Translations under genes and position numbers: made by a program
DNA from: Escherichia coli
Lineage (GTDB): Bacteria; Pseudomonadota; Gammaproteobacteria; Enterobacterales; Enterobacteriaceae
Assembly (NCBI RefSeq): GCF_045037415.1
Contig: NZ_CP173438.1
Length of the DNA: 64,000 nt
Direction: 5' to 3' (one strand)
In this document: piece by piece, positions 1 to 64,000 of the stretch
How positions within the stretch are numbered: the stretch's first letter is position 1
Layout of the letters: every line of letters begins with the position of its first letter
The notes under the pieces: model-generated
Told to the model about the DNA's origin: nothing
Database searches by the model: none
Seen by the model: the letters and a program-made list of their open reading frames with translations, nothing else

Positions 1-296
1 GACTGGAGATAAGCATCAAAATAGAGCGGATCGTCGGTCAGTTGCAGAAAATTACCGAGATTAAGAGTGATAGAAAGTTGCCCGTCAGCCCACTCCATCA
101 ATTCGGTATAAGGTGGAATAGCGCGCGCCATCTCCGCCAGGCTTATTTTAAAGACGATCAGAAATGGCAGCAGAAACAGCAAGATCAACCAGATATACGG
201 CAACGCAATAACCAGTTTGCGCCCATGTTTCATTTGCAGCTGCGACAACCACAGCTTAAAGGGTTTTGGCTGGGCAGCAGGTTCAAGTGTACTCAT
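1..296 (-). CDS. potH: Putrescine ABC transporter permease PotH, N-terminal part only (gene runs off the window start)
   Basis: ATG at 294-296 on minus strand, 10 bp downstream of potG stop; translation MSTLEPAAQPKPFKLW... with hydrophobic segment; operon position after potF-potG. Confidence 0.88.
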   Translation of the reverse strand, partial: MSTLEPAAQPKPFKLWLSQLQMKHGRKLVIALPYIWLILLFLLPFLIVFKISLAEMARAIPPYTELMEWADGQLSITLNLGNFLQLTDDPLYFDAYLQ

Positions 297-305
297 CTTT
301 GCTCC

Positions 306-1439
306 TTAAACCGTCAGCACCACACAGCTGTCCACTTCCCAGCACAAACGCACTTCGTCGCCCCAGGTCGGTAACCCTTTACGATGACGATGGGCGTTTT
401 GTAGCTGGGCGCTAATCATCTGCCCACTTTTCAGACGAACGTGATACACCGAAAGATCGCCGAGATAGGCAATGTGTATCACCTCCCCCACCGCGAAGTT
501 ACAACCATTGGCGGGCGGTTCCTCGCAAAGCATGATTTTTTCCGGGCGAAGCGCCACATGCACCGGCACGTTATCGACCACTGAAGCATCCGCATCGACT
601 TTCAGTGGATGCACCAGCCCCGGCGAATAAAGCACCAGACCATCTTCCTGACGCTCTTTGAGTACACCTTCAAAGACATTAACCGAACCGATAAATTCAG
701 CACTGTAGCGAGTGGTCGGATGCTCGTAGATCTCTTCCGGCTCGCCAATCTGGACAAATTTCCCACGATTCATAATGGCGATGCGCCCCGCCATAGTCAT
801 CGCCTCTTCCTGATCGTGAGTAACCATTACGCAGGTCACACCGACGCGCTCCAGAATATCCACCACTTCAAGCTGCATCCGGTCACGCAGCTTTTTATCC
901 AGCGCGCCCATCGGCTCATCGAGCAGTAATAGTTTCGGGCGCTTGGCAAGGCTTCTGGCCAGGGCCACACGCTGACGCTGACCACCAGAAAGCTGATGCG
1001 GTTTGCGTTTGGCGAACTCCTGCATATGCACCAGCCCAAGCATCTCATTGACCCGGCTGGCAATTTCCGCTTTCGGTAGTTTGTCCTGTTTCAGGCCAAA
1101 AGCGATGTTCTGTTCCACGGTCATATGCGGAAACAGCGCGTAAGACTGAAACATCATATTGATGGGGCGCAGGTAAGGCGGCACCTGTGACAAATCGACG
1201 CCATCGAGCATAATCTGCCCGGCCGAAGGTTGTTCAAAACCTGCCAGCATACGCAGCAGCGTGGACTTGCCACAGCCGGATGCGCCCAGCAGCGCGAAGA
1301 TTTCACCTTTGTAGATGGTCAGGCTGACATCATCCACCGCATGTTGACCATCGTAGGATTTGGTCAGGTTACGGATTTCTAATAGCGGCGTCAGCGCCTT
1401 ACGGGTTTTCGCCTGCGGGCGAGGGATAGCGTCATTCAC
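306..1439 (-). CDS. potG: Putrescine ABC transporter ATP-binding protein PotG
   Basis: ORF track 306..1520(-); Walker A GASGCGKST, ABC signature LSGGQRQR, Walker B LLLLDEP; start placed at GTG 1437-1439 (VNDAIPRPQ...) giving 377 aa as in E. coli PotG. Confidence 0.9.
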   Translation of the reverse strand: MNDAIPRPQAKTRKALTPLLEIRNLTKSYDGQHAVDDVSLTIYKGEIFALLGASGCGKSTLLRMLAGFEQPSAGQIMLDGVDLSQVPPYLRPINMMFQSYALFPHMTVEQNIAFGLKQDKLPKAEIASRVNEMLGLVHMQEFAKRKPHQLSGGQRQRVALARSLAKRPKLLLLDEPMGALDKKLRDRMQLEVVDILERVGVTCVMVTHDQEEAMTMAGRIAIMNRGKFVQIGEPEEIYEHPTTRYSAEFIGSVNVFEGVLKERQEDGLVLYSPGLVHPLKVDADASVVDNVPVHVALRPEKIMLCEEPPANGCNFAVGEVIHIAYLGDLSVYHVRLKSGQMISAQLQNAHRHRKGLPTWGDEVRLCWEVDSCVVLTV

Positions 1440-1533
1440 GGCTGCTCTCCGGCATTGAATGTGTGCAAGCGCACCATGATGGTGCGAATTGCCGGCGGGT
1501 GTGGTGCGCCCCTCCGGCATCTACGGCTGCGGA

Positions 1534-2646
1534 TTATTTTCCGCTCTTCACTTTGGTCCAGGCGCGGGTGCGCACACGGTCGATTTTCGGGTCCTGCACT
1601 TTCAGAGTGAACAGCTTCGCACGAACATCCGCAGGCGGATAAATACCCGGGTTATCACGGACTTCCGCACTCACCAGCGGCGTGGCTGCTTTATTGGCGT
1701 TAGCATAGAACACATGGTCAGAGATATGTGCCACCACATCAGGACGCAGCAGGTAATTCAGGAACTGATAGGCTTCGTCTTTGTTTTTGGCATCCGCAGG
1801 CATGGCGAATACATCAAAGAACGCCATCGCCCCTTCTTTTGGAATCGAGAACGAGACATTCACGCCATTCTTCGCTTCCTTCGCGCGGTTTGACGCCTGC
1901 CAGACATCGCCCGCCCAGCCAATAGCGACACAGATGTCACCATTCGCCAGATCATTGATGTATTGGGATGAATGGAAATAACGAATGTTCGGGCGCAGCT
2001 TTAACAGCAGATCGGTAGCCGGTCCGGTGTAATCATCCGCTTTAGTGCTGTTAGGATCTTTGCCGAGATAATTCAGCACGGTAGCAAACACTTCTTCTGG
2101 CGCATCCAGGAAAGAGACACCGCAGCTTTTCAGTTTTTCCAGATTTTCAGGTTTGAGGATCAAGTCCCAGCTATCGACGGGCGCGTTTTCGCCCAGCACC
2201 GCTTTAACTTTATCGACGTTATAGCCAATCCCGGTCGTCGCCCACATATAGGGCATAGCAAATTTATTGTCGGGATCGTGTTTGGCGACCAACTTCAGCA
2301 GCTCCGGATCGAGATTCTTCCACTCCGGCAATTTGCTTTTATCCAGCGGCTGGAAAACTCCCGCTGTCAGCTGGCGCTCAAGAAAGCTTGCTGACGGCAC
2401 CACCAGATCAAAGCCGGTGCTCCCCGCCATTAATTTGCCTTCCAGTACTTCGTTAGAATCGAAAACATCATAGACGACTTTAATACCGGTTTCTTTTTCA
2501 AAGTTGGCCACCGTGTCCGGGGCGATATAATCAGACCAGTTATAAATGTGGAGTGTTTTTTGTTCAGCCGCGAGCGTGCTGACAGAAACGGCCATCAGAG
2601 CACCCGCAACCAGACCCGATAGCCATTTTTTATTTAAGGCGATCAT
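1534..2646 (-). CDS. potF: Putrescine-binding periplasmic protein PotF
   Basis: ORF track 1534..2790(-); internal ATG at 2644-2646 gives 370 aa M(I)ALNKKWLSGLVAGALMAVS... with signal peptide; matches PotF. Confidence 0.93.
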   Translation of the reverse strand: MIALNKKWLSGLVAGALMAVSVSTLAAEQKTLHIYNWSDYIAPDTVANFEKETGIKVVYDVFDSNEVLEGKLMAGSTGFDLVVPSASFLERQLTAGVFQPLDKSKLPEWKNLDPELLKLVAKHDPDNKFAMPYMWATTGIGYNVDKVKAVLGENAPVDSWDLILKPENLEKLKSCGVSFLDAPEEVFATVLNYLGKDPNSTKADDYTGPATDLLLKLRPNIRYFHSSQYINDLANGDICVAIGWAGDVWQASNRAKEAKNGVNVSFSIPKEGAMAFFDVFAMPADAKNKDEAYQFLNYLLRPDVVAHISDHVFYANANKAATPLVSAEVRDNPGIYPPADVRAKLFTLKVQDPKIDRVRTRAWTKVKSGK

Positions 2647-2995
2647 ATCTCTTTCCTTCTGAAAATTCGTTAACAAACGAACAAAAGTTGTCACACTGAA
2701 AGATATGCAATAAACGTGCATATTTTTATCGGCGCGGTGTAAGAAAAGAGAACTCTCTCCCGGCCTGCACTGCTCACTATATAAAAGCATCGCAAGAATA
2801 ACTTTAGCCAGGGTTTGAGACTATAGCTCGGATTAAAAAACGGTATTTAACAAATTTTTATGCGTATTTGCTCTATGTGATAAAGCCAAATCGGCACAAG
2901 AGAAGTGAATTAATCTTTAATAAAAGGTTAAAATCAGCGGATAATTTTGCGGCACGCAGTCACTGCGGCAGCGACTGCGTGCTCGAAAGAAGTTA

Positions 2996-3472
2996 TCAGT
3001 GGAGGAAATAGTTTTCGGTAACGTTATTTTGCCCTTCATCGTCAGTCGGTAACAGCAGTTGATGGGCATTAGCTTCAAGAATGACCATCGAAATCTGCTC
3101 TTCGCTCTGACGCACGAACCATGCAAACTGCTCATAGGTTACGCCCTGCATAACGGATAAAGACTGGCAAACCACCAGCTTTGGCAGATTATCATCCTGC
3201 ATATCAAGAAATGCTTTCACGGTCAGCGAACTGGCATTGATGGCTGATAAATCCGCCGCCAGCGGCAATACGGCTGAAGGTCGGACTTCCGCCATGGCAG
3301 AAAACAGGATCGTGTTATCGATCAGATCGATTTTAGCATCAAAGACACCGTCGAAATTCTGCATATGGGGCAGATGCAGAGCCTGACAGTTATCACATTC
3401 AAAAAAACTCATCCCCAGGTCATCGAGCCATTGACGCAACGTATCCAGACCAGGAACGACCAGCGATGTCAT
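2996..3472 (-). CDS. ybjN: YbjN family protein (putative sensory transduction regulator)
   Basis: ORF track 2996..3520(-); internal start gives 158 aa MTSLVVPGLDTLRQWLDD... matching E. coli YbjN. Confidence 0.9.
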   Translation of the reverse strand: MTSLVVPGLDTLRQWLDDLGMSFFECDNCQALHLPHMQNFDGVFDAKIDLIDNTILFSAMAEVRPSAVLPLAADLSAINASSLTVKAFLDMQDDNLPKLVVCQSLSVMQGVTYEQFAWFVRQSEEQISMVILEANAHQLLLPTDDEGQNNVTENYFLH

Positions 3473-3559
3473 AATTTTGTACAACCTCTTCCGATAAAAA
3501 GACCGGCACAGCTTACGCAAAAAGCGCAGGCAAAACCATGATCAGTAATGTGATTGCGA

Positions 3560-4462
3560 CTAACCACCCGTTTTCAGGCAATATTCTGTCGTAGCGTGGC
3601 GTTCGATCCAGCGGATCATTTTACCCGCGATGTCGATACCGGTGGTTTTTTCTATTCCTTCCAGCCCTGGCGACGCATTCACTTCCATCACCAACGGCCC
3701 GCGATTAGCACGCAGAATATCCACACCAGCAACGTCCAGCGCCATCGTTCGCGCGGCTTTTATCGCGATTTCACGCTCCTGTGGTGTGATACTGGCGACG
3801 CTTGCCGCGCCGCCACGATGCAAATTGGAACGAAAATCGCCCTCTTTCGCCCGCCGTTCAATCGCAGCGACTACTTCATCGCCAACAACCAGACAGCGGA
3901 TATCGCACCCTTGCGCCTCTTTGATATATTCCTGCACCAGAATATGCGCGTTCAGACCGCGGAAAGCGTCAATCACGCTTTCCGCCGCCTGACGCGTCTC
4001 CGCCAGCACGACGCCAATTCCCTGCGTGCCTTCAACCAGCTTGACCACCAGCGGCGCACCACCGACCATGTCGATTAAATCGCTGGTATCATCCGGCGAA
4101 TGCGCAATGCCCGTGACAGGCAGGTCGATGCCCTGACGCGCCAGCAGTTGCATGGAACGCAATTTGTCACGCGCCCGGGCAATGGCGACCGACTCATTGA
4201 GCGGATAGCTCCCCAGCATCTCGAACTGGCGCAGTGCCGCCGTCCCATAAAAGGTAATGGCGGTGCCAATACGCGGGATCACTGCGTCAAAATGGGGTAA
4301 CTTGCGGCCTTTGTAGTGAATAGAAGACGCCGCAGGATTTATGTTCATATAGCAAGAAAGCGGATCAAGAATTTCAACCAGGTGACCGCGCTGTATAGCG
4401 GCTTCACGCAGCCGCTTACACGAATAGAGCGTTCCATCCCGGGACAATATGGCAATTTTCAC
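3560..4462 (-). CDS. rimK: Ribosomal protein S6 L-glutamate ligase RimK (ATP-grasp)
   Basis: ORF track 300 aa [10 protein letters not shown]...; ATP-grasp family; first codon reads GTG in the sequence. Confidence 0.94.
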
Positions 4463-4522
4463 CCTGCACCTCTCTGTCAGACCTGGTCAAAAGCCCGCGT
4501 ATCATACATCGACGTGGCAGTT

Positions 4523-5245
4523 TTAGCGCGTCGCCCAACCCTGTTTGTGCAAATAATCCAGAATAAATGGGCGGCTTTCTTTAATGATTGTTCGGCGGAT
4601 ATGATCGCTCCAGGTATCCCGGCGATTATTGCTGCCACGGGTGAGGTAATATTCCGCCAGTTGCTCGTCATACTGCGCCAGTGCGTCTTTATCCAGCGGT
4701 TGATAGCTGTTTTCATGCACCAAAATGGAGGCCGGTAAACGCGGCTTAAGATCCGGATTATCCGCAGGCCAGCCAAGGCACAGCCCAAACAGCGGCAGAA
4801 CATGCTGCGGTAATTTCAGCAGTTCCGTCACCGCTTCAATATTATTGCGCAGGCCGCCGATATATACCCCGCCCAATCCCAGCGATTCCGCTGCGGTTAA
4901 TGCATTCTGCGCCATCATTGCCGTATCAACGACACCGAGCAACAGTTGTTCCGCCAGGCCGAGCTGAGCATCCGGACAGATCTGTAAATGGCGGTTAAAG
5001 TCGGCACAGAACACCCAAAACTCTGCCGCTTGCGCTACGTGTTTTTGCCCGCCGGTCAGCGTCACCAGTTCTTCACGTAACGCTTTGTCGGTAATGCGGA
5101 TAATGCTACTGCACTGCAAAAAACTGGAACTGGACGTCGCACGGGCGCTGTTAATAATCGCCTCACGCTGCGCTTCGGAAATGGGTTCATCAGTGAAATG
5201 GCGAATGGAGCGATGGCCACAAATAAGTTCAATGGTTGGCGTCAT
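4523..5245 (-). CDS. nfsA: Oxygen-insensitive NADPH nitroreductase NfsA
   Basis: ORF track 240 aa MTPTIELICGHRSIRHFTDEPI...; nitroreductase family. Confidence 0.95.
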   Translation of the reverse strand: MTPTIELICGHRSIRHFTDEPISEAQREAIINSARATSSSSFLQCSSIIRITDKALREELVTLTGGQKHVAQAAEFWVFCADFNRHLQICPDAQLGLAEQLLLGVVDTAMMAQNALTAAESLGLGGVYIGGLRNNIEAVTELLKLPQHVLPLFGLCLGWPADNPDLKPRLPASILVHENSYQPLDKDALAQYDEQLAEYYLTRGSNNRRDTWSDHIRRTIIKESRPFILDYLHKQGWATR

Positions 5246-5516
5246 TATCTTTTTCTCTTTCTGAACGTGAATATTGCGGTGGATGGTTCATCAGCTGTGG
5301 GGCAAGACGTTTTGCCACCTGAAGAATAACCACCACCGCAGCGGGAAGCATGAGCAAAACACCGAGAAAAATCATCAGAATCTGCACTTCTGGCCGAGAA
5401 AATGGCTCAGGTAGCGACAGGGAGTCGCTTACCGACAGCAGCGCCACCGCCAGCAACATCATTCCGATAAATTCCAGTATCAACACGCTTTTAGGCAATT
5501 TACCGATCGCGCGCAT
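5229..5516 (-). CDS. ybjC: Small membrane protein YbjC (DUF1418)
   Basis: ORF track 95 aa with two hydrophobic helices; overlaps nfsA start by 17 bp. Confidence 0.9.
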   Translation of the reverse strand: MRAIGKLPKSVLILEFIGMMLLAVALLSVSDSLSLPEPFSRPEVQILMIFLGVLLMLPAAVVVILQVAKRLAPQLMNHPPQYSRSEREKDNDANH

Positions 5517-5675
5517 ACGCTTCCCTCTGCAAAGTGAGCCTTCAGTCTAAAACTTTTCACTGTATTGTGTTTAACAGTTATAGCTTTTAGCAATTAATGC
5601 AACAGGTTAAACCTACTTTCAGCGAATACATTTTAGCGTGATCATTACAGGCATAAATCTATGAGGAGAGAAATA

Positions 5676-5933
5676 ATGCAAACCGTTATTTTTGGTCGTC
5701 CGGGTTGCCCTTACTGTGTGCGTGCAAAAGATCTGGCTGAGAAATTGAGCAATGAACGCGATGATTTCCAGTATCAGTATGTAGATATTCGTGCGGAAGG
5801 GATCACTAAAGAAGATCTACAACAAAAGGCAGGTAAACCCGTAGAAACCGTGCCGCAGATTTTTGTCGATCAGCAACATATCGGCGGCTATACCGATTTT
5901 GCTGCATGGGTGAAAGAGAATCTGGACGCCTGA
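5676..5933 (+). CDS. grxA: Glutaredoxin 1
   Basis: ORF track 5661..5933; ATG at 5676 gives 85 aa MQTVIFGRPGCPYCVRAK... with CPYC active site. Confidence 0.93.
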   Translation: MQTVIFGRPGCPYCVRAKDLAEKLSNERDDFQYQYVDIRAEGITKEDLQQKAGKPVETVPQIFVDQQHIGGYTDFAAWVKENLDA

Positions 5934-5941
5934 TCGTCTGA

Positions 5942-5976
5942 CAAGCCCTCGCATTGAGGGCTTTATTGATTTTTTC
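5942..5976. terminator. Bidirectional rho-independent terminator between convergent grxA and ybjM
   Basis: Hairpin AAGCCCTCGCATTGAGGGCTT followed by TATTGATTTTTT on plus strand. Confidence 0.6.
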
Positions 5977-6340
5977 TGTGCTGTGGTTTAAACAAACTAC
6001 TGATAAATAAGAAACACAATGCCCCCAGCGCACACCAGAACACCGCACTTAATAACCATGCCAGCTCTTGCCAGAATGAGCGCGTCGGTGAAAAAAACAG
6101 CCGCATAATGAGCATCGAGCAGGGTGCCGCCAGCATTGCGCCAAACAGAGGTTTCAGGACTTCTCTACGATGTGAAAAGAAGCTGGCAACTGCACCAGGA
6201 AGAATGAAAAATAGCAAACCGATTTCAGGATGCCCGGCAGCCCGAAAAGCGCCTTTCATGTGCGTCGCCAGAAAAAGACACACCACAATGAAGAGGACAA
6301 AACAGCAGATTGCCCCCGCCCAACGTTGTTTATGTTTCAC
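5963..6340 (-). CDS. ybjM: Inner membrane protein YbjM
   Basis: ORF track 125 aa MKHKQRWAGAICCFVLFIVV..., four hydrophobic segments; first codon reads GTG. Confidence 0.9.
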   Translation of the reverse strand: MKHKQRWAGAICCFVLFIVVCLFLATHMKGAFRAAGHPEIGLLFFILPGAVASFFSHRREVLKPLFGAMLAAPCSMLIMRLFFSPTRSFWQELAWLLSAVFWCALGALCFLFISSLFKPQHRKNQ

Positions 6341-6608
6341 TCGTTCCTCCTGACACTGCGTCTATCGAACACATTTTTCGCCAGTGTGGCGTTCAGTAAG
6401 ATAAAGCCGCTTCGCATTCCATGCTAATATAGGCCAACGCAATTCATATAGCCGTTGATACCTAATGTGATTACACTAGTAAAATATATTGTTACTTTAC
6501 TATCGTTTAGGTGCGCTGAATGAATCTGCGCCCTGAATTCTGGTAAAAACATTATCGTAAATTACCATTTCTTTCAACAGCTTACTAGTAAACAAGAAGT
6601 TAGCCTCC

Positions 6609-8294
6609 GTGAATATAAACGTCGCCGAATTGTTAAATGGGAATTACATTCTGTTATTATTTGTGGTCCTCGCGCTTGGGCTATGTCTCGGGAAATTACG
6701 ACTTGGTTCGATCCAACTGGGTAATTCCATTGGCGTTTTAGTCGTATCGCTGTTATTAGGCCAACAACATTTCAGCATTAACACCGACGCGCTTAATCTT
6801 GGCTTTATGCTGTTTATTTTCTGCGTCGGGGTCGAAGCCGGACCGAACTTTTTTTCCATTTTTTTTCGCGATGGGAAAAATTACCTAATGTTAGCACTGG
6901 TGATGGTTGGCAGTGCGCTGGTGATCGCCTTAGGGTTAGGTAAGCTGTTTGGCTGGGATATTGGCCTGACGGCCGGTATGTTAGCTGGCTCTATGACGTC
7001 GACACCGGTTCTGGTCGGTGCTGGCGATACACTGCGTCATTCCGGCATGGAAAGCAGGCAGCTCTCACTGGCACTGGATAATCTGAGCCTCGGGTATGCC
7101 TTAACCTATTTAATCGGTCTGGTGAGTTTGATTGTTGGTGCGCGTTACTTGCCGAAATTGCAGCATCAGGACTTACAGACCAGCGCCCAGCAAATCGCCC
7201 GCGAACGTGGCCTGGACACTGATGCCAACCGTAAGGTTTATTTACCGGTGATCCGCGCCTACCGCGTCGGCCCGGAGCTGGTGGCCTGGACCGACGGCAA
7301 AAATCTGCGTGAACTGGGTATTTATCGACAAACTGGCTGCTACATTGAACGTATTCGACGTAACGGGATTCTGGCAAATCCAGACGGTGATGCGGTGCTA
7401 CAAATGGGCGATGAAATAGCGTTGGTAGGCTATCCCGACGCCCACGCCCGACTCGATCCCAGCTTCCGTAACGGCAAAGAAGTTTTCGATCGTGACCTTC
7501 TCGACATGCGTATCGTCACTGAAGAAGTGGTCGTTAAAAACCATAACGCCGTTGGCAAACGTCTCGCACAACTGAAGTTGACCGATCACGGTTGCTTCCT
7601 TAACCGCGTCATTCGTAGCCAGATTGAGATGCCGATAGATGACAACGTCGTGCTTAACAAAGGTGACGTTTTACAAGTCAGCGGCGATGCCCGTCGCGTA
7701 AAAACCATCGCCGATCGCATCGGCTTTATCTCGATTCATAGCCAGGTCACTGACTTGCTGGCATTCTGCGCCTTCTTTGTTATTGGGCTGATGATCGGGA
7801 TGATCACCTTCCAGTTCAGCACATTCAGTTTCGGCATGGGAAACGCTGCCGGGTTGTTATTCGCCGGAATTATGCTGGGATTTATGCGCGCTAACCACCC
7901 GACCTTCGGTTACATTCCGCAGGGTGCATTAAGCATGGTGAAAGAGTTCGGCTTAATGGTGTTTATGGCAGGCGTTGGTCTGAGCGCCGGTAGCGGTATT
8001 AATAACGGCCTGGGCGCGATTGGCGGTCAGATGTTGATTGCCGGATTGATTGTCAGTCTTGTGCCAGTGGTTATCTGTTTCTTGTTCGGTGCTTATGTAT
8101 TGCGAATGAACCGCGCACTGTTGTTCGGCGCAATGATGGGCGCACGCACCTGCGCGCCGGCAATGGAGATCATCAGTGATACAGCTCGCAGTAACATCCC
8201 GGCGCTGGGCTATGCGGGCACCTATGCAATCGCCAACGTCCTGCTGACGCTGGCAGGGACAATCATCGTCATGGTATGGCCAGGATTAGGATAA
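6609..8294 (+). CDS. ybjL: Putative AAE-family transporter YbjL (two TrkA-C domains)
   Basis: ORF track 561 aa [20 protein letters not shown]...; first codon GTG at 6609; stop TAA 8292-8294 confirmed. Confidence 0.93.
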
Positions 8295-8335
8295 AACTGA
8301 AGTTGCCCTGAAAATGAAATTTTTTTTGCACAACC

Positions 8336-8367
8336 GCAGAACTTTTCCGCAGGGCATCAGTCTTAAT
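8336..8367 (+). promoter_or_regulatory. Sigma-E type promoter of rybB (-35 GAACTT, -10 TCTTAA)
   Basis: GAACTT at about 8339-8344 and TCTTAA at about 8361-8366 with 16 bp spacing, immediately upstream of the RybB 5-prime end. Confidence 0.55.
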
Positions 8368-8371
8368 TAGT

Positions 8372-8450
8372 GCCACTGCTTTTCTTTGATGTCCCCATTT
8401 TGTGGAGCCCATCAACCCCGCCATTTCGGTTCAAGGTTGATGGGTTTTTT
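8372..8450 (+). ncRNA. rybB: RybB small regulatory RNA (Hfq-dependent, sigma-E regulon)
   Basis: GCCACTGCTTTTCTTTGATGTCCCCATTTTGTGGAGCCCATCAACCCCGCCATTTCGGTTCAAGGTTGATGGGTTTTTT matches RybB as I recall it; ends in a GC-rich hairpin plus U-tract; lies in the ybjL-rcdA spacer. Confidence 0.85.
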
Positions 8451-8469
8451 GTTGCCTGAAATTTATCTA

Positions 8470-9006
8470 CTACCCAGCAATCCTCTCAACCATCCTCAAA
8501 ATCTCCTCGCGTGATAGCGGCTTACGGTCGGTGACAAAATGCAGCGTCATTCCCTCAATAAACGCATCAAGCGCGCGGGCGGTTCCGGGTTCAAACCATT
8601 GTTCGAGCGTTTGTTGACTGCGCTGCATCCAGTTTTGCATTACCGTTTTTAAGAGCGGTTTTCGGCTAGCCAGCGCGTAGAGCTGGTACATCAGCTCCAT
8701 ATTATCCGGCGTTGCGACCTGTGAGCTGTAGATCATATCGGTGATAGCCTGGCATGCGCCTGGAGCATCACTAACATCGCTAAAAAATGCCTGATATTGC
8801 CGGGACATGATCTCAGTAAAACGGCTGAACGCCTCCAGCAACAACTCATCAATTCCTGAAAAATAGTAGGTCATCGATCCCAACGGCACCCCGGCAAGGG
8901 TAGCAATTTTGCGGTGTGTAACAGCATGTATTCCGTAAAGTTTCACCGCCTCCAGCGTGGCCTGGATAATTTTTTCTCGTCGTTGCGGATCGTTAGCGCG
9001 ACGCAT
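8470..9006 (-). CDS. rcdA: TetR-family transcriptional regulator RcdA (YbjK)
   Basis: ORF track 8470..9036(-); ATG at 9004-9006 gives 178 aa [21 protein letters not shown]... with TetR HTH. Confidence 0.92.
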
Positions 9007-9089
9007 GTCATTTCCTCTCTCTGCAATTGTGTACAAATGTACACAGTCTTGCTAATGTTGTCTTCCCTCTTCTTATTTTGACGTGGTCT

Positions 9090-10298
9090 ATGACCGTAAA
9101 TTCTTCACGTAATGCATTGAAACGCCGAACCTGGGCGCTGTTTATGTTCTTCTTTTTGCCAGGCCTGTTAATGGCGTCCTGGGCAACCCGTACGCCTGCT
9201 ATCCGCGATATTCTCTCTGTCTCGATCGCTGAAATGGGCGGTGTTCTCTTTGGTCTGTCGATCGGTTCGATGAGCGGTATTCTCTGCTCGGCGTGGTTAG
9301 TGAAACGCTTTGGGACGCGTAATGTCATCCTTGTCACGATGTCCTGCGCATTGATCGGGATGATGGTATTAAGTCTGGCACTCTGGCTGACATCGCCCTT
9401 GCTCTTTGCCGTTGGTCTCGGCGTCTTTGGGGCTAGTTTTGGTTCTGCGGAAGTGGCGATAAACGTTGAAGGTGCCGCCGTTGAGAGAGAAATGAATAAG
9501 ACGGTTTTACCGATGATGCACGGTTTTTATAGCCTGGGCACGCTGGCAGGCGCTGGTGTCGGGATGGCACTGACGGCCTTTGGCGTTCCGGCAACGATGC
9601 ACATTTTATTGGCGGCGCTGGTAGGCATCGCGCCTATTTATATCGCCATTCAGGCAATCCCTGATGGTACGGGCAAAAATGCTGCCGATGGCACCCAGCA
9701 TGGCGAAAAAGGCGTTCCTTTTTATCGCGATATCCAGTTGCTGTTGATTGGTGTTGTAGTGCTGGCGATGGCCTTTGCCGAAGGTTCTGCCAACGACTGG
9801 TTACCCTTATTAATGGTTGATGGTCACGGTTTTAGCCCTACTTCCGGCTCGCTGATTTATGCCGGTTTTACTCTGGGGATGACCGTTGGACGCTTTACCG
9901 GCGGTTGGTTCATTGACCGTTACAGTCGCGTTGCCGTGGTTCGGGCCAGTGCACTAATGGGGGCGTTGGGTATTGGGCTGATTATTTTTGTCGATAGCGC
10001 CTGGGTCGCTGGGGTGTCTGTTGTACTTTGGGGACTGGGTGCCTCGCTGGGCTTCCCGCTGACCATTTCTGCCGCCAGCGATACCGGCCCCGATGCACCA
10101 ACCCGCGTCAGCGTGGTAGCTACGACCGGTTATCTGGCTTTCCTCGTCGGGCCGCCGCTGCTGGGCTATCTCGGCGAACATTATGGATTACGTAGTGCAA
10201 TGATGGTTGTACTGGCGCTGGTTATTCTCGCGGCTATTGTCGCGAAAGCCGTCGCCAAACCCGATACCAAAACGCAGACGGCGATGGAGAATAGTTGA
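9090..10298 (+). CDS. ybjJ: MFS transporter YbjJ
   Basis: ORF track 9027..10298; ATG at 9090 gives 402 aa [22 protein letters not shown]...; 12-TM MFS topology. Confidence 0.9.
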
Positions 10299-11113
10299 TG
10301 AGCATTAAATTAATTGCGGTAGACATGGATGGTACTTTCTTAAGCGATCAAAAAACCTATAACCGTGAGCGGTTTATGGCTCAGTATCAGCAAATGAAAG
10401 CACAAGGCATTCGCTTTGTGGTCGCCAGCGGGAATCAATATTATCAGTTGATCTCTTTCTTTCCTGAAATTGCTAATGAAATTGCCTTTGTGGCTGAAAA
10501 CGGCGGCTGGGTAGTGAGCGAAGGCAAAGATGTTTTTAATGGCGAGCTGTCGAAGGATGCGTTTACTACTGTCGTGGAACATTTGCTGACGCGCCCGGAA
10601 GTGGAAATTATTGCCTGCGGAAAAAATAGCGCCTATACCCTCAAAAAATATGACGATGCCATGAAAACGGTGGCGGAAATGTATTATCACCGTCTGGAAT
10701 ACGTCGATAACTTTGACAACTTAGAAGATATCTTCTTTAAATTTGGCCTTAATCTCTCTGACGAACTGATCCCACAAGTGCAAAAAGCATTACATGAGGC
10801 CATCGGCGATATCATGGTACCGGTCCATACCGGCAACGGCAGCATCGATCTGATTATCCCCGGTGTACATAAAGCCAATGGCCTTCGCCAACTGCAGAAA
10901 TTATGGGGAATAGACGACAGCGAAGTGGTGGTCTTTGGCGATGGCGGTAACGATATTGAGATGCTGCGTCAGGCAGGGTTTAGCTTTGCAATGGAAAATG
11001 CCGGCAGCGCGGTCGTCGCAGCGGCAAAATACCGGGCAGGCTCCAATAACCGTGAAGGCGTACTGGATGTGATCGATAAAGTGCTTAAACACGAAGCGCC
11101 ATTTAAGCAATAA
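10298..11113 (+). CDS. ybjI: HAD-superfamily Cof-type sugar phosphatase YbjI
   Basis: ORF track 10295..11113; ATG at 10298 overlaps ybjJ stop; DMDGTF motif; paralogous to ybiV in this window. Confidence 0.92.
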   Translation: MSIKLIAVDMDGTFLSDQKTYNRERFMAQYQQMKAQGIRFVVASGNQYYQLISFFPEIANEIAFVAENGGWVVSEGKDVFNGELSKDAFTTVVEHLLTRPEVEIIACGKNSAYTLKKYDDAMKTVAEMYYHRLEYVDNFDNLEDIFFKFGLNLSDELIPQVQKALHEAIGDIMVPVHTGNGSIDLIIPGVHKANGLRQLQKLWGIDDSEVVVFGDGGNDIEMLRQAGFSFAMENAGSAVVAAAKYRAGSNNREGVLDVIDKVLKHEAPFKQ

Positions 11114-11198
11114 AAAAGGCAGCACGCCCGGCAACACAATACCTGAATGAAGGCTGCATAATTCGCGGAAATTAACCCGCTGCATTATTTCAGGCGAA

Positions 11199-11483
11199 AT
11201 GATTATGAAAAATTGTCTACTGTTGGGCGCGCTTTTAATGGGCTTTACTGGTGTGGCGATGGCGCAAAGTGTCACCGTCGATGTGCCGAGTGGATACAAA
11301 GTGGTTGTGGTTCCTGATTCAGTCAGCGTTCCACAAGCGGTCAGCGTCGCGACTGTGCCGCAAACCGTCTATGTGGCTCCTGCGCCAGCTCCGGCTTACC
11401 GCCCGCATCCTTATGTTCGCCATCTTGCCAGCGTAGGTGAAGGGATGGTTATCGAACACCAGATTGACGACCATCACCATTAA
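11199..11483 (+). CDS. ybjH: Small secreted protein YbjH
   Basis: ORF track 94 aa MIMKNCLLLGALLMGFTGVAMA... with signal peptide and C-terminal HHH. Confidence 0.88.
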   Translation: MIMKNCLLLGALLMGFTGVAMAQSVTVDVPSGYKVVVVPDSVSVPQAVSVATVPQTVYVAPAPAPAYRPHPYVRHLASVGEGMVIEHQIDDHHH

Positions 11484-11488
11484 TTCGA

Positions 11489-11526
11489 CAATGCCTGATC
11501 GCACAAAGCAATCAGGCATTTTTTTA
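11489..11526. terminator. Bidirectional terminator between ybjH and mdfA
   Basis: Hairpin AATGCCTGATCGCACAAAGCAATCAGGCATT followed by TTTTTT. Confidence 0.6.
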
Positions 11527-12756
11527 CCCTTCGTGCGAATTTCCCATCTGTTTATCTTTTAAAAAGATAACCATCAGCGACAGCCACAAAATGCCGTTGA
11601 CAAGGTTGAAGAGATTAAACAGTCCGTTGCCCCCGTTCAGCCAGGCATGTTTGCTGATTTCAATACCGACGGTAAAGATCAGCATTTGCAGCATCCCCAT
11701 CGCCGCAGAAACCGTACCTTTACTCATATCGCTGGCAAACAGGGTTAATCGCACCAGTCCCGCATTCGCCAGACCAATACCGAAAGCATAAATACTTAAC
11801 CCGGCGGTCATCCATAAATACGCGTGCGATGAGATAACCGTTGCCGCAGCAGCGACCAACAGACCAATCATAATCGGCCAGCCGCCCATAATAATCAGCG
11901 AACGTACGGTGCGGCGCGAGGTCAGACGCGCTAACAGCAAGTTACCCGCAATTAACGCCCCAAAAATAGGCACTTGCAGCAGGCCATATTCATAGCTGCT
12001 CAACTGCTCACCGGTAATAATGATAATCGGCGACTGGGCGATCCACGCCAGCAACGGCAGGCTAACGAATCCCAGCGCCAGCGCCCCCGCCACAAAGCGA
12101 CCGTTCTTCAGCACCAGCTTATAGTCACGACCGAGTTCTTTCAGCGACAGTTTCTCGCCTATACGCGTGGCGGTTTCAGGCATAGCTCGTTGCAGACCGA
12201 AAAAGGAGATCGCTGCCAATGCGGCAAACAAGACAAACATCCCTTCCCAGGGCAGCACATGGATCCACGCCGCGCCCACCAGCGGACCAAGTAGTGGAGC
12301 AATCAGCGCCACGTTCGCCATTAGCGCGGTGATCTTGATACAAACCGCCTCTTCGAAGGATTCCTGAATTGCGGCGTATCCCACAGCGCCAATGAAACAG
12401 AGGCTTATACCCTGCAAGAAGCGCAACAGGGTGAATTGTTCAATGTTTTGTGCCAGTAATATTGCCAGACAGGTGACGATAAACCACACCACTCCCGCCA
12501 GCATCACCGGACGGCGGCCAATACGATCCGACAACGGCCCCAGGAGCCATTGTAAAAACATCCCGCCCGCCAGATACGCAGTCATCGAAGTAGGAACCCA
12601 ATCAATGCCCGCCTGATATTGTTCCACCACGGCCAACATACCGGGTTGAATCATATCGTTGCCGATATAGGTTGAAAATTCGTAAAGCACCAGACAGAGA
12701 GGGAAAAGTAACGCCTGACGTCCAAGCCTGGCACCGGAAGCTAATTTATTTTGCAT
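11524..12756 (-). CDS. mdfA: Multidrug efflux MFS transporter MdfA (Cmr)
   Basis: ORF track 11524..12786(-); ATG at 12754-12756 gives 410 aa [27 protein letters not shown]... Confidence 0.94.
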
Positions 12757-13040
12757 GCAATTTCTTCGCCAATAATAATCGCGCAAAGTTTAATAAAAGC
12801 GCAGCTAACGAGAAAGCGAATTTTGTAGCTGAAACCACGGTTAAGCACATTCTTACATTATTGCGAGTATAGCTACGCTTTCTTTAAGTTTTATTTAACC
12901 TTTGCCCGTTACAATCACCTACCGTAAACAGGCCGCTTGAGGGAAATAAGACGATGCCGCTTTACCCAGTTTAACCTGCACTTTATTCTCAACGACTTGC
13001 CTGTATTGGCTCCCTTTTAATCACTTTGCGTCGGGAAGTT

Positions 13041-13637
13041 ATGCTGGAAAATTTGAATCTCTCTCTATTCTCTCTTATTAACGCAACGCCAGACTCTGCG
13101 CCGTGGATGATCTCGTTGGCGATTTTTATTGCTAAAGATTTGATTACCGTGGTGCCGTTGCTGGCCGCAGTACTTTGGTTGTGGGGGCTTACAGCACAAC
13201 GGCAACTGGTGATAAAAATCGCTATCGCGCTGGCGGTCAGCCTGTTTGTGTCCTGGACGATGGGACATCTTTTTCCGCACGACCGACCCTTTGTCGAAAA
13301 TATCGGCTATAACTTCCTGCATCATGCGGCGGATGACTCATTCCCGAGCGATCACGGTACGGTGATTTTCACCTTTGCACTGGCATTTTTATGCTGGCAT
13401 CGCCTGTGGTCCGGCTCACTTTTAATGGTGCTGGCCGTCGTCATTGCCTGGTCGCGCGTTTATCTTGGCGTCCACTGGCCGCTGGATATGCTCGGTGGAT
13501 TGCTGGCAGGTATGATTGGCTGCCTTAGCGCCCAGATTATCTGGCAAGCGATGGGGCATAAACTCTATCAACGTCTGCAATCGTGGTATCGCTTCTGTTT
13601 TGCATTACCGATCCGCAAAGGCTGGGTGCGTGACTGA
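13041..13637 (+). CDS. ybjG: Undecaprenyl-pyrophosphate phosphatase YbjG (PAP2 family)
   Basis: ORF track 13026..13637; ATG at 13041 gives 198 aa MLENLNLSLFSLINATPDS...; PAP2 motif SFPSDHG. Confidence 0.92.
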   Translation: MLENLNLSLFSLINATPDSAPWMISLAIFIAKDLITVVPLLAAVLWLWGLTAQRQLVIKIAIALAVSLFVSWTMGHLFPHDRPFVENIGYNFLHHAADDSFPSDHGTVIFTFALAFLCWHRLWSGSLLMVLAVVIAWSRVYLGVHWPLDMLGGLLAGMIGCLSAQIIWQAMGHKLYQRLQSWYRFCFALPIRKGWVRD

Positions 13638-13694
13638 TCTCTGCTAAAAAGTGTAGTATTGAGCGGCTCGCTTCAATAACTATTCAGAGGGATT

Positions 13695-14453
13695 ATGGAA
13701 ACACGTCGCGAAGAGCGTATCGGGCAGCTGCTGCAAGAATTAAAACGCAGCGATAAGTTACATCTTAAAGACGCCGCCGCCCTGCTTGGGGTTTCGGAGA
13801 TGACGATTCGTCGCGATCTGAACAACCACAGTGCGCCCGTCGTTTTGCTCGGCGGCTATATTGTTCTGGAACCACGCAGCGCCAGCCATTACCTGTTAAG
13901 CGATCAAAAATCCCGCCTGGTGGAAGAAAAACGCCGGGCGGCAAAACTGGCTGCGACGCTGGTAGAACCCGATCAGACCCTCTTTTTTGACTGTGGCACC
14001 ACCACGCCGTGGATTATTGAAGCAATTGATAATGAAATCCCTTTTACCGCCGTTTGTTATTCGCTAAATACTTTTCTGGCGCTGAAAGAGAAACCCCATT
14101 GCCGCGCGTTTCTTTGCGGTGGTGAATTTCACGCCAGCAACGCCATTTTCAAACCCATCGATTTTCAGCAAACACTGAATAATTTTTGCCCGGATATCGC
14201 TTTTTATTCCGCTGCGGGCGTGCATATCAGTAAAGGCGCTACCTGTTTTAATCTTGAAGAGTTGCCGGTAAAACACTGGGCCATGTCGATGGCGCAAAAG
14301 CATGTGCTGGTTGTCGACCACAGTAAATTTGGCAAGGTGCGTCCGGCGCGCATGGGTGACCTGAAACGCTTTGATATTGTTGTGAGCGATTGTTGCCCGG
14401 AAGATGAGTATGTGAAGTACGCGCAGACGCAGCGTATTAAGTTGATGTATTAA
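13695..14453 (+). CDS. deoR: Deoxyribose operon repressor DeoR
   Basis: ORF track 252 aa METRREERIGQLLQELKRSDKLHLKDAAALLGVSEMTIRRDL... (DeoR HTH). Confidence 0.95.
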   Translation: METRREERIGQLLQELKRSDKLHLKDAAALLGVSEMTIRRDLNNHSAPVVLLGGYIVLEPRSASHYLLSDQKSRLVEEKRRAAKLAATLVEPDQTLFFDCGTTTPWIIEAIDNEIPFTAVCYSLNTFLALKEKPHCRAFLCGGEFHASNAIFKPIDFQQTLNNFCPDIAFYSAAGVHISKGATCFNLEELPVKHWAMSMAQKHVLVVDHSKFGKVRPARMGDLKRFDIVVSDCCPEDEYVKYAQTQRIKLMY

Positions 14454-14461
14454 TGACGTAT

Positions 14462-14490
14462 AACCGGATGACGTTTCGCGCCATCCGGTT
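14462..14490. terminator. Bidirectional terminator hairpin between deoR and dacC
   Basis: AACCGGATGACGTTTCGCGCCATCCGGTT inverted repeat in a 46 bp convergent spacer. Confidence 0.5.
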
Positions 14491-14499
14491 ATCAGAAGA

Positions 14500-15702
14500 T
14501 TAAGAGAACCAGCTGCCGAACCACTGATGGAATTTCATCATCACGAAATCCCACATCCGACCAAAGAATCCGCCCTCTTCCACATTTTCCATCACGATCA
14601 GCGGACGCTGCTCAATGGATTTACCGTTAAGCTGGAAATCAATGGTGCCGACAACCTGACCTTTTTTCAGCGGTGCGGTAAGCTGCGGTTCCGTTAACGT
14701 ATAACTCGCCTTCAGGTTTTTCAGCTGCCCACGCGGTATGGTCACTGAGCCCGCTTCGCCTGCCCCGAGATTCACTTCGCTCTTATCACCAAACCAGACG
14801 CGCTGAGTCACAAATGTGGCATCAGGTTTAATTGGCGTCACGGTTTCAAAGAAGCGGAAACCCCAGGTCAATAATTTCTCAGACTCATTAAAACGGATAC
14901 GGTCAGTTTTCGCCCCCAGCACTACGGAGATTAAACGCATATCGCCCTGGGTAGCCGAAGCAACCAGATTATATCCCGCGCCTGCCGTGGTTCCTGTCTT
15001 CATGCCATCAACATTCAGATTGCTGCTCCACAGCAGACGATTACGGTTAGGCTGACGAATTTTGTTGAAGGTGAACTCTTTCTCTTTATGAATGGCGTAC
15101 TCTTCCGGCACATCGTGGATCAATGCTTTACCCAGCAATGCCATATCGCGCGCGGTACTGAACTGCCCCGGCGCATCCAGGCCGTGCACCGTCTGGAAGG
15201 TAGTGTTGGTCAGACCCAGTTTTTTGGCATAACCATTCATCAAACCAATAAATGACTCCTGGCTCCCGGCAACGTAATCAGCCAGCGCAATACAGGCGTC
15301 ATTACCGGACTGGATAATCACACCTTTGTTCAAGTCTGCCACCGAAACCTGATCGCCCGGTTTGAGGAACATTACCGATGAACCACGCAGTGCCGGATTT
15401 CCCGTCGCCCAGGCATCTTTACCGACCGTCACCATATCGGTGAGTTTAATTTTATCGGCCTTAAGCGCCTGCCCAACCACATAGCTGGTCATAATTTTAG
15501 TCAGGCTCGCGGGATCCAGTTTCTCATCCGCATTGCCTTCTGCCAGCACTTTACCGCTGGCGTAATCCATTAAAATCCATGCACGGGCATCCACGCTCGG
15601 CGCTTCAACGGTTTGTTCCGCCGCGAATGCCGTTGGGGCAAAAAGGAATAAAAATGCAGAACCCGCTGCAAGACCACGAAGGAGAGAGGAGTATTGCGTC
15701 AT
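14500..15702 (-). CDS. dacC: D-alanyl-D-alanine carboxypeptidase DacC (PBP6)
   Basis: ORF track 14500..15723(-); ATG at 15700-15702 gives 400 aa [27 protein letters not shown]...; SxxK (SLTK), SGN and KTG motifs. Confidence 0.95.
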
Positions 15703-15948
15703 AAATGCCACCCGAGTATCCATTCAAAAAAAATACGTTATATCGCCGTATGATAAGTTCGGTGATTAATAACGCACACACAAACTTAAAGAAACCGTAA
15801 GTTGGTAAAGTTTTTAAAGTTTATGCAATATCCTGCCGCTTCGCTGCTTCTGGTGTCATTTTTTTGCCAGCTGTTGCTTAAAAGTTAACTTTACTTCACC
15901 ATCGGAGTCCTGTTTAGCCTGTGGCTGCCTGTCGGAAAAGGGGTGAGT

Positions 15949-16575
15949 ATGATTACGCTGTGGGGTCGGAATAATTCAACCAACGTAAAAAAAGTATTGC
16001 TGACGCTCGAAGAACTGGAACTACCTTATGAGCAAATTCTCGCGGGCCGTGAGTTTGGGATAAATCACGATACTGATTTTCTGGCGATGAACCCTAACGG
16101 GCTGGTGCCGTTGTTGCGTGACGACGAAAGTGATCTCATTCTTTGGGAATCAAACGCCATTGTCCGCTATCTGGCGGCACAGTACGGGCAAAAACGCCTG
16201 TGGATCGACTCACCGGCACGTCGTGCGGAAGCAGAAAAATGGATGGACTGGGCAAACCAGACGCTCAGTAATGCTCATCGCGGGATCCTGATGGGATTAG
16301 TCAGAACACCACCGGAAGAGCGCGATCAGGCCGCCATTGATGCCAGTTGCAAAGAGTGCGACGCCCTGTTTGCCCTGCTCGATGCGGAATTGGCAAAAGT
16401 AAAATGGTTCTCAGGCGACGAGTTTGGTGTGGGCGATATCGCTATCGCACCGTTCATCTACAATTTGTTTAACGTTGGCCTGACCTGGACACCGCGTCCA
16501 AATCTGCAACGCTGGTATCAGCAACTCACTGAACGCCCCGCAGTGCGCAAAGTGGTGATGATTCCCGTTAGCTAA
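15949..16575 (+). CDS. gstB: Glutathione S-transferase GstB (YliJ)
   Basis: ORF track 15943..16575; ATG at 15949 gives 208 aa [23 protein letters not shown]... Confidence 0.93.
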
Positions 16576-17687
16576 TTGCGTGGGCTAACTTTAAGTAATT
16601 CCCCACTGGACTCGTCGGTGAGAACGTATAAATAACCGTCGGGTCCAGTGCGAACATCACGAATTCGTTGCCCTCTGTCCGTTAAAATACGGCCATCTTC
16701 TGTCACTTTGTCGCCGTTGACGCTCATCACAATGACATCTTTATCTTTCAGCGCGCCAATAAATAATTTTTGCTGCCACTGGGGGAATTTGTCGCTGTTA
16801 TAGAAAGCCATGCCGCTCACGGCGGGCGAATCTTTCCAGTAAAAAACAGGTTGCTCGGTCCCGGCGACGATCTCCCCTTTCGCTTCCGGTATCTTAAAGC
16901 CCGAATAGTTGATTCCCCAGGTTGCCAGCGGCCAGCCGTAGTTTTTGCCTTTTTGCGGAATATTAATTTCATCACCACCGCGCGGGCCATGTTCATTCAG
17001 CCATAGTGCATTACTCCACGGATTCATCGCCATTCCTTGCGGATTACGAATGCCATAAGACCAGATCTCGGCGCGCACACCGGATTCCTTTATAAAAGGA
17101 TTATCATCCGGGATTTCTCCCAGGTCGGTCAGACGCACCAGTTTGCCCTGTAATTTATCCAGATCCTGCGCCGTCGGGCGCTGATTGTTTTCGCCCAGAG
17201 CAATAAAAAGATAACCTTTACCGTCAAATACCATCCGCCCGCCAAAATGGTTGCCGGTAGACAGTTTTGGCATCTGACGAAAGACGGTGCGGAAGTCGGT
17301 CACTTTTGAGAGATCATCACTTAAGCGACCATAACCCACAGCAGTTCCGGCTTTGCCATCATCGCCAACTTCGGAATAACTTAACCAGATGCGGCGCGAC
17401 TGAGCAAAATCGGGCGCTAAAACCACGTCCAGCAGGCCGCCCTGCCCGTGCGCCCAAACGTCCGGCACTCCGGAAAGCGGCGCAGATAATCCTTTTCCTG
17501 CTTGCCAGTGACGCAACTCGCCGCCGCGCAGAGTGATTAACATACCGTGATTATCGGGTAAAAAGGCCAGCGCCCAGGGATGGTCGAGTTTGTCTTGCAG
17601 TACTTCGACATTTACCGTTGCAGGAGCCGCCCAGAGAGCGGAAGAAAGACAAATAAGGGGCACAAGGAAAAAGGATTGTCGATGCAT
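16572..17687 (-). CDS. yliI: PQQ-dependent soluble aldose sugar dehydrogenase YliI
   Basis: ORF track 371 aa with signal peptide [20 protein letters not shown]; beta-propeller dehydrogenase family; stop overlaps gstB stop (convergent). Confidence 0.93.
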
Positions 17688-17767
17688 AACGCCTCCGGAT
17701 TGACTCTGGCTTAAAGCGTAGTCAGTGGAGGAGAGAACAAATTCATTTTTACAAAAACTTAAACATG

Positions 17768-17792
17768 AAGGGGGAGACGCTTTCTCCCCCTT
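17768..17792 (-). terminator. Terminator hairpin downstream of bssR
   Basis: AAGGGGGAGACGCTTTCTCCCCCTT inverted repeat; T-rich tract follows on the minus strand. Confidence 0.5.
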
Positions 17793-17797
17793 AGTTT

Positions 17798-18181
17798 TCA
17801 GGCCTTCTCAAGCATGGCGTGCTTCTGCAGGCTCTGGATACTCAGCGTTAAGCTCATCAGACAATTTTCAAGCTTATCGGCGTTGACGGTAATAACAGTC
17901 GGGCAATCATGGTGCCCACTCATCAAACATACTGCGGCTGTCGCTAATGCTTCTTCAGCATGATGAAGAGCACTCCACTCTTCCTGATCCAGATGAAGAT
18001 TCAACCGCAGCGATTTATCGTGCAGTTCGCGATTCAGTTTAAAAAAGTTATCTCGTAGATGATTGCTTTCGCTGACGGACATGTATCCTTTTGCCTTCCT
18101 CAGTTGCACGTATGCGGCGAGGTCAACGCGTGCGTCGATCAACCGGTTCAGCAGGTCGATTCGCTGTCTGTCAACGAACAT
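17798..18181 (-). CDS. bssR: Biofilm regulator BssR (YliH)
   Basis: ORF track 17798..18214(-); ATG at 18179-18181 gives 127 aa MFVDRQRIDLLNRLIDARVDLAAYVQLRK... Confidence 0.9.
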   Translation of the reverse strand: MFVDRQRIDLLNRLIDARVDLAAYVQLRKAKGYMSVSESNHLRDNFFKLNRELHDKSLRLNLHLDQEEWSALHHAEEALATAAVCLMSGHHDCPTVITVNADKLENCLMSLTLSIQSLQKHAMLEKA

Positions 18182-18393
18182 ACTTCGATCCTCCTCTTTC
18201 CAGCCTTGTTGCAATTAAATAGTATGGCTGTTTTTTGAGCAAAATGCTGTCCAGGATCAATTCTTCACGCCGAATTAACAAAATTTACATTTCCTTCAAC
18301 TCCGCCAGCGAATGAGATTGCGATACAAATTTTATCCAGAACTCTGTAGAATCCCTGCCCTGACCTTTCCTGTAACTGAATATTTTTTAAGCT

Positions 18394-19719
18394 ATGAGCA
18401 AAGTAACTCCCCAGCCGAAAATCGGCTTTGTTTCCCTTGGCTGCCCGAAAAACCTTGTCGATTCAGAGCGTATTCTCACCGAACTACGCACTGAAGGTTA
18501 TGACGTGGTACCGAGCTATGACGATGCGGACATGGTGATCGTCAACACCTGCGGCTTTATTGACAGCGCGGTACAAGAATCACTGGAAGCCATTGGTGAA
18601 GCGTTGAATGAAAACGGCAAGGTAATTGTGACCGGTTGTCTGGGGGCAAAAGAAGATCAGATCCGCGAAGTCCACCCGAAAGTGCTGGAAATCACCGGGC
18701 CTCATAGCTATGAGCAGGTTCTGGAGCACGTTCATCACTACGTGCCAAAACCGAAACACAACCCGTTCCTGAGCCTGGTGCCAGAACAAGGTGTGAAACT
18801 GACGCCGCGTCATTATGCTTATCTGAAAATTTCTGAAGGCTGTAATCACCGCTGCACCTTCTGCATTATTCCGTCTATGCGCGGCGATCTGGTGAGCCGT
18901 CCGATTGGCGAAGTGTTAAGTGAAGCGAAACGTCTGGTTGATGCGGGCGTTAAAGAAATTCTGGTGATCTCGCAGGATACTTCCGCGTATGGCGTCGATG
19001 TTAAACATCGTACTGGCTTCCACAACGGCGAGCCGGTAAAAACCAGCATGGTCAGCCTGTGCGAACAGTTATCGAAACTGGGGATCTGGACACGTCTGCA
19101 CTACGTTTACCCTTATCCGCATGTGGACGACGTCATCCCACTGATGGCAGAGGGCAAAATCCTGCCGTATCTGGACATTCCGTTGCAGCACGCCAGCCCG
19201 CGCATTCTCAAACTGATGAAGCGTCCGGGTTCTGTAGATCGCCAACTGGCGCGCATCAAACAGTGGCGCGAAATCTGCCCGGAACTGACCCTACGCTCAA
19301 CCTTTATTGTTGGCTTCCCTGGCGAGACGGAAGAAGATTTCCAGATGCTACTCGACTTCCTGAAAGAAGCACGTCTGGATCGCGTTGGCTGCTTTAAATA
19401 CAGCCCGGTTGAAGGTGCAGACGCCAATGCCCTGCCTGACCAGGTTCCGGAAGAAGTGAAAGAAGAACGCTGGAACCGTTTCATGCAGCTGCAGCAGCAG
19501 ATTTCCGCCGAGCGCCTGCAAGAGAAAGTGGGTCGTGAAATTCTGGTGATTATCGACGAAGTGGACGAAGAAGGCGCGATTGGTCGCAGCATGGCAGATG
19601 CACCGGAAATCGACGGCGCGGTTTATCTCAATGGTGAAACCAACGTTAAGCCGGGTGATATCCTGCGAGTGAAAGTCGAGCACGCCGATGAGTACGATTT
19701 GTGGGGTAGCCGGGTTTAA
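18394..19719 (+). CDS. rimO: Ribosomal protein S12 methylthiotransferase RimO (radical SAM MTTase)
   Basis: ORF track 441 aa; N-terminal MTTase cysteines (GCPKN, NTCGF), radical [12 protein letters not shown]-terminal TRAM domain. Confidence 0.96.
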
Positions 19720-19725
19720 TTAATT

Positions 19726-19756
19726 CAGGCCGGGCAAAATCATTTGTCCGGCCTGC
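19726..19756. terminator. Bidirectional terminator between rimO and dgcI
   Basis: CAGGCCGGGCAAAATCATTTGTCCGGCCTG hairpin in a 46 bp convergent spacer. Confidence 0.5.
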
Positions 19757-19765
19757 GAATAATGA

Positions 19766-21094
19766 TTACTGCCAGCTAATCTGCGCCCTGCCGTTTTTCT
19801 TACTCTTATACAGCCGCTCATCCGCCAGCATTTTCAATCGTTCGACGGTAGTACATTCATTTGAATGCGCTACACCGATACTGGTGCTTAAATTAATGCT
19901 TCCCACCTGGAAATGAACGATTTCTTTTAGAATCGATAGCAACTCTTCCAGCGTGCCGCCAGTATAAATCACCGCAAATTCGTCACCTCCGAAGCGGTAG
20001 ACTTTACCTTTATCTACCGGGATCTGTGATTTAAGGATTTTCACCACTTTCATCAACACTTCATCGCCCAGCAAATGACCGAAGGTGTCGTTAATGTTTT
20101 TGAATTTATCGACGTCAAACAGGCACAAATAACCGCCTTTTTCCGGCAGCGCTTTTAAATCTTCGTCAAAGGATTTTCTGCCCATCGCTTTGGTCAGGTC
20201 GTCCAGGAATGCCGAGTTATACATACTGTAGAGTTTTTTGACATCGGCAGCCGAAAAGAAAAGCCCGCCATCCAGTACGCGTTCAAAATGGTTATTAATA
20301 ATGGCTTCTTTCTCCACAATACCACGATTAATCACTCTGCGTACCAGATAGAGGCAACTGGCACCCGATATCACTGCCACCAATGCGGCAAAGAAAATAA
20401 TCAATGTACATACCTGAAAATAAACGTCTTTTTTATAAGCAAATACGTACAATCCGGTCGGCAAATAGGAGAAGTGCTCCATTGCTTCCGAAACGGTGAA
20501 GATGGCGTTTTTAGCGTTATATTCATCACCGGTCACCGATTTACCGTTCTTGAACAGGGAGAACATCAGGTTCTCGCTATCCATCGCCAGCGATTTTGAC
20601 AGTAAAGAAAAACGTTCCAGACCAAGCAAAAATATCAGACTACGATTGTGAGTTACCGGATAGAGGTAATAGACGAAGGTTTTACCATCAAAAGAGATAA
20701 ACCCTGTATTTTTGACATGTCGATACTTAACAACCTGCATAATATCTGCACAATAATTTTTCTCAAACTCCTTTACCTGAATACATTCGTCACTGGAAAT
20801 CAGATAAGGACCGACATCGTACAAATAAGAGGGTGAAACCGAGTCGGCGTAAGCTGTGCGTAAGCCAACCAACAGCTGTTCCTCCGTAGGATTTAGCGTG
20901 TTGATCAGATCAATTGCCACACTCCGCCGATATTCAGCAATATTTGCCACCGCAAAAGCAGTATCAATAACGGACTGTTTCAGGCCATACACCCGTTCCT
21001 TTACCATTTGAGTGTAGATCCCGCAGGCAACTGCTGAAATCATGATAAAAATCAGCAGACTGACTGTAAGTACGAATTTATTGATTCTGGACAT
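19766..21094 (-). CDS. dgcI: Membrane diguanylate cyclase DgcI (YliF), GGDEF domain
   Basis: ORF track 442 aa; N-terminal TM/periplasmic region then RFGGDEF motif. Confidence 0.94.
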
Positions 21095-21101
21095 ACGTAA
21101 A

Positions 21102-23450
21102 CTACTCTTTTACTAATTTTCCACTTTTATCCCAGGCGGAGAATGGCATGGGTTTCTGGTACAGATACCCCTGAGCCTGAACACATCCTAATTTGATTAA
21201 TTCACGCGCAACGTCTTCGCTCTCTACGCCTTCCGCAATCACCGGGATCCGGTTATAGCGTGCCAGATCGAAAATAATGCGCACAATTTTTCCCGCAGTA
21301 CCGAAAATATCGCCGGTAAATTGCGAATCCACCTTTATACTGTCTGGATTAATTTCATAAAAACGTTTCAGGTTTGACAAACCGGTGCCAAAGTCATCAA
21401 TCGATACCCGTACCCCTTGTTTACGCAGTTGTTCAATATTGAGATAGAAATGTTCATTAATTCGCTCGATCACGGTTTCGGTGATCTCAACACAAAGGCT
21501 GTTCGCCTTCAGGCCATTTTCTTTCATGATGGTAGTAAAACGCTCATGAAAGTGTGGTTCGTTTAACTGCCAGGGCGAAACATTAATATGCAGTAAGAAA
21601 TCATCCTTCAGCGACGCACGCTGACTAAAATGTCTGAATTCACCCATCGCGGTTTTAATAATTTGATAGCCCAGCTCATTGATAAACCCGATATCTTCAG
21701 CAATGGTAATGAACTTCAGCGGTGAAATAATCCCCCGCTCCGCAGACACCCAACGGCACAACGCCTCCGCGCCCAAAATGGTGCGGGTGTTAATATCAAC
21801 AATCGGTTGATAGACCAGGAATAGTTCGCCAATTTCCATTGCATGGCGAATATTACGCGCAATCCAGATATTCTCTTCTATTTCGTTGAGTTTCGCATCA
21901 TCACAGAAAATAAACTCTGAGAACATATGGTTGCGGATACTGGAAATCGCCAGTTTCAGCTTTTCTGCGTAACTCCAGGCGTTTTCCCCCTGCAAAGGTT
22001 CACAAATAGCAGACTTATGGATGCGCAGATTGCGGTAGCCAAAACTGCTGTCAAAATCGTTTACCGTCGCTATCTTACGGGTAAACGTCTGTACATTTTC
22101 CCGGCACAGGAGTAAATAGAGATCGGCATTAAATGTCACGATATCGCAGCATTGCGCATATTTCTCGGCAATTCGCTGACACAATTTCCTGACGATTTTA
22201 TTGCGTTCATCAACACCAAACACCGCTTCCACAGCTTCCAGACCACACAGTTTGATGATCCCCACAGCCAGATACTGATTATTGTTGGACTCAATAATCG
22301 CCATATTTTTAATAAAACCGCTTTCCTGATCGTAAGAGATCAGCGAGAGCAATTTATTTGCCCGTTCAATTTCAGCATCTTTCATTTCCGCGATCGAATT
22401 TTTGATGCTGATAATCTCTTTCGCATCGCCTTCACGAATCTTCAGGGCCTCGATTTGATCCGTAGAGTCAGGCAAAAACGCCAGCGTATTGACCAAATCT
22501 GTCATTTCAGAAAATTGACGACGGAAAACTCGAGTGGTCATTAAATAAACCACCAGCAATACGATAATAATGAAAGCAAACGGCAGATAAAAAAGTTTAT
22601 CTGATGCGTTCAATAAATTACCACCAGGATAATAAAAATAGATTTCGAATAATGCGTTGTTTGGCACCGCTGATGTTTTTTCAATATATTCCGTATCGAC
22701 AGAATCAATAATATTATAATTACCTTCGCTATTATAAATAATCAATTTTTCACGAGCGAGTTGATTCTTAGCAATGATCTCATGACCTTGCTTTAAAAAT
22801 AGAACTTCATCATTAGCGCTGATGTGATCAAGATACTCGTTCAGATATCGCCAGTTTAAATCGACATGAATTTTATCTACCGCTAACAAATCATGATCTT
22901 TGCCGTTGATGTGTAGCGTAAAAGAGATACATTTTTTACCCGGACGATCAAAGCAATTGTATGCCGGGTTCCAGCTGTTGTTAGAGTCATCTGAAGCCAT
23001 CGACCACGGTCGTTTCGATGGGTTAAAATCGGCAAAAATAACCCGCCCTGACTCGTCGACAAGCGGTCCATTTACTTGTTCCTGATGATAAACAACGATT
23101 TTATCATTCGCCCTCCGCGAAAAGAGATAATATTTATTATCATCAAGTACCAGTCCCACCGAGTCTAAAAATGGCATCATTTCCATTTTCAGAATCACGG
23201 CACGTTGAATCTCCTCTGTATTTTTTAATAAATACAGTGAGTCCTTTAATGTCAGGGCCGAACGTTCAATATCTTTAAAGAAATAGCCAACGTTTTTCTG
23301 AATAAGTTCAAAGCGGCTATCGGCACGTTTTACCGCGCGTTCCGATACCAGTTGATAGTTAATGATGAAAAAAAGACCAATAAATGACAATGCTGCCAAT
23401 AAAAATAAAATTATCAGCCTTATCTTTATCTTTTCGTATAAACTCAGCAT
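21102..23450 (-). CDS. pdeI: Membrane c-di-GMP phosphodiesterase PdeI (YliE), EAL domain
   Basis: ORF track 782 aa; TM helices flank a periplasmic region; EAL motif (GAEALCRW); 7 bp upstream of dgcI on the same strand. Confidence 0.94.
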
Positions 23451-23626
23451 GTTAATACATTTAAAAAAATAACTGTCTGAACGCTGTGCCGCTGCAAAAT
23501 AGTCCCTTGCTGCGGCTTTTTAACCAAATTACCCGATTCTACAAAATCAGCAGAAAGTTACAACACTTGCTTAGGGCAATAATTTCCTGTGAGGTGATTA
23601 CCCTTTCAAGCAATATTCAAACGTAA

Positions 23627-24538
23627 CTATCCTTTAATTTTCGGATCCAGCGCATCGCGTAAACCATCGCCCAACAAATTGAACGCCAGTACGGTCAGAA
23701 AAATAGCCAGGGCCGGAAATACAGCGACATGCGGCGCGATAACCATATCCGCTCGTGCCTCATTGAGCATTGCACCCCACTCTGGTGTCGGCGGCTGCGC
23801 ACCGAGGCCGAGAAATGACAGGCTGGCGGCAGAGATAATCGAGGTGCCAATGCGCATGGTGAAAAACACCACGATAGAAGAGACGGTCCCAGGCAAGATA
23901 TGACGCAACAAAATGGTCATATCGCTGGCACCAATACTGCGTGCTGACTCGATAAAGGTTTGCTGTTTCAACACCAGCGTGTTGCCGCGCACCAGCCGGG
24001 CAAACGCGGGGATGGAAAAAATGGCGACTGCGATAATCACGTTAGCAATGCCGCTTCCCAACACCGCAACAACAGCGATCGCCAGTAAAATACCCGGGAA
24101 GGCAAACAGCACATCGCAAATGCGCATGATCAGCCGATCCCACCAGCCTTCATAATATCCAGCCAGCAAGCCCAGCAACGTCCCGATCGCCGCACCGATA
24201 AACACGGCAAACACGCCCGCCGCCAGCGAGATTTGCGCACCAACCAGGACACGGCTGAAAATGTCGCGCCCCAGTGAATCGACACCAAACCAGTGCTGCA
24301 AAGAAGGTCCGTTATTCAGATTGTCATAATCAAAATAATTTTCGGCGTCATAGGGAGCGATCCAGCGTGCAAAAATGGCCACCACAATCAATAAAATAAC
24401 GAACAATGCGGCGGTCATCGCCATATGCTGACGGCGAAATCGTCGCCAGAATTCATGCCACGGTGTACGTACCTGGTCAGGTTTGACCAGTGGCATGGCG
24501 TTTAACACCGCCTGACGTCGCCAGTTAAATAGTCGCAT
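23627..24538 (-). CDS. gsiD: Glutathione ABC transporter permease GsiD
   Basis: ORF track 303 aa; Opp/Dpp-type permease. Confidence 0.94.
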
Positions 24539-24540
24539 CC

Positions 24541-25461
24541 TTACTTGTACCTGATAGCCGGGTTAATGGCGGCGTAAAGCACATCCACCACTAAGTTGAT
24601 AAGAATAAATTCCAGCGAGAAAAGCAGAATTTCCGCCTGAATCACTGGGTAATCGCGCATTTCTACGGAGTCAACGAGTAAGCGTCCAAGTCCGGGCCAG
24701 TTGAAAACTTTCTCCACCACGATGGAACCACCGAGCAAGAAGCCAAACTGTAAGCCCATCATGGTCACTACCGGGATCATCGCGTTGCGTAGCCCGTGTT
24801 TGAGGACAACCCAGGTTTCGCTCACCCCTTTCGCCCTCGCGGTACGCATATAATCTTCGCTTAAAACGTCGACAAACGACGCGCGGGTAAAGCGCGCCAT
24901 CACGGCGGCCACTGCCGCGCCGAGCGTCAGGGAGGGTAAAATGTAGTGCTGCCAACTGTCTGCTCCCACGGTAGGCAGCCAGCCCAGTTCAACGGAGAAT
25001 ACCTGAATTAAAAGTATCCCCAGAGCAAATGCCGGAAACGAGATCCCCGACACCGCAATGGTCATACTCAATCGATCCGGCCAACGGTTACGCCAGACGG
25101 CGGCGATAATTCCCGCCGCCATACCAAATATCACCGCCCAGACCATACTGGTTATGGTCAGCCAGAGCGTTGGCATAAAGCGGCTGGCAATCTCATCGGC
25201 AACCGGACGACGCGACACCATCGACAGGCCAAAATCCCCCTGCACAGCATTGCTGATATAGTGCCAGAACTGGTGATACAGCGGCTGATCCAACCCCAAC
25301 TGCTGACGCACCAGTTCTATAACCTGCGCATCAGCTTCGGGCCCGGCAATCAATCGCGCCGGATCGCCGGGCAGCATATGGACAAATAAAAACACCAGCA
25401 CCGAGACGATAAACAGCGTCGGAATCAACCCCAGTAAGCGTTTGATAACGTAATTAAGCAT
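24541..25461 (-). CDS. gsiC: Glutathione ABC transporter permease GsiC
   Basis: ORF track 306 aa [24 protein letters not shown]...; Opp/Dpp-type permease. Confidence 0.94.
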
Positions 25462-25478
25462 TCCACTCCCTGCGTTGC

Positions 25479-27017
25479 TTATTGCAAATCCGCGTCTTCA
25501 AAGCTGAAGCCGGTGTCTGGCATGATCCAAAAACCGGTCAGGTTTTTACTGTGTGCCGACACCAGTTTTTCTACCACCAGCGGGATCCACGGCGACTCTT
25601 GCCAGATGATATCCTGCGCCGCCTTATACAAGCGGGTCTTTTCCGCCGGATCATTAGTTTTCAGTGCCTGAGCCAGGAAGTCATCCACCTGTTTATTGCT
25701 GTAAAACGCGGTATTAAACAGCGTTGGTGGCCAGTTCTGCGAGGCAAACAGCGGCGATAGAGCCCAGTCGGCTTCGCCGGTTGAAGCCGACCAGCCAGTG
25801 TAGAACATCCGCACGCAGCTCTCTTTTTGCCCTTTACCTTCAACTTCTGCCGCCCGCTGTCCGGCATCCATCGCAGTCACCTGGGCTTTAATCCCAACCT
25901 GCGCTAACTGCTGCTGGGTAAATTGCAGCACTTTCTGCGCGGTGCTGTGGTTATGTGACGACCACAGCGTGGTACTGAAACCGTTGGGATATCCCGCCTC
26001 TTTCAGTAATTCGCGCGCTTTCACTGGATCGTAAGGCCACGGTTTATAACTTTGCGCGTAGGCGATACTCGGCGGTACCACACCAGTAGCTGGCGTTGCA
26101 TAGCCCGCGAAGGCCACTTTCACCAGCGCCGGGCGGTTAATGGCGTAATTCAGCGCCTCACGGACCTTCGGGTTATCGAACGGCTTTTGCGTCACGTTCA
26201 TACTGATATAACGCTGCATAATTGACGGACTGGCCATCAACTCGATATTTTTGTTTTTCTCCAGCAGTGCGGCCTGCTCGTAGGGAATGGGGAAAGCAAA
26301 CTGCGCTTCACCGGTTTGCAGCATTGCCGCGCGGGTGTTGTTATCCGCCACCGGACGCCAGGTTATGCTGTCCAGTTTGGGCAATCCTGGCTGCCAGTAA
26401 CCCGCGAATTTTTTCACCTTCACAAAATCGGTCTGATTCCAGGTATCCAGTTCATACGGCCCGGTTCCCACCGGATGAAAACCAATCTCCTTGCCATATT
26501 TTTCCAGCGCTGCCGGTGATATCATCGCGGTCGCCGGATGGGCAAGAATATTAATAAACGCTGAGAATGGCTGTTTGAGGGTAATCTTTACCGTTGTCGG
26601 ATCGATCGCTTCCGTTTTGGCGATATTCTTATACAGGTTATAGCGTTTAAGATGATTCGCCGGATCGCTGGCCCGGTCCAGATTCGCTTTCACCGCCGCT
26701 GCGTTGAAATCGGTGCCATCCTGGAATTTAATGCCTTCCCGCAATTTCACGGTGTAAGTAAGGCCGTCATCGGAAACGGTGTAACTCTCCGCCAGCACGT
26801 TTTTCAGTTTCATCTCTTTATCCAGACCGAACAGCCCCTGGTAAAACGATTTCGCTACGGCCTGAGATAACGTGTCATTTGCGTCATACGGATCGAGCGT
26901 GGTGAAGTTCGATCCCACCGCCACCACCACCTCTTTGGCAGCGAATGCACAAGATGCCATCAACGCTGTCGCAATGCCCAGCGCCACTAACCCACTACGG
27001 TGTACAGCTCTTGCCAT
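25479..27017 (-). CDS. gsiB: Glutathione-binding periplasmic protein GsiB
   Basis: ORF track 25479..27284(-); internal ATG gives 512 aa [26 protein letters not shown]... with signal peptide; family 5 solute-binding protein. Confidence 0.92.
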
Positions 27018-27036
27018 TTTATTCTCCGCCTGAATG

Positions 27037-28908
27037 TTATCTACGCATGAATGCGTATTCTGATTGTGGTTGTGCGACGTAATGCCCCGGCCCGACGCAT
27101 TGCAACGAGACGGCTGCAACCTCTTCGCCACGCAGATGAATATTGCTGGGAAGATCGTCCGACAGCAGTACACGCTGCGGTCGTTGTCGGGACGGTTCAG
27201 CGACCGGAACTGCCGCCAGTAATTTACGCGTATAAGGATGCTGCGGATTTTCAAAGACCGCGCGCCGTGGACCAATTTCAACAATTTGCCCGAGATACAT
27301 CACCGCCACACGATGACTAATCCGCTCAACCACGGCCATATCGTGGGAGATAAACAGATACGCAATGCCGAAATCACGCTGGAGATCGAGCAACAAGTTG
27401 ATAATCTGCCCGCGAATAGAAACATCCAGCGCCGAGACGGCTTCGTCGGCAATGATCACTTTTGGATTCAATGCCAACGCGCGAGCAATGCAGATGCGCT
27501 GGCGCTGACCGCCGGAAAACTCATGTGGGTAACGCCAGGCATGTTCCGGTAACAGGCCCACGCGCTCCAGCAACCACGCAACGCGTGCAGCCGCTTCTTT
27601 ACCTGGCAATAAACCGTGTACGCGCAGCGGTTCGAGAATCGAATCACCGATAGTCTGACGTGGGTCCAGCGAAGCGTAAGGGTCCTGAAAAATAAACTGA
27701 ATATCGCGGCGCAATGCCTGAAGTTTACCGGGTGACAAGGTATCGATTCGCTGACCGTTAAAGATAATTTCGCCGCCCTGCGATTCGACCAGGCGCAACA
27801 ACGCCCGCCCGGTAGTGGATTTACCGCTGCCAGACTCGCCCACCAGCGATAGCGTTTCGCCAGGCCAGAGATCAAAACTGACTTTCTCAACGGCATGCAC
27901 TTCCCGCGTTACGCGATTCAACAAACCGCTGCGCAAAGGGAAACGGGTGACCAGATTACGCACCCGTAAAACAGGTTCGCCATCCACCACCGTTTTCTGC
28001 TCGATGGATGACTCCTGTTTCGCTGGATGTTCAAGCGATATCAATGGGAAACGTCGGGGATAATCTAACCCTTTCATCGCACCAAGTTGCGGAACAGCAG
28101 CTAACAGCGCACGGGTATAAGGATGTTGCGGTGCATGAAAAATCTGTTCGACGCTACCCGTTTCCACCGCCTCGCCCTGATACATCACCAGTACCCGATC
28201 GGCAATCTCTGCCACCACACCCATATCGTGAGTGATAAAGATAACGCCCATCGACATCTCTTTTTGCAATACTTTGATTAATTGCAGGATCTGCGCCTGA
28301 ATAGTGACATCCAGCGCGGTGGTTGGCTCATCGGCAATCAGCACCGCCGGGCGGCATGACAGCGCCATCGCAATCATCACTCGCTGGCGCATCCCGCCAG
28401 AGAGTTGATGCGGATAACGTGAAAGAATGGTTTGTGCCTCCGGAATGCGTACCTGATCCAGCATCCGCTTCGCCTCGACCATCGCTTCTTCACGACTGGC
28501 GTTCTGATGCAGACGAATAGATTCAGCAATCTGTTCACCCACAGTAAATACCGGGTTCAGCGATGTCATCGGCTCCTGAAATATCATCGCCATATCCGCA
28601 CCGCGCACATGGCGCATTTGTGCAGCGCTCTGCTCGCTAAGTTCAATTACTTCGCGACTGCGCCGCTGCAACAGCATTTTATCGCACTGCACTAAACCGC
28701 CCGCCTGTTCCAACAGGCGCATCAATGCCAGCGCAGTCACTGACTTACCGGAGCCGGATTCGCCAACAATTGCCAGCGTCTCACCACGTTGCAGGCTAAA
28801 AGAGAGATTGCGGACCGCAGCTATTTTCTGCTGCTCCTGCATAAAGGCAATATTCAGATTTTCAACCGCCAGCACATCACCGGCATCAAGTTCATCACTG
28901 TGTGGCAA
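27037..28908 (-). CDS. gsiA: Glutathione ABC transporter ATP-binding protein GsiA (tandem ABC domains)
   Basis: ORF track 27037..29016(-); two Walker A motifs (GESGSGKS twice) and two LSGG signatures; no in-frame ATG before PHSDELD, so start inferred at TTG 28906-28908 (623 aa); start uncertain. Confidence 0.88.
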
Positions 28909-29860
28909 CGGTGTCCCCTTTTTCACGGTAGATACCGGTGGTTGGCGTATCGCCTGCGTAGCCCCAGGCGCGATACATTCCTTCGGTGTTAAACGGTAGC
29001 GCGACATTCCCTTCATGGTCGATAGCGATTAAGCCACCGCTACCGCCAAGCGCAGGGAGTTTTTCCATTACTACCCGCTCGCAGGCTTCCGCGAGACTTA
29101 ATCCGCCGTAATCCATTAACGCGGCGATATCATATGCCGCCAGCGCGCGGATGAAGACTTCGCCCGTACCGGTACAGGAAACCGCCACACTGGCGTTATT
29201 GGCATAGCATCCGGCCCCCACTAAGGGACTATCGCCAACTCGTCCGGGTAATTTATTGGTCATTCCGCCCGTGGACGTGGCTGCCGCCAGATTGCCGTCT
29301 AAATCCAACGCCACGGCCCCTACGGTGCCCATTTTCTGTTTTTCATCCAGTGGCGCACCGCTATGGTCGAGGACTGTTGCCCCTTCCTCGCGCGCTGCCA
29401 TTAGTTGTTCATAACGCAAAGGTGTGGAGAAAATCTCCGGCGAGACGCGCTCCATGCCATGAGCAAACGCAAAATTTTCTGCCCCTTCGCCAATCATCAT
29501 CACATGCGGGCTTTGCTCCATCACCAGCCGGGCGGCAAGAACCGGATTACGCAGATGACTAACGCCCGCCACCGCACCGGCTTTCAGGGTGTTACCATCC
29601 ATCAGACAGGCGTCCAGTTCATGGGTTTCATCACGCGTAAAGACAGCGCCAATTCCGGCGTTAAACAGTGGACACTCTTCCAGCAGACGCACCGCTTCCG
29701 TCACCACATCCAGCGCACTTTCGCCCGCTACCAGCATTTTCTGCCCGGTTTCAACAATGGCAGACAACGCCTCGATGTAGCGTAATTCCTGTTGCAGACT
29801 CATCTGCGCGCGGCTAATTGCACCTGCGCCACCATGAATTGCAATGACTGCTTTGCCCAT
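28895..29860 (-). CDS. iaaA: Isoaspartyl peptidase / L-asparaginase IaaA (Ntn hydrolase)
   Basis: ORF track 321 aa [19 protein letters not shown]...; GTVGAVALD autoproteolysis site; 3-prime end overlaps gsiA start. Confidence 0.94.
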
Positions 29861-30063
29861 AGTATTCGTCCATTAAGAGTGGCTCGCCACTTTTGCTATA
29901 AATATCAGAATTTTTATGAATGACTCATTCAATTTTTGAATATAGAAAGATGGATATGGCATGTAAAGGCAGGAGCCAGCGCTACGCCCGAGGTGGCATA
30001 CAGTCTGTGGCGTTTTTCTGACATAATAGGCAAATTCGATTTTGCCTCCGCAGGAGTGTTTTC

Positions 30064-31299
30064 ATGGAATTTACCACCGGATTGATGTCGCTCGACACCG
30101 CGCTTAATGAGATGCTTTCTCGCGTTACCCCACTGACCGCCCAGGAAACGCTGCCACTGGTTCAGTGTTTTGGCCGTATTCTGGCGAGCGATGTCGTTTC
30201 GCCACTGGATGTCCCGGGGTTTGATAACTCCGCTATGGACGGCTACGCGGTGCGTTTAGCCGATATTGCCTCCGGGCAACCGCTGCCCGTTGCTGGTAAA
30301 TCCTTTGCCGGTCAGCCGTACCATGGTGAATGGCCTGCGGGTACCTGCATTCGTATTATGACCGGTGCGCCGGTGCCGGAAGGCTGCGAAGCGGTGGTGA
30401 TGCAGGAGCAGACTGAACAAACGGACAATGGCGTGCGTTTTACTGCTGAAGCGCGTAGCGGGCAAAATATTCGCCGTCGCGGTGAAGATATCTCTGCAGG
30501 TGCGGTTGTTTTCCCGGCGGGGACTCGCCTGACTACCGCTGAACTGCCAGTGATTGCTTCGCTAGGGATTGCCGAAGTTCCGGTGATTCGTAAAGTGCGT
30601 GTAGCGCTTTTTTCTACCGGTGATGAACTCCAGTTGCCCGGTCAGCCGCTGGGCGACGGCCAAATCTACGATACCAACCGTCTCGCCGTACACCTGATGT
30701 TAGAACAGTTGGGATGCGAGGTAATCAACTTAGGGATTATCCGCGACGATCCCCATGCCCTGCGCGCCGCATTTATTGAAGCCGACAGCCAGGCGGATGT
30801 GGTGATCAGTTCCGGCGGTGTTTCAGTGGGTGAAGCGGATTACACCAAAACGATTCTTGAAGAGCTGGGGGAGATCGCCTTCTGGAAACTGGCGATTAAA
30901 CCGGGTAAACCGTTCGCGTTCGGTAAACTTTCTAATAGTTGGTTCTGCGGCCTGCCGGGCAACCCGGTTTCAGCGACGCTGACCTTCTATCAACTGGTAC
31001 AGCCTTTGCTGGCAAAACTAAGCGGCAATACCGCCAGCGGCCTGCCCGCGCGCCAGCGTGTACGCACGGCATCGCCTCTGAAGAAATCGCCAGGACGCCT
31101 TGATTTCCAGCGCGGCGTGCTGCAACGCAACGCCGATGGCGAACTGGAAGTGACGACCACCGGACATCAGGGTTCACATATATTTAGCTCCTTTAGCCTC
31201 GGCAACTGCTTTATCGTGCTGGAACGCGATCGCGGCAATGTGGAAGTGGGCGAATGGGTGGAAGTAGAACCGTTTAACGCGTTGTTCGGAGGCCTGTAA
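30064..31299 (+). CDS. moeA: Molybdopterin molybdenumtransferase MoeA
   Basis: ORF track 411 aa [24 protein letters not shown]... Confidence 0.96.
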
Positions 31300-32048
31300 T
31301 GGCGGAACTCAGCGATCAGGAGATGCTGCGCTACAACCGGCAAATCATTCTGCGCGGTTTTGATTTTGACGGTCAGGAAGCATTGAAAGATTCTCGCGTG
31401 CTGGTCGTCGGCCTTGGTGGACTCGGCTGCGCAGCTTCGCAGTATCTGGCAAGCGCCGGTGTCGGCAACCTGACGCTGCTCGACTTCGACACGGTTTCGC
31501 TCTCCAATCTGCAACGCCAGACGCTGCACAGTGATGCCACGGTCGGGCAACCAAAGGTGGAATCCGCCCGTGACGCCCTGACGCGGATCAACCCACATAT
31601 CGCGATTACGCCAGTCAATGCGCTGCTTGATGACGCTGAACTTGCTGCGATGATTGCAAAACACGATCTGGTGCTCGACTGTACGGATAACGTTGCAGTA
31701 CGTAATCAACTGAACGCAGGCTGTTTTGCCGCGAAGGTGCCGCTGGTTTCCGGCGCGGCAATTCGTATGGAAGGGCAAATCACGGTCTTCACTTATCAGG
31801 ACGGCGAACCGTGCTATCGCTGCCTTAGCCGTTTGTTTGGCGAGAACGCGTTAACCTGCGTAGAAGCAGGCGTGATGGCACCGTTAATCGGCGTAATTGG
31901 TTCGTTGCAGGCAATGGAAGCGATCAAACTGCTGGCAGGTTATGGCAAACCAGCCAGCGGGAAAATCGTGATGTACGATGCGATGACCTGTCAGTTTCGC
32001 GAAATGAAACTGATGCGCAATCCGGGGTGTGAGGTGTGCGGGCAGTAA
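31299..32048 (+). CDS. moeB: Molybdopterin-synthase adenylyltransferase MoeB (ThiF family)
   Basis: ORF track 249 aa; GLGGLG nucleotide-binding motif; C-terminal CxxC pairs (CYRC, CEVCG); start overlaps moeA stop. Confidence 0.96.
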   Translation: MAELSDQEMLRYNRQIILRGFDFDGQEALKDSRVLVVGLGGLGCAASQYLASAGVGNLTLLDFDTVSLSNLQRQTLHSDATVGQPKVESARDALTRINPHIAITPVNALLDDAELAAMIAKHDLVLDCTDNVAVRNQLNAGCFAAKVPLVSGAAIRMEGQITVFTYQDGEPCYRCLSRLFGENALTCVEAGVMAPLIGVIGSLQAMEAIKLLAGYGKPASGKIVMYDAMTCQFREMKLMRNPGCEVCGQ

Positions 32049-32123
32049 CTGCCACCTCCAGGCCAGATAAGACGCGGCACTCCGCCACGTCATCAGCAAT
32101 TTATGAGGATGCAGAACGTCCGG

Positions 32124-32786
32124 TTAAATCGACGTTCTGCCAAACGCTCCCTGCCAGTCCTGCTCAAACTTCGCCACAGCGGCATCAACCGCCGGATAGC
32201 TAATCATCTGTTGTGCCACATCCAGTGGCAGAGTAATTGATTCACACCCTGCCAGTAAGCAGTCCAGCGCCTGACGCGGGGTTTTGAAACTCGCGGCTAA
32301 CACTTTCGCCTGCGGCGCATGCATTTTCAATAACTGGTGTAAGTCGGTCACAGTCTGAATACCGCTACCGCCCTGAGCATCAATACGATTAACGTAAGGC
32401 GCAACATATTCCGCACCTGCCAGCGCCGACAGTAGCCCTTGTGCTGCGCCATATACCGCGGTTCCCAGCGTCGGAATCCCTTCCGCTTTTAACATCTTAA
32501 TAGCTGCCAGCCCCTCTGCGGTCACCGGAACTTTCACCACGATATCCGCAATAATAGAACGCAATTTACGTGCGTCATTCACCATCCCTTCAGCAGTGGT
32601 AGCCATTACCTGGGCAAACAGACGCCCCTGACCGCCCATCGCCTCGTGAAGTTGCGGAAGCACAACCTCCAGCGGTTTTTTACCCACTGCGATAATGCTT
32701 GGGTTAGTGGTTACACCCGCCAGCGGAAAAATACGTGACAGCGCCTTCACCGCAACAACGTCTGAAGTATCCAGATACAGTTCCAT
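32124..32786 (-). CDS. fsaA: Fructose-6-phosphate aldolase 1 (FsaA / MipB)
   Basis: ORF track 32124..32927(-); internal ATG gives 220 aa [32 protein letters not shown]... (transaldolase-like fold). Confidence 0.93.
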
Positions 32787-32916
32787 AACCATCCTCAAAA
32801 TGTACTTTTTGTCTGAATGTAGACTATCACGGGAAAACTCTCTGAACAGTTGACGCACATCAATCCAACTTTCATTCGAAAGTATTTTAATGTTTGAACG
32901 AAACAGAGAGGCAACT

Positions 32917-33816
32917 ATGATTTTCAATATTCAACGCTACTCGACCCATGATGGCCCCGGTATCCGCACGGTCGTATTTCTTAAAGGCTGTTCGCTGGGC
33001 TGCCGCTGGTGTCAGAACCCGGAAAGCCGCGCCCGCACGCAGGATCTGCTGTATGACCCACGACTCTGTCTGGAAGGCTGTGAGCTGTGCGCTAAGACCG
33101 CACCGGAAGTGATTGAGCGCGCGTTGAATGGTTTGCTTATTCATCGGGAAAAGTTAACCCCGGAGCATTTTACGGCGCTAACCGACTGCTGCCCGACACA
33201 GGCGTTAACCGTGTGTGGTGAAGTGAAAAGCGTTGAGGAGATCATGGCAACCGTTTTGCGCGATAAACCGTTTTACGATCGCAGCGGCGGCGGCTTAACA
33301 CTTTCTGGCGGAGAACCCTTTATGCAGCCGGAAATGGCGACAGCGCTACTGCAAGCCAGCCACGAAGCCGGTATTCATACTGCGGTAGAAACCTGTCTGC
33401 ATGTGCCGTGGAAATATATCGCCCCTTCTCTGTCCTATATTGATCTGTTTCTTGCCGATTTAAAACACGTTGCCGACGCGCCGTTTAAACAGTGGACCGA
33501 CGGTAACGCCGCCAGGGTGCTGGATAATCTGAAAAAACTCGCCGCAGCGGGCAAAAAAATCATTATCCGCGTGCCACTGATTCAGGGCTTTAATGCCGAC
33601 GAAACCTCTGTGAAAGCCATTACCGATTTTGCCGCCGACGAGCTGCACGTTAGCGAAATTCATTTCCTGCCCTACCACACGCTGGGCATCAACAAATATC
33701 ACTTACTTAATCTGCCCTATGACGCCCCGGAAAAACCGCTTGATGCGCCAGAACTGCTCGACTTTGCCCAGCAGTATGCCTGCCAGAAAGGGTTAACCGC
33801 GACCTTACGAGGATAA
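32917..33816 (+). CDS. ybiY: Glycyl-radical enzyme activating protein YbiY (PflE), radical SAM
   Basis: ORF track 32890..33816; ATG at 32917 has an AGAGAGG Shine-Dalgarno 6 nt upstream (299 aa [35 protein letters not shown]); the alternative ATG at 32890 lacks an SD. Confidence 0.88.
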
Positions 33817-33821
33817 CAACC

Positions 33822-36254
33822 ATGACCACACTGAAACTGGACACGCTCAGCGATCGCATTAAAGCGCACAAAAATGCGCTGGTGCATATTGTGAAACCGC
33901 CGGTCTGTACCGAGCGCGCGCAGCACTATACCGAGATGTATCAACAACATCTCGATAAGCCGATCCCGGTACGTCGCGCGCTGGCACTGGCGCATCACCT
34001 GGCGAATCGCACCATCTGGATCAAACATGATGAATTGATCATTGGCAACCAGGCAAGCGAAGTTCGCGCCGCGCCGATCTTCCCGGAATATACCGTCTCC
34101 TGGATCGAAAAAGAGATTGATGATCTGGCAGATCGTCCCGGTGCTGGTTTTGCGGTGAGTGAAGAGAACAAACGCGTTCTGCATGAAGTGTGCCCGTGGT
34201 GGCGCGGTCAGACCGTACAGGATCGCTGCTACGGCATGTTTACCGATGAGCAAAAAGGTCTGCTGGCGACCGGCATCATTAAAGCGGAGGGCAATATGAC
34301 CTCCGGCGATGCGCACCTGGCGGTCAATTTCCCGCTACTGCTGGAAAAAGGTCTTGATGGTCTGCGTGAGAAAGTGGCGGAACGTCGCTCGCGCATCAAT
34401 CTGACGGTTCTGGAAGATCTGCACGGCGAGCAATTCCTGAAAGCGATTGATATCGTGCTGGTGGCAGTCAGTGAACACATTGAACGTTTCGCTGCCCTGG
34501 CGCGTGAAATGGCCGCGACCGAAACCCGCGAAAGCCGTCGCGATGAACTGCTGACGATAGCAGAAAACTGCGATCTTATCGCCCACCAGCCGCCGCAGAC
34601 TTTCTGGCAGGCGCTGCAACTGTGTTACTTCATCCAGTTGATTTTGCAGATTGAATCTAACGGTCACTCGGTATCGTTTGGTCGTATGGACCAGTATCTC
34701 TATCCATACTATCGCCGTGACGTTGAACTGAACCAGACACTGGATCGCGAACACGCCATCGAGATGCTGCATAGCTGCTGGTTGAAATTGCTGGAAGTGA
34801 ACAAAATCCGCTCCGGCTCACACTCAAAAGCCTCTGCGGGAAGTCCGCTGTATCAGAACGTCACCATTGGCGGGCAAAATCTGGTTGATGGTCAACCGAT
34901 GGACGCGGTAAATCCACTCTCTTATGCGATCCTCGAATCTTGCGGTCGCCTGCGTTCGACTCAGCCTAACCTCAGCGTGCGTTACCATGCGGGTATGAGT
35001 AACGATTTCCTCGACGCCTGTGTTCAGGTGATCCGCTGCGGCTTCGGGATGCCGGCGTTCAACAACGACGAAATCGTCATCCCGGAATTTATTAAACTCG
35101 GTATTGAACCGCAGGACGCTTACGACTACGCAGCAATTGGTTGTATCGAAACCGCCGTCGGTGGCAAATGGGGCTATCGCTGTACCGGCATGAGCTTTAT
35201 CAACTTCGCCCGCGTGATGCTGGCGGCGCTGGAAGGCGGTCGTGATGCCACCAGCGGCAAAGTGTTCCTGCCACAAGAAAAAGCGTTGTCAGCGGGTAAC
35301 TTCAACAACTTCGATGAAGTAATGGACGCATGGGATACGCAAATCCGTTACTACACGCGTAAATCAATCGAAATCGAATATGTCGTCGACACCATGCTGG
35401 AAGAGAACGTACACGATATTCTCTGCTCGGCGCTGGTCGATGACTGTATTGAGCGAGCGAAAAGTATTAAGCAAGGCGGCGCGAAATATGACTGGGTTTC
35501 TGGCCTGCAGGTCGGCATTGCTAACCTCGGCAACAGCCTGGCGGCAGTGAAGAAACTGGTATTTGAACAGGGCGCGATTGGTCAGCAACAGCTGGCTGCC
35601 GCACTGGCGGATGACTTCGACGGTCTGACTCACGAGCAGCTGCGTCAGCGGCTGATTAACGGTGCGCCTAAGTACGGCAACGACGATGATACTGTCGATA
35701 CGCTGCTGGCTCGCGCTTATCAGACCTATATCGACGAACTAAAACAGTACCATAACCCACGCTACGGTCGTGGTCCGGTTGGCGGCAACTATTACGCGGG
35801 TACGTCGTCTATCTCCGCTAACGTACCCTTTGGCGCGCAGACTATGGCAACACCGGACGGGCGTAAAGCGCATACCCCGCTGGCAGAAGGCGCTAGTCCG
35901 GCCTCCGGTACTGACCATCTCGGCCCAACGGCGGTCATTGGCTCAGTAGGTAAACTGCCTACGGCCGCGATTCTCGGCGGCGTGCTGCTCAACCAGAAAC
36001 TGAATCCAGCAACGCTGGAGAACGAATCTGACAAGCAGAAACTGATGATCCTGCTGCGCACCTTCTTTGAAGTGCATAAAGGCTGGCATATTCAGTACAA
36101 CATCGTTTCCCGCGAGACGCTGCTGGAGGCGAAAAAACATCCGGATCAGTATCGCGATCTGGTAGTGCGCGTCGCGGGCTATTCCGCCTTCTTCACCGCG
36201 CTCTCTCCAGACGCTCAGGACGATATCATCGCCCGTACTGAACATATGCTGTAA
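33822..36254 (+). CDS. ybiW: Glycyl radical enzyme YbiW (PflF), pyruvate formate-lyase-like, substrate not inferable from sequence
   Basis: ORF track 810 aa; C-terminal glycyl radical signature VRVAGYSAFF; immediately downstream of its activase ybiY. Confidence 0.94.
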   Translation: MTTLKLDTLSDRIKAHKNALVHIVKPPVCTERAQHYTEMYQQHLDKPIPVRRALALAHHLANRTIWIKHDELIIGNQASEVRAAPIFPEYTVSWIEKEIDDLADRPGAGFAVSEENKRVLHEVCPWWRGQTVQDRCYGMFTDEQKGLLATGIIKAEGNMTSGDAHLAVNFPLLLEKGLDGLREKVAERRSRINLTVLEDLHGEQFLKAIDIVLVAVSEHIERFAALAREMAATETRESRRDELLTIAENCDLIAHQPPQTFWQALQLCYFIQLILQIESNGHSVSFGRMDQYLYPYYRRDVELNQTLDREHAIEMLHSCWLKLLEVNKIRSGSHSKASAGSPLYQNVTIGGQNLVDGQPMDAVNPLSYAILESCGRLRSTQPNLSVRYHAGMSNDFLDACVQVIRCGFGMPAFNNDEIVIPEFIKLGIEPQDAYDYAAIGCIETAVGGKWGYRCTGMSFINFARVMLAALEGGRDATSGKVFLPQEKALSAGNFNNFDEVMDAWDTQIRYYTRKSIEIEYVVDTMLEENVHDILCSALVDDCIERAKSIKQGGAKYDWVSGLQVGIANLGNSLAAVKKLVFEQGAIGQQQLAAALADDFDGLTHEQLRQRLINGAPKYGNDDDTVDTLLARAYQTYIDELKQYHNPRYGRGPVGGNYYAGTSSISANVPFGAQTMATPDGRKAHTPLAEGASPASGTDHLGPTAVIGSVGKLPTAAILGGVLLNQKLNPATLENESDKQKLMILLRTFFEVHKGWHIQYNIVSRETLLEAKKHPDQYRDLVVRVAGYSAFFTALSPDAQDDIIARTEHML

Positions 36255-36399
36255 TCTTCTCAGCCCGGCGGCGGCGTCGCCGGGCTAAATCATTCACATC
36301 ATCAATTTCAGCCTCGCTTTCATTCGAAATATAATTTGTGCTCTGCGTCACATTGTTATTACACTGTTACGGTTTCATTTTCGAGCCAGGAGCACACCT

Positions 36400-37215
36400 A
36401 TGAGCGTAAAAGTTATCGTCACAGACATGGACGGTACTTTTCTTAACGACGCCAAAACGTACAACCAACCACGTTTTATGGCGCAATATCAGGAACTGAA
36501 AAAGCGCGGCATTGAGTTCGTTGTCGCCAGCGGTAATCAGTATTACCAGCTTATTTCGTTCTTTCCTGAGCTAAAGGATGAGATCTCTTTTGTCGCGGAA
36601 AACGGCGCACTGGTTTACGAACATGGCAAGCAGTTGTTCCACGGCGAACTGACCCGACATGAATCGCGGATTGTTATTGGCGAGTTGCTAAAAGATAAGC
36701 AACTCAATTTTGTCGCCTGCGGTCTGCAAAGTGCATATGTCAGCGAAAATGCCCCCGAAGCATTCGTCGCACTGATGGCAAAACACTACCATCGCCTGAA
36801 ACCTGTAAAAGATTATCAGGAGATTGACGACGTACTGTTCAAGTTTTCGCTCAACCTGCCGGATGAACAAATCCCGTTAGTGATCGACAAACTGCACATA
36901 ACGCTGGATGGCATTATGAAACCCGTCACCAGTGGTTTTGGCTTTATCGACTTGATTATTCCCGGTCTACATAAAGCAAACGGTATTTCGCGGTTACTGA
37001 AACGCTGGGATCTGTCACCGCAAAATGTGGTAGCGATTGGCGACAGCGGTAACGATGCGGAGATGCTGAAAATGGCGCGTTATTCCTTTGCGATGAGCAA
37101 TGCTGCGGAAAACATTAAACAAATCGCCCGTTACGCTACCGATGATAATAATCATGAAGGCGCGCTGAATGTGATTCAGGCGGTGCTGGAAAATAAACCG
37201 CCGTTTAATCTTTGA
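36400..37215 (+). CDS. ybiV: HAD-superfamily Cof-type sugar phosphatase YbiV (SupH)
   Basis: ORF track 271 aa [26 protein letters not shown]...; paralogous to ybjI. Confidence 0.94.
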
Positions 37216-37256
37216 TTATCACCAATTCAGTTTATTGAGAAAGTGCATGTCATTAT

Positions 37257-37355
37257 ACCGGATACGGCGTGACCGCCTTATTTGGCATACAAAATCATGA
37301 AAATTCAATATATTGCGATACACTACCAGGCCTGATAAGCGTAGCGCACCAGGCA
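37257..37355. repeat. Composite REP/BIME-type extragenic repeat (two REP-like palindromic units flanking an IHF-like ATTCAATATATTG motif)
   Basis: CCGGATACGGCGTGACCGCCTTAT ... ATTCAATATATTG ... AGGCCTGATAAGCGTAGCGCACCAGGCA; a near-identical module recurs at 62052-62150. Confidence 0.75.
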
Positions 37356-37378
37356 ATCTTGCGTTTGTCATCAGTTTC

Positions 37379-37405
37379 AGTAGCCCTGACCATATCAGGG
37401 CTACT
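37379..37405 (-). terminator. Stem-loop downstream of ybiT (probable terminator)
   Basis: AGTAGCCCTGACCATATCAGGGCTACT inverted repeat 10 bp past the ybiT stop. Confidence 0.45.
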
Positions 37406-37414
37406 GATAATAAC

Positions 37415-39007
37415 TTACTCGATCCCTTTACTACGCAGGTAATCTTCGTAATTACCGCTAAAGTCGATCACGCGTTCCGGGGTGATTTCCAGAATACGGG
37501 TCGCCAGGGAGCTTACAAACTCACGGTCGTGAGAAACAAAGATCAGCGTGCCCTGATACAGTTCCAGCGCCATGTTCAGCGACTCAATGGATTCCATATC
37601 CAGGTGGTTGGTCGGTTCGTCCATGATCAGAATGTTCGGCTTCTGCATCATTAACTTACCAAACAGCATCCGCCCTTTTTCCCCACCGGAAAGCACTTTA
37701 GCTGGCTTTTTGATGTCGTCCTGGCTGAACAGCAAACGACCGAGAATACTGCGCACCGCCTGCTCGTCATCGCCTTCCTGCTTCCACTGACTCATCCATT
37801 CGAACACGGTCAGATCATTTTCAAACTCATATTCGTGGTCCTGAGCGTAGTAACCAATGCGCGCGTTTTCAGACCATTTTACGGTGCCGCTGTCCGGTTG
37901 CAGATCGCCCACCAGCGTTTTCAGCAGCGTTGATTTACCGACGCCGTTGGTACCCAGTACCGCCAGTTTTTCACCCACTTCCAGCAGCAGGTTGAGATTT
38001 TTAAACAGTGGACCGTTATCAAACCCTTTAGTCAGACCTTCCACTTCTAGCGCGTTACGGAACAGTTTCTTATCCTGTTCAAAACGGATGAACGGGTTCT
38101 GACGGCTGGAAGCTTTCACCTCTTCCAGTTTGATTTTATCAATCTGGCGCGCGCGCGAAGTTGCCTGGCGAGATTTCGAGGCGTTGGCGCTAAAGCGGCT
38201 AACGAAAGATTGCAACTCAGCAATCTGCGCTTTCTTCTTCGCGTTATCAGCCAGCAGACGTTCACGCGCCTGAGTCGCCGCCGTCATGTACTCATCGTAG
38301 TTGCCCGGATAAACGCGCAGCTCGCCGTAATCCAGATCCGCCATGTGGGTACAAACCATGTTAAGGAAGTGACGGTCGTGCGAGATGATGATCATGGTGC
38401 TGTCACGCTCGTTCAGCACCTGTTCCAGCCAGCGAATGGTGTCGATATCGAGGTTGTTGGTCGGTTCGTCGAGCAGGAGAATGTCGGGATCAGCAAACAG
38501 CGCCTGAGCCAGCAGCACACGCAGCTTCCAGCCAGGAGCAACTTCACTCATCGGGCCGTAGTGCTGTTCCACTGGAATTCCCACGCCAAGCAACAGTTCA
38601 CCAGCGCGAGCTTCCGCAGAGTAACCGTCCATTTCGCCGTATTTCACTTCCAGATCGGCCACTTTATAGCCGTCTTCTTCACTCATTTCCGGCAAAGCAT
38701 AGATGCGGTCACGCTCCTGCTTCACTTCCCACAACTCTTTATGCCCCATGATCACCGTATCCAGCACAGTGAACTCTTCAAAGGCAAACTGATCCTGACG
38801 CAGCTTACCAATGCGTTCGTTGGGATCGAGGGAAACGTTACCCAACGTCGGCTCTAAGTCGCCGCCGAGGATCTTCATAAAGGTGGATTTACCACTACCG
38901 TTCGCGCCAATCAGGCCGTAACGGTTGCCGCCGCCGAATTTGACGGAAATGTTTTCAAACAACGGCTTACTGCCGAACTGCATGGTGACGTTACTGGAAA
39001 CTAACAC
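37415..39007 (-). CDS. ybiT: ABC-F family ATPase YbiT (two ABC domains, no permease domain)
   Basis: ORF track 530 aa; Walker [10 protein letters not shown] and GTNGVGKST; two signature motifs; characteristic ABC-F linker. Confidence 0.94.
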
Positions 39008-39225
39008 AGGCGTATCCTGAAAAGAGATATGACAAACCGCGCATTATGCCATAAGTCTGAAAGAAGATCCTGCTCCTCGCTTAAGGTCTACACTCAAGCC
39101 AAAGGCAAAAAATGTGATTTCGTACACATCTGATTTCACTGTGAGCTGGAATGAACTTATAATGCGCTTCCAGTACTCTAATATTCTCAACCCAATGGCC
39201 TGCCAGGCACAAAATCTCGCTTAAC

Positions 39226-40146
39226 ATGAATATGAAATTGAAAACATTATTCGCAGCGGCCTTCGCTGTTGTCGGCTTTTGCAGTACCGCCTCTGCGGTA
39301 ACTTATCCTCTGCCAACCGACGGGAGTCGCCTGGTTGGTCAGAATCAGGTGATCACCATTCCTGAAGGTAACACTCAGCCGCTGGAGTATTTTGCCGCCG
39401 AGTACCAGATGGGACTTTCCAATATGATGGAAGCGAACCCGGGTGTGGATACCTTCCTGCCGAAAGGCGGTACTGTACTGAACATTCCGCAGCAGCTGAT
39501 CCTGCCGGATACCGTTCATGAAGGCATCGTCATTAACAGTGCAGAGATGCGTCTGTATTACTATCCGAAAGGGACCAACACCGTTATCGTGCTGCCGATC
39601 GGCATTGGTCAGTTAGGCAAAGACACGCCTATCAACTGGACCACCAAAGTTGAGCGTAAAAAAGCAGGCCCGACCTGGACGCCGACCGCTAAAATGCACG
39701 CAGAGTACCGCGCTGCGGGCGAACCGCTTCCGGCGGTCGTTCCGGCTGGTCCGGATAACCCGATGGGGCTGTATGCACTCTACATCGGTCGCCTGTACGC
39801 TATCCATGGCACCAACGCCAACTTCGGTATCGGCCTGCGTGTAAGTCATGGTTGTGTGCGTCTGCGTAACGAAGACATCAAATTCCTGTTCGAGAAAGTA
39901 CCGGTCGGTACCCGCGTACAGTTTATTGATGAGCCGGTAAAAGCGACCACCGAGCCAGACGGCAGCCGTTATATTGAAGTCCATAACCCGCTGTCTACCA
40001 CCGAAGCCCAGTTTGAAGGTCAGGAAATTGTGCCAATTACCCTGACGAAGAGCGTGCAGACAGTGACCGGTCAGCCAGATGTTGACCAGGTTGTTCTGGA
40101 TGAAGCGATCAAAAATCGTTCCGGGATGCCGGTTCGTCTGAATTAA
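39226..40146 (+). CDS. ldtB: L,D-transpeptidase LdtB (YbiS)
   Basis: ORF track 306 aa with signal peptide; YkuD catalytic motif SHGCVRL. Confidence 0.94.
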
Positions 40147-40163
40147 TCTTCAAAACGTAAAGC

Positions 40164-40190
40164 AAAGGCGGACTCATAATCCGCCTTTTT
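40164..40190. terminator. Bidirectional terminator between ldtB and ybiR
   Basis: AAAGGCGGACTCATAATCCGCCTTTTT. Confidence 0.6.
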
Positions 40191-40203
40191 AATTTGACAG
40201 ACC

Positions 40204-41322
40204 TTATCCCGCCGGGATCATAACCAACAAAACATATCCCACCAGCGCCGCCCACAACAGCATCGGTATCGAATAAAGATGAAAACGCCACCAGATACGG
40301 CGATCGTTCGCCATCCGTAACGCAATCAAATTTGCCAGCGATCCGGGTAATAAACCAAAGCCACCTACGTTTACCGCCCATGCCAGTAATAAAGACGGTG
40401 GCACATAATTGAGCAGCAAAATGGTACTCGGCACGTTACTGATCACCTGCGATAAACCGATCGCCGTTAGCCATAATCCGGGTTCGGATAAATGACTCAC
40501 GTTACTTAACACCCCCTGCAAAACTGGCAGTTGGGTTAGTAAATGGACGTCGATAAACATCGCCATAAACACCAGCAGCAGCGTCCAGTCCACACTGAGC
40601 ACCACGCGACGCGCCAGCAGCGCAAAGCCCGCCGCCACAATCACCAGTCCCCACAGCTCTTGTTTTAACTCCAGCGCCGTCAGAAAGACGATATACAGCC
40701 CCAGACAACTCCACACCAGCCGCGGTTTCCACTCCGGCGTTTGCCCTCCTGTATGGTACTGCAGCGCCTTTCCAGGGAAACAACACCAGCACAACAGCAG
40801 GAGTGTCAGCATCATTGCGCCAGCCAGCGGTGCCATTTGGGCAATAAATCCGGCAAACGAAAGACCAGAACGTCCCCAGATAAGAATATTTTGCGGGTTG
40901 CCAATTGGCGTCAGTAGCGAACCAGCATTGACTGCCAGCGCCTCAAAAATAATCAGCCGATTAACCGGGATCTCACACAGTCTTTTTAGCGTGATAGTCA
41001 GCGGAACAACTATAAACAGCGCGACATCGTTGGTCAGAAAGGTAGAAAGCAGCGCCGCCGCCAGTACCATAAACATCGCCAGCCGACGCTCCGTAGCAAA
41101 ACGGCGCACCATTTTGCGCCCCAGCACATCAAAATAACCGCTTAACTCGACACCTTTAGTCAGCAGCATCAGGCCGCTTAAGGTGATGATGGTGTGCCAG
41201 TCGATAGCAGCAGGCCAGGATTTCGGTGCAAAGGGAACGAAAAAACTTAATCCGATGCCAACAAGAATTAATAACTGAAAAAAACGATCGCCTTGCAGCG
41301 TGCGTAAAAAAGGCAGGCTCAT
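40204..41322 (-). CDS. ybiR: Putative anion transporter YbiR (ArsB/NhaD permease superfamily)
   Basis: ORF track 372 aa polytopic membrane protein; start overlaps mntR stop by 4 bp. Confidence 0.9.
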
Positions 41323-41786
41323 TTGGCACCGTGTTTCTGGGTAAACAAACGAAAGGCATCCAGCGTCTCTTCACTAACATGGTGCTCCATACCTTCCGCG
41401 TCGCGACGGGCGATTTCCGGACTGACGCCCAACACCAACAAGAAATTTTCGACTATCTGATGTCGCTCGCGGCTTTCCTGCGCCAGCTTCTCTCCTTCTG
41501 CCGTTAAAAACACGCCACGCCAGGGGATCATTTCAATCAGCCCCATGGTTGCCAGTCGCTTAAGCATTTTAGCCACCGTCGGTTGCGAAACCCCCAGACG
41601 AGCAGCCATGTCTACCTGACGAGCTTCCCCCACTTCCCTGATCAAGTCAGAAATCAGCTCAACATAATCATCAATAAGCTCGCGCCGATGCGCCTCTCTG
41701 ACCTGGCGGAACCCTTCAACGTGCTCTTCCACGTTCACTAACTGCGTCACTTTTTTTGCTGTTGGCGTACCTGCGCGACGACTCAT
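41319..41786 (-). CDS. mntR: Manganese-responsive transcriptional regulator MntR (DtxR family)
   Basis: ORF track 155 aa [28 protein letters not shown]...; ATG confirmed at 41784-41786. Confidence 0.95.
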
Positions 41787-41879
41787 TATGCTTCCTCATT
41801 ATGGTGACGCATACATAGCGTTCTCATTTCGTGCGCACATTGTAAACCAGAGTTGCGAAGGTACAAAAAATTAACGTTT

Positions 41880-41918
41880 TAGCAATAGCTATATAATATA
41901 GCCTGTGCTATATCTGTA
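41880..41918. promoter_or_regulatory. Probable MntR operator(s) in the mntS promoter
   Basis: Overlapping palindromes ATAGCTAT and ATATAGC-CTGT-GCTATAT, resembling the ATAGC-N4-GCTAT core of MntR boxes; about 55-90 bp upstream of the mntS ATG. Confidence 0.6.
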
Positions 41919-41971
41919 TGTAATGCAATCATCCCTCAAGGATCGATGGGATTAGCAAGTCAGGAGGTCTT

Positions 41972-42100
41972 ATGAATGAGTTCAAGAGGTGTATGCGCGT
42001 GTTTAGTCATTCTCCCTTTAAAGTACGGTTAATGCTGCTCTCTATGTTGTGCGATATGGTCAACAACAAACCGCAGCAGGATAAACCTTCCGATAAATAG
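41972..42100 (+). CDS. mntS: Small protein MntS (42 aa), manganese homeostasis; below the ORF-track size cut-off
   Basis: ATG 41972 preceded by AGGAGG; translation MNEFKRCMRVFSHSPFKVRLMLLSMLCDMVNNKPQQDKPSDK; stop TAG 42098-42100. Confidence 0.85.
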   Translation: MNEFKRCMRVFSHSPFKVRLMLLSMLCDMVNNKPQQDKPSDK

Positions 42101-42136
42101 CGGCGTCGCGGTACGCCGCTTCACTCCTGCTTTTAT
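42098..42136 (+). terminator. Possible mntS terminator hairpin
   Basis: AGCGGCGTCGCGGTACGCCGCT stem-loop followed by a T-rich stretch. Confidence 0.35.
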
Positions 42137-42371
42137 GCAGGCACAACGCGTTTTGGTCTGAAAAACCCCACTTTTTGTCGGATTTGCAATCCCCTTCGCA
42201 AAAGATTTGTTCGTCGGTAGTTGACCTGAACAGCAGCTCGCTCTATCTTCTTGCAGCCCTGCGTATATTGCGGCTCGCGGATGCGGACCCCTTTCCCCTC
42301 TTCACGCACTCTTGCAGGTATTGACCCTTGACGCCAGGGTAAGCACATGGCGTTTGTTACGATAGTGGCAT

Positions 42372-43955
42372 ATGAATTTAACCCTCAAAGAATCGCTTGT
42401 TACCCGTAGCCGGGTATTTAGCCCGTGGACTGCGTTCTACTTTTTACAGTCGCTATTAATTAACCTCGGCTTAGGTTACCCCTTCAGTTTGCTCTACACC
42501 GCTGCGTTTACGGCTATTTTGCTTTTGCTATGGCGAACATTGCCTCGCGTACAAAAAGTTCTGGTCGGTATCAGTTCGCTGGTGGCGGCTTGTTATTTCC
42601 CTTTTGCTCAGGCCTACGGCGCGCCTAACTTCAATACATTGCTGGCATTGCACTCCACCAATATGGAAGAGTCGACCGAAATCCTGACGATTTTTCCGTG
42701 GTACAGCTACCTGGTCGGCATATTTATTTTTGCGCTCGGCGTAATAGCAATCAGGCGAAAAAAAGAGAGTGAAAAAGCGCGCTGGAATACCTTCGACAGC
42801 CTGTGCCTGGTATTCAGTGTGGCGACATTTTTTGTTGCTCCCGTGCAAAACCTGGCCTGGGGCGGCGTATTTAAACTGAAAGATACTGGCTATCCGGTAT
42901 TTCGTTTTGCTAAGGATGTCATCGTCAATAATAACGAGGTGATTGAAGAGCAAGAACGGATGGCAAAACTTTCCGGAATGAAAGATACCTGGACGGTCAC
43001 TGCCGTTAAGCCGAAGTATCAGACCTATGTGGTGGTGATCGGAGAAAGCGCGCGTCGCGATGCCCTCGGTGCCTTTGGCGGTCACTGGGACAATACCCCG
43101 TTTGCCAGCAGCGTTAACGGTTTGATATTTGCTGACTACATTGCCGCCAGTGGCTCCACGCAGAAATCGCTTGGCTTAACGCTCAATCGCGTTGTCGATG
43201 GCAAACCACAGTTTCAGGATAACTTTGTCACCCTGGCAAATCGCGCGGGCTTCCAGACCTGGTGGTTTTCCAACCAGGGTCAAATCGGCGAATACGATAC
43301 CGCCATCGCCAGCATCGCCAAACGAGCAGATGAAGTGTACTTCCTGAAAGAAGGTAATTTTGAAGCAGATAAAAACACGAAAGACGAAGCGTTACTGGAT
43401 ATGACCGCTCAAGTGCTGGCGCAAGAGCACTCGCAACCGCAGCTGATTGTTCTACATCTGATGGGCTCGCATCCGCAGGCCTGCGACCGGACACAAGGAA
43501 AATACGAAACCTTTGTGCAATCGAAAGAAACGTCGTGCTATCTCTATACCATGACGCAAACAGACGATTTACTGCGCAAGCTGTACGATCAGTTACGCAA
43601 CAGCGGCAGCAGCTTCTCGCTGGTTTACTTTTCTGACCACGGTCTGGCCTTTAAAGAGCGCGGCAAAGACGTGCAATACCTTGCTCATGATGATAAGTAT
43701 CAGCAAAATTTCCAGGTGCCTTTTATGGTCATTTCCAGCGACGATAAAGCGCATCGGGTGATTAAAGCCCGCCGCTCGGCCAATGACTTCTTAGGCTTTT
43801 TCTCGCAGTGGACGGGAATTAAAGCGAAGGAAATAAATATCAAATACCCGTTTATATCTGAAAAGAAAGCCGGGCCGATATACATCACCAACTTCCAGTT
43901 ACAGAAGGTGGATTACAACCATCTCGGAACCGATATTTTCGACCCGAAACCTTAA
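42372..43955 (+). CDS. opgE: Phosphoethanolamine transferase OpgE (YbiP)
   Basis: ORF track 527 aa; N-terminal TM helices plus periplasmic sulfatase-like domain. Confidence 0.93.
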   Translation: MNLTLKESLVTRSRVFSPWTAFYFLQSLLINLGLGYPFSLLYTAAFTAILLLLWRTLPRVQKVLVGISSLVAACYFPFAQAYGAPNFNTLLALHSTNMEESTEILTIFPWYSYLVGIFIFALGVIAIRRKKESEKARWNTFDSLCLVFSVATFFVAPVQNLAWGGVFKLKDTGYPVFRFAKDVIVNNNEVIEEQERMAKLSGMKDTWTVTAVKPKYQTYVVVIGESARRDALGAFGGHWDNTPFASSVNGLIFADYIAASGSTQKSLGLTLNRVVDGKPQFQDNFVTLANRAGFQTWWFSNQGQIGEYDTAIASIAKRADEVYFLKEGNFEADKNTKDEALLDMTAQVLAQEHSQPQLIVLHLMGSHPQACDRTQGKYETFVQSKETSCYLYTMTQTDDLLRKLYDQLRNSGSSFSLVYFSDHGLAFKERGKDVQYLAHDDKYQQNFQVPFMVISSDDKAHRVIKARRSANDFLGFFSQWTGIKAKEINIKYPFISEKKAGPIYITNFQLQKVDYNHLGTDIFDPKP

Positions 43956-43957
43956 AA

Positions 43958-43990
43958 CAAAAAAATCCGCCCCGAGAGGCGGATTTTTAT
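43958..43990. terminator. Bidirectional terminator between opgE and ompX
   Basis: AAAAAAATCCGCCCCGAGAGGCGGATTTTTAT. Confidence 0.65.
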
Positions 43991-44003
43991 ATCACCGAAG
44001 TGA

Positions 44004-44519
44004 TTAGAAGCGGTAACCAACACCGGCAATCCAGGTGCCTACGTCAACGCTACGAATACGGCTCTGCTCGTAAGAGAAGTCCAGAGCAACGTTTTCCATC
44101 GGGTTGAACTGCAGACCAGCACCGTAGGAGAAACCGTAGTCGCTGGTGTCGTGTTTGTAGGTCGGGTATTCAGTGGTCTGGAATTTACCATAACCCACAC
44201 CCACTACACCGTAGATGCTTGCCCAGTCGTTAATGCGGTAAGCCGGACCAGCAGTGATGCCGTAGTACTGGTTTTTGTTGTAGTCACCAGAGCTTGCAGT
44301 ACGGCTTTTCTCGGTGTAAGTGAAAGAACCGATCACACCCAGCGGGCTGTTGTCTTCTTCATAGCGGTATTTCAGGTTGAAACCGCCCATTTTGTTCATT
44401 TGGCCCTGAGCGTCGCTCTGTGCGTAACCGCCAGTTACAGTAGAAGTCGCAGCTACGGAAGTACCTGCGGTGAAAGCCAGAACTGCGGCCAGTGCTGAAA
44501 CACATGCAATTTTTTTCAT
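44004..44519 (-). CDS. ompX: Outer membrane protein OmpX
   Basis: ORF track 44004..44525(-); 171 aa MKKIACVSALAAVLAFTAGTSVA... ending in the beta-barrel signature GVGYRF. Confidence 0.95.
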   Translation of the reverse strand: MKKIACVSALAAVLAFTAGTSVAATSTVTGGYAQSDAQGQMNKMGGFNLKYRYEEDNSPLGVIGSFTYTEKSRTASSGDYNKNQYYGITAGPAYRINDWASIYGVVGVGYGKFQTTEYPTYKHDTSDYGFSYGAGLQFNPMENVALDFSYEQSRIRSVDVGTWIAGVGYRF

Positions 44520-44871
44520 AACCACCTCAAATGTGATTCAAATAAGTCCTAAGTTTTAAATATATCAAAAATTAATGGGAAACTCTTCGCGATTTATGAT
44601 GTCTAACGGGCCATTTCATGTAACAGAACGTTTCCATACACCGCTATCCATCTAAATTTAAATCACTTTTTCAGAGAACTGCGTAAGTATTACGCATATT
44701 TTCCCTGTCATTCATCCAGATTATTCCTAATCACCAGACTAATGATTCCATCAATCCTGGCGCATTTTAGTCAAAACGGGGGAAAATTTTTTCAACAAAT
44801 GCTCAACCAGCATTGGGTATATCCAGTACACTCCACGCTTTACTTAGGTTTAGATATTTGTGGGAGAAAGG

Positions 44872-45759
44872 ATGCCTGGTTCATTACGTAAAATGCCGGT
44901 CTGGTTACCAATAGTCATATTGCTCGTTGCCATGGCGTCTATTCAGGGTGGAGCCTCGTTAGCTAAGTCACTTTTTCCTCTGGTGGGCGCACCGGGTGTC
45001 ACTGCGCTGCGTCTGGCATTAGGCACGCTGATCCTCATCGCGTTCTTTAAGCCATGGCGACTGCGCTTTGCCAAAGAGCAACGATTACCGCTGTTGTTTT
45101 ACGGCGTTTCGCTGGGTGGAATGAATTATCTTTTTTATCTTTCTATTCAGACGGTACCGCTGGGTATTGCGGTGGCGCTGGAGTTCACCGGACCACTGGC
45201 GGTGGCACTGTTCTCTTCTCGTCGCCCGGTAGATTTCGTCTGGGTTGTGCTGGCGGTTCTTGGTCTGTGGTTCCTGCTACCGCTGGGGCAAGACGTTTCC
45301 CATGTCGATTTAACCGGCTGTGCGCTGGCACTGGGGGCCGGGGCTTGTTGGGCTATTTACATTTTAAGTGGGCAACGCGCAGGAGCGGAACATGGCCCTG
45401 CGACGGTGGCAATTGGTTCGTTGATTGCAGCGTTAATTTTCGTCCCAATTGGAGCGCTTCAGGCTGGTGAAGCACTCTGGCACTGGTCGGTTATTCCATT
45501 GGGGCTGGCTGTCGCTATTCTCTCGACCGCTCTGCCTTATTCGCTGGAAATGATTGCCCTCACCCGTTTGCCAACACGCACATTTGGTACGCTAATGAGC
45601 ATGGAACCGGCTCTGGCTGCCGTTTCCGGGATGATTTTCCTCGGAGAAACACTGACCCCCATACAGCTGCTGGCGCTCGGCGCTATCATCGCCGCTTCAA
45701 TGGGTTCTACGCTGACAGTACGCAAAGAGAGCAAAATAAAAGAATTAGACATAAATTAA
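44872..45759 (+). CDS. rhtA: Threonine/homoserine exporter RhtA (EamA/DMT family)
   Basis: ORF track 44860..45759; ATG at 44872 gives 295 aa MPGSLRKMPVWLPIVILLVAMASIQG... Confidence 0.92.
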   Translation: MPGSLRKMPVWLPIVILLVAMASIQGGASLAKSLFPLVGAPGVTALRLALGTLILIAFFKPWRLRFAKEQRLPLLFYGVSLGGMNYLFYLSIQTVPLGIAVALEFTGPLAVALFSSRRPVDFVWVVLAVLGLWFLLPLGQDVSHVDLTGCALALGAGACWAIYILSGQRAGAEHGPATVAIGSLIAALIFVPIGALQAGEALWHWSVIPLGLAVAILSTALPYSLEMIALTRLPTRTFGTLMSMEPALAAVSGMIFLGETLTPIQLLALGAIIAASMGSTLTVRKESKIKELDIN

Positions 45760-45768
45760 ATTTACATT

Positions 45769-45803
45769 TCTGCATGGTTATGCATAACCATGCAGATTTT
45801 CTC
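45769..45803 (+). terminator. rhtA rho-independent terminator
   Basis: Perfect palindrome TCTGCATGGTTATGCATAACCATGCAGA followed by TTTTCT. Confidence 0.6.
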
Positions 45804-45884
45804 GCTACTTTTCCTCTACACCGTCTTTATATATCGAATTATGCAAAAGCATATTTATTCCGAAAATTCCTGGCGAGCAAATAA

Positions 45885-46562
<678 letters not shown>

Positions 46563-46786
46563 ATCCATCGCTGATGGTGCAGAACTTTAGTACACGATAA
46601 AAGCGGCTTCCTGACAGGAGGCCGTTTTGTTTTGTAGCCCGCCTCAACGCACTTATTTAGTGCATCCATCTGCTATCCCCAGCTGGTTAAGTAAATTTTT
46701 TGTATCCACATCATCACACAATCGTTACATAAAGATTGTTTTTTCATCAGGTTTTACGCTAAATAATCACTGTGTTGAGTGCACAA

Positions 46787-46912
46787 TTTTAGCGCACCAG
46801 TTTGGTGCCCCAGAATGGTGCATCTTCAGGGTATTGCCCTATAAATCGTGCATCACGTTTTTGCCGCATCTCGAAAAATCAATGAGTTGCAAAACTGGCA
46901 CGATTTTTTCAT
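46787..46912 (+). promoter_or_regulatory. glnH nitrogen-regulated promoter region: tandem NtrC-type sites, IHF-like site, sigma-54 -24/-12 element
   Basis: GTGCACaattttaGCGCAC and GCACCAgtttGGTGC (TGCACC-N-GGTGCA-like) at about 46787-46833; AATCAATGAGTTG at about 46874-46890; TGGCACGATTTTTTCAT at about 46896-46912. Confidence 0.65.
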
Positions 46913-46950
46913 ATATGTGAATGTCACGCAGGGGATCGTCCCGTGGATAG

Positions 46951-47712
<762 letters not shown>

Positions 47713-47850
47713 TAACGCTGCGCCTGTAAAGCGCACTGGCAGTTCCCTCTCCCCGCCGGGGAGAGGATTAGGGTGAAGGGCGCAAACCCGCTCCGGGGCC
47801 ATTAATTACCCTGAATTTGATTATTTACACCACGGTAACAGGAACAACAT

Positions 47851-48510
47851 ATGCAGTTTGACTGGAGTGCCATCTGGCCTGCCATTCCGCTTCTGATTGA
47901 AGGTGCCAAAATGACCCTGTGGATTTCGGTCCTCGGTCTGGCTGGCGGTCTGGTGATCGGATTGTTGGCAGGTTTTGCACGCACCTTCGGTGGTTGGATA
48001 GCCAACCACGTCGCGCTGGTCTTTATTGAAGTGATCCGCGGCACACCTATCGTCGTCCAGGTGATGTTTATCTATTTCGCCCTGCCGATGGCGTTTAACG
48101 ATTTACGCATCGACCCGTTTACTGCGGCGGTGGTCACCATCATGATCAACTCCGGCGCGTACATTGCGGAAATCACGCGTGGTGCGGTGCTGTCTATTCA
48201 CAAAGGTTTTCGTGAAGCAGGACTGGCGCTCGGTCTTTCACGTTGGGAAACCATTCGCTACGTCATTTTACCGCTGGCACTGCGTCGTATGCTGCCGCCG
48301 CTGGGTAACCAGTGGATCATCAGCATTAAAGACACTTCGCTGTTTATTGTTATCGGCGTGGCGGAACTGACCCGTCAGGGGCAAGAAATTATTGCCGGTA
48401 ACTTCCGCGCCCTTGAGATCTGGAGCGCCGTGGCGGTGTTCTATCTGATTATTACCCTGGTGCTGAGCTTTATTCTGCGTCGTCTGGAAAGAAGGATGAA
48501 AATCCTGTGA
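47851..48510 (+). CDS. glnP: Glutamine ABC transporter permease GlnP
   Basis: ORF track 219 aa; polar amino-acid ABC permease. Confidence 0.95.
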
Positions 48511-49229
48511 TTGAATTTAAAAACGTCTCCAAGCATTTTGGTCCAACCCAGGTGCTGCACAATATCGATTTGAACATTGCTCAGGGCGAAGTCGTGGTGA
48601 TTATCGGGCCGTCCGGTTCCGGTAAATCGACCCTGCTGCGCTGCATCAACAAACTGGAAGAAATCACCTCCGGCGATCTGATTGTCGATGGCCTGAAGGT
48701 TAACGATCCGAAAGTTGATGAGCGCCTGATTCGCCAGGAAGCGGGTATGGTGTTCCAGCAGTTTTACCTCTTCCCGCATCTGACGGCGCTGGAAAACGTC
48801 ATGTTTGGCCCGCTACGCGTGCGTGGCGCGAATAAAGAAGAGGCGGAAAAACTGGCGCGTGAGCTGCTGGCGAAAGTCGGTCTGGCAGAGCGTGCACATC
48901 ACTACCCTTCCGAACTTTCTGGTGGTCAACAGCAGCGTGTGGCGATTGCCCGCGCGCTGGCGGTGAAGCCGAAAATGATGCTGTTTGATGAACCGACTTC
49001 CGCTCTTGACCCGGAACTGCGCCATGAAGTGCTGAAGGTTATGCAGGATCTGGCTGAAGAAGGGATGACGATGGTGATCGTGACCCACGAAATCGGTTTT
49101 GCCGAGAAAGTAGCTTCGCGCCTGATCTTTATCGACAAAGGCCGGATTGCAGAAGATGGCGATCCGCAGGTGTTGATCAAGAACCCGCCGAGCCAGCGCT
49201 TGCAGGAATTTTTGCAGCACGTCTCTTAA
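48507..49229 (+). CDS. glnQ: Glutamine ABC transporter ATP-binding protein GlnQ
   Basis: ORF track 240 aa; Walker [10 protein letters not shown], signature LSGGQQQRV; start overlaps glnP stop. Confidence 0.96.
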
Positions 49230-49345
49230 CTTCTCTGCCTCCCTTTCCCCCGAAAGGGAGGCACACCAGATTCCTCTCATTTAAAATTGCCTCTCCCCCA
49301 GCATCTATACTTATCTTTTTGCTCTGTTTTCTCACTGGAGGAGTC

Positions 49346-51571
49346 ATGCGGTGGATCCTGTTCATCCTCTTCTGCCTGCTGGGCGCACCTGCCCACGCGG
49401 TATCCATACCCGGCGTTACAACCACAACGACAACGGACTCAACGACTGAACCGGCCCCGGAACCGGATATCGAACAAAAAAAAGCGGCCTATGGCGCACT
49501 GGCGGATGTGCTGGATAATGACACCTCGCGTAAAGAGTTGATCGACCAGTTGCGCACCGTCGCCGCGACGCCCCCTGCGGAACCGGTACCGAAGATCGTG
49601 CCGCCGACGCTGGTTGAAGAGCAAACCGTGCTGCAAAAGGTCACCGAAGTCAGCCGCCATTATGGTGAAGCCCTTTCCGCCCGCTTCGGGCAACTTTATC
49701 GCAATATCACCGGCTCCCCGCATAAGCCGTTTAATCCACAAACCTTCAGCAATGCGCTGACCCACTTTTCAATGTTAGCGGTATTAGTGTTTGGTTTTTA
49801 CTGGCTGATTCGTCTGTGCGCACTGCCGCTGTATTGCAAAATGGGCCAGTGGGCGCGGCAAAAAAATCGTGAGCGCAGTAACTGGTTGCAGCTTCCGGCG
49901 ATGATCATCGGGGCGTTTATTATCGACCTGCTGTTACTGGCACTGACATTATTTGTCGGCCAGGTATTAAGCGACAACCTGAATGCGGGCAGTCGCACCA
50001 TCGCTTTCCAACAAAGTTTGTTTCTCAACGCCTTTGCCCTGATTGAATTTTTCAAAACCGTACTACGCCTGATTTTTTGCCCAAACGTAGCTGAACTGCG
50101 CCCGTTCACGATTCATGACGAGACCGCCCGTTACTGGAGTCGTCGCCTGAGCTGGTTAAGCAGCCTGATTGGCTATGGTCTGATTGTGGCTGTGCCGATT
50201 ATCTCTAATCAGGTGAATGTACAGATAGGTGCGCTGGCGAACGTCATCATTATGCTGTGCATGACCGTCTGGGCGTTGTACCTGATTTTTCGTAATAAAA
50301 AAGAGATCACCCAGCATTTGCTCAACTTTGCGGAGCATTCGCTGGCCTTTTTCAGCCTGTTTATCCGCGCCTTTGCACTGGTGTGGCACTGGCTGGCAAG
50401 CGCCTATTTTATCGTGCTGTTTTTCTTTTCGTTGTTCGATCCGGGCAACAGCCTGAAATTTATGATGGGTGCAACGGTGCGCAGCCTGGCGATTATTGGT
50501 ATCGCAGCATTTGTTTCCGGTATGTTTTCCCGCTGGCTGGCGAAAACCATCACCCTCTCGCCACATACTCAGCGAAATTATCCGGAGCTGCAAAAACGGC
50601 TGAATGGATGGCTTTCGGCGGCACTGAAAACAGCGCGTATTCTGACAGTCTGCGTGGCGGTAATGCTGCTGTTGAGCGCATGGGGATTGTTCGATTTCTG
50701 GAACTGGCTGCAAAACGGTGCGGGGCAGAAAACCGTAGATATCCTGATCCGTATCGCACTCATTCTTTTCTTCTCGGCGGTTGGCTGGACGGTGCTCGCC
50801 AGTTTGATAGAAAACCGGCTGGCTTCGGATATTCATGGCCGCCCGCTACCCAGCGCCCGTACGCGTACCCTGCTAACGCTGTTCCGTAACGCGCTGGCGG
50901 TGATTATCAGTACCATCACCATCATGATTGTGTTGTCGGAAATCGGCGTCAATATCGCGCCATTGCTGGCAGGTGCCGGTGCATTGGGACTGGCTATCTC
51001 TTTTGGTTCGCAAACGCTGGTGAAAGATATTATCACCGGGGTATTTATTCAGTTTGAAAACGGCATGAACACTGGAGATTTGGTGACTATCGGGCCGTTG
51101 ACCGGCACTGTGGAACGGATGTCAATTCGCTCCGTGGGCGTGCGCCAGGATACCGGGGCGTATCACATCATTCCGTGGTCTTCGATAACCACCTTTGCTA
51201 ACTTCGTCCGCGGTATTGGTTCGGTAGTGGCAAACTACGATGTTGATCGCCATGAAGATGCTGATAAAGCCAATCAGGCACTGAAAGATGCGGTAGCAGA
51301 ATTGATGGAAAACGAAGAAATTCGCGGGCTGGTTATTGGTGAACCGAATTTTGCCGGGATTGTCGGCTTAAGCAATACCGCGTTTACACTGCGTGTTTCG
51401 TTCACCACGCTGCCACTCAAACAGTGGACGGTACGCTTTGCCCTCGACAGCCAGGTGAAAAAACATTTCGACCTGGCGGGTGTTCGCGCGCCGGTGCAGA
51501 CTTATCAGGTGCTGCCAGCTCCGGGCGCGGCCCCGGCTGAACCGTTGCCGCCGGGGGAGCCAACGCTTTAA
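49346..51571 (+). CDS. ybiO: MscS-family mechanosensitive channel YbiO
   Basis: ORF track 49319..51571; ATG at 49346 gives 741 aa [18 protein letters not shown]...; poly-Thr linker, multiple TM helices, C-terminal MscS domain. Confidence 0.92.
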
Positions 51572-52494
51572 CGCTGGCGATTGACAAAACGGCGGCGCTG
51601 CTCGTCGTTCATAAAGGTCCAGGCTATAAAGCGGCTCTGCTTTTGCCCCTGGGCCATCTCTTTTTTTACCACCTTCACCGCACCTACGTCCGTCAAAGCA
51701 CGATACAACGGCGGTAAGTTTTCACCACGAGATACCAGCGAGGTAAACCACATCACCTGCTTCGCGAAGCCTTTGCTCTCTTCAATCATCTTTTTGATAA
51801 AAGCGACCTCACCGCCTTCACACCACAACTCCTGTTGCTGACCACCAAAGTTCAGTGCATCGTCTTTGTTCAGCCCCAGGTTACGGCGTTTACGTTCACT
51901 ACCTGCCCGTGCCGCAGCGGCGGAATCGTGGAATGGCGGGTTACACAAGGTCGCATCGTATTGCTCGTTTTTATGGATGATGCCGTTAAAAATCGCCCCA
52001 CTCTCTTTTTGCCGACGCAGACGAATGGCGCGGTTAAGCCCCGGATTAGCACTGATGATCGCCTGCGCACTGCTTAACGCCTGGCTGCTGGTTTCACTAC
52101 CGGTAAAACGCCAGCCATATTCATGTACGCCAATCAGCGGATAAATACAGTTCGCACCAACGCCGATATCCAGAATGCTGGCATTAGCTGGAATTGTTCC
52201 GCTTGCTTCGGCCAGTAAATCGGCAAGGTGATGAATATAATCCGCCCGGCCCGGTACTGGTGGGCAGAGAAAACCGTCCGGGATATCCCAGTTCGCTACG
52301 GCGTAAAAATGGGCCAGCAACGCCTTATTGAGCGCCTTCACCGCCAGCGGATTGGCAAAGTCTACGCTTTGCTCCCCGGCGGGTGTAAGCGTGAGGAATT
52401 GCCTGAGTTCAGGATTGACCTGACAAAGCGTGGCGAGATCGTAGCGGCTGTGATGACGGTTGCGCGGATGCAACCCCGGTTTCTGGGCGGACAT
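51568..52494 (-). CDS. rlmF: 23S rRNA m6A1618 methyltransferase RlmF (YbiN)
   Basis: ORF track 51568..52584(-); internal ATG gives 308 aa [20 protein letters not shown]...; SAM motif [11 protein letters not shown] and NPPF. Confidence 0.92.
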
Positions 52495-52769
52495 AGCATT
52501 CTCCTTTAAGCAGCGGCGTAAGATACCCGCATAACGCGACAGGGTAAATATCTGGCTGCGTTTATCATTTCTAAAAACCTTCACATGGCTATGGTTTATG
52601 GCAATTCACCATAAAAAACATCATCATGCATGTCATTGATTTGTCTTATTTTGTAAAAACACATCGTTCAAAAAATAAGCGCATCTCTGTCAATTTTTTG
52701 CGTCATTTTCATCGCGCAGGCGACCTACACTTATCTGGCACTACCCGTTGTATTTATGAGGATGTCATT

Positions 52770-53030
52770 ATGAAAAAGTGCCTCACACTACTGATTGCCA
52801 CCGTCCTGAGCGGAATCTCTCTCACGGCTTATGCCGCGCAACCGATGAGTAACCTGGACAGTGGTCAACTACGGCCCGCCGGTACCGTTTCGGCAACTGG
52901 CGCATCAAACCTAAGCGATCTGGAGGATAAACTGGCAGAAAAAGCGCGCGAACAAGGCGCGAAAGGTTATGTCATTAATTCCGCAGGCGGAAATGACCAG
53001 ATGTTCGGTACTGCAATCATCTACAAATAA
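52770..53030 (+). CDS. mcbA: Small periplasmic protein McbA (YbiM), DUF1471 family
   Basis: ORF track 52626..53030; internal ATG gives 86 aa MKKCLTLLIATVLSGISLTAYA...; C-terminal half about 60 percent identical to YbiJ in this window. Confidence 0.88.
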   Translation: MKKCLTLLIATVLSGISLTAYAAQPMSNLDSGQLRPAGTVSATGASNLSDLEDKLAEKAREQGAKGYVINSAGGNDQMFGTAIIYK

Positions 53031-53165
53031 CCCCACCAACGTAACTGCATTCGCCTCTGGATGCAGTTTTCGTCCAATTTGTAAGCAAAAAACATCAAAT
53101 ATGAACGCAATGTAAATAAATGTATTTCTTTTTCGCGCAATGGGTGATAGAAAATCGCGCCAAGT

Positions 53166-53190
53166 GATAATGCTTATCAATATTATTATC
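53166..53190. promoter_or_regulatory. Fur box upstream of fiu
   Basis: GATAATGCTTATCAATATTATTATC, resembling the GATAATGATAATCATTATC consensus, about 105 bp upstream of the fiu ATG. Confidence 0.6.
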
Positions 53191-53294
53191 ACTTGCACGT
53201 ACGCTATCACGGGATTAACAGTGGCATCGCATCCGCAGAGATGCTTTCTCGTGACAGTGAAAATTTCACCATATAAGAAAAAGTCACCTGCAAA

Positions 53295-55577
53295 ATGGAA
53301 AACAATCGCAATTTCCCTGCCAGACAATTTCATTCGCTCACGTTCTTTGCCGGTCTTTGTATTGGTATTACGCCTGTGGCACAGGCACTCGCTGCCGAAG
53401 GGCAAGCTAACGCGGATGACACGCTGGTTGTCGAAGCATCAACGCCTTCGCTTTATGCGCCACAAAAATCTGCCGATCCGAAATTCTCGCGTCCGGTAGC
53501 GGATACTACCCGCACGATGACAGTGATTTCTGAACAAGTGATTAAAGATCAGGGTGCAACCAACCTTACCGACGCGCTCAAAAACGTCCCCGGCGTGGGT
53601 GCGTTTTTTGCGGGTGAGAACGGTAACTCCACCACTGGCGACGCCATTTATATGCGCGGTGCCGATACCTCTAACAGTATTTATATCGATGGCATTCGCG
53701 ATATCGGCAGCGTCTCGCGCGACACCTTCAATACCGAGCAGGTCGAAGTAATTAAAGGGCCGTCCGGCACCGACTACGGGCGCAGCGCACCGACAGGCTC
53801 GATCAATATGATCAGCAAACAGCCGCGCAATGATTCCGGCATTGACGCCTCCGCCAGTATTGGCAGCGCCTGGTTCCGCCGCGGCACGCTGGACGTCAAT
53901 CAGGTCATTGGTGATACCACTGCGGTGCGCCTGAATGTAATGGGCGAAAAAACGCACGATGCCGGACGCGACAAAGTCAAAAATGAGCGTTACGGCGTCG
54001 CCCCTTCTGTCGCTTTTGGCCTTGGTACAGCGAATCGTTTGTATCTTAATTATCTGCATGTCACCCAGCACAACACGCCAGACGGCGGCATTCCGACCAT
54101 CGGTTTACCGGGTTTTTCTGCCCCATCTGCGGGAACAGCGGCCCTGAATCATTCCGGAAAAGTTGATACGCATAACTTTTACGGCACGGATTCCGATTAC
54201 GACGATTCGACCACCGACACCGCTACCATGCGTTTTGAGCACGACATCAACGATAACACCACCATTCGCAACACTACGCGTTGGTCGCGCGTAAAGCAGG
54301 ATTACCTGATGACGGCGATTATGGGTGGAGCGTCGAATATTACCCAGCCCACCAGCGATGTGAATAGCTGGACGTGGTCACGCACGGCGAATACCAAAGA
54401 TGTGAGTAACAAAATTCTCACCAACCAGACCAACCTGACCTCGACGTTCTATACCGGCGCTATCGGTCATGATGTCAGTACCGGCGTGGAATTTACCCGC
54501 GAAACACAGACTAACTATGGCGTTAATCCGGTGACGTTACCGACGGTAAATATTTATCATCCTGACAGCAGCATTCATCCCGGCGGCCTGACGCGCAACG
54601 GCGCAAACGCCAATGGTCAGACGGATACCTTCGCAATTTATGCCTTCGATACGCTGCAAATCACCCGTGATTTTGAGCTGAACGGTGGGATCCGTCTGGA
54701 TAATTATCATACTGAATATGACAGTGCCACCGCCTGCGGCGGCAGCGGGCGCGGTGCCATCACCTGCCCTGCTGGCGTGGCAAAAGGTTCTCCGGTAACC
54801 ACCGTCGACACCGCCAAGTCGGGCAATCTGGTGAACTGGAAAGCCGGGGCGCTGTATCACCTGACGGAAAACGGCAATGTTTATATTAACTATGCCGTTT
54901 CCCAGCAGCCGCCGGGCGGCAACAACTTCGCCCTTGCGCAGTCTGGCAGCGGTAACAGTGCCAACCGCACCGATTTTAAACCGCAAAAAGCCAACACCAG
55001 CGAGATTGGCACCAAATGGCAGGTTCTGGATAAACGCCTGCTACTTACCGCCGCGCTGTTCCGTACTGATATTGAAAATGAAGTTGAGCAAAATGATGAT
55101 GGGACTTATTCGCAATATGGTAAGAAACGTGTCGAAGGCTATGAGATATCCGTGGCCGGGAATATCACCCCCGCGTGGCAGATGATTGGCGGCTATACCC
55201 AGCAAAAAGCAACTATCAAAAACGGCAAAGATGTTGCCCAGGATGGTTCCTCATCGCTGCCGTATACCCCGGAACACGCCTTCACCTTATGGAGCCAGTA
55301 TCAGGCAACCGATGATATTTCTGTTGGTGCGGGCGCACGGTATATCGGCAGTATGCATAAAGGTTCAGACGGCGCGGTGGGAACGCCAGCATTTACCGAA
55401 GGTTATTGGGTCGCCGACGCCAAACTGGGGTATCGGGTTAATCGCAATCTCGACTTCCAGCTAAACGTCTACAACCTGTTTGATACCGATTACGTCGCCT
55501 CAATCAATAAGAGCGGCTACCGTTATCACCCGGGCGAGCCAAGAACCTTCTTGCTCACAGCCAATATGCATTTCTGA
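53295..55577 (+). CDS. fiu: TonB-dependent catecholate siderophore receptor Fiu
   Basis: ORF track 760 aa; signal peptide, TonB-box region, C-terminal barrel ending ...LTANMHF. Confidence 0.96.
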
Positions 55578-55618
55578 TTCAGATGTGGGGCGCAGGCCCC
55601 ACTTTTTGGAGAACTTGT

Positions 55619-56296
55619 ATGATGTACCACATTCCCGGCGTGTTATCGCCACAGGACGTCGCCCGTTTTCGCGAACACCTGGAACAAGCCGAATGGGTGG
55701 ATGGACGCGTCACCACCGGCGCACAAGGTGCGCAAGTTAAGAACAATCAACAAGTAGACACCCGCAGCGCCCTGTACGCCGCCCTGCAAAATGAGGTGCT
55801 GAACGCGGTTAACCAACATGCTTTGTTCTTTGCCGCGGCCTTGCCGCGTACCCTTTCCACGCCGCTGTTTAATCGCTATCAGAACAATGAAACCTATGGT
55901 TTTCATGTGGATGGCGCAGTACGCAGCCATCCACAAAACGGCTGGATGCGCACTGACCTTTCTGCCACGCTGTTTTTAAGCGATCCAGAAAGCTACGACG
56001 GCGGCGAACTGGTCGTTAATGACACCTTCGGGCAACATCGGGTAAAACTCCCGGCAGGCGATCTGGTGTTGTATCCCTCCAGCAGCCTGCATTGCGTGAC
56101 ACCCGTAACCCGCGGCGTGCGAGTGGCATCATTTATGTGGATCCAGTCGATGATCCGCGATGATAAAAAGCGCGCCATGCTGTTTGAACTGGACAACAAT
56201 ATTCAGTCGCTGAAAAGCCACTACGGCGAAAGTGAAGAGATCCTGTCGCTGCTCAATCTTTATCATAATCTGCTGCGGGAATGGTCGGAGATCTGA
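55619..56296 (+). CDS. ybiX: Fe(II)/2-oxoglutarate-dependent PKHD-type hydroxylase YbiX
   Basis: ORF track 55583..56296; ATG at 55619 gives 225 aa [17 protein letters not shown]...; HxD...H iron-binding motif (FHVDGAV). Confidence 0.9.
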
Positions 56297-56369
56297 CGCT
56301 TGAACTGCCCGAGTTCGTCCCTATATTAGCTACACTTAACTGTACAAGCATTGATATGGGGAGGACGAT

Positions 56370-56636
56370 ATGGCATCCGGTTGGGCTAATGATGACGCCG
56401 TCAACGAACAGATCAACAGTACAATTGAAGATGCGATTGCCCGCGCTCGGGGTGAAATTCCGCGTGGCGAAAGCCTGTATGAATGTGAAGAGTGCGGTGC
56501 CCCTATCCCGCAGGCCCGTCGGGAAGCCATTCCTGGCGTGCGCTTATGCATTCATTGTCAGCAGGAGAAAGATTTACAAAAACCAGCTTATACAGGATAT
56601 AATCGCAGAGGTTCGAAAGACAGCCAGTTACGTTAA
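56370..56636 (+). CDS. ybiI: DksA/TraR-type C4 zinc-finger protein YbiI
   Basis: ORF track 88 aa; CEECGAPIP...LCIHCQ four-cysteine finger. Confidence 0.9.
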   Translation: MASGWANDDAVNEQINSTIEDAIARARGEIPRGESLYECEECGAPIPQARREAIPGVRLCIHCQQEKDLQKPAYTGYNRRGSKDSQLR

Positions 56637-56900
56637 CTACAACTGGCGGGATGTATAGCGAATATAATTTGTATTTTGCGTGGCATTCCGTGCCTTTAAC
56701 GCTACCGTGACTGCCACGCGGTATAAAACAAGTCCATAAGTACAACAAATAAATGGTTTATCAGTATGTTAGATATCAATCAATTTATTTGAACAAGGTG
56801 GTCAATTCTCTTCGATTTTATCTCTCGTAAAAAAACGTGATACTCATCACATCGACGAAACAACGTCACTTATACAAAAATCACCTGCGAGAGATTAATT

Positions 56901-57161
56901 ATGAAAACTATCAATACTGTTGTTGCTGCTATGGCTCTTTCAACTCTGTCATTTGGCGTGTTCGCGGCGGAACCGGTAACGGCATCCCAGGCACAGAACA
57001 TGAATAAAATCGGCGTGGTTTCTGCCGATGGCGCATCCACCCTCGATGCCCTGGAAGCGAAACTGGCTGAGAAAGCCGCGGCGGCCGGTGCCAGTGGATA
57101 CAGCATCACTTCTGCCACCAACAACAATAAATTAAGCGGTACTGCGGTAATTTATAAGTAA
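56901..57161 (+). CDS. ybiJ: Small periplasmic protein YbiJ, DUF1471 family
   Basis: ORF track 86 aa MKTINTVVAAMALSTLSFGVFAAEP...; paralogue of McbA. Confidence 0.9.
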   Translation: MKTINTVVAAMALSTLSFGVFAAEPVTASQAQNMNKIGVVSADGASTLDALEAKLAEKAAAAGASGYSITSATNNNKLSGTAVIYK

Positions 57162-57271
57162 TTCGTAAGCTGGATCAGGCGTTTACGCTACGTTCAGCAC
57201 AAGTATTTCCCTGTCTGTTTGCCGACAGACGCATATGCTCTAACCCTCATGATCCTATGTTACCCTTGTTT

Positions 57272-57298
57272 GCCCGTCCGCCACTGGACGGGCTTTTT

Positions 57299-57300
<2 letters not shown>
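57272..57300. terminator. Terminator between ybiJ and ybiC
   Basis: GCCCGTCCGCCACTGGACGGGC followed by TTTTTTT. Confidence 0.65.
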
Positions 57301-58384
<1,084 letters not shown>

Positions 58385-58416
58385 GGTTAACTCCTGTTTA
58401 TGTTATGTGTTTGTTG

Positions 58417-59486
<1,070 letters not shown>

Positions 59487-59513
59487 TTACGACTCCTTAC
59501 CTGACTCACATCA

Positions 59514-61664
59514 TTAACGCCGCCGACGGCGTGGGGATTTCGTTTTTTCTTTCTTTTTAACTATACCTTCAGGGACTTCCGGTTGCTCTATCGGAAATAC
59601 CGGTAATGCATCCAGTAGTCGCTTGCCATAATTTTTTGTCAGCAAGCGTTTGTCGTAGATAACCACTTCCCCCCAGCAACCGTGGCTTCGAATCAGTCGC
59701 CCAACCTGCTGAATCAGGTTAAACGAAGCGCTCGGCAGGCTTTGCACCTCAAACGGATAGCGGTTAAGGCTTTTCAGCCATTCACCTTCGGTGATCACCA
59801 CCGGACTGTCGATGGGCGGAAAAGCGATTTTGTGGATATGCACCTGGCTGAGCAGAGCGCCTTTCAGATCAAGACCTTCGGCAAAGGACTGTAAGCCCAC
59901 CAGCACGCTACGCTCACCGTTGGCAACGCGTTTGCGGTGCAGTTCAACTAAGCGATAACGTGGCTGATCGCCCTGCACCAGCAACATCAGGCGTAAATCC
60001 GTCACATAGTCGAGAAAGCGCTGCATCGCACGCCCGCTGGCAAACAGCACCAACATACCGAGATGTTTTTTGCTCTCCACCTGCTCACGGAAAAAGGCCG
60101 CCATTTCAGCAATGTGCTGTTCTTCGTTGTCGATGGAAGGCTCAACGCGCATCCGGGGAATAACAATTTTGCCCTGTTCGCAGTGGTTAAAGGGCGAATC
60201 CAGCGCCACAAAGCGGTCACCCGCTTTCTCTTTCAGCCCACTCATCTCCTGCAAACGCGAAAAACTGTTCAGCGAACGCAAGGTTGCGGAGGTAACAATA
60301 ATGTGCGGAATACTGCGCCACAGCAGCCTTTCCAGTTGGTCGCTAACACGAATACCCACACAGTGAAACCACAGATGTAGCTGCCCTTCGCGCTCTTCCC
60401 GCGTCGCCCATTTGGTCACCGGCGCACCGGAAGATTGCGCCAGAGACGCCAGCCGCCAGAGTTTGCTTTGCGCCTCGAACATCCCCAACGCGCGGTTCAT
60501 CTGCAAAATCAACCGATGCAGGCGTACAATGTCATGGCTGCCGGTTTTCTCACTTAAATCGTTAAGAAATAACTCCGCCAGACCACGCAGCATCTCGGTG
60601 AGTTTTGCCAGCCGCTGGCAGATCTCCAGCACTTCATCAGGCAGTTCGCCCATCGCAAAACGGTGCTCTGCCTCCTGCCCGGCAGGCATGTAGAGATTGA
60701 GAATGTTGTTTAACGAGGCGATAAGCTCATACAGCTCTTCACAATGCGCATTCAAACGTTCAGGGATCGCCAGCGGTGGGATGGTCTTCGGGCGAAACTG
60801 CTCCATGCAGGTGGCGACCAGTTTGGTGAACAGGTCCAGTTGGAGCCGGTACCAGGGCGCAGTGATTTCGGCGCTCATCTCCAGCGCATCCCGCGCCACA
60901 TCCGGCAGGTGATGACCTTCGTCCAGCACCAGCAGTAAATTTTTCGGGTCAGGCAATACCGCTTCGCTTTCCATTGCCGCCATCACCAGCGCATGGTTTG
61001 CCACCACCACTTCCGCTTCCTGAATTTCCCGACGAGCGACAAAAAACGGGCATTCGCGATAGTAGTAACAGTTGCGGTTGAGGCAGCTGGCTTTGTCGGT
61101 ACTCAAACGACGCCAGAGATCATCATCTATAGCGATATCAGTATGATCGCGCAGGCCATCCCATTTATAAGTGTCGAGATCGCCCTTCAGCTTCGCACAA
61201 CGTTTTTGCTCTTCCTGATTGTTCGGCGTCAGTTCGTCGTCAAGAAACGCCAGCAGATCCTGTTGCGTGGGCTCAGTGCTGGCGAGCGCTGTCAGATTAC
61301 GCGGGCAAACGTAGCGCCCACGCCCAAAAGCGGCAGTGAATTTAAGATCGGGAATGATCTTTTTCAGCAGCGGTAAATCTTTGCTGTAGATCTGATCCTG
61401 CAATGCCACGTTGGCGGTACTTACCACCAGCGTTTTTTGCTCTTCGCGGGCAATGGCGATGCCGGGGATCAAATAGGAGAGCGTTTTCCCAACGCCGGTA
61501 GGAGCTTCAATCGCCAGATGCCGCCCTTCTTCTCCGGCCAGCGTTTTGGCGACGTCCGCAATCATCTGCCGCTGCGGCGCACGGGGAATAAAGTCGGGGA
61601 TCTGTTCCTGAAGCGCCTTATACCAGGCGGCAATTTGCGCTTTAAGCGCGGCGGTTAATGCCAT
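59514..61664 (-). CDS. dinG: ATP-dependent DNA helicase DinG
   Basis: ORF track 716 aa; Walker A APTGVGKT, DEAH box (LDEGHH), Fe-S cysteines, basic C-terminal tail. Confidence 0.97.
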   Translation of the reverse strand: MALTAALKAQIAAWYKALQEQIPDFIPRAPQRQMIADVAKTLAGEEGRHLAIEAPTGVGKTLSYLIPGIAIAREEQKTLVVSTANVALQDQIYSKDLPLLKKIIPDLKFTAAFGRGRYVCPRNLTALASTEPTQQDLLAFLDDELTPNNQEEQKRCAKLKGDLDTYKWDGLRDHTDIAIDDDLWRRLSTDKASCLNRNCYYYRECPFFVARREIQEAEVVVANHALVMAAMESEAVLPDPKNLLLVLDEGHHLPDVARDALEMSAEITAPWYRLQLDLFTKLVATCMEQFRPKTIPPLAIPERLNAHCEELYELIASLNNILNLYMPAGQEAEHRFAMGELPDEVLEICQRLAKLTEMLRGLAELFLNDLSEKTGSHDIVRLHRLILQMNRALGMFEAQSKLWRLASLAQSSGAPVTKWATREEREGQLHLWFHCVGIRVSDQLERLLWRSIPHIIVTSATLRSLNSFSRLQEMSGLKEKAGDRFVALDSPFNHCEQGKIVIPRMRVEPSIDNEEQHIAEMAAFFREQVESKKHLGMLVLFASGRAMQRFLDYVTDLRLMLLVQGDQPRYRLVELHRKRVANGERSVLVGLQSFAEGLDLKGALLSQVHIHKIAFPPIDSPVVITEGEWLKSLNRYPFEVQSLPSASFNLIQQVGRLIRSHGCWGEVVIYDKRLLTKNYGKRLLDALPVFPIEQPEVPEGIVKKKEKTKSPRRRRR

Positions 61665-61678
61665 GAGAAAACCTGAAA

Positions 61679-61698
61679 TACTGTATAAACAGCCAATA
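61679..61698. promoter_or_regulatory. LexA box (SOS operator) of dinG
   Basis: Plus strand TACTGTATAAACAGCCAATA; reverse complement TATTGGCTGTTTATACAGTA is the asymmetric dinG operator as I recall it; 15-34 bp upstream of the dinG ATG. Confidence 0.8.
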
Positions 61699-61770
61699 TT
61701 GTGGCATTTTTCGGTTTTCAGGGGTAATGGTTTTTCTGTTTCTGGAAAGCGGCTCGCAATAACCAGCAGG

Positions 61771-61968
61771 ATGATGCGTAAAGCGCTTCGCGCTAAATTC
61801 GAACAACATGCAGAACTGCGTACACTCTTGCTGGCAACCGCGTCCGCAAAACTGGTTGAGCATACGCAAAATGATGCTTACTGGGGAGATGGCGGTAATG
61901 GTCAGGGCAAGAATCGCCTGGGGTACCTTTTAATGGCGTTGCGCGGACAATTGGCTGCGGAGAAGTAA
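61771..61968 (+). pseudogene. ybiA: ybiA (NADAR/DUF1768 N-glycosidase) C-terminal remnant; N-terminal ~95 codons absent
   Basis: Frame encodes MMRKALRAKFEQHAELRTLLLATASAKLVEHTQNDAYWGDGGNGQGKNRLGYLLMALRGQLAAEK, which looks like the C-terminal third of a NADAR domain; no N-terminal NADAR sequence in any frame between dinG and this point; the 101-aa ORF from 61663 would span the dinG start and LexA box; could alternatively be annotated as a short CDS. Confidence 0.6.
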
Positions 61969-62051
61969 CGCATCGGGTGGCTTGTGGGCGTTAAAACAGA
62001 GAAATCTTTTTGCCGCGCTCGCAAATGGCTGACAAGTGCTTGTTGTGAAAT

Positions 62052-62150
62052 GCCGGATGCGGCGCGAGCGCCTTATCCGGCCTACAAAAACATGCACATT
62101 CAATATATTGCAGAGTTCACGTAGGCCTGATAAGCGTAGCGTATCAGGCA
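62052..62150. repeat. Composite REP/BIME-type extragenic repeat (second copy)
   Basis: GCCGGATGCGGCGCGAGCGCCTTATCCGGCCTAC ... ATTCAATATATTG ... AGGCCTGATAAGCGTAGCGTATCAGGCA; same architecture and orientation as the 37257-37355 copy. Confidence 0.8.
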
Positions 62151-62173
62151 GTTTTGTGTTTGTCATCAGTCTC

Positions 62174-62194
62174 ATGCCGGGCATAGCCCGGCAT
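62174..62194 (-). terminator. Stem-loop downstream of rhlE (probable terminator)
   Basis: ATGCCGGGCATAGCCCGGCAT palindrome 7 bp past the rhlE stop. Confidence 0.45.
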
Positions 62195-62200
62195 AAAAGA

Positions 62201-63562
62201 TTACTGCGCAGCGGCAGGTTTACGCGGACGGCGGCGACGTTGTTGTTCGCCTGCCGGTTTGGCATCGCCGAGACGACGAGACGGTTTTTCTGCGGGCTTC
62301 GCGTTACCAGACTTCGCACCACTTTCCGCACGGCGTGGTTGCTGTTGACCGCGACCACCGCCCTGTCCACGACCGCCGCCACGTTGCTGGCGACCGTTTT
62401 GGATCGGTTCGGCTTTGATTGACGGGTCCGGCTCATAGCCCAGAATCGCAATGCGCGGGATCTCTTTTTTCAGCAGTTTTTCGATATCACGCAGCAGTTT
62501 GTGTTCATCAACACACACCAGCGACAATGCTTCGCCAGTTGCCGCCGCACGGCCAGTACGCCCGATACGGTGAACATAATCTTCCGGTACGTTTGGTAAC
62601 TCATAGTTGACGACGTGCGGCAACTCTTCGATATCCAGACCACGCGCAGCGATGTCAGTTGCCACCAGTACACGAATATCGCCCGATTTAAAATCGGCCA
62701 GCGCACGAGTACGCGCACCTTGCGATTTATTACCGTGGATCGCCGCACTACGGATGCCATCTTTATTAAGCTGTTCAGCCAGATGGTTAGCGCCATGTTT
62801 GGTACGGGTAAACACCAGCACCTGCTGCCAGTTCCCTTTCCCAATCATATGCGACAGCAATTCGCGTTTGCGTTTCTTATCGACAAAGTGAACGTGCTGG
62901 GTCACCTGATCAGACGCAGTATTGCGGCGTGCCACTTCGATTTCCAGCGGGTTGTGCAACAGTTTTTCCGCCAGGGCTTTAATATCGTCAGAGAAGGTCG
63001 CGGAGAACAACAGGTTCTGGCGCTTCGCTGGCAGTTTTGTTAACACGCGACGGATATCGTGGATAAAGCCCATGTCGAGCATGCGGTCAGCTTCATCAAG
63101 GACGAGGATTTCAACCTGATCCAGCTTCACTGCATTTTGATGTTCCAGGTCCAGCAGACGTCCCGGCGTTGCCACCAGCACATCAACGCCGCCGCGCAGC
63201 TTCATCATCTGCGGGTTAATGCTGACACCGCCAAACACCACCAGCGAACGAATGTTCAGGTATTTGCTGTAATCACGGACGTTTTCGCCAATCTGCGCCG
63301 CCAGTTCACGGGTCGGGGTAAGAATGAGCGCACGCACCGGACGACGCCCTTTGGCGTGCGGCTGGCGAGTGATCAGGTGTTGCAACAGCGGCAGCGTAAA
63401 GCCCGCTGTTTTACCTGTACCGGTCTGGGCGCTGGCCATCAGGTCGCGGCCTTCCAGCACCGCAGGGATCGCCTGCTGCTGAATAGGGGTGGGTTCACGG
63501 TAACCCTGCTCGGCAACGGCGCGCAGGATATCAGGGCTTAAACCCAAAGAATCGAAAGACAT
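62201..63562 (-). CDS. rhlE: ATP-dependent RNA helicase RhlE (DEAD-box)
   Basis: ORF track 453 aa; Q-motif PTPIQ, Walker [24 protein letters not shown]; Arg/Gly-rich basic C-terminal tail. Confidence 0.96.
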
Positions 63563-63754
63563 AACTACTCCGAACCGCCCCGACCGTTACCGGTGTAGTT
63601 TTCAGGGAGATACTGAAAAGGAAAATGACAAAAACCACAATGTCATGAGGGAGCGGAGTGTAGCAGTTTTTGTGACGCAGCGCATAAATTATCCCTGTGA
63701 CTGGCGTAGCTAAAATTCTTAGCCATACTGGACAACTCCCCTATGGAGTCATAA

Positions 63755-63778
63755 TCTTAATCAATCATTTGATTAAGA
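63755..63778. promoter_or_regulatory. Candidate TetR-type operator (perfect 10 bp inverted repeat) in the rhlE-cecR divergent region
   Basis: TCTTAATCAA-TCAT-TTGATTAAGA, 13 bp upstream of the cecR ATG. Confidence 0.45.
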
Positions 63779-63790
63779 ATGGACTGTGCG

Positions 63791-64000
63791 ATGAATAATC
63801 CTGCCATGACAATCAAGGGTGAACAGGCGAAAAAACAGCTGATTGCTGCGGCACTGGCACAGTTTGGTGAATATGGAATGAACGCCACCACCCGCGAGAT
63901 AGCCGCCCAGGCCGGGCAGAATATCGCTGCCATCACCTACTACTTCGGTTCGAAAGAAGATTTGTACCTCGCCTGCGCCCAGTGGATTGCTGATTTTATT
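63791..64000 (+). CDS. cecR: TetR-family regulator CecR (YbiH), N-terminal part (continues beyond window end)
   Basis: ATG at 63791; [61 protein letters not shown]... is a TetR HTH domain; divergent from rhlE. Confidence 0.85.

Follow-up and report, generated by a model that had tools for sequence, protein, structure and literature searches.

In the 64-kb stretch of DNA analysed here (hereafter the window), the spacer next to dinG holds a short open reading frame whose translation resembles only the end of a NADAR protein. The locus thus raises the questions of what became of ybiA, the gene expected at this place, whether its loss concerns one strain only, and whether the remaining frame could still serve a function. 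The evidence below makes it highly probable that ybiA is here a pseudogene created by one 298-bp deletion, and that this allele has a single origin and is common to an E. coli lineage and Escherichia albertii via recombination.

The ybiA remnant and the deletion junction

The window is E. coli chromosome in reversed orientation relative to K-12, with the gene order hcxB, ybiB, dinG, a 536-bp spacer, rhlE and cecR. Both genes bordering the spacer lie on the minus strand and are intact according to the list of open reading frames and the RefSeq annotation, which for dinG is that of identical DNA: dinG (59514..61664) encodes an ATP-dependent DNA helicase of 716 aa, and rhlE (62201..63562) an ATP-dependent RNA helicase of 453 aa. 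The ybiA remnant occupies 61771..61968 on the plus strand, from an ATG-ATG at 61771 to a TAA at 61966-61968. Its 65 codons plus stop correspond to YbiA residues 96-160 by family models, and PGAP places a pseudogene over the same span. It is separated from the dinG start codon by 106 nt, close to the roughly 107 bp first given. In K-12, ybiA (b0798; N-glycosidase YbiA, NADAR/DUF1768, PDB 2B3W) lies at the same locus in the same orientation, divergent from dinG across a 119-bp spacer and convergent with rhlE. It is 483 bp long and encodes 160 aa, as the initial annotation had stated. Downstream of the remnant, the ybiA-rhlE spacer (61969..62200) carries REP-type elements, with sub-threshold Rfam matches at 62015-62128 to naRNA4 (RF02564) and ES036 (RF02751), both REP-derived families, and a terminator hairpin for rhlE was read from the sequence at 62175..62193.

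The remnant was then compared with family models. It matches Pfam NADAR (PF08719) at positions 88-162 of 163 only (E=4e-18), E. coli YbiA in PDB 2B3W at residues 96-160 (E=4e-32), and NCBIfam TIGR02464 at positions 84-152 of 153 with 64.6 bits, below the curated cut-off of 73.7 bits; K-12 YbiA scores 169.5. The frame, previously described as about 65 residues from the C-terminal end of a NADAR protein, is therefore confirmed as a partial C-terminal match, which reaches neither the whole domain nor the curated score. Over residues 96-160 it is 86% identical to K-12 YbiA (56/65). The longer frame of 101 aa (61663..61968) was discarded as a mechanical ORF, its first 36 codons being a translation of the dinG-ybiA spacer.

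We asked which functional residues the remnant retains, using the ADP-ribose-contacting residues reported for the P. nicotianae NADAR of the YbiA subfamily (PMC11543638) and an alignment of its structure, 8BAU, with YbiA. E48, K55, R79, W89 and K93 fall in the deleted part, whereas E125, D130 and W133, the C-terminal signature of the YbiA subfamily, are kept (...KLVEHTQNDAYWG...). The missing N-terminal E48 and K55 correspond to E88 and K95 of the E. coli C7 NADAR, and this Glu/Lys pair is described as catalytic and conserved across the NADAR superfamily (PMC11543638). Because more than half of the NADAR fold is gone together with the conserved catalytic pair, knowledge of the family suggests that the stub would be unable to act as an N-glycosidase or as an ADP-ribosyl-guanine hydrolase. 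It is thus reasonable to suppose that YbiA activity has been lost.

Pairwise and multiple alignments show that the window is not collinear with K-12 and differs by a single gap of 298 bp, located at 61766..61770, which is shorter than the 350-400 bp originally estimated. Its left end lies 15 bp ahead of the ybiA ATG and its right end within codon 95-96, so that the window lacks the last 15 bp of the leader and codons 1-95, while 104 of the 119 K-12 spacer bases are kept with zero differences. The absence of any N-terminal NADAR sequence, also claimed at the outset, holds for the whole 64-kb window, in which neither the 95 N-terminal residues of YbiA (best tblastn E=3.2) nor the deleted 298 bp of K-12 (best blastn E=0.18) were found. 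The junction reads ...TAACCA(C/G)CA|GGATGATG..., with a 2-bp CA overlap. At position 61766, G is a SNP of the E. coli deletion copies, C being present in E. albertii and K-12. A GTG to ATG change at 61771 makes the junction ATG-ATG and opens a clean 65-codon ORF. The CA overlap looks like the signature of an illegitimate, microhomology-mediated deletion. We propose that one such event, by illegitimate recombination or replication slippage, took the end of the leader and codons 1-95 and spared codons 96-160, the downstream REP-containing spacer and the entire dinG control region. It would have occurred once.

The dinG control region and the contents of the dinG-rhlE slot

We next examined the DNA on the dinG side of the junction. 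The LexA (SOS) box of dinG, TATTGGCTGTTTATACAGTA on the minus strand at 61679..61698, is the only exact match in the window and is identical to that of K-12, as the initial annotation had noted. Read on the plus strand, this 20-mer (TACTGTATAAACAGCCAATA) is the dinG SOS box of PMC3009722 in reverse complement, and it sits 15-34 nt upstream of the dinG ATG. The only published assignment of a ybiA promoter that our literature search returned is a genomic SELEX study (Shimada et al. 2014, PMC3946193), which gives CTGAAA-18-TATTGT for ybiA and ATGCCA-16-TACAGT for dinG, as predictions and not as mapped start sites. Both sets of hexamers are intact in the window, the predicted sigma-70 promoter of ybiA at 61673..61702 on the plus strand and that of dinG at 61680..61707 on the minus strand, and both overlap the LexA box. 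Since our consensus scans of the window spacer and of K-12 for promoters and terminators returned nothing, the statement that the promoters are retained follows the published prediction. The initial annotation had the deletion removing both the ybiA promoter and the catalytic N-terminus. The second half of this claim stands, as codons 1-95 with E48 and K55 are gone; the first is not supported, since the predicted promoter is intact and the demonstrable loss is that of the start codon and the DNA immediately upstream of it.

The whole dinG-ybiA spacer up to the junction (61665..61765) is an invariant block, with 0/101 differences from K-12 and the same sequence in O157, in a strain with the toxin-antitoxin allele described below, in E. 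albertii and in Escherichia sp. MOD1-EC7003. Of 5,426 complete E. coli genomes, 4,967 carry 61665-61759 with an identity of 99% or more. The identity extends somewhat further, as 61633-61765 is without differences across E. coli lineages, E. albertii and MOD1-EC7003, although weakly constrained DNA in the vicinity shows 8-11% divergence. Only about 35 bp of the block are accounted for by the LexA box together with the two promoters; the remaining ~58 bp hold an 11-codon ORF from the ATG at 61727 to the TAA at 61762 (MVFLFLESGSQ). No Rfam family was found in the dinG-ybiA spacer, and the predicted folding of the block as RNA was not significant on either strand (z -0.5 to -1.3).

To place the deletion among other arrangements of the locus, we surveyed 5,426 complete E. 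coli genomes, among which the dinG-rhlE spacer proved to be a polymorphic slot that can hold at least four different contents. The K-12-type 298 bp, i.e. the N-terminal part of ybiA, is present in 3,429 genomes, and the identical 298-bp deletion junction in 1,119 (~21%). An espX2 type III effector island of the O157:H7 type occupies the spacer in 541 genomes and a RelE/ParE toxin with its partner gene in 241, leaving about 96 unclassified by subtraction. About 37% of complete E. coli genomes thus lack the N-terminal part of ybiA. All the left breakpoints lie within 10 bp of each other at the right edge of the invariant block, at 61759 for the espX2 island, 61763 for the toxin-antitoxin pair and 61766-61768 for the deletion. 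Both cassettes share the invariant block up to their breakpoints, replace ybiA and the REP spacer completely, and resume at the rhlE stop or terminator (about 62175-62200); the window, unlike them, keeps the 3' end of ybiA and the spacer. In a search for flanking repeats as a sign of site-specific insertion, the two cassettes gave only short chance matches and showed no integrase-type features. The simplest reading is that only rearrangements sparing the dinG control region survive selection, and the invariant block may also serve as the left anchor for recombinational exchange of the DNA up to rhlE.

The ybiA of Escherichia sp. MOD1-EC7003 is inactivated at the same locus too, but by an independent event. 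There (L016:7838-7972), ybiA retains its first ~13 codons, and a REP-like element of ~130 bp, a duplicate of the REP in the ybiA-rhlE spacer, stands in place of codons ~14-107.

The initial annotation had stated the loss of YbiA for this strain; the survey and the sharing of the junction with E. albertii show that it is not confined to it. Carriers of the junction include EC958 (O25b:H4-ST131), APEC O18, an O2:K1:H4 APEC strain, and O2:H6 and O25:H1 strains, lineages that we assign, through a few named strains, to phylogroup B2. A large E. coli lineage is fixed for the deletion allele, and on this assignment its named members would be B2. RefSeq/PGAP already annotates the span as a pseudogene, 'NADAR family protein' or 'NADAR domain-containing protein', incomplete and missing the N-terminus. 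In strain SK1144, the pseudogene DAECLI1_RS16265 has DNA identical to the window over 1,001 bp and a span equal to 61771..61968, i.e. it is the same allele without any difference, and in the ST131 strain EC958 the same span is annotated in this way. A search of the available literature found no paper treating ybiA as a pseudogene in B2. The stub is thus an ordinary, lineage-wide and already annotated pseudogene; the present analysis adds its distribution among genomes and its exchange with E. albertii.

Sharing of the deletion allele with Escherichia albertii

To see how far the allele extends beyond E. coli, we searched for the dinG LexA box in a single genome of each species. Four of the loci obtained are from Escherichia, namely from the E. 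albertii type strain, MOD1-EC7003 and two divergent genomes labelled E. coli; the others, on two Flavobacterium contigs, resemble chance matches. The E. albertii genome NBRC 107761 shares with the window the junction, the 536-bp spacer with its 65-codon stub, and nearly all of the stub substitutions. Three more E. albertii assemblies (including GCA_000155105.1; TW07627 is among the set), chosen by their possession of its RhlE protein, are identical to it; the E. albertii sample, four assemblies that all encode one RhlE, is narrow. The E. albertii copies differ from the window at 12 of the 536 spacer positions, one being the C instead of G at 61766 and three making up an inverted terminator loop. 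The latter, 62183-62185 within TGCCGGGC-ATA-GCCCGGCA, reads TAT in E. albertii, which looks like a hairpin-loop inversion counted as three substitutions.

The distances along the locus are discordant. At the dinG 5' end, the window differs from K-12 by 2.7% and from E. albertii by 5.6%, and at rhlE by 2.8% and 6.5%. The order is reversed in between, where the ybiA stub differs from K-12 by 9.9% but from E. albertii by 1.8%, and the ybiA-rhlE spacer by 8.0% and 3.4%, respectively. Overall, the tract is about 2% from E. albertii, as against 8-10% from the full-length alleles of E. coli. At sites that distinguish the two species, the window is of the E. coli type up to 61632 and once more from 62254 onward. 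Sliding identity, distances, trees and informative sites together delimit a tract of discordant history of at most 61633..62253 and at least 61771..62185. A recurrent, identical deletion in the two species was excluded, because the copies share nearly all substitutions as well as the junction. Since the tract is near-identical to that of E. albertii while the flanking genes are E. coli-like, the deletion allele appears to have crossed the boundary between E. coli and E. albertii by homologous recombination, in a tract of ~420-620 bp. One end of the exchanged DNA would have had its anchor in the invariant dinG promoter block, the other in the rhlE 3' end.

Further differences were observed on the rhlE side of the tract. 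The rhlE 3' end (62201-62400) is a mosaic of E. coli-like and E. albertii-like sites, with 62294, 62307 and 62328 being E. albertii-like. It encodes an Arg/Gly/Gln-rich tail of RhlE, and the protein varies in length (453 aa in the window, 454 in K-12 and 447 in E. albertii). Beyond rhlE, the cecR/ybiH frame of E. albertii (L012:8075-8734) has 219 aa, with 215-227 aa on other E. albertii contigs, and appears to be without a short in-frame stretch near the N-terminal helix-turn-helix when compared with cecR of the window (63791 onward).

The direction of the transfer is a separate question. We give even odds to the possibility that the deletion arose in E. albertii, or in another non-coli Escherichia, and was imported into the ancestor of E. 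coli B2. The remnant and spacer of the E. coli deletion copy are 8-10% from other E. coli alleles, as far as the alleles of other Escherichia species are from these. Moreover, at 9 of the 21 sites that set the deletion allele apart from all three full-length E. coli alleles, its state is shared with MOD1-EC7003 and/or SCPM-O-B-8794, two genomes in which rhlE differs by 6.5-7% from the compared E. coli copies. However, the window and K-12 already differ by ~11% at synonymous sites (18 such changes over 665 bp of dinG), so a native, neutral B2 segment could look alike, and the shared states could be ancestral if B2 branches first within E. coli. The sampled E. albertii copies moreover show no diversity by which a nesting could be judged.

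The reverse course, in which the deletion arose on the E. coli B2 stem and was exported to E. albertii, is a serious possibility, which we put somewhat below an even chance. The sliding identity, the distances and trees and the informative sites apply to it equally. The divergence between K-12 and E. albertii in the tract, 8.5-10.5%, is near the neutral ~11% within E. coli and well below a rough between-species synonymous estimate of ~0.25, derived from a coding divergence of 5.6-6.9%. Yet spacers with REP elements in other Escherichia species likewise reach no more than 8.5-11% divergence from K-12, so the tract is no clean neutral clock. The two E. coli variants form a clade to the exclusion of the E. 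albertii copy, which also counts against an export.

Fate of the stub and consequences of the loss

A single-origin deletion allele exchanged between the species leaves the question of whether its stub is simply a pseudogene. The stub is homologous to part of a gene whose intact form occupies the syntenic position in relatives, and the native start codon and translation signals are lost (-15 to codon 95). An AGG abuts its first ATG and lies 3 nt from the second, and because of this poor spacing, which provides no proper ribosome-binding site, efficient translation is unlikely. The stub may still be transcribed from the retained, LexA-overlapping predicted ybiA promoter. Non-synonymous and synonymous changes number 9:6 in the stub compared with 4:12 between full-length alleles (Fisher p=0.07), which is no more than suggestive of relaxed constraint. 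Some of these changes are older than the allele or shared beyond it, and many that at first seemed private are common to E. albertii or MOD1-EC7003, so that the counts fall short of a proof of neutral decay. For the same reason, we dropped an earlier reading of 15 'private' stub substitutions as neutral decay within B2, most of them being common to E. albertii and MOD1-EC7003.

One could instead suppose that the loss of YbiA was selected rather than neutral and that the dinG-rhlE spacer behaves as an exchangeable cassette. In that case, the ybiA-deleted cassette would have passed between E. albertii and the ancestor of the B2 lineage of extraintestinal-pathogenic E. coli and then become fixed, and other lineages would have shed ybiA independently via the RelE/ParE pair, the espX2 island or a REP element. 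Taken jointly, we consider these three propositions improbable. A still weaker variant has the stub produced as an SOS-induced micro-protein.

It is very unlikely that the stub is a functional, SOS-inducible small protein under selection, of 65 aa or in the 101-aa frame, made from the junction ATG and the LexA-overlapping promoter. The predicted promoter is intact, the stub ORF runs without a break not only in the window but also in a second E. coli variant and in E. albertii, and gene callers predict a product of 64-65 aa in E. albertii assemblies. However, with only 0.6-2% divergence among the copies, an intact 65-codon ORF is expected by chance. In addition, the stub is without usable Shine-Dalgarno spacing, the 101-aa frame would have to be transcribed from a promoter within dinG, folding of half a domain is improbable, and replacements are frequent, with 7 stub residues differing from all full-length E. 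coli alleles compared. PGAP likewise calls the stub a pseudogene. Finally, that the junction is a sequencing or assembly artefact, or a private mutation of one isolate, is excluded, because it is found identically in 1,119 independent complete genomes from many laboratories as well as in the four E. albertii assemblies.

We also considered whether another NADAR gene could make up for the loss. The paper that describes K-12-type ybiA as lying 'consistently' in the dinG neighbourhood also reports a second, sigma-70-linked NADAR (PMC11125620). The latter sits between rpoD and mug and encodes 187 aa (L011:4740-5303 in E. coli GN03551). It occurs in only 63 of the 5,426 genomes, including E2348/69, SMS-3-5 and the stub-carrying Rb-23, and because of this rarity at least 94% of stub carriers are without it; in the stub-carrying Z135-2, for example, the rpsU-mug segment is uninterrupted. 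Compensation by this gene was therefore rejected as a general explanation. In a survey that left out DarT1-linked and prophage NADARs, no other NADAR gene was found for stub carriers. Some RefSeq records give the name 'ybiA' to the rpoD-linked NADAR, which can mislead surveys of gene presence.

As a dead gene, the remnant carries little mechanistic weight in itself. Its allele, common to E. coli and E. albertii, offers a small and clean case of recombination between species, with a highly conserved promoter block as the boundary. Work on YbiA, including riboflavin damage control, swarming and the reversal of guanine ADP-ribosylation, uses K-12, and ~21% of complete E. coli genomes, among them ST131- and ST95-type lineages, carry the stub instead. 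The description of ybiA as 'consistently' next to dinG (PMC11125620) needs to be qualified by these genome counts.

Follow-up and report, generated by a model that had tools for sequence, protein, structure and literature searches.

The closest described system is that of the CecR (YbiH) regulator of Escherichia coli itself, for which Yamanaka et al. (2016), as recounted in the 2025 CecR structure paper (PMC12998191), located the DNA recognised by the protein within the spacer separating cecR-ybhGFSR from rhlE, and for which the same account states that a reporter assay showed CecR to control cecR-ybhGFSR negatively and rhlE positively. Shimada et al. list it as a single-target regulator with one genomic SELEX peak, in this spacer (PMC5934670; PMC8249747), as does EcoCyc (PMC5210515). 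Direct binding is cited in PMC12998191, PMC5934670, and PMC8249747 on the strength of SELEX, gel shift, and footprinting. The ChIP-exo study of YbiH by Gao et al. describes a palindromic AT-rich motif, consistent with SELEX, along with some extra targets, and gives the motif repeats as “separated by 7-nt” (PMC6237786). In vitro, CecR has been reported to bind cephalosporins and chloramphenicol, and the YbhG/YbhFSR efflux system under its control affects the sensitivity to cephalosporins, chloramphenicol, tetracycline, and CCCP. The abstract of the 2016 Yamanaka study reportedly names a footprinted palindrome, AATTAGTT-AACTAATT, which is the complementary strand of TTAATCAA...TTGATTAA, i.e., the very site considered here. 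A full-text literature search for the half-site strings and the consensus palindrome returned unrelated papers only, searches on the regulator by name gave no paper quoting the site sequence, and neither a PDB sequence search nor the 2025 CecR structure paper yielded a CecR-DNA structure.

The stretch of E. coli DNA analysed (64,000 nt, hereafter “the window”) ends shortly after the start of cecR, and a first-pass annotation of it had singled out a perfect 10-bp inverted repeat in the rhlE-cecR divergent spacer, 13 bp before the cecR start, as a candidate autoregulatory operator of CecR. The features on which this proposal turns are the following:

63755-63778, no strand: perfect 10+4+10 inverted repeat TCTTAATCAA-TCAT-TTGATTAAGA, very probably the CecR operator in its Escherichia form
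63791-64000, plus strand: 5' part of cecR (ybiH), identified by RefSeq, translation, Pfam, and PDB 9i1x; the window stops inside the gene
62201-63562, minus strand: rhlE, the divergent neighbour, coding for a DEAD-box RNA helicase and reportedly under positive CecR control

Both the window sequence and a repeat finder bear the repeat out: its arms (63755-63764 and 63769-63778) are 10 nt long, 100% complementary, and 4 nt apart, it is the sole perfect repeat within 63500-63900, and it cannot be extended outward, A63754 and A63779 being unpaired, with the four central nucleotides (TCAT, 63765-63768) asymmetric in E. coli. It lies in the 228-bp divergent rhlE/cecR spacer, and the distance of 13 bp is correct when counted inclusively, 12 nt intervening between the end of the palindrome and the cecR ATG at 63791 (the RefSeq start). 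An in-frame ATG at 63779 was rejected as the cecR start, being absent outside Escherichia. The downstream product carries the Pfam domains TetR_N (E = 2.4e-14) and CecR_C (E = 3.9e-35), and it matches PDB 9i1x, E. coli CecR (E = 1.7e-147), and 1t33, described only as a putative TetR/AcrR repressor (E = 7.5e-126), with RutR being, by its N-terminal domain, the nearest other solved relative in a PDB sequence search. The palindrome thus has for a neighbour what a TetR-family operator is expected to have, a regulator with an N-terminal helix-turn-helix (HTH), and is itself an inverted repeat within the ~15-30 bp range placed upstream of its own regulator gene. In RefSeq, cecR is the first gene of cecR-ybhG-ybhF-ybhS-ybhR, with hlyD/ybhG, ybhF, ybhS, and ybhR downstream. 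In 5,423 of 5,426 complete E. coli genomes, the 501 bases around the site find a match of at least 95% identity, and the annotation under the match names cecR and rhlE. RefSeq also places a truncated NADAR-family pseudogene fragment at ~61771-61968 (4272-4469 in locus L001), between dinG and rhlE.

A functionless palindrome thrown up by chance in AT-rich DNA has to be weighed first, and the spacer is indeed relatively A+T-rich (G+C 0.44); perfect 10/10 repeats with a 0-12 nt spacer, however, turned up in only 58 of 20,000 mononucleotide shuffles of the 228-nt spacer (p ~0.003). Over the whole window there are 25 overlapping hits, equal to ~14 distinct repeats of this kind (dinucleotide shuffles give ~1), and these are mostly G+C-rich and terminator-like.

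As the E. coli spacer is nearly invariant (5,408 complete genomes share, at 100% identity, the 36 nt surrounding the site, which occur just once per genome in 5,423 of 5,426), comparison within the species is uninformative, and a genome scan for CecR was used to assemble 80 Enterobacteriaceae loci, one per species, with protein identities of 73-100% and with Escherichia, Citrobacter, Salmonella, Kluyvera, Enterobacter, Klebsiella, Raoultella, Kosakonia, Leclercia, and other genera represented. The unit that emerges from them is slightly shorter than the E. coli repeat:

63757-63776, no strand: operator core TTAATCAA-NNNN-TTGATTAA, with invariant arms and the family consensus TTAATCAATCGATTGATTAA

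One of the two outcomes that the first-pass annotation named as refuting its proposal is a lack of conservation in other Escherichia genomes; the palindrome is kept in all of Escherichia as well as in each of the 80 Enterobacteriaceae loci, 10-14 nt before the cecR start in 79 of them; the 35 nt separating it from the start in the remaining one (L078) are explained by a protein match starting only at residue 9. Of the 16 arm bases (TTAATCAA/TTGATTAA), all are the same in 78 loci and one differs in each of the other two, and, in an alignment of the 73 distinct spacers, mean conservation is 0.95 at 63753-63772 versus 0.48 at 63693-63722. The consensus TTAATCAATCGATTGATTAA is a perfect 20-bp palindrome of the form (AATC)2(GATT)2, whose dyad centre is TCGA in most genera and TCGT in some Kluyvera, so that Escherichia departs from it by a two-base change at the palindrome centre. 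Among loci L009-L083, the centre (63765-63768) reads TCAT in Escherichia and in one other Enterobacteriaceae genome (L044), which breaks a palindrome that is perfect in most of the other genera. As the outermost two pairs of the E. coli 24-mer vary, sometimes symmetrically (TC/GA, TA/TA, AG/CT) and most often as TC/TT (28 of the 80 loci), it is the 20 bp of 63757-63776, not the full 24 bp, that constitute the conserved unit. A dyad with a 4-nt centre allows even spacings only, and the conflict with the 7-nt spacing given by Gao et al., at least as worded in the relevant part of that study (PMC6237786), therefore remains.

Looking for the same palindrome upstream of other genes, which had been proposed as a check, gave an answer that depends on where one looks: the 64,000 nt of the window hold no other site with fewer than three mismatches, whereas distant TetR genes do have it upstream. 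Matches to TTAATCAANNNNTTGATTAA in the window number five in all versus 0.4 expected from shuffles, and the four other than the site itself, at 5988, 16453, 28262, and 51782, each have three mismatches, none is symmetric, and three lie inside stop-to-stop open reading frames (ORFs) longer than 200 codons, so that a locally A+T-rich sequence is probably all that they reflect. No second genomic copy was found in E. coli at the sensitivity of BLAST, which needs ~20 identical bases.

The distant CecR homologues, taken from a search of representative proteins, extend the pattern. At 59% identity (L084), the core is contained in a 30-bp perfect palindrome; at 49% (L086/87), the site reads TTAATCATATGATTGATTAA, and at 40-43%, TTAATCAATCGATTGA (L091) and AATCAAACGATTGATCAA (L090), with one locus of 46% identity and a G+C of 0.32 (L088/L089) showing no obvious copy of the palindrome. 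The HTH segment ATTRxIAxxxGQNIAAI is invariant in the distant homologues compared. Metagenome contigs were also scanned for TTAATCAANNNNTTGATTAA, which returned 120 contigs, and the centre of the match proved to be telling: 37 of the 47 sites with a [T/A]CG[A/T] or TCAT centre (two of them from a viral scan) adjoin an ORF matching the CecR-family profile, versus 5 of the 195 sites with other centres adjoining a CecR-like TetR ORF (Fisher p = 5e-29). The palindrome thus stands beside TetR genes in 42 metagenome contigs that differ widely in base composition, including six TetR-flanked ones with a G+C of 0.59-0.68, whose proteins are 28-33% identical to CecR, and operator and regulator can be said to co-occur across taxa, as is expected of a TetR-family pair. 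The 16-base pattern is, admittedly, frequent by chance in A+T-rich viral and metagenome DNA, the viral-contig scan having yielded A+T-rich matches only, none with a TetR neighbour and 119 of 121 with unrelated centres. With a core that stays invariant over ~80 species though the adjacent bases diverge, and with the statistical tie to CecR-like genes given above, the conservation and co-occurrence data effectively refute a chance origin, to which virtually no credence can still be attached.

In contigs with a G+C of 0.36-0.44, the neighbouring proteins combine TetR_N with TetR_C_4/TetR_C_24, not with CecR_C, and have a similar HTH, STRQIAKESGANMAMINYYFGSKE. Low-G+C loci (L322, L253, L265, L313, L272, L284, L300, L331, and others) carry CAAAATTAATCAA[A/T]CG[A/T]TTGATTAAT upstream of TetR genes, the palindrome being 2-21 nt upstream of genes for proteins of ~210 aa, with several of the loci having a divergent ORF of ~820-840 aa ~150 nt off. 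Three CG-centre palindromes (L236, L214, L230) have no TetR neighbour and lie 2-10 nt upstream of other ORFs, which, judging by eye from the N-terminal sequence, include a LacI-type regulator and a Sua5/YrdC-like protein; whether by chance or not, such sites could mark additional members of the regulon. Taken together, and held as a tentative idea to which we give somewhat less than even credence as a whole, the E. coli site might be a slightly degenerate copy of a widespread operator, TTAATCAA-[T/A]CG[A/T]-TTGATTAA, read by one HTH signature (…G-x-N-[I/M]-A-[A/M]-I-x-Y-Y-F-G-S-K-E…) across unrelated ligand domains, spanning CecR_C proteins in proteobacteria and TetR_C_4/TetR_C_24 proteins in low-G+C bacteria. 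Were this true, operator and HTH would together form a portable module for reading DNA, and for thousands of uncharacterised TetR regulators the operator could be predicted from the HTH alone.

The same adjacency to TetR genes bears on another protein that might be thought to own the site, the integration host factor (IHF), whose core consensus is matched within the palindrome on both strands:

63759-63771, plus strand, and 63762-63774, minus strand: two overlapping matches to the IHF core consensus WATCAANNNNTTR, by consensus match only

IHF, alone or in competition with CecR, would on this account bend the DNA between the divergent promoters, with the dyad being incidental. Besides the perfect match on both strands, it has in its favour that the WATCAANNNNTTR scan also matches 45911-45923, presumably the IHF site of the dps promoter, and that 11 matches are found in the window versus 2.8 expected. 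The consensus, however, carries only ~16 bits and leaves unexplained the invariant outer TT/AA (63757-58 and 63775-76), the conserved central CG of other genera, and the strict dyad symmetry, nor does it give any reason for the TetR-gene adjacency in the 42 metagenome contigs. IHF sites are asymmetric, and what would be expected of one is conservation that is asymmetric, limited to the consensus, and independent of the neighbouring gene; that of the palindrome is symmetric, exceeds the consensus, and follows the TetR gene. A literature search found no paper linking IHF to the rhlE/cecR locus. An IHF site as the explanation of the palindrome is, hence, rather improbable, although, going by the sequence match, IHF may co-occupy or compete at the site in enterobacteria. 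A Fur box (~12 of 19 bases by eye, 63750-63768) was also considered and rejected, as its symmetry centre is off the conserved dyad.

What makes a CecR operator of the palindrome plausible as a repressor site is its position with respect to a promoter that can be predicted for cecR-ybhGFSR:

63729-63734, plus strand: predicted -35 element, TGGACA, of the cecR-ybhGFSR promoter, from its conservation and fixed distance to the palindrome
63752-63757, plus strand: predicted -10 element, TAATCT, 17 nt after the -35
63763-63765, plus strand: predicted transcription start (about A63764), placed by the usual sigma-70 -10-to-start spacing (~7 nt) only

The -35 block has near-100% column conservation, reading TGGACA in 71 of the 80 loci and TCGACG, TAGACA, or TGGACG in eight more, and the -10 block fits TAnnnT in every one of the 80, always at the same spacing. 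Its final T (63757) doubles as the first base of the operator core. In a relaxed weight-matrix scan, TGGACA-17-TAATCT is, with a score of 8.52, the joint-best plus-strand promoter of the spacer, and the candidate that scores equally (63689-63716, plus strand) is unconserved. A stricter generic promoter/terminator scan called no promoter, as the -10 matches the consensus at only three of six bases in E. coli, and one weak, irrelevant terminator inside cecR. An alternative -10, CATAAT (15-nt spacer), no longer ends in T in the species with an AG outer pair, which is why TAATCT is preferred. The predicted start would then sit at the inner end of the left arm, with the palindrome spanning ~-9 to +15, and a dimer sitting there would mask the edge of the -10, the predicted start, and the first part of the leader. 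Given this predicted promoter/operator overlap, the repression known from the literature would be explained by simple occlusion.

The mechanism that can be proposed is, accordingly worded as a model, the following: a CecR homodimer, or possibly two, would bind both TTAATCAA half-sites via the N-terminal HTH and, sitting on the site from the last -10 base to ~+15, would block RNA polymerase at the cecR-ybhGFSR promoter, which would result in negative autoregulation and in repression of the ABC efflux genes. Binding of a cephalosporin or chloramphenicol to the C-terminal domain would be expected to release CecR and de-repress the operon, and in Escherichia the same bound CecR reportedly raises the transcription of the divergent rhlE. 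The notion in the first-pass annotation of a TetR-family repressor acting at its own promoter holds in that the site abuts a conserved predicted promoter, and needs refining in that CecR is described as a dual regulator by which rhlE is activated.

The predicted start is also what speaks to a rather different explanation, namely that the conserved element acts not as DNA but as a hairpin in the 5' leader of the cecR mRNA, with an effect on the stability or translation of that mRNA. If the whole palindrome were transcribed, a 10-bp stem of -9.2 kcal/mol (z = -5.9) would form; the conserved promoter, however, predicts a start inside the left arm, and the leader from that start folds no better than shuffles do (z = +0.43). 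The stem bases are, moreover, invariant without covariation, only the outer two pairs varying, often asymmetrically, and Rfam has no family that fits the palindrome, which leaves a hairpin very unlikely. Neither a stable stem with a T-run nor covariation, by which a terminator or regulatory hairpin is recognised, is seen here; an intrinsic terminator was rejected for want of a G+C-rich stem (three of ten pairs are G-C) and of a T-run, and none was called here by the terminator scan. Elsewhere in the window, a 28-bp perfect palindrome at 45769-45796, TCTGCATGGTTATGCATAACCATGCAGA, followed by TTTTCT just past an ORF end, does look like an intrinsic terminator, and the sequence downstream of it resembles what we take to be the dps promoter region.

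Which of the two divergent genes the site chiefly serves is a separate matter, and one could argue that its main role is the activation of rhlE, with the autoregulation of cecR being secondary, a reading that is compatible with the palindrome being a CecR operator. That CecR controls rhlE positively, acting from its one site here, is reported (PMC12998191), and the divergent rhlE/cecR order, found in most of the 80 loci, persists down to homologues of 46-49% identity. Yet three Klebsiella species (L047, L064, L079) and a Pluralibacter (L075) have no rhlE within 2.5 kb, the gene is 1.1 kb from cecR in Superficieibacter, and L068 is likewise among the loci where it is absent or distant, and in L047, L064, L075, L079, and L068 the palindrome stays 10-14 nt before cecR. 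As the promoter blocks and the palindrome are kept in all the loci without an adjacent rhlE, the conserved function belongs to cecR. The palindrome also occurs in distant contigs with different neighbours, its centre is ~204 bp from the rhlE ATG, and the site-proximal part of the DNA in between is the least conserved part of the spacer. As rhlE is not the upstream neighbour of cecR in Klebsiella and Pluralibacter, the effect of CecR on it is not general, and wherever the two genes do adjoin, activating rhlE can be no more than an additional role; that this should be the main one seems improbable. In K. pneumoniae (L047 1507-2430), a same-strand gene for a LysR-type regulator ends ~70 nt before cecR.

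The rhlE-proximal half of the spacer (63563-63695, minus strand) is itself ~90% conserved across the Enterobacteriaceae, equal to coding DNA, and a piece of it, CCGGTGTAGTTTTCAG, recurs in a locus with a 49%-identical CecR homologue. RNAalifold pairs CUACACUCCG, or alternatively AACUACACCGG, with CCGGAGUAGUU, which comprises the Shine-Dalgarno sequence just before the rhlE AUG, and this predicted folding suggests that rhlE has a long, structured leader upstream by which the ribosome site could be sequestered; covariation is scant in it, the sequences being almost alike. A candidate -10 for this leader is GATAAT at 63693-63688 (minus strand).

All in all, the palindrome is, with a high degree of confidence, the operator of CecR, the TetR-family regulator encoded directly downstream, and the autoregulatory role first proposed for it is supported by the published binding in the spacer, the negative control of the operon, the ChIP-exo motif, the conservation, and the co-occurrence with CecR-like genes. 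It is also the CecR operator known from the literature, the site having been mapped experimentally in 2016, which makes the proposal correct but ordinary: as the binding, the target, and the direction of regulation are all in print, confirming the palindrome adds little for E. coli. The site matters as the switch for a core enterobacterial resistance determinant, and the gains made here are modest, consisting of a comparative consensus in the form of a perfect 20-bp palindrome, which may be bound more tightly than the Escherichia version, of a promoter model that would account for the repression, and of an operator/HTH pair that is reused well beyond Enterobacterales and could help to annotate TetR regulons.

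Set against the classical TetR-family operators, i.e., the 15-bp tetO of TetR, the 28-bp IR1 of QacR, and the RutR box, the CecR site shares the placement of a palindrome in the promoter region of the regulator’s own gene and, by analogy with the general description of the family (PMC12998191), would share an HTH protein that acts as a homodimer and whose repression a ligand relieves. It differs from them in the half-site sequence, in a dyad of 20-24 bp (30 bp in L084) with nested AATC repeats, and in that CecR has also been reported to activate the divergent gene. The stoichiometry may be modelled either on TetR, where one dimer binds, or on QacR, where two do, and, by analogy, the dyad length of 20-30 bp together with the nested AATC repeats may mean that two CecR dimers bind in a QacR-like manner. 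With the K-12 CecR site (Yamanaka, Shimada, Yamamoto & Ishihama 2016, Microbiology 162:1253), the gene pair, the spacer, and the regulator are all the same, the spacer in the window differing from that of K-12 by a single base outside the palindrome; there is no substantive difference from the published site, to which the consensus with a TCGA centre and the predicted overlap with the promoter are the additions made here.
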